A stretch of 38,605 nt of DNA from Neoconidiobolus thromboides FSU 785 (Eukaryota > Fungi > Entomophthoromycota): assembly GCA_025603075.1 (NCBI GenBank), contig MU626444.1, positions 1 through 38,605 of the forward strand. Direction: 5' to 3'. Shown piece after piece: positions 1-38,605 of the stretch. Position 1 is the stretch's first letter. Each line of letters starts with the position of its first letter. The notes below the pieces were generated by a model, which saw nothing but the letters and a program-made list of their open reading frames with translations, did not search any database and was not told where the DNA came from. The position numbers and the translations under genes are program-made.

Positions 1-9676: not shown

Positions 9677-10671
9677 TAAATTTATCAAAATAAGAAAAAC
9701 GAACAAAGAAGTTGGAATGTTGGTGATATGATACAAGTTTTATACTAAGTAGTTCAAAGTATCATTATATCTTTCTGAAATGTCAAGTTACTTCATACTT
9801 AAAATTCATGAGTGTTTCTGGTTTTATTTTTGTTCAATTTAGTTTAGTACAATAAAAAATAGCCATATTTAGTAGGTTGATTTAATTCTTTAGTTCTAAA
9901 TCTATAAAAAATTTAAATTATTTTTGATCCAAGATTCATTGAGTTAAATAAAGTTAAATATTTATTTTTACACAATTTAATTGGCTGTCTACTTGAAATT
10001 TATTGTTCATATTATTTGTTTATAGTTGAAATATTTATCATCTGCCATTTTAAACTTGTTTTTAAACTAAACAAAAGAATTGTTAAGTTTCAATTACTTA
10101 ATTTATAAATCCACTATTGATATTGACATAAATTTATTATTAGAGCTATATGAATCTAAGACTTAATTTTTGTATTAAAAGTTAGTCACAATACTACCTT
10201 AATTATATCATATTAGCATTAAATTACATCCTACTATTACTGTATTTATAACAAGACCTATAAAAATATAGTCTGGTCTCTTTTCAGAATATCAACAAAT
10301 TGGATCTTTTTTAGTTTAAATGGAGTACAGCATGCTATAAACTATGTACACGAAATTATATTCAACTATAATTATTTCTACTCAAACTAATACGTTGATG
10401 ATATTTAGTATAGTAGAGAGTGATTCATTTTAATAGAAACAAAAACGATACTTGGCTATGCAATCCCCCAACCAACATTTCGGGGTATCTTCTTTGCTTC
10501 AGTATCTATCTGGTAGCTTTATTTTATTATATATTAAGTAAATAATCCCTATTCTTATATTATTCTATTGTAATATATAAAATTTAAACTATTGAAAATA
10601 AACACTAATAAACCACTCTTAATTTATTAAATAAAATTTACTTATATTTTAATAATCATATACTGTATGCT

Positions 10672-11931
10672 TTATAACCATCCACTCTTTCCTTTCTTTT
10701 TTTTAATTTCAGGTCTTTTAAGCTGTTTAATTAACTCTGGCATCTTTAACATTTTTCTAACTCTAGAATTATTTAAAGCATAAATTTGGACCATAGAAAA
10801 TAAAGAGGAAGGAATCCAATATAAAAACACAACCTAAAAAATATTAATAAGCATTAAACTCTATCAATAAAGATTAAAAACTTACCGCTGGCATAGTACA
10901 AGTTACCGGAATCATACCTAATGATACCACCCTCATAAAAGTTTTCATCCATTTAGGTTGTTGTTGGGAAGCAGCACCTAATTCAGAACCCATTTCAAAG
11001 ACAGCCAAAAAACCTAAAGAGGAGATAGTTGGGAGAATATAATAAGGATCAGCGACAGCTAAATTAGTGAACCAAAGATATCCACCATCTAAAAGAGAGG
11101 GGATAGGCACATCAGCAAGTGCTCTTAAGGCTAAAAAGAATGAAATCATCACAGGGGCTTGTACAACAGGTATCAACATCATTCTAAACGGTTTTAAGTC
11201 ATGCTTTTTAAATAAAGTACGTAAGTTTTGGGATTGTAAAGCCAATTCATAATGATCTTGGTCTTTTTTAGCGCGGTTAATTTTGGCTGTTATAGCGTCC
11301 ATTTCTGGTTTAACATTGGCCATTTTTGTAGCAGATTTATTTAAGTTGATAATCAATGGTAATAAAAGAGTACGGATAACTATTGTTGTTATTCCGATAC
11401 TCGCCAACCATGGCATATGTAAACCTAAGTCAAAAAATTCTAAAATCTTTTCAATTCCTCCTACTGGAGTGTAATTGCATAAACCAAAGCTAGCGTAATC
11501 TCCTATGGTACTTAAAGCAGTTGGCTCAATACTTTGTACGGCTGTTGGTTCGCTAAATGTGGCTGTGACTGCTTCTACTGTAGTTGGTTCTGGGATAACA
11601 GTTGTTTCTGGAACAACGGTTGTTTCAACAACCTTTGGCTCTACAATAGATTCTGGTACAATTTCTTTTAATCCATTTTCGTTATCTTTTACATCTATCT
11701 GGGTACTAGCAAATCTTATGCCATTGATGGCAGCTAAGTTATAGGTAGGAAACTAAAATGTTAGCCTATTATTATGATATTTGAGTAATATACCTTATTT
11801 TTAGTTACTAACTGAGAAATTTTTATTGAAGTATTTAAACTAAATGATGGATTAAAATTATATTGTTATAAAAATTTAAGTTACCTTTTCAAAATGTTCT
11901 TTTGGTGGATCTTTAAAAGTGGTCTAATCAT
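10672..11931 (-). CDS. OXA1: Mitochondrial inner-membrane insertase Oxa1/YidC (~373 aa; exons 11931-11885, 11839-11794, 11752-10886, 10833-10672)
   Basis: PW...I..TT..IR..LLPL, Q.P...SFF.ALR and LYW..S.LFS motifs; presequence-like N-terminus ending GIRFAST; three GT-AG introns (45, 41, 52 nt) keep the frame. Confidence 0.92.
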
Positions 11932-12751
11932 ATCTATAATTCTATTCTATATTAAATTTTTTTTATAATTCAACTACAAAATTATAAATTGATTGTTTTC
12001 GATTTTTGTTCTTAATGTTTGATTCAAGTCCCATAATAAATTCGGTCCCAATCCTAGCTTTTTATGTTCTAGATATTGGAAGTTAAAGGCTACCAAATTT
12101 AGTAAATAGAAAAGGCGGCAAAATGTTTTTATTTTAAAAAGATTTCAATTTAAATAAATCTATGAAAGCTATCAGTAAGAAATAGCACAATTGCGCTTTG
12201 ATTTATTTCAAATAGTTTTGAGATCATAGAAATGTTTTAAAGTAAAGTTCTTTAAATTTCGACTGTTTAAAATAATAAGATTAAACAATGGTGTCGTCTG
12301 TAAAGCTCCACTGACTTTATTGTTTGATCGTTTAAGTTGATAAAACATTCGAGACTTATAGCTTTCAAGGATCAAGAGAGAAGTAATTTAACAAATGATG
12401 ATCAATGATGTTTTAGTAGCTGAGCGTCAAATTACAGTTGATTAAATCAGTAATCAAAGAACAATGATGTTTCATTGTCTTTACAAAAAGAACTCTTTGT
12501 ATTATTAGTCATTATCGAATATGATAATATAATAGTCCCTTTAAAAAAATTATTAATTACAGGCCTCTATTTTTACTTAACTTTTTACTGAGTAGATACC
12601 GTTTTCATAGTAGCCTTTAGACAGCTTTAGTTACGATATAGATAAATGCAAAAATATAAAAACTATACATAATCATGGTTTCTCTGTTCAATATTCTATA
12701 TGACAATGACTAAGAAATATTACGAAATTACTAATATTTAGTTAAACATAT

Positions 12752-12849
12752 AGGGGTATTTCTTTCGGTTTCACATCACTTTTTCCATTTTTTAAGCGCT
12801 ATTTGAGCAGAAAGATTGTTAGTAAAATTGAGTAAAAAAACACAGCCAC
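12752..12849 (-). mobile_element. MITE family 1, full copy
   Basis: AGGGGTATTTCTTT...AAAAAAACACAGCCAC; flanks ATAT/ATAA; core AAGCGCTATTTGAGCAGAAA. Confidence 0.8.
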
Positions 12850-13886
12850 ATAATCAAAATAAGTTTTGGTAGGATTTGATTTCCAATTAAAAGATATTTT
12901 TAAGAAATCTTGTGATATTTATAAATTAATAGAATTATCTCTAATTATTCGTGTAATAATTACGTTTTCTTATGGTTAGATATTTCCTTGAAAATTCTAT
13001 TCACATTTCTTAATATTAATTTCATAATATATTTATAGGTTGATTTTTTAAACATTCTAAAAATGCTTTTAAAAACCATTTTGATGACGAATTTTTTCAT
13101 TAAAATCTTTTTTATGGCTACTATAGCTTTTACTTTTTTTAGCATTAACAAAGCTTATAAAATTTGTCGTAACTCGGCCATATTATTATCAAAGCTGTTG
13201 TGCAAATCATTATATATATTTTAAAATTATAAGATTTACTTTAACTTACTATCATATTTTACAAATATAGTAAAAACTCAAGAATTTTATAACAAATAAA
13301 TCAATTTTAGAAATTTATGAGGATGTATTTAGGTGTTCCATGTTTAATGGTGCAGTTTATTTTGAAAATACTCATTAAAGTTCATTTAAAGTTTGGTTAA
13401 TTTTACTTTGTTTATATTAGAATATATATAATTTTAATATACTATAGATTTGAATTATGAAATACTAATATAACGAAAATAAGTCTTATATAAACAAAAA
13501 GTCATAAATTCTATGAAGTAAAAATGAACAATTTGCCAAAAGCAAAGATAGATACAGCTTTTACAAATGTGTAAAAGATGATTCACAGTTTCAAGCAAGA
13601 AATTCAATAAAGTACACAAATTCATAGTATTTTAGTGTTTTTTTGCTTAGAATTGATAATTATCAGTATTAATCAATTTTTATTTACAAAAAAGATGTAA
13701 AAAAGTAACTAAATGTAAACTTGATTTAAAGCGCATAATTAAAAATAGGGTGACGTAGTCAGGATAGAGGGTGAGAACAAGTTTTTGCCAAGTTGAAATA
13801 TTCAAACTTATGATTTGATGTTTCATATTGAAACAAGAAATATAAATTTGACTTTATGAACTTTAAATGTTTACTTTTCTTTAAAA

Positions 13887-15446
13887 ATGAGTTCAGTATC
13901 AACAAGTAATAAAAATATCAGCTGTAAGACAGTGTAAATATTAACAAATTTTAATTAGGTTTGACTTATTTTCCTGATTTAAATTACTTAAAGATCCTTT
14001 TATTATCGGGGTTTGCTAAGGCATTAAAAAAATATATTGCAAACACTTACCAAGGGGTAAGCTTAATACTAATCCACTTTTTACAAACTGATTGTGATAT
14101 TAGGTTTTAGTAGAGTTGGGTGGTTTTCCACATAACTGGGGCGAAAAGTACCAATACGTTGTATCCAACTTTAACTATTTTAACTATACCGTTCCGGCAG
14201 CTATTTTGGTCTTTAGTTATTTAACGGATAAATTTGGAATTAAAAAAACTTTACCTGTATCGCTTTATGCAACCTCAGTCTTAGTAGTGGTGTTATCTGT
14301 AGCACCAAACCTTACTTCACTTCGTGGCACTTTACTTGCTTTAGGTTTATTTAATGGATTAGATGCGCTTGCTTATGGTCTTGTATCAACTGTTTATGAA
14401 TCAAAATATCAAAGTAAGGTTAATTCACGCTTAAATTAGATTACAACTGACTTTTTGTAGGTTTTGCATATGCATTGCTATTTTTTGATACATATTTTGT
14501 TTATCTTATATCAGACGCTATGACCTATTTCTTTGAGCCGTTTAAAAATCAAATTCCAAATTGGTTTATGCCAAAACTATTATTCCTTCAACATCCTCAG
14601 TTATTTTCTGCTTTGAGTGGTGCTATTATCTTTGGAATAGTTGCCTACTATTCTCATTCTATTTTGTTACCTTCTGACGAAAAGTTAGATGATACTTCAC
14701 TTCCAACTGAAAGCGATGAAACTCAAACTTTAATTAATGAAATGGATAATACTAATTATGATTCCATTAACTCATCTCAAAACACTTTGTATTCTCGCTA
14801 TGTACCCAAATTACCCAATGAGCAAAGTTTATTTTTACTTCTTTCATTTGTGTTGAATCAATTTTTAATTAAAAATGCAACAAGAAGTTTGCAAGATTGG
14901 TACATGACTGACACTAACCAAGGCGGCTTAGGCTTAGGCTTTAATAACATATTTCCTACTCTGATCAATTCATTGATTTCTTCTTATTATTTAAGTTATT
15001 TGTTTTTACCTACTACTTTGAATCGATTCAATCCTAGTTATATTTATAATATTACTTATAATATAGCTACTATTGAATTTGCTTATTTAATCTTGGTCAA
15101 CTTTTTACAACCAATTCTTCCCACTTTAATTTTAAACTTATTAGTCGGTTTAGGTGGTGTATCGTTGACTGTATGCTCTTTATATGCCAATTTTTCAATA
15201 ATTTTGTTATTATCTAGAGTAAAAGATGCAAATGTGGGAACATTTACTATATTCGGTTTAGCACTCGGTGGTTTTGAAATTCTCAATGCAGTCCAAGTAT
15301 TCTTCCGACCAATTTCTCTATTTGCTATCTTTAGTACAATGGAAATTTCTTACTTTAATATTTTAAATCCTTCCCTTGTTATATTTACTGGGGTTGCTTT
15401 CCTCAATCGCTATTTCTCTGAAGCTTTTCTTACTATTAGCAATTAA
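13887..15446 (+). CDS. Divergent MFS-like membrane transporter (~476 aa; exons 13887-13923, 13959-14056, 14104-14413, 14461-15446)
   Basis: MFS motif A-like SYLTDKFGIKK; many hydrophobic helices in two halves separated by an acidic loop; introns of 35, 47 and 47 nt join the two track ORFs in frame (1431 nt). Confidence 0.75.
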
Positions 15447-17101
15447 GTAAGATTACTTGATAAATAAAGCAGCATTGATTGTGTATTTATGCTTATGTCT
15501 GATTACATTTCTATAAGTTGAAATTCTAATATAGAGAACACATTATAGTTTATACATGTAAATGTAAACTTGGTTAAAATAAAATCGATTTCTGCAGTTT
15601 GATTTATATTAAACAAAAAACTACCAAACTGACTTTTTTTGCCTCATTATTTTCCCCATATTATATGTAATGTAAAGTTAAAAAAATTGATAGTTAAGGT
15701 GGTGGGTTCAAAAACATGTCATAATACGCTTATTTTTTTAAAAATCTTGAAGATATAAAAGCACCTAAGTATTTTATTTTTGTGAAAACTCAATAGTATG
15801 GAAATTGAACAATGTATATAGATAAGAGAGCAGATTTTGTGCTATATTTGAGATAAACTTATCTCTATCTAGTTTAGGTAGGCATGAATTAAAAAAATAG
15901 TAGCCTTTAATTTTCTTGAGTAAATTTTTCTGCACAGGAAATAAACTCAAAAATGTAATAAAAGAACTAAAAGGATTCATTGAACAATTTTATATATTAA
16001 AAATTAGTCTTGTAAACTAACTAATAGATTCATTTTACTTTTAAGATACTGTTTATTAAGAATTAATACATATATTTATATTATTTAAAATGAAAGCTCA
16101 AACCTTTATAAAGCAGCCAAATACACTCAGGAGTGATATTAGAAAGTAGGTCATCATACAATATTTAATATTATCTGGATCAAAATATCAAAGTTGCGAG
16201 CTTTCAACAAAGCTTTTTGGATTGGGTTGGTTTTGAATTTAGTCTTAATAGAGTTTTAGTGAATTTGAAATTTGGAAATTAAAACTAATTTCAAAGCCAG
16301 AAAATTGCTCAAATATTTAATGTGTAATTCTAGGCTCAAAACCAAAATTATTCAGATGTTAATATAGTTACTAATATATCTTTAAACAAACGAATTTTAA
16401 GAAAAAGTACTCAACTAATAGACTCAAATAAAATAAAGCACTTTCGTTGTTAAGTGTGATTAAACTTTTATTAAAAGTTAAAAAATCGATATTTCATATT
16501 TCAACTAGTTTTAATTTAAATTCATCTTTGCTTAAACTAATATATATTTGTCCGAATTTCAACCTATAATATGATTTTTGGCCCAAAATTACACTTTCAA
16601 ATATCTTAACAATTTCACAAAAATCAAATCATCTTATATAAATCTGAAGCTGACTTTAAAATTCTATCAGTCCAATTTTTCCAAAAAATCGAAACTAGGT
16701 AAAAATTAAACCTTAACCTAAACTATATCAAAGAAAAAAAGGGAATGCTAGTATAAAGCGTAATATATTAAATATAATTAATGAAAAAATGCATCAATAA
16801 TGGAATATATATTTAAATCATATATTATGTACCTTTAATATAAGCACTATTTGGGGTTTACTAAGACTATCAAACTAACAGCTTATACTCAATAGAATAA
16901 CTCGGATTCAGATATCTTTTATTATTTTAATTATATAGTTGATTCTTTTTAACATGAATTTAAGGGCTACTACTTTTTACAATCATTAAATTTATATTAA
17001 AATACTTCAAGTTTAATTTAAAACAATGAAAGACACCCAACTACAAGCTATTCCAACATCTCAAATCCCATTTTAACAGGTCAAAATAAGCAATGTAAAG
17101 A

Positions 17102-17430
17102 GTAATAGAATTTAGACTAAATAAAAGTTCAAGATTATTTAAGCTATCCAAAAAGCCTGGGATTGATAAAATAGGCTTCAATCACCCATGGTCTTCTGAC
17201 CATTCTTTATACAATCCATAGGTTATCAGTTTGTATAACCTCCAGTTCAATACAAATTGTTTACCACGTTCATAGTTAAAGGTCTCATTACTAACTCTAG
17301 ATATATTCAAAGATCCTAACAAACACTTCACAGGCATCTGTTTTTTTAAAAACTATAATAAACTGAAAAAGGACCCTACAAAACCGTTTATGCTCTTTAA
17401 AAAACTTACAACTAATTTTAGCAAACCATT
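17102..17430 (+). mobile_element. Degenerate non-LTR (LINE) reverse-transcriptase relic
   Basis: One frame reads KKPGIDKI...LYNLQFNTNCLPRS*...FKDPNKHFTGICFFKNYNKL, matching the order of LINE RT motifs K.PG.D.I / LYN.....LP.SW / KDP...YRPI.L....YK; the stop is TAG where Trp (TGG) is expected. Confidence 0.45.
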
Positions 17431-17512
17431 ATAAACATACATACAAACAAACCTGTTTTCATAATTTATAGTTTTTATCTTATCTTAGTTTTTGATTAAT
17501 AGAATAGATATC

Positions 17513-18500
17513 ATATCCATAACCAAAGAATACGACCCCTTCTTCTCCTTCGAAATAATTTGTTTACATATTCTATATTCTCCTTCCTATTAAACATCGT
17601 TGTTATTTACTTAGTGAATGCTAAATTGAGCCAAGAAAGAGCAGCAGACATTTATCTGATAACTCTTATAGTAATTTTTGACATCCTAGCTTCTATTTTG
17701 TTAAATATAATCTAAATAGCTAAATCCTATTTAGCTATGACACCTTTAGAATTTCAAGAAAGCATTTACTGTTCTTTAAGTTACATATTTTATACTAGTT
17801 CTGCTGTTATATCTATTAACCTAATTTCACAACTATCAATGGCTCATCATCTAGCTATTATTAAATCATATAGTATAAGTAATACAAAAGCCAGTTTTGT
17901 TTCTTTGCAATTATATTATTAACATTGGCCATATTCATTATCAATAAAACTATAGGAATGCCACAGACGAGGCCTCCAAAATTGACATACATATCCATTA
18001 CTAAGAGCTGTGTTTCTGTAGAACATACGATTTATGTTATATTTATATGTTCCTTTATTTGTTCAGTTGCATTTTGCATTTCCATTTTCTATGAGTTGAC
18101 ACTAGTACCATATTTTAAAACGAATTAAAGGTTTAAAGAGTTATCAGATAGTCTTAGAAAAGGGGTAATATTTTATAAACCAAAAGATATCGCTTTTTTG
18201 ATTGTTTTCACAGTAGTTTATACATCCTGCATATATCCTGAATTTATCATTTTACTTATTGAGGAAGTGGGTGAACATGAAATACCCCTTATGTACCATA
18301 TTGCATTTCATCATTTTTATTTTATAATGGGACAACGTTAAATCGGTTGTTTGTGCTAACTTTACATTCAGATTCTAGGAAAAAACTTATCAATTTGTTT
18401 AAAAAGAAAAAAAAAGTGAATTTAACCATTATCAAGCCACCTTTGATGCTCATTATTGTTTGAGTCGGGGTTCAGTAAATGGTATGACGCTCAACAAATT
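17513..18500 (+). pseudogene. 7TM receptor pseudogene (subfamily of 27868/30848)
   Basis: Start decayed to ATA; segments KEYD..SFEII, FDIL, EFQESIYCSLS, IIKSYSISN, VEHTIY, FYKPK, YPEFIIL and LN.LFVLTLHSDSRKKL in shifting frames with stops. Confidence 0.88.
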
Positions 18501-19177
18501 GAGTTTTTTAGTTTTTAGTGAAAATTGAGATCAGAATCTTCAATTGAGCTAGGGAACTTGCATTCAGTGCAATAGATATTCGAAAAAAAGAACATTATTC
18601 CTATATTTAATAACCTTAGCGAAAAGGTCGATTTTTTACTGCATTTGTTTATTTATCTCCTATCAATTTTTTTCAAACTGATGCTTTATCTTGATATTAA
18701 AAACCATTTATTATTATTTTTCAACCATAAAAAGTTGATAATTTAGAATAAATTGTCATTATTATCTAAATAAATAACAATAAAATGATACCTTTAATTT
18801 CGACTTATTCAACAATTAAAAGAATTAAATTTCATTGACAATGATTGTATAAGTTTCTATCTTGTACTTTATTTTATAACAAATAACTGAGATAAATCTA
18901 TAATAGTAGTATGATTTTCTAACAAAATAACATAAACAAATTAAAATAAATTTAATTTAATACAAAAATAATTCAAATTAATTAATTCTGTTCTCACCAT
19001 TTAAGAATAAATTTACCGTATTTTAAAACGTGAGTTTAAAATATTAATAATATTTCAATATCAAATTATTAATGTAGTAAAAACAAGAATTAAAATTTCA
19101 AAACACCACCAATCTCTAGTCTATCATCTATCAATCAAAAGGTCATTACAACAAAAATAAGGTTTATTTACTTTAAA

Positions 19178-20152
19178 TCAGCGACTTTGGTTTAGCTCTA
19201 TGTTATGTAGTGACTGGAAATTATCTATTTCTCTGTCATGTGAGCTGGCCAAAGTACCTTTTAATAAAGCCAAGACATCATTTCTGGTTTCTGGGTGTAA
19301 AGTGATAACGAATAGAGGGTTAATAGCACATTCAGAAAAGAACAAAAAATAAATGATACAATCTAAAGCAAAGGTACGTTGATAATCCGTAAATGCTTCA
19401 ACAATCAACAGTATAAACTCCGGAAGTAAAGAAACTAAATAAGCTATTGTAAATAATAGTAAATAGACAATATAACTTGATTTGAAAAAGGATCTTCCTT
19501 TATCATAACAATCACTTGACTTCAAAGATTGATTCAATCTATAATAGTGTAAACTTAAAAGGCCATAAAATATTGGTATCGACAATACAGAAGGTATGGT
19601 AAGGAGAAAGATACAAGCTGCATAAATAATATGTGTAATTGAATTCCCTTCTAAAGATATTGTAATACAAAACATACCTGATGGCATGAGTCGATAACTA
19701 TTTTGTAATGCACTTAAAATAAAGGCCAATGTGATAATCACTACTAATATTATACTTGCTATCGAGGATTTCATATTATTTATAGCGTACCTTTTAACTA
19801 TAGTTAAATAGCGTATAGCTGCTAATTGAGCCGTTAGAGTAACAGCTAAAATACCAATAGCGTTGAAAGCTATAGCATTGACCCTACACCATGGACCAGT
19901 TAGAAACTCTTTTTCGTTCGCACCGTAGCACCATTTGATGATTTGAGAGATGAGACAAAAAAGGACTAACAATAAATCAAATACAGATATTAAAATCATA
20001 AGTTGGGTATCAATTGCTTTATTCGTTCGATATCTATGTTTAGTGATGTACAACACTAACAGGTTTAGTACCATTGATGCTAAACATAATATAAATATGA
20101 TGATTTCGTAGGTTAAATCAAAGCCTAGGTTTTCTTCTCCTAAAACTACCAT
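19178..20152 (-). CDS. Class A-like 7TM receptor, 324 aa, intronless (subfamily A)
   Basis: Same 7TM motifs as the paralogs; ~73% identical (236/324 by eye, ungapped) to 35402-36376. Confidence 0.9.
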   Translation of the reverse strand: MVVLGEENLGFDLTYEIIIFILCLASMVLNLLVLYITKHRYRTNKAIDTQLMILISVFDLLLVLFCLISQIIKWCYGANEKEFLTGPWCRVNAIAFNAIGILAVTLTAQLAAIRYLTIVKRYAINNMKSSIASIILVVIITLAFILSALQNSYRLMPSGMFCITISLEGNSITHIIYAACIFLLTIPSVLSIPIFYGLLSLHYYRLNQSLKSSDCYDKGRSFFKSSYIVYLLLFTIAYLVSLLPEFILLIVEAFTDYQRTFALDCIIYFLFFSECAINPLFVITLHPETRNDVLALLKGTLASSHDREIDNFQSLHNIELNQSR

Positions 20153-21236
20153 CCTTGTTTTGAAGTATGAGAAAAAGCTTTTTGAAAACTTAATTTTTGG
20201 AATATCATTTAATTACTTTATTCTTCTATTTTTATTTATCCAGTTTATTCTTGAGAATATTCTATGTTTGTTAAAACTATGTCATTTATTTAAGTACAAA
20301 TGTTATCAAGTAATAACTAATATGTTTTTGTAAACTAACTTTCTGCATTAAATACGGTTTTTAAATATAAATTGTTTATAAATTTAGTAAATTTCTTTAG
20401 AAAAAAGTTTATACAAAAATAGTAAAATTCAATAATCATTAGTAAATTGATCTGTATTGTTTTTTAATTTTTCTACGTATAGCTGCTAACTTTCAACTAT
20501 CATATCATATCAAATATCAAGTATAACACATCTAAATGAGAATGTTTTATGAAATCCTAATATAATAATACAAATCTAATAATCTATGCGAATTTTACCT
20601 TATTTAATCAATGATTTGGCATGCGATAAGAACATCATAGGGCAACTTTTCGTTGTTATTTTTGAAGTACAACTATCGCGTTTTTTACTATTTTCAAGTA
20701 GAAATCTGACTTTTAATATATTAGCTTTTTATTAAATAAATTAATTTATAGTATTTGAATGTTTTTCAAACGGGCAATTTAATATAAAAAAGTAAAATAA
20801 AATTTCAAAAAAAGCAACAGTCAAAAACAAAGGCTAAGTATTCCTATGGGCTTGCTTTTGGATAAATTTCCCACTTATATTTGTTCTTAACTTATGTTCA
20901 TCAGTCTTGTGAAACCCTTACTGCTTCTATGATAGCTTTCTTTCACCAAAGAGTTAAAAAGTCCAATGATGTTTTTTCTCTTTTAGAATAAAAACTGTCT
21001 AGTCTAACTGATTTACATGGATTACAGTTGGATTATCTGTTAAGAAATATGAAAGGGAAGCCTTAAGTCAGTAGTCTACAGTGGCTTTTTACTAATTCTA
21101 TATATTTGATTTGTTACAAACCACTTGATGACTTGTTCTCTTTCAGAAACTTATAAAAGTATATAGATTAAGTATGAATTTATTAATATTTTCTTTGTCA
21201 AAAATATCATCAAACGATTTTTTTGTATCAATATTT

Positions 21237-21331
21237 GGAGATGTTTTTTTTGACTTGATCACTTTTTCTATCTTTTAAGCACTATTTGAGTGGAAAATTG
21301 TTAGTAAAATTAAATAAAAAATGCATTATTC
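21237..21331 (-). mobile_element. MITE family 1, copy with a decayed end
   Basis: GGAGATGTTTTTTT...; core AAGCACTATTTGAGTGGAAA; right end degenerate. Confidence 0.75.
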
Positions 21332-21938
21332 AATATTTGCTTTTTTGTGATTTTAGGTTGCATAAAAATGAAAAAAATAATAAAACACTCCAAAACAAAC
21401 ATGTTTTTTTAGAAATTGACTAACATCGTATTCAAGATTTAAACTTAAGAATGAACATATATTTGAAGCAAAACAATCCCATACTCACTTCAAAAAAGTA
21501 AATATCTGTATTATTTTATGACCTTAATCATTTAAGTACTATCCTTGAGTTTAGATACAACTTATAACTTAGATATATTAGTTATATAAAGCCTGATGTG
21601 GTGATATCAAATATATTCAAAACCAAAAAAAGTATACTTTGAATAAACAATATTAACCAAATAGTAGTAACAATGTACATTATTAATATAAACTTAATTG
21701 ATCACTTAATTTTTAAGCTATTTATAAAGCAATATTAACAAAATAGCTTTATTTAATTTACACTTCTTAATAAATAATTAAACTCAACAACATCATTATA
21801 CTTATACATGGTTAACATTTAAGTATACTATGATTTATTGTTGTAAAATATAGACCATGAGCAAAAAAAAACTTATAATTGAATTAATTACTACAACACA
21901 AATAAATAGCTCAACCTATAAACCCCAATCAATTTTAT

Positions 21939-22582
21939 TTAATGTTCTTCACTTTTTAAAAACTCAGTATAAGCTTTTGAGTCCATCAAGCTATTAACTT
22001 CAGCTTCATTTTCAATTTCTACTTTACACAACCAGCCTACATACCTTATAAATATTTTTTCAATAATAATAGTTATAAAGTTTACCTTTGTTTTCTGGAT
22101 CTTCATTAATAACTGAATAATCATCTACTAAGGTTTCGTTGATTTCAACTACTTTACCACTAACTGGTGAGTTGATTTCTCCTACTGCTTTAACAGATTC
22201 AACCGATCCGAGGTAGTCTAAGAGAGTTCAACTTTAAAACACCTTTTCCTCATATTTAAACATAAAAAAACTTACCACCAGCTTCAAGCTTTGATTCATT
22301 TTCAGGTAACTCGGCGAACACGATTTCACCAAGAGCATCTGAAGCATGTTTGGTGATTCCAATGGTAGCAATCTTATCGTTCAACTGAACCCATTCGTGA
22401 CTTTCGGTGAATTTTTTGACTATTTTGGAGAGAGAAAAACAGTAGCGTTAATTTCTTATATTGCATTAAATACTAACAATATTAAACTTACCAGAATAAT
22501 ATTTAATTGGGGTGACTTTAATCGTAGCTAAACGGGAGGCGACTGGTACCTTGGTAATAAGTTTACTGAAGCGAGCGAGCAT
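21939..22582 (-). CDS. GCV3: Glycine cleavage system H protein (154 aa; exons 22582-22492, 22419-22276, 22217-22086, 22036-21939)
   Basis: [25 protein letters not shown], lipoyl motif [19 protein letters not shown] and GWL; introns of 72, 58 and 49 nt. Confidence 0.96.
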
Positions 22583-23367
22583 TTTTTGATAGTTCGAAAT
22601 AGTAAAAGTAAAGTTGATGATGAACAATTTATAGCAGACTTTTTATGGAAGATTACCATTGGTTCAATTTTAAAAGACTAAATTTTTCGGTTTTTATTGG
22701 TCGAAATGATGAATTAATAGGTCATCTGAAGTAAAGTTGCATTGGGAAGTAAAATAATTTGGGTTTATATTTAAATATAGGAGTTTAGTTTTAAATTTAG
22801 CGTTTATTGAGATCTACTAACGAGCAATTTTGTTTTGTTAAAAATAATTATAAAGTGTATTTATTCTAAAGTATAGAATAAAGGTCTTAATTTTTGATAA
22901 CAGTCTATTGAGTGTATCGATAACTAGGATATAAAATAAGATTATCTGAAAATGAACTTTTCTGTTCCACTTTTTAACTAATAAGTTTTTAAACCATTGT
23001 ACAGATAAACAAGATAATGAAATGAAGAACCAACACAGTTTTTAAAAAGGAACTTAAAAGATCACTTTTTGTACTGGTTTATTAGCTATTATAAAAGATT
23101 ATTTTAATGTCATGATGAAATATCAAAAAAGATCATATTCTAAGATAATTTAATATTTCAATCTAAAAAACATTCTGAATAATAATGACACGCTATAGTT
23201 CAGTAATAACTTAATCTTTGGCCCCTAATACCATAAAAATGGGCAAACAATTGCCTATGTGCCCACTATCGAAACAAAAATCGAGCTTAAAACAACTATA
23301 AATACTCAACCACAAATCCCACCTTTATATATCATTTACATATTACCCTCACACCGACTGATACATA

Positions 23368-24371
23368 ATGCCACAGGATACAACAGGAGTAAAAAGCTTC
23401 TTAAGCGGGGGGATTGGGGGTATGTTTTTAGTTATCTCTGGACATCCATTAGATTTAATTAAAGTCAAACTACAAACAAGTAACCAAAGTTTTTTACAAT
23501 GTTTCCAATCCCAATTCAACTCTGGTATAAAAAGTTTTTATCGTGGAGTAGTCCCCCCATTATTGGGAGTAATGCCCATCATGGCTACCACTTTTTGGGC
23601 TTATGATCTAGGGATTAAAATGCAGAGATGGGGAACAGTAAGTTTAAAGAGCTAACTAATGAGGTTTTAAAGCAAATAATAATAATCGTTTTGATAGAAT
23701 GATACTACAACACCAAGAAGTATCTCAGAGGTAGCAATAGCGGGAGGTTTCTCAGCTCTACCAGCAGTGGTAGTAGTAGCCCCTGGAGAAAGGATAAAAT
23801 GTTTATTGCAAATCTCAGACGCAGGTGGTAAAGACAAAAAAACCATGATACAAGTTATCAAAGATACAATAAAGAGGAAAGGTTTTTTTGGGCTTTATCA
23901 GGGCACTACTATTACACTATTAAGAGATATCCCTGGTTCTATGGCTTATTTTACAATTTATGAAGTGTTAAAGAAAGAGTTGGCTGGAAATGATAAGAAT
24001 AGTATTCTACCTATCATTGTTGCTGGTGGTGTGGCTGGTATGGCTAATTGGGCACTCGCTATGGTAAGAGTTTATAAGTTAGCTCACTTTAACATCCACT
24101 TTACTTATAATTTCTTAGCCCTTTGATGTGTTAAAAAGTCGTATTCAAACCCAAGAAACAAGTTTAGGTATCAAAACCACATTTAATCAATTGGTAAAAG
24201 CAGAAGGTTACAGAGGTTTATATCGCGGTTTAGCGCCTGCTCTTTTAAGAGCTTTTCCTGCTAACGCTGCTTGTTTCCTAGGTACTTTCATAGCTTATTT
24301 TTTTATATTTGTAATTAATAATGTTACTAGGAGTGGAACTATCGTTACAATTAATGAATACATTATTTTAG
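23368..24371 (+). CDS. CRC1: Mitochondrial carnitine/acylcarnitine carrier, SLC25 family (279 aa; exons 23368-23637, 23698-24063, 24119-24281, 24331-24371)
   Basis: Three carrier signatures GHPLDLIKVKLQ, PGERIKCLLQ and PFDVLKSRIQ; RDIPGS and RAFPANAACF are typical of CACT; introns of 60, 55 and 49 nt. Confidence 0.92.
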
Positions 24372-24502
24372 AATATAATTAATTTTAAATTAAGTTTGTA
24401 TAGAATATTATAAAAGTAATAAAGTAATAGAAATGATATATATTTTATTAGTTTAATCACTACCTAATTATTTTTTTACTTTGACTTAAGTGACAATTAA
24501 TA

Positions 24503-26867
24503 TTACTCCATCTCTGAAATTTCGCTTATTTTATTGTTAGACTGCGCTTCTTCATTTAGTTTATCATCTTTATCGTCCTCTTGACTTAATTTTTTAACTT
24601 CTTCATTATCATTCTGGGTATGATTTTCCAATTGATTGTTAACATTGTTTGATTCCATTTCCGATAAACTATCATGATTATTATGATTGTTAATAATATT
24701 TAAAAGGATGGCATTTGTATCATCATGTATACGTTGCTCTTCATTATCATTATTATTTTCTGCCAATCCTTTTAATGTATTTTCAATTTTATTTACTAAT
24801 TCATTTGTATCTTCTTCATTAAAAACTAATTCGTTTCTCTCCATTTCCTCGTTTTTATTTATCTCATCATCGTCGCCCATTTCCTTGTTGTTGTCTTCAA
24901 TTAACCAAGTTCTTGATTTACAAGAATCGATAAAGTTAGTATCTACTACTAACTGAAACTGTCCATCCCTTTTTTCTATCAAGCCTTTATGAAACCAAGT
25001 ATGTAAAGCAGTCTTTGATACTTTAGCGACCTTTGCTAACTCAGTAAACGTACGACACTCGCTTGTATCCAGATTATTGAAGATATTAAAAACCTTTTCT
25101 TTTAACTTTAAGAAATTTTGTTCTTCTTCAGAAACGATATTGACCCCTGGCTGAAAATAGCCATTTACTTTAATAATTTTTTCTTGTCTTACCCAATTAT
25201 ACAAGGTCTTTTTAGGCACATTAGATGCTATTGATAGCTCATCTAAGCTTTTACATACGTTTCCTCCCACTTTGGCAAATGCATGCGTAACATCCCTCTT
25301 TGGTCTTGTAACGTAGGGTTGTCCATAATCGAGATCATCTAAGATAGGTTTGTAAAACTCACCAACTTTATGTAATTTCCCTCGATTATACCAATTCCTT
25401 AATGTTGATTTCGGTACTTCTGTCAATTCAGATAGCTGTTCAAAAGTACTACAATCATGCGAATTTATAATCCCAAAAATCTTTAAAATATCTCTTTTGA
25501 CTTTTAAATCCTTACTTAATTCTTCAAAGTTGATCGCTGGTTTATATACTCCCTCCACTTTAACTATCCTTCCCTTGCAGTACCAATCATAAAGTGTACC
25601 TAATGGCACTTGGGTGGCTTGGGATAATTTTTGAAATGTTTTGCATGCGTTTTTTTCAATTAATGAATAAATCTCTAACATATCTCTCTTTATTAATGGC
25701 GATTCTTCTCGTTTACCTTTGACTTTCTCTCTTAATCTATATACTTTTTGACCTGATTAAATTAGATTAAATAATTAATACTATTGCTTAAGAAATAAAC
25801 ATACCATTATCATCATCTTTATTTACTTCCCCTTCTTCACTATTTTCCTTATTATCCTTATTATCTAACTCTTTTTGTTCATCTTCATCGCCTTTAGACC
25901 TTAAGGCACCACTCTTTTTGACAATTAAGCCCTTGTAAAACCAGTTATAAAGAGTAGCTTTAGGGACCTTAGTAGCTTCGGCTAATTCTTTAAAACTTTT
26001 ACAATTAGCGCTATCAATTTTGGGCAAAATCTCGTTAACATCCCACACCATCTTTTTCTTTTTGACTGATCCAACATTACTTTTATAAACACCATCATCC
26101 AACTTAATCTTATCATTGTCAAAATATCCTTTTAATGTATTTATATCAATCTTTAACAACTCATTCATCTCTTCGTATGTTCTACAATCTTTTTCTTCTA
26201 ACTTACTCAATATCTCTTTTAAACTATCCTCCTCCATTAACTTACCCCTTCTCTTTCCTATACTTAATTGCTTTTCATACTCCTTTTCAATAGCACTCAT
26301 CTTACCCTCATCCTTGCCTTCTTGATACCCCATACTCCCTTCTTCCATTTCATCATCACTTTTATTCTCTTCTTGAGTCCCTTCGCCTTTTTCGATAACT
26401 TCATCATTTTCAATATATCCATTATTGATAGCATGTAAAAACTGAGAAGACAAAAGGTCAAGTTGGTTTTTAATTTCTGTTTGCTGATGGAGTTCTTGAA
26501 ATGCTTCTAGAATTGTTGTGTTTATCTCGTCCTTTTTAGCAGCTAAATTCCTATTCTCTTCATCTACTGGAATTACTTTATTTTCTTCTACTGACAAAGA
26601 GATTGTCTTGGTACTCGTCTCAACAGGTAATAAAGGAGTGACGCCTATTTGTGTATCTATTGCTTGTTGTTGAGCTTTGTCTGAGTCACCTGAGTTATTA
26701 ACTATTAAAGAGTCTTCAGTTAAACCTTTTTCTACTGTAGCTTTATCTTTCTGCTGATCACTGATTTTACCCTCATTTAAGTTCTCATTCAATTGATGTT
26801 CATTTTCAACTTTTTGTTCAATCTCCTTTTTTTCAATTGTGATGGTGTCATCGCTAATATTTTCCAT
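24503..26867 (-). CDS. Protein with six tandem winged-HTH-like repeats and acidic low-complexity ends (~770 aa; exons 26867-25805, 25752-24503)
   Basis: A 52-nt GTATGT...CAG intron (25753-25804) joins the two track ORFs in frame. Six repeats of consensus I.......C.(S/T)F.EL...T.VPK.TLY.W...G.I.K..G.Y. Confidence 0.85.
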
Positions 26868-26954
26868 TTATTTTTTCTTTTTGTCTTGAATAAAAAGAAT
26901 AAATTTTTTTTGTTTGATCCCCCTTTTTGTAATTCAAACCTTATCCTAATCATA

Positions 26955-26995
26955 ATCGCCAATCATTAAAGTTTCATTTGAAAATTTTTGATTGG
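26955..26995. promoter_or_regulatory. Two opposed CCAAT boxes upstream of the HTH-repeat gene
   Basis: GCCAATC (~26958) and GATTGG (~26990), 90-125 bp from the ATG; motif match only. Confidence 0.3.
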
Positions 26996-27257
26996 AAGGT
27001 GAAATGGCTTGGGTACTAAGATTCTTTTTGAAAAGAATTTAAGGTTGAAAATTAAATCTTACAAATTTGACAATTCTATTTCAAATAATTTGCATCAATT
27101 TTTAGAGAAAACTATTTATTTATTTATTTATTATTAAATCTATTTTAATTTGTATGGTTTTGACAAAATTTTATCCTTAAATCAACTATTAAATAGGTCC
27201 CAGCATAATTAAAACAGCTATATCTTAAACACTAATAAATTAGCTTTGAAATAAATA

Positions 27258-27421
27258 CAACTGTTGCAGCTCTTTTGTGGCCGCTTTAGCGGTAGTTTTT
27301 ATAGTTAAGTTGTCTGTACAATTGATCCTTTCAAAACTTAGCCTTTGTATTTTAACTAGTATAACATAAAATATTTTCTTAAACGAGTGGTAGTTAAGTC
27401 GCAAAAGAGCCGCAACAATTG
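27258..27421. mobile_element. MITE family 2 (164 bp), Tc1/mariner-like
   Basis: 24-bp TIRs (27258-27281 / 27398-27421, 20/24 match) flanked by TA on both sides. Confidence 0.7.
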
Positions 27422-27867
27422 TATTTAGACTGAATTAAATTATAGTTATTTTTTGAAAGCATGTTTAGTGATATGATATAGCTGTTCTAGCCCTTTACAC
27501 TTTAATAAAGCTTTTATCAAAGGCCCTTTTTTGGATATAAAATACAGTAACATAGTATTCGAAACAATTTAGTTAACCAAATAAATTACAAAGCAATAGC
27601 GAAATTTAGTATAATAGATTATCTAAATAAAATGAAAGCGTAAAACTTAAATGACTTAAATGGTAGCTATACATTTATTATAAGCTAAATCTTTATTTTT
27701 ATTTTCAAATCTACAACAATCAATTACAAATTAAGTATATTTAAATAGAAGTTACAATGACCATTTGGCTTAATAGAAAAGAAATAATAAATACCACTAT
27801 AAACAATATTGAAAATAAATTCAAAAAGACATTAATTTTTAATAAAAACATAAACAATAAAAAGCAG

Positions 27868-28857
27868 TTAACTACTTGAAAGCTCAGTCCCAGTTACTAA
27901 ATCCTTACTTGAGGAATACTGGAAGCTAGCAGTGGTCTGATAATGCTCATAGTCACCACCTTCTCCCCTGAACAAACTTATTATTCTTTTCCTAGAATCT
28001 GGGTGCAAAGTGATAACAAACAATGGATTTAATATCGTTTCACTAAATAATAAAAACAAACAGATACAATCTACTACATACGATCTTTCATAATCATCTA
28101 TAGCTTCAATGACTAAAACTATAAATTCCGGTAATAAACTGCACATATAAAGTAATGTAAAAACAAACAAAAAAGCGATATGTTTTGATTTATAAAATGC
28201 TACACTTTTACTGAAGCTACCCGAAGAGGCTCTCAATCTTTGATTCGTTTCAAAATAATGTAATGAAATCAACCCATAAAATAACGGGATAGAAAATACA
28301 ATTGGATAGATAATAATAAACATAATTGTAACATAAATTGTATGCTCCATTGAAACATGTGTTTCTGTAGTAGAAATACACAGCAAGCCAGAAGGCAAAA
28401 GCCTTGATACACCCTTAATTTTGGTAATAATAAATATGACCACAGTAACTAATACAATCACTAAAGATATAAAATTGGTTTTTACGTTGCTTATGGTATA
28501 TGATTTAACAATTGCTAGATAACGAACTACAGATAATTGGGCAGTCAAGGCCATGGCTGATATTGCTGTGCCATTATATAATATGGAACTTAAAGAGCAG
28601 TAAGCACTCTCTTGAAATTCAATTGGTGTTGTGGACAAACTCCATTTGGCTATTTGAGTAACATCTAAGGATAAAGCTACTAAGATATCAAAGACAGCTA
28701 TCCAAGTTATTAAATATGCATCCACCGCTTTTCCTCGTGTATTTTCAATATTGACTATATATAGAACTAACAAATTTAATATAATTGAAAAAATACTGTA
28801 GATAAACATAAATATCTCGAAGGGTTGTGAGTAAGCGACTTCTTTTGGGATGTACAT
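27868..28857 (-). CDS. Class A-like 7TM receptor, 329 aa, intronless (subfamily B)
   Basis: LN, FD, YC, VRY, PSGLLC, LPEF and SETILNPLFV motifs. Confidence 0.9.
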   Translation of the reverse strand: MYIPKEVAYSQPFEIFMFIYSIFSIILNLLVLYIVNIENTRGKAVDAYLITWIAVFDILVALSLDVTQIAKWSLSTTPIEFQESAYCSLSSILYNGTAISAMALTAQLSVVRYLAIVKSYTISNVKTNFISLVIVLVTVVIFIITKIKGVSRLLPSGLLCISTTETHVSMEHTIYVTIMFIIIYPIVFSIPLFYGLISLHYFETNQRLRASSGSFSKSVAFYKSKHIAFLFVFTLLYMCSLLPEFIVLVIEAIDDYERSYVVDCICLFLLFSETILNPLFVITLHPDSRKRIISLFRGEGGDYEHYQTTASFQYSSSKDLVTGTELSSS

Positions 28858-29376
28858 GTTGGAATTTTTTAATGTTGGAAATTATAAAGATTAAAATAAT
28901 TCAATTTTAAATATGATTTGTTTCATTTATAGGCTTTCTTATGGTTTATTTTTTAAACCTTTCTCATGGTTTATTATCGCGAATTATAAGTTTTTCGGTG
29001 AACTAAATTTCTGAATCTATTTTTTAGCTTATTAGTTTCTAATATTTTCATTTAAAATCACTTTTTTAACCTATCATACAGCTTTCTTTGAGCTTTTCAT
29101 TGGCTATAGACTTGAAGTTTGAATGTTGATAGAACTAAATAATAATTACATTAAAATCTGCATAATTTATAATTTAAGTGCATGAGTTATTATTGAAAAT
29201 ATTATTTTAAATCACTTATTTTATATCTATTTTGTTTGATATTAAGCAACCTCTCGTTTTCTCTCCTTAATGTATTATAATATGGTGTAATAGCTGGATA
29301 ATTAAAAGAATTTACTATTTAATAAGAAAAGTATAATACTGTAGTTTAAAAATCTTTAAAATCCTTTGATAATAAA

Positions 29377-29521
29377 CATTAGGGAGGTCTCAGGCAGCTA
29401 CTCCCAAAACTTCATTTATTTAGTAAAACGCGATATATCATTTTTAGACAAAGTAAACAACTTTTCGTATTTTACTAAATAAGCCAAGTCTTGCGAGTAG
29501 TCACTTGCGATCCTCCTAATG
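29377..29521. mobile_element. Foldback/MITE family 3 (~145 bp)
   Basis: Ungapped 57-bp arms (29377-29433 / 29465-29521, 42/57 match, including a perfect 13-bp block); ends TA-GGGAGG...CCTCC-TA. Confidence 0.6.
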
Positions 29522-30847
29522 AATGTAGTATTTTACTTTTCATATATGAGAAATAGGGTTGTTAGTTTATGTTCTATAAATGTTGAAATTTATGATCATA
29601 TTTATAAAATTAGAATTTAAGGTGCAAGAATTTTAGTTGTAATTCTACTTTATAAGTCTTTGTTATATTGTATGCTTTAGAGGTTCTATTTATATCTACA
29701 TATCTTATTCCGATTTTCATTTGTACATCATATCTTGATATAACTTGGTATTTATATTACTGAATTCAACAAAATCCAAGTTTTTCAAATGATTTTGTGA
29801 AATTTTAACTTGTACTAAAATTAATGATTTAATTATACCAGGTAAAATTCAATTATTACTTATATCATAGATAAAATTGAATACACAAGTATTTGTGATT
29901 TCGTCTATTTTTTAAGCCTTTGTTGTCAAAACCGCCAGAGAGCTACCTGAGTTTTAATCTCTTGTCAAATGCTCATTTAAATTATATCAATAAACTTTTG
30001 TTAAGTTTTAATAAATTAAATAAATAGTTAAAAGAAACTTTAATCCAAAATAACATGTCTTATACAACATTAAAATTAATCTAAAGTTTTTCACTATTTA
30101 TAGGTTAGTCGTCAATTTAAAGGTTAAGGATTTTAAAAAAATAAATGAGGCTTTATATGAAAACTTCACAGCATTTTGATTCTCTATTAATGCCTGAAGC
30201 TAATTGATTCAACCATTGTTAGCTATTGCTATAGCTATGGTTTAAAAGATTAAATATGAGGTAGTGTAAAAACCCCCTAATCGTATACACAATCAGAAGT
30301 TTTGAGTATCAATTTCTGTTACATGGTTTGAAATACGCTCTTACTCAAAAATAATTTTGTAATTACGCACCTGAGGCAGTATTCATCTGTAAAAGCAACA
30401 AAAAATATTTAAGAGTGTTTAGGGGATTGAATGAAGTAATGGTACTTAATCCAAAATTAATGATCTTTTAGCATAAATTTTTATATTGAATGAATGTTTG
30501 AGTATTCAATGGAGCCTGGAAACCCTACATTGTAAATCGAATCCCAATCCTTGTTTTCATGTTCTTTATTTAAGCATTGAAAATGCATAAAGTTTTTTGC
30601 TTTATTTGCCTGACTTATCCCTGGCTTACCTCTACTTCACTTCCCTCTCGCCCTAACAGCTAAATATTTCACTTAAATCTATAAAGCACTTAGGAGTTTT
30701 TTACTCTTATGAAATTTTAAAAAAATCATGTAATGAAATAAAATAAATTGGTAACTATAAATAAACATTTAAAAATAAATTATTTATTAAATTCCGAACA
30801 AGAATAGAAAATTGCTGGAAGTGCTATATCATTTACCAAACCTTTAC

Positions 30848-31795
30848 TCATGGATACTGGAATCTAGTAGCGGTTTGATAATAATTGTACTCATCTCTTT
30901 CCCCTTTGAACAAACTCACTATTTTTCTTCTAGAGTCTGGATGTAAAGTGATAACAAACAATGGGTTTAATACAGTTTCACTAAATAACAAAAACAGCAA
31001 AACATAATCCATCATGTAAGATCTTTCATATTTGATTATAACTTGAATCATTAAAACTATAAATTCTGGTAATAAAGAGCATATATACAGTGCCGTAAAA
31101 AGAGCTAAAAATGCTACATGTTTTGACTTATAAAACGCTACTCTTTTTCTAAGACTACCTGATTGCTCCTTAAACCTTTGATTCGATTTATAATAATAGA
31201 TTGATATTAATCCATAAAAAATAGGAATACAGAATACAATAGGAAAAATAATGGTAAACATAACTGTAGCATAGATAGTGCGTTCTAAAGAATTATTGCT
31301 TTTAGTTATAACTATACATAACAAACCAGAAGGCATAAGTCTCGATATTCCTCTAACCTTATTAATAATAAAGATGGCCATTATTGATGATGCAATTAGT
31401 AAAGAAACAAGATTACTTTTTACATTACTTATTGAGTATGACTTAACAATAGTTAGGTATCGAACTATAGATAACTGGGCGGTTAAAGCTATGGCTATTA
31501 TTGCTGTGCCATTAAATACGACAGAACTTAAAGAGCAATAAACACTTTCTTCAAATTCGATTGAGGTTATAGATAAACTCCATTTGGCTATTTGAGTAAT
31601 GTCTAAGGATAAAGCTACTAAGATATCAAAGGCAGCTATCCAGGTTATGAGATAGACATCTACAGTTTTTTCTTGCGTGCTTTTAATATTGACTACATAA
31701 AGGACCAGTAAGTTTAATAGGATAGAGAAAATCGAGTATACAAATATTATTATTTCAAATGAAAGGGTTGTATCATATTCTTTTAGGACATACAT
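30848..31795 (-). CDS. Class A-like 7TM receptor, 315 aa, intronless (subfamily B)
   Basis: Tandem paralog of 27868-28857 with the same motifs. Confidence 0.9.
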   Translation of the reverse strand: MYVLKEYDTTLSFEIIIFVYSIFSILLNLLVLYVVNIKSTQEKTVDVYLITWIAAFDILVALSLDITQIAKWSLSITSIEFEESVYCSLSSVVFNGTAIIAIALTAQLSIVRYLTIVKSYSISNVKSNLVSLLIASSIMAIFIINKVRGISRLMPSGLLCIVITKSNNSLERTIYATVMFTIIFPIVFCIPIFYGLISIYYYKSNQRFKEQSGSLRKRVAFYKSKHVAFLALFTALYICSLLPEFIVLMIQVIIKYERSYMMDYVLLFLLFSETVLNPLFVITLHPDSRRKIVSLFKGERDEYNYYQTATRFQYP

Positions 31796-33380
31796 AATAT
31801 TGATTTTTATAAGAAATTAGATTTAAAAAAATAATGCTCTAAAAAATACTTCAGGTGAATTTATAATACTTTTGATTATTATTCATATTAATTTTTTTGG
31901 TAAATGGAATGATTTTGAGTCTATTTTTTAAATTTTAAATTTTAAATTTCTAATTAAAATTGCTTGTTTTAACCTATCATAAACTTATGTCTTATATTTA
32001 TATTGACTATGAATGGTGTTTTAAAAGTGTTATTTAACCTAAATAAAGTTTACCAAAGTTTGCATAAATTATAGCTTAAGTACATGGACTATCATTAAAA
32101 ATACCGTTTCAGGCCACTTAAAATTTAATCATATTGTATCTTGTATATCCTCTTATTTTAAATTCTTAATAAATTGTAATATACGATAATAGTTGAACAA
32201 TTAAGACTATCGATTAATTTATAAAAAGACATAACATTGTAATCCAAAAACCTTGAATTTATTCAATAGTAGCTGTGATATTTTTTTCACATATATAAAA
32301 ACAAGGCTGTTATTGCTTGATATAATGAATTGCCTGGACCATTATTCAATTTTCAGAAAATAAATAGAATAGGGAATGTTATGCCTCTGATTATCTCTGT
32401 TCTCTACTTTTAACATTTGTACTTAACAATTAACTACTTGATGGCTTTGACCCTTACAATTTAAATAAAGTAGAATTATTACTTTATGAAACGTAAACAA
32501 GAAATCAAATTTGTGACTAATTATATTCCGAACCTAATTTGAACATATTTTTTTGATTGTTTTTCTGTTAATTAAGGGTAAAGTAACTATATTGTATTGT
32601 AAGTCCTGTTTAACCTCAGAAGTTTCTTTTACTGTTTTTTTATCCACTATATCACTTAATAGCACTATTTGCTATACCAATCAATTCAATCGAAATCAAG
32701 TTTTTTTTTAAGAAGATTATAAAATCCTTTATGATAGAAGTAAAATTAGAGGCAAAGTACATTATTTTGTTGTATTGACAAGAAACTATAAACAAAAATA
32801 TTTAGAACTTTACTTTTGTTCTAAACTTTGCTATTAAGGTCCATTAAAAAGCTGCTGTAGTCTTGATTTTTTATTAAATGTCTACTTATATTACATTAAT
32901 ATACATCGGATTTTTAATCAAATTAAACTTCACTGCTATCAGGACTGATTTTTTATTCCTAAGACCTTTTGGCATTTATAGCTCAATTAATTTTGATTTC
33001 AGTCTTTTTAAAGTAGCTAGATTTTTCTGTCCGAATCCGTAGAAGTCCAATCTGTACTTAAATATCCTCCTGGAGCTACAGAATTCTATTTCACATCTTT
33101 GTTTCTCATCTTTACTTTTCTCCTACTGTCAAATCATTTTCTACTAAAGTATTTATAAGTTTACTCTTAATTTTCTTGAAAAAAGTTGGTCAACTGAATA
33201 AAATAAAAATAAAATAAAAATAAAATAAAAATAAGCAGACATTGTAGCATATGAATCTTATAAAAAACATTTTCATTAAAGCTTAAACAAAAAACTCTAA
33301 CTCAATGAAGGGCGCTATACTATTTGCCAAGTCCTTACTCAAGTAAAGTTCACAACCAAAGGTGATTTGATAAAAGCTAT

Positions 33381-33478
33381 GTGGCTGTTTTTTTTGGTTT
33401 CATTATTTTTCCCTTTTTTAAGCACTATTTGAGTGGGAAAACTGTTAGTAAAATTCTTAAACAAAAAAATACATCCCC
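33381..33478 (-). mobile_element. MITE family 1, full copy inside the GPCR pseudogene
   Basis: GTGGCTGTTTTTTT...AAAAAAATACATCCCC; flanks CTAT/GTAT. Confidence 0.88.
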
Positions 33479-34024
33479 GTATCCTCTTTTCTTTCCAAAG
33501 AGTCTGTTTGTTTTATAGAATCCACATCTAAAGCTAATACAAACAATGGCTTGAATTTTGTTCCATTGTGAAATAAAAATGGTAAAACAAATATATTTCA
33601 TAAGATTATTCTTACTCATTCGTCGCTTCGATGACTAAAAATATTAACTTCTGGAGTCTAAAAGATATATTTAAATGAAAAAAAAGCCAAAAAAGTAATA
33701 TGGTTTGATTTATAAGGTACTATTGCTTTTATAAGCCTTTGTAAATTCCCCCTAAAGTTTTGATTGTTTTAAAGTAGTATATTGGCATCATCTCATAAAA
33801 TACTATGAGAAGCATGAATGTAACATAAAGCGTATGTTCTATGGGAGCGTAACCTTTAGTATTGGATGTATACATCAATCATGTAAGCATTAATTGTAAT
33901 ACTATTTTAATTTTAATAGCACCAGAGGTAATCTTAGCTAATAGTATAATTGATAAATAAAAATCTGCTTTTTTGTCTATTGTTGGTATAAGATTTAATA
34001 ATAGTTATGTAACAAAATATCTAT

Positions 34025-34117
34025 AGGATGTTTTTTTGGTTTCACTACTTTCCGTTTTTTGAGCGCTATTTGAGCGGAAAGGTTGTTAGTAAAATTCTTA
34101 AATAAAAATACATCACC
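34025..34117 (-). mobile_element. MITE family 1, full copy inside the GPCR pseudogene
   Basis: AGGATGTTTTTTT...AAAAATACATCACC; flanks CTAT/ATAT. Confidence 0.88.
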
Positions 34118-34249
34118 ATATAATCGTGTATAAATTGTAAGTTTGATCGTTTCCATAGAACCAAACGATACTTGGATTAAAGTTGTATTGTTTTTGTTTT
34201 AATATATATACTTTTATCGATGATTTTCTACAGATCTGTTTTAATATAT

Positions 34250-34347
34250 AGGGATGTAATTTTTTGCTTAAAATTTTACTAGCAATTTTTCCGCCCAAAT
34301 AGCGCTTGAAAAATGGAAAAAGTAATCAAACTAAAAAAAACATCCCC
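34250..34347 (+). mobile_element. MITE family 1, full copy
   Basis: AGGGATGTAATTTTT...AAAAAAAACATCCCC; flanks ATAT/ATAA. Confidence 0.88.
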
Positions 34348-34469
34348 ATAAAGTTTTATACTGAATATGTTTTTATTTATCTTTCTTATATAATATGAAT
34401 TGGTTTAGACTCGAGGTTTAATTTCTAGTTTTGATTCCTTGTAGAGACTAGAAATTAAGCATAAATAAT

Positions 34470-34566
34470 AGGTGGTATCTCTTTTGGTTTCATTATTCTT
34501 TCCAGCTTTAAACTTTGTTGAGTGAAAAAACGTTAGTAGATCCCTTGAATAAAAAGAGACTATCTT
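34470..34566 (-). mobile_element. MITE family 1, old degenerate copy
   Basis: TTTTGGTTTCATTATTCTTTCC...TTGAGTGAAAAAACGTTAGTA pattern; termini decayed. Confidence 0.6.

Positions 34567-38605: not shown

Follow-up and report, generated by a model that had tools for sequence, protein, structure and literature searches.

A spliced gene of the fungus Neoconidiobolus thromboides encodes six tandem, predicted winged-helix units

Arrays in which small DNA-binding units are repeated in tandem (zinc fingers, Myb, Psq, TALE) let cells recognize long specific sites, and engineered DNA readers are based on them. An initial annotation of a 38,605-nucleotide stretch of DNA (hereafter the window) from Neoconidiobolus thromboides FSU 785, an insect-associated fungus, proposed that one of its genes encodes an array of an unfamiliar kind: six tandem copies of an excisionase/MerR-like winged helix-turn-helix (wHTH) in a single eukaryotic protein. 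The locus raises the question of whether this is a real host gene, whether its repeats are winged helices, where they come from, and what such an array might bind.

A transcribed and spliced gene

The gene lies on the minus strand, and its coding sequence spans positions 24503-26867 of the window. By the open reading frame and the splice reading, exon 1 (25805..26867) starts with the ATG at 26867 and carries codons 1-354 plus base 1 of codon 355; a 52-nt, phase 1, GT..AG intron (25753..25804), placed by both the sequence and RNA contigs, separates it from exon 2 (24503..25752), which holds the rest of codon 355 through codon 770 and the stop codon (24503-24505). Removing the intron (26867..25805 joined to 25752..24503) leaves 2313 nt, whose 770-aa product is identical to a "hypothetical protein" of the same strain, KAI9292496.1 (database protein P0001). 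RNA contigs from three organism labels cover the gene with the intron spliced out, and in exon 1 they extend as far as 26864-26874. Intron removal can be seen directly in contigs of RNA runs X1 and X6, where a joint from 25750 to 25803 skips 52 nucleotides with CT..AC ends on the plus strand; in runs X2 and X4, loose contig ends match the other exon, which also denotes a spliced-out intron. The gene is transcribed and spliced, and the 52-nt intron and ∼770-aa protein of the initial annotation were both correct, while the range it gave for the repeats (24950-26190) identified the right locus and fell slightly short of the array, which spans 24920-26234.

Transcripts of other organism labels show 191 differences in all; 33 of the 40 that were listed occupy codon position 3, 32 of the 40 are synonymous, and the eight amino acid replacements among them lie mainly in linkers and tails. 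The gene is under purifying selection, as read from these 40 of the 191 transcript differences. The organism-C RNA contig contains one additional T within the A7 run at 25649, which would break the frame there if real; we judged it to be an assembly error because past this point the third-position bias persists, and the corresponding variant in organism B has no such T. A recent transfer from bacteria, or contamination, was rejected on the grounds of the spliced intron, the host-like composition, and the lack of any bacterial homologue beyond the motif described below.

Matches to PF00001 (Rhodopsin-family 7TM) are found on either side of the gene, at 27871-28857 and 8699-9736, and it had been speculated that the protein regulates this surrounding cluster of GPCR genes. 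A dedicated regulator of that kind seems to us extremely unlikely; the argument for it is position only, whereas eukaryotic regulators are generally not linked to their targets and the immediate downstream neighbor is a convergent mitochondrial-carrier gene.

Repeat units and their predicted fold

The protein contains six units of ∼62 aa, which align without a gap over 62 columns (alignment A1) and in which C17 and L34 are invariant. Leave-one-out profiles, each built from five repeats, recovered the sixth (E values from 2e-13 to 6e-24); when all six were combined into one profile, it found exactly six copies in the protein. As judged by these sequence profiles, the similarity among the repeats lies far beyond chance, and it bears out both the six tandem copies that had been described and their proposed origin by internal duplication. 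The cysteines fall at residues 228, 289, 391, 455, 521, and 587, giving spacings of 61, 102, 64, 66, and 66 aa, exactly the pattern of 61-66 aa with a single 102-aa gap that had been claimed.

All segments that follow are on the minus strand. The acidic N-terminal tail (residues 1-205; 26253..26867; pI 4.3, with 48 D+E versus 21 K+R) yielded no credible Pfam domain and ends in the basic patch KRRGK (residues 205-209). Repeat 1 (residues 212-273; 26049..26234; leave-one-out E 2e-13) takes the H-H-H-E-E form in the AF2 array model and is degenerate and acidic (pI 4.9), without the VPK..W signature. Repeat 2 (residues 273-334; 25866..26051; E 1e-22; array model), just after KKKK (residues 269-272), is basic (pI 9.5) and includes a Pfam Phage_CI_repr and HTH_17 stretch at residues 287-315. 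A linker of acidic/basic composition (residues 335-374; 25694..25865), which contains the intron and has pLDDT <35 in the array model, divides the array into 2+4 repeats. Repeat 3 (residues 375-436; 25508..25693; E 6e-24) served for the AF2 single-unit model; repeat 4 (residues 439-500; 25316..25501; E 3e-20) has the best Pfam stretches, covering positions 3-31 of 51 in HTH_17 and 4-26 of 38 in MerR; and repeats 5 (residues 505-566; 25118..25303; E 4e-17) and 6 (residues 571-632; 24920..25105; E 2e-17) were also seen in the array model. The acidic, Asn-rich C-terminal tail (residues 633-770; 24506..24919; pI 4.2, with 39 D+E and 29 N) has no Pfam domain. Thus, the peptides, basic patches, and acidic tails cited in the initial annotation are all present; repeats 2-6, at pI 8.0-9.5, are only mildly basic, while the tails are at pI 4.2-4.3.

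The AF2 model of a single unit (repeat 3), made from an alignment of the six paralogous rows only, had a pLDDT of 83 and a pTM of 0.63, with helices at 5-14, 20-27, and 31-39 and strands at 43-46 and 49-52; its core, three helices with a tight H2-H3 turn, reached a pLDDT of about 90. In a single-sequence AF2 model of the array, the H-H-H-E-E pattern recurred six times with wing strands in 6/6 units, and the repeat alignment around the wing has conserved Gly (columns 41 and 48) and Lys (column 45). Each unit is predicted to be an independent three-helix winged helix consisting of H1, an H2-turn-H3, and a β-hairpin wing. The array model had a pTM of 0.21 and linker pLDDT <50, and therefore no fixed packing between modules is predicted; the units are instead modeled as connected by flexible linkers of ∼13-18 residues and one acidic linker of ∼40 residues.

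When the PDB and both AlphaFold DB libraries were searched for this fold, the top matches were overwhelmingly wHTH domains (Z 4.5-5.8, Foldseek E 0.02-0.4, TM about 0.55). These statistics are weak, as expected at a domain size of 62 residues, and point to a common fold only. The best superpositions, over 52-62 residues, were on DNA-bound wHTH domains: ArgR/AhrC, MarR, IclR/HmgR, CggR, SmtB, and the SAMD1 WH. Also among the matches were filament-forming wHTH proteins such as AspA and a WH domain of SelB in complex with SECIS RNA. The pLDDT of the single unit, the six-fold pattern, and these modestly scoring matches are consistent with the earlier reading of the units as winged HTHs. A Z-alpha (Z-DNA-binding) reading, considered because of a match at rank 37 with a TM of about 0.4, was rejected, as these repeats do not appear to have the Z-alpha signature residues.

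The closest structural matches are of the ArgR/MarR type and not Xis or MerR. ArgR/AhrC N-domains, MarR, IclR, DeoR/CggR, and ArsR/SmtB share the H1-H2-H3-β-hairpin topology predicted here, superpose on the unit at Z 5-5.8 with rmsd 2.1-3.5 Å, and are represented by many DNA complexes. They differ in carrying one wHTH per chain, with dimers or hexamers formed through other domains, whereas here there are six per chain, and a profile search of PDB sequences returned nothing significant and no sequence relationship between these proteins and the units, its best match being a TetR-type HTH at E 0.017.

Sequence motif, recognition helix, and search for relatives

Pfam did match the motif that the initial annotation had recognized. 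For the exon-2 part of the protein, summed scores corresponded to 3.6e-13 for Phage_CI_repr, 3.4e-11 for HTH_17, and 6e-8 for MerR. The Phage_CI_repr (PF07022) sum of 50.1 bits, against a 22-bit cut-off, comes from four stretches that each cover only positions about 10-38 of 65, and its best single repeat had E 3.6e-5. HTH_17 summed to 43.7 bits over the repeats, while the best single repeat (E 1.1e-3) stayed below the 27-bit gathering score, which no repeat attains by itself, and the matches end near profile position 31 of 51. In MerR regulators, the wHTH is N-terminal, and a long coiled-coil helix for dimerization and an effector-binding region come after it (PMC5859096); here, the match is limited to positions 4-26 of 38, and the models place no long helix after any unit. 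The setting is also unlike that of an HTH_17 excisionase, which is small, stands alone, and accompanies an integrase or mobile element, since this is a 770-aa, intron-bearing eukaryotic product with no integrase or inverted repeats around its gene. Thus, "excisionase/MerR-like" holds for the stretch between H2 and the onset of the wing but is not supported as family membership. Each unit has an additional N-terminal helix, which makes it a canonical three-helix wHTH, and the MerR coiled coil is missing. The suggested resemblance to pipsqueak and CENP-B was not recovered: the HTH_psq, CENP-B_N, and Myb models had no Pfam match in the protein, HTH_23 (E 0.023) and HTH_Tnp_ISL3 (E 0.02) were far under their cut-offs, and, with a wing predicted in every unit, neither the wingless unit nor the model match of a Pipsqueak, CENP-B, or Tc1-mariner transposase HTH was found.

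Within the MerR-excisionase group, BldC, lambda Xis, and RdfS have the same signature, ..EL....VPK.TL..W...G.I.K, which runs through H2, the turn, H3, and the first wing strand. The lengths of helices and strands in BldC, whose topology is α1-α2-β1-β2 (PMC5859096), agree with the units from H2 on, and RdfS, an oligomeric wHTH, shares with them an extra N-terminal helix (PMC11963761). All three are bacterial or phage proteins with one domain and a length of about 50-90 aa; they form noncovalent oligomers, aligning head to tail on direct repeats; the array, with six modules in one eukaryotic chain, would mimic that arrangement covalently.

The recognition helix H3 is conserved at columns 33, 34, 37, and 38, varies at columns 35 and 36, and has a different residue in each repeat at columns 32 and 39, so the variability that had been noted is indeed located in H3, where variable columns alternate with conserved ones. 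Winged helices can bind RNA or proteins besides DNA, and the units could be something other than DNA readers, with the array binding RNA or acting as a protein-protein scaffold. There are tandem WH domains that play such roles (the SelB WH-SECIS RNA match is one pointer), the repeats carry only a modest net charge, with repeat 1 acidic, and function cannot be read from a shared fold by itself. We nevertheless consider this reading very unlikely, as the conservation is that of a classical HTH (the hydrophobic face kept, the exposed H3 face variable, Lys kept both where H3 begins and within the wing), and the sequence-level matches are all to DNA-binding HTH families.

When repeats 3-6 were compared by phmmer with 1.84 billion representative proteins, the only matches were the protein itself and a borderline one, P0002 (E 7e-4). 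A word-index homologue search with residues 206-640 of P0001 returned the protein alone; a metagenome scan with the protein gave no relative; and scans for the motif pattern in viral and metagenome contigs found ORFs of 56-205 aa, on contigs of 37-62% GC, with a single copy of the unit, over columns ∼19-44, and no array. A language-model atlas supplied leads below 0.9 only (multi-HTH Bacteroidota proteins and viral hypotheticals). Relatives are undetectable in about 15 billion proteins despite expression and purifying selection, which agrees with the restriction to one lineage that had been proposed.

The borderline match belongs to a family of tandem HTH proteins of the form QCGxHS...VPK(S/T)TL..W...CHFC, from marine and other metagenomes and at least partly transposon-borne. 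Like the N. thromboides protein, these have tandem units (three to four) of similar period with a Cys just before H2, and P0002 aligns collinearly across four units at about 25% identity. Their units, unlike ours, have additional Cys and His residues that suggest a zinc site, and their partner domains differ, consisting of C2H2 fingers or a C-terminal domain of unknown type. Only the first Cys of the QCGxH...CHFC ligands is common to both, and homology does not extend across the unit: hhalign of the repeats against the family aligned 26 HTH columns, and a phage HTH_17 ORF selected by motif, used as a control, scored the same (25-26 columns). We therefore rejected the P0002 family as true relatives.

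These comparisons also bear on the possibility that the protein is a domesticated mobile-element or phage-like DNA-binding part, acting as an architectural chromatin protein that coats or marks repeats (MITEs, transposon ends, satellite, centromere, or telomere) and not as a gene-specific transcription factor. Its closest motifs, HTH_17/excisionase and Phage_CI_repr, are those of mobile-element HTHs, and a tandem HTH protein of similar motif (P0007) is encoded by L007, a marine transposon-like element of ∼5 kb that has terminal inverted repeats of 172 nt as well as a 12-nt tandem array. Several eukaryotic tandem-HTH arrays derive from transposase DNA-binding domains (PMC1702500), which supplies a precedent; the AspA match could fit a coating role, and a MITE-like inverted repeat (27252-27427) is located 385 bp upstream of the ATG. 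However, the similarity to the transposon-borne family spans 26 HTH columns and is no better than that to the motif-picked phage ORF, and we could not uphold the transposase or phage/bacterial origin proposed in the initial annotation, as both similarities are equally shallow (25-26 aligned columns). The gene has no flanking inverted repeats or DNA-level repeats, which ruled it out as a transposon itself, and no transposase or integrase is nearby; it has an intron and host-like composition and is single copy in protein collections, and its acidic tails fit an activator at least equally well. On balance, we consider domestication of this kind unlikely.

A proposed multi-module DNA-binding protein

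We lean toward the view that this is a real host gene whose product is nuclear and binds double-stranded DNA through multiple modules, most likely as a transcription factor restricted to its lineage. The modules may occupy consecutive sub-sites in a single orientation, over roughly 50-65 bp, an arrangement we propose because they are covalently joined head to tail; the array would be a one-chain equivalent of the BldC, Xis, and RdfS-type wHTH oligomers on direct repeats. Differences between modules at H3 positions 32, 35, 36, and 39 could lead each to prefer a sub-site of its own. Repeat 1, being acidic and having lost the signature, probably makes no DNA contact. KRRGK and KKKK may act as nuclear localization signals, and both acidic tails may be activation or partner-binding regions. 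A search of the 38.6-kb contig for candidate target arrays (tandem DNA) gave nothing notable.

The concept of tandem small HTHs jointly reading an extended site is familiar from Pipsqueak, Myb arrays, and the paired domain, and Pipsqueak was reportedly described by Lehmann and colleagues in 1998 with a four-repeat Psq domain. Those units are wingless three-helix bundles, whereas the units here have a β-hairpin wing and an invariant Cys before H2, and a six-module array of winged helices of the MerR/excisionase sequence type was not found among described eukaryotic architectures. A stronger form of the proposal is that the protein is a programmable modular DNA reader, in which H3 positions 32, 35, 36, and 39 set the sub-site of each module within a composite site of ∼50-65 bp, and which belongs to a set of HTH-array transcription factors that expanded specifically within entomophthoralean fungi; we regard this form as distinctly unlikely.

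If the modules do not bind DNA one by one, the gene would be an ordinary lineage-restricted putative transcription factor. If they do, the protein would be a one-chain version of the bacterial head-to-tail wHTH filaments, and an expansion of modular readers of this type would form a parallel, in another fold, to the C2H2 zinc-finger arrays of animals. The protein would then provide a new handle on how regulators are invented in early-diverging fungi.

A spliced, expressed gene encoding six homologous repeats

In this AT-rich window (~27% GC), removal of a 52-nt GT..AG intron read from the sequence (25804..25753, minus strand) fuses two minus-strand ORFs (26867..25788 and 25681..24503) into one frame. 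The spliced HTH-array gene has a CDS of 2313 nt and a 770-aa product identical to NCBI KAI9292496.1, "hypothetical protein K502DRAFT_332308" of Neoconidiobolus thromboides FSU 785. The initial annotation had read this product as an array of excisionase/MerR-like modules, each with an invariant Cys; its observations were confirmed, and its interpretation was partly supported. On the translation, Cys residues fall at 228, 289, 391, 455, 521, and 587, in agreement with the reported spacing of 61, 102, 64, 66, and 66 aa; the peptides it cited are present, as are KRRGK and KKKK; and the tails are indeed acidic (pI 4.2–4.3).

The six 62-aa units align without gaps, with C17 and L34 invariant in 6/6. 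Whichever unit is left out, a profile of the other five recovers it (E 2e-13 for repeat 1 to 6e-24), and the all-six profile detects six copies in the protein and no more, bearing out the claim of six tandem copies in one chain. Because pairwise identity among the repeats is 23 to 39% and no DNA-level repeat remains within the gene, the duplications must be old. The degenerate repeat 1 is acidic, with a pI of 4.9, and the pI values of repeats 2 to 6 are 8.0 to 9.5.

The locus is present in RNA-derived contigs carrying three coded organism labels. A 4002-nt contig from run X1 has zero differences from the window and omits exactly the 52-nt intron, and a contig from run X6 (organism C), diverging by ~5.6% in exon 2 and ~7.5% in exon 1, omits the identical 52 nt; the predicted splicing is thus seen in RNA. 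Contigs from runs X2 and X4 (organism B) stop at the splice sites, and their loose ends match the opposite exon. Among the 40 transcript differences listed of 191, third codon positions account for 33, and 32 of the 40 are synonymous. Of the eight that replace a residue, one is V423I, a conservative change in the wing of repeat 3; the others affect the linker that follows repeat 2 (codons 321–337) and the C-terminal tail (663, 675). These 40 of 191 differences indicate purifying selection that acts most strongly on the HTH cores. The X6 contig carries a single inserted T within an A7/T7 run at 25649 (exon 2, codons ~388–390), which is probably an assembly or sequencing error, since third-position bias persists downstream and the matching organism B variant lacks the insertion. 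The organism B runs (24300–26900) contain two transcript variants, one nearly identical to the window and a second that shares organism C differences and is ~10% divergent in places; these could reflect a mixed culture, heterokaryon, or hybrid. We conclude that the protein comprises six homologous units and that its gene is transcribed, has its intron removed, and evolves under purifying selection.

Predicted fold and family placement of the unit

An AlphaFold2 model of repeat 3, with the six repeats as input alignment (mean pLDDT 83, pTM 0.63), places helices H1 to H3 at 5–14, 20–27, and 31–39, strands at 43–46 and 49–52, and a short helix at 56–59. The invariant Cys lies in the H1–H2 loop, where it may serve either structural packing or a redox role. 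In a single-sequence model of residues 200 to 640, the same H-H-H-E-E order recurs in all six repeats; with pLDDT <50 in the linkers and an overall pTM of 0.21, a beads-on-a-string arrangement is predicted. Each unit is therefore predicted to be a three-helix winged HTH (wHTH) joined to its neighbors by flexible linkers. Foldseek against the PDB matched the unit to ArgR/AhrC N-domains, MarR/NadR, AspA, Sso10a, IclR, and the wHTH domain of O-methyltransferases (E 0.09–0.4, TM ~0.55), and VIA-align returned ArgR, HmgR, CggR, MarR, the SAMD1 WH domain, SmtB, and a SelB WH domain (Z 4.5–5.8 over 52–62 residues). Fold searches of AlphaFold DB clusters and Swiss-Prot concur, the cluster library including some "excisionase family" entries. 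The matches to the model are uniformly winged-helix, with modest statistics, as expected at 62 residues, and at the level of prediction the proposed wHTH fold is borne out.

Family placement was examined by summing Pfam scores over the exon-2 part and comparing them with whole-protein cut-offs. Phage_CI_repr (50 bits, E 3.6e-13, four stretches), HTH_17 (43.7 bits), MerR (32.8 bits), and MerR_1 (27.5 bits) all exceeded these cut-offs; coverage was limited to H2-turn-H3 and the first wing strand (HTH_17 positions 3–31 of 51, MerR 4–26 of 38). No single repeat scored above any Pfam cut-off (best 3.6e-5, 1.1e-3, and 1.9e-3). The excisionase/MerR likeness thus stands as a motif running from H2 to the first wing strand but does not establish family membership, and a suggested resemblance to pipsqueak and CENP-B domains was not upheld, as the exon-2 part had no Pfam match to HTH_psq or CENP-B_N. 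From H2 onward, element lengths agree with the alpha1-alpha2-beta1-beta2 topology published for MerR/BldC (PMC5859096). The unit described here also has an additional N-terminal helix and lacks a coiled coil.

Distant HTH proteins and a transposon-like element

In a phmmer search of 1.84 billion representative proteins with repeats 3 to 6, the only hits were self and P0002, a 467-aa metagenomic protein (E 7e-4); a word search of 5.8 billion clusters with residues 206 to 640 returned only self, in a one-member cluster, and a metagenome scan with the HTH-array protein found zero relatives. Scanning viral and metagenome contigs for the motif pattern yielded only small ORFs (56–205 aa) with one unit copy each, on contigs of 37 to 62% GC and matching only columns ~19–44.

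P0002 is collinear with repeats 3 to 6 (~25% identical) and has in common with them the Cys that precedes H2. Members of its family (P0004–P0011) carry one to four units in tandem that follow the pattern QCGxHS...VPK(S/T)TL..W...CHFC. Q-C-G-x-H is invariant ahead of H2, and past the wing position there is another invariant Cys, most often as part of C-H-F-C; this arrangement suggests a zinc-stabilized HTH. In P0008, such units are fused to a C2H2 zinc-finger array. hhalign of the family and HTH-array repeat profiles covered 26 columns only (96.5% probability), and a motif-chosen phage HTH_17 ORF used as a control scored alike (95.7%, 25 columns). We therefore regard the resemblance as confined to the HTH and reject the P0002 family as true relatives.

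Another family member, P0007, occurs on ~4.3- to 5.1-kb contigs from several samples. One of these (L007:1-5115, ~5.1 kb), which comes from metagenome assemblies, marine (Tara) among others, bears 172-nt terminal inverted repeats (1–172 and 4928–5099, 95%), a tandem array of about ten copies of the 12-nt unit GTGTCACAAACA (308–475), then a 617-aa ORF1 with three tandem Cys/His HTH units, followed by a 511-aa ORF2 without a Pfam match. The ORF pair recurs on L008 to L010 from other samples, and L007 looks like an undescribed eukaryotic DNA transposon.

Genomic surroundings and a proposed mode of DNA reading

A convergent mitochondrial-carrier gene lies downstream of the HTH-array gene, and RNA contigs (24327–24505) connect the latter with the carrier's spliced 3' exon, so the two transcripts overlap or abut at their 3' ends within ~120 bp. 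Rhodopsin-family GPCRs are uncommon in fungi; 7TM genes of this family lie upstream of the HTH-array gene and elsewhere on the contig, with two intronless minus-strand 7tm_1 ORFs above the Pfam gathering score (27871–28857, 329 aa, E 4e-10; 8699–9736, 346 aa, E 8e-9) and three similar-sized ORFs nearby without a Pfam match. Nothing links the HTH-array protein functionally to these receptor genes, whose regulation the initial annotation had speculatively assigned to it. A 196-aa ORF with two Kunitz/BPTI domains lies at 7271–7858 (minus strand, E 2e-18). At 385 bp upstream of the HTH-array start codon is a MITE-like inverted repeat (27252–27427) whose 26-nt arms, separated by 124 nt, are 92% complementary; no inverted repeats flanking the gene were found in the window, nor any candidate target tandem DNA array in the 38.6-kb contig.

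Across the repeats, H3 is conserved at columns 33, 34, 37, and 38 (T, L, W, and an aromatic residue); each repeat has its own residue at columns 32 and 39, and columns 35 and 36 are variable. Such alternation would be expected of an amphipathic recognition helix whose exposed face is specific to each module. Covalent head-to-tail linkage would then give directional binding to consecutive DNA sub-sites, with the 2+4 split of the repeats perhaps favoring a bipartite site, the acidic tails possibly acting as activation or partner regions, and the basic patches possibly mediating nuclear import. BldC assembles head-to-tail on 9-bp direct repeats (PMC5859096), and RdfS is an oligomeric wHTH protein (PMC11963761); both assemblies are non-covalent, whereas here the modules are linked in one chain. 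The protein is best filed as a putative tandem-HTH DNA binder whose building block is an orphan winged-helix unit bearing a MerR/excisionase-like signature in its HTH.
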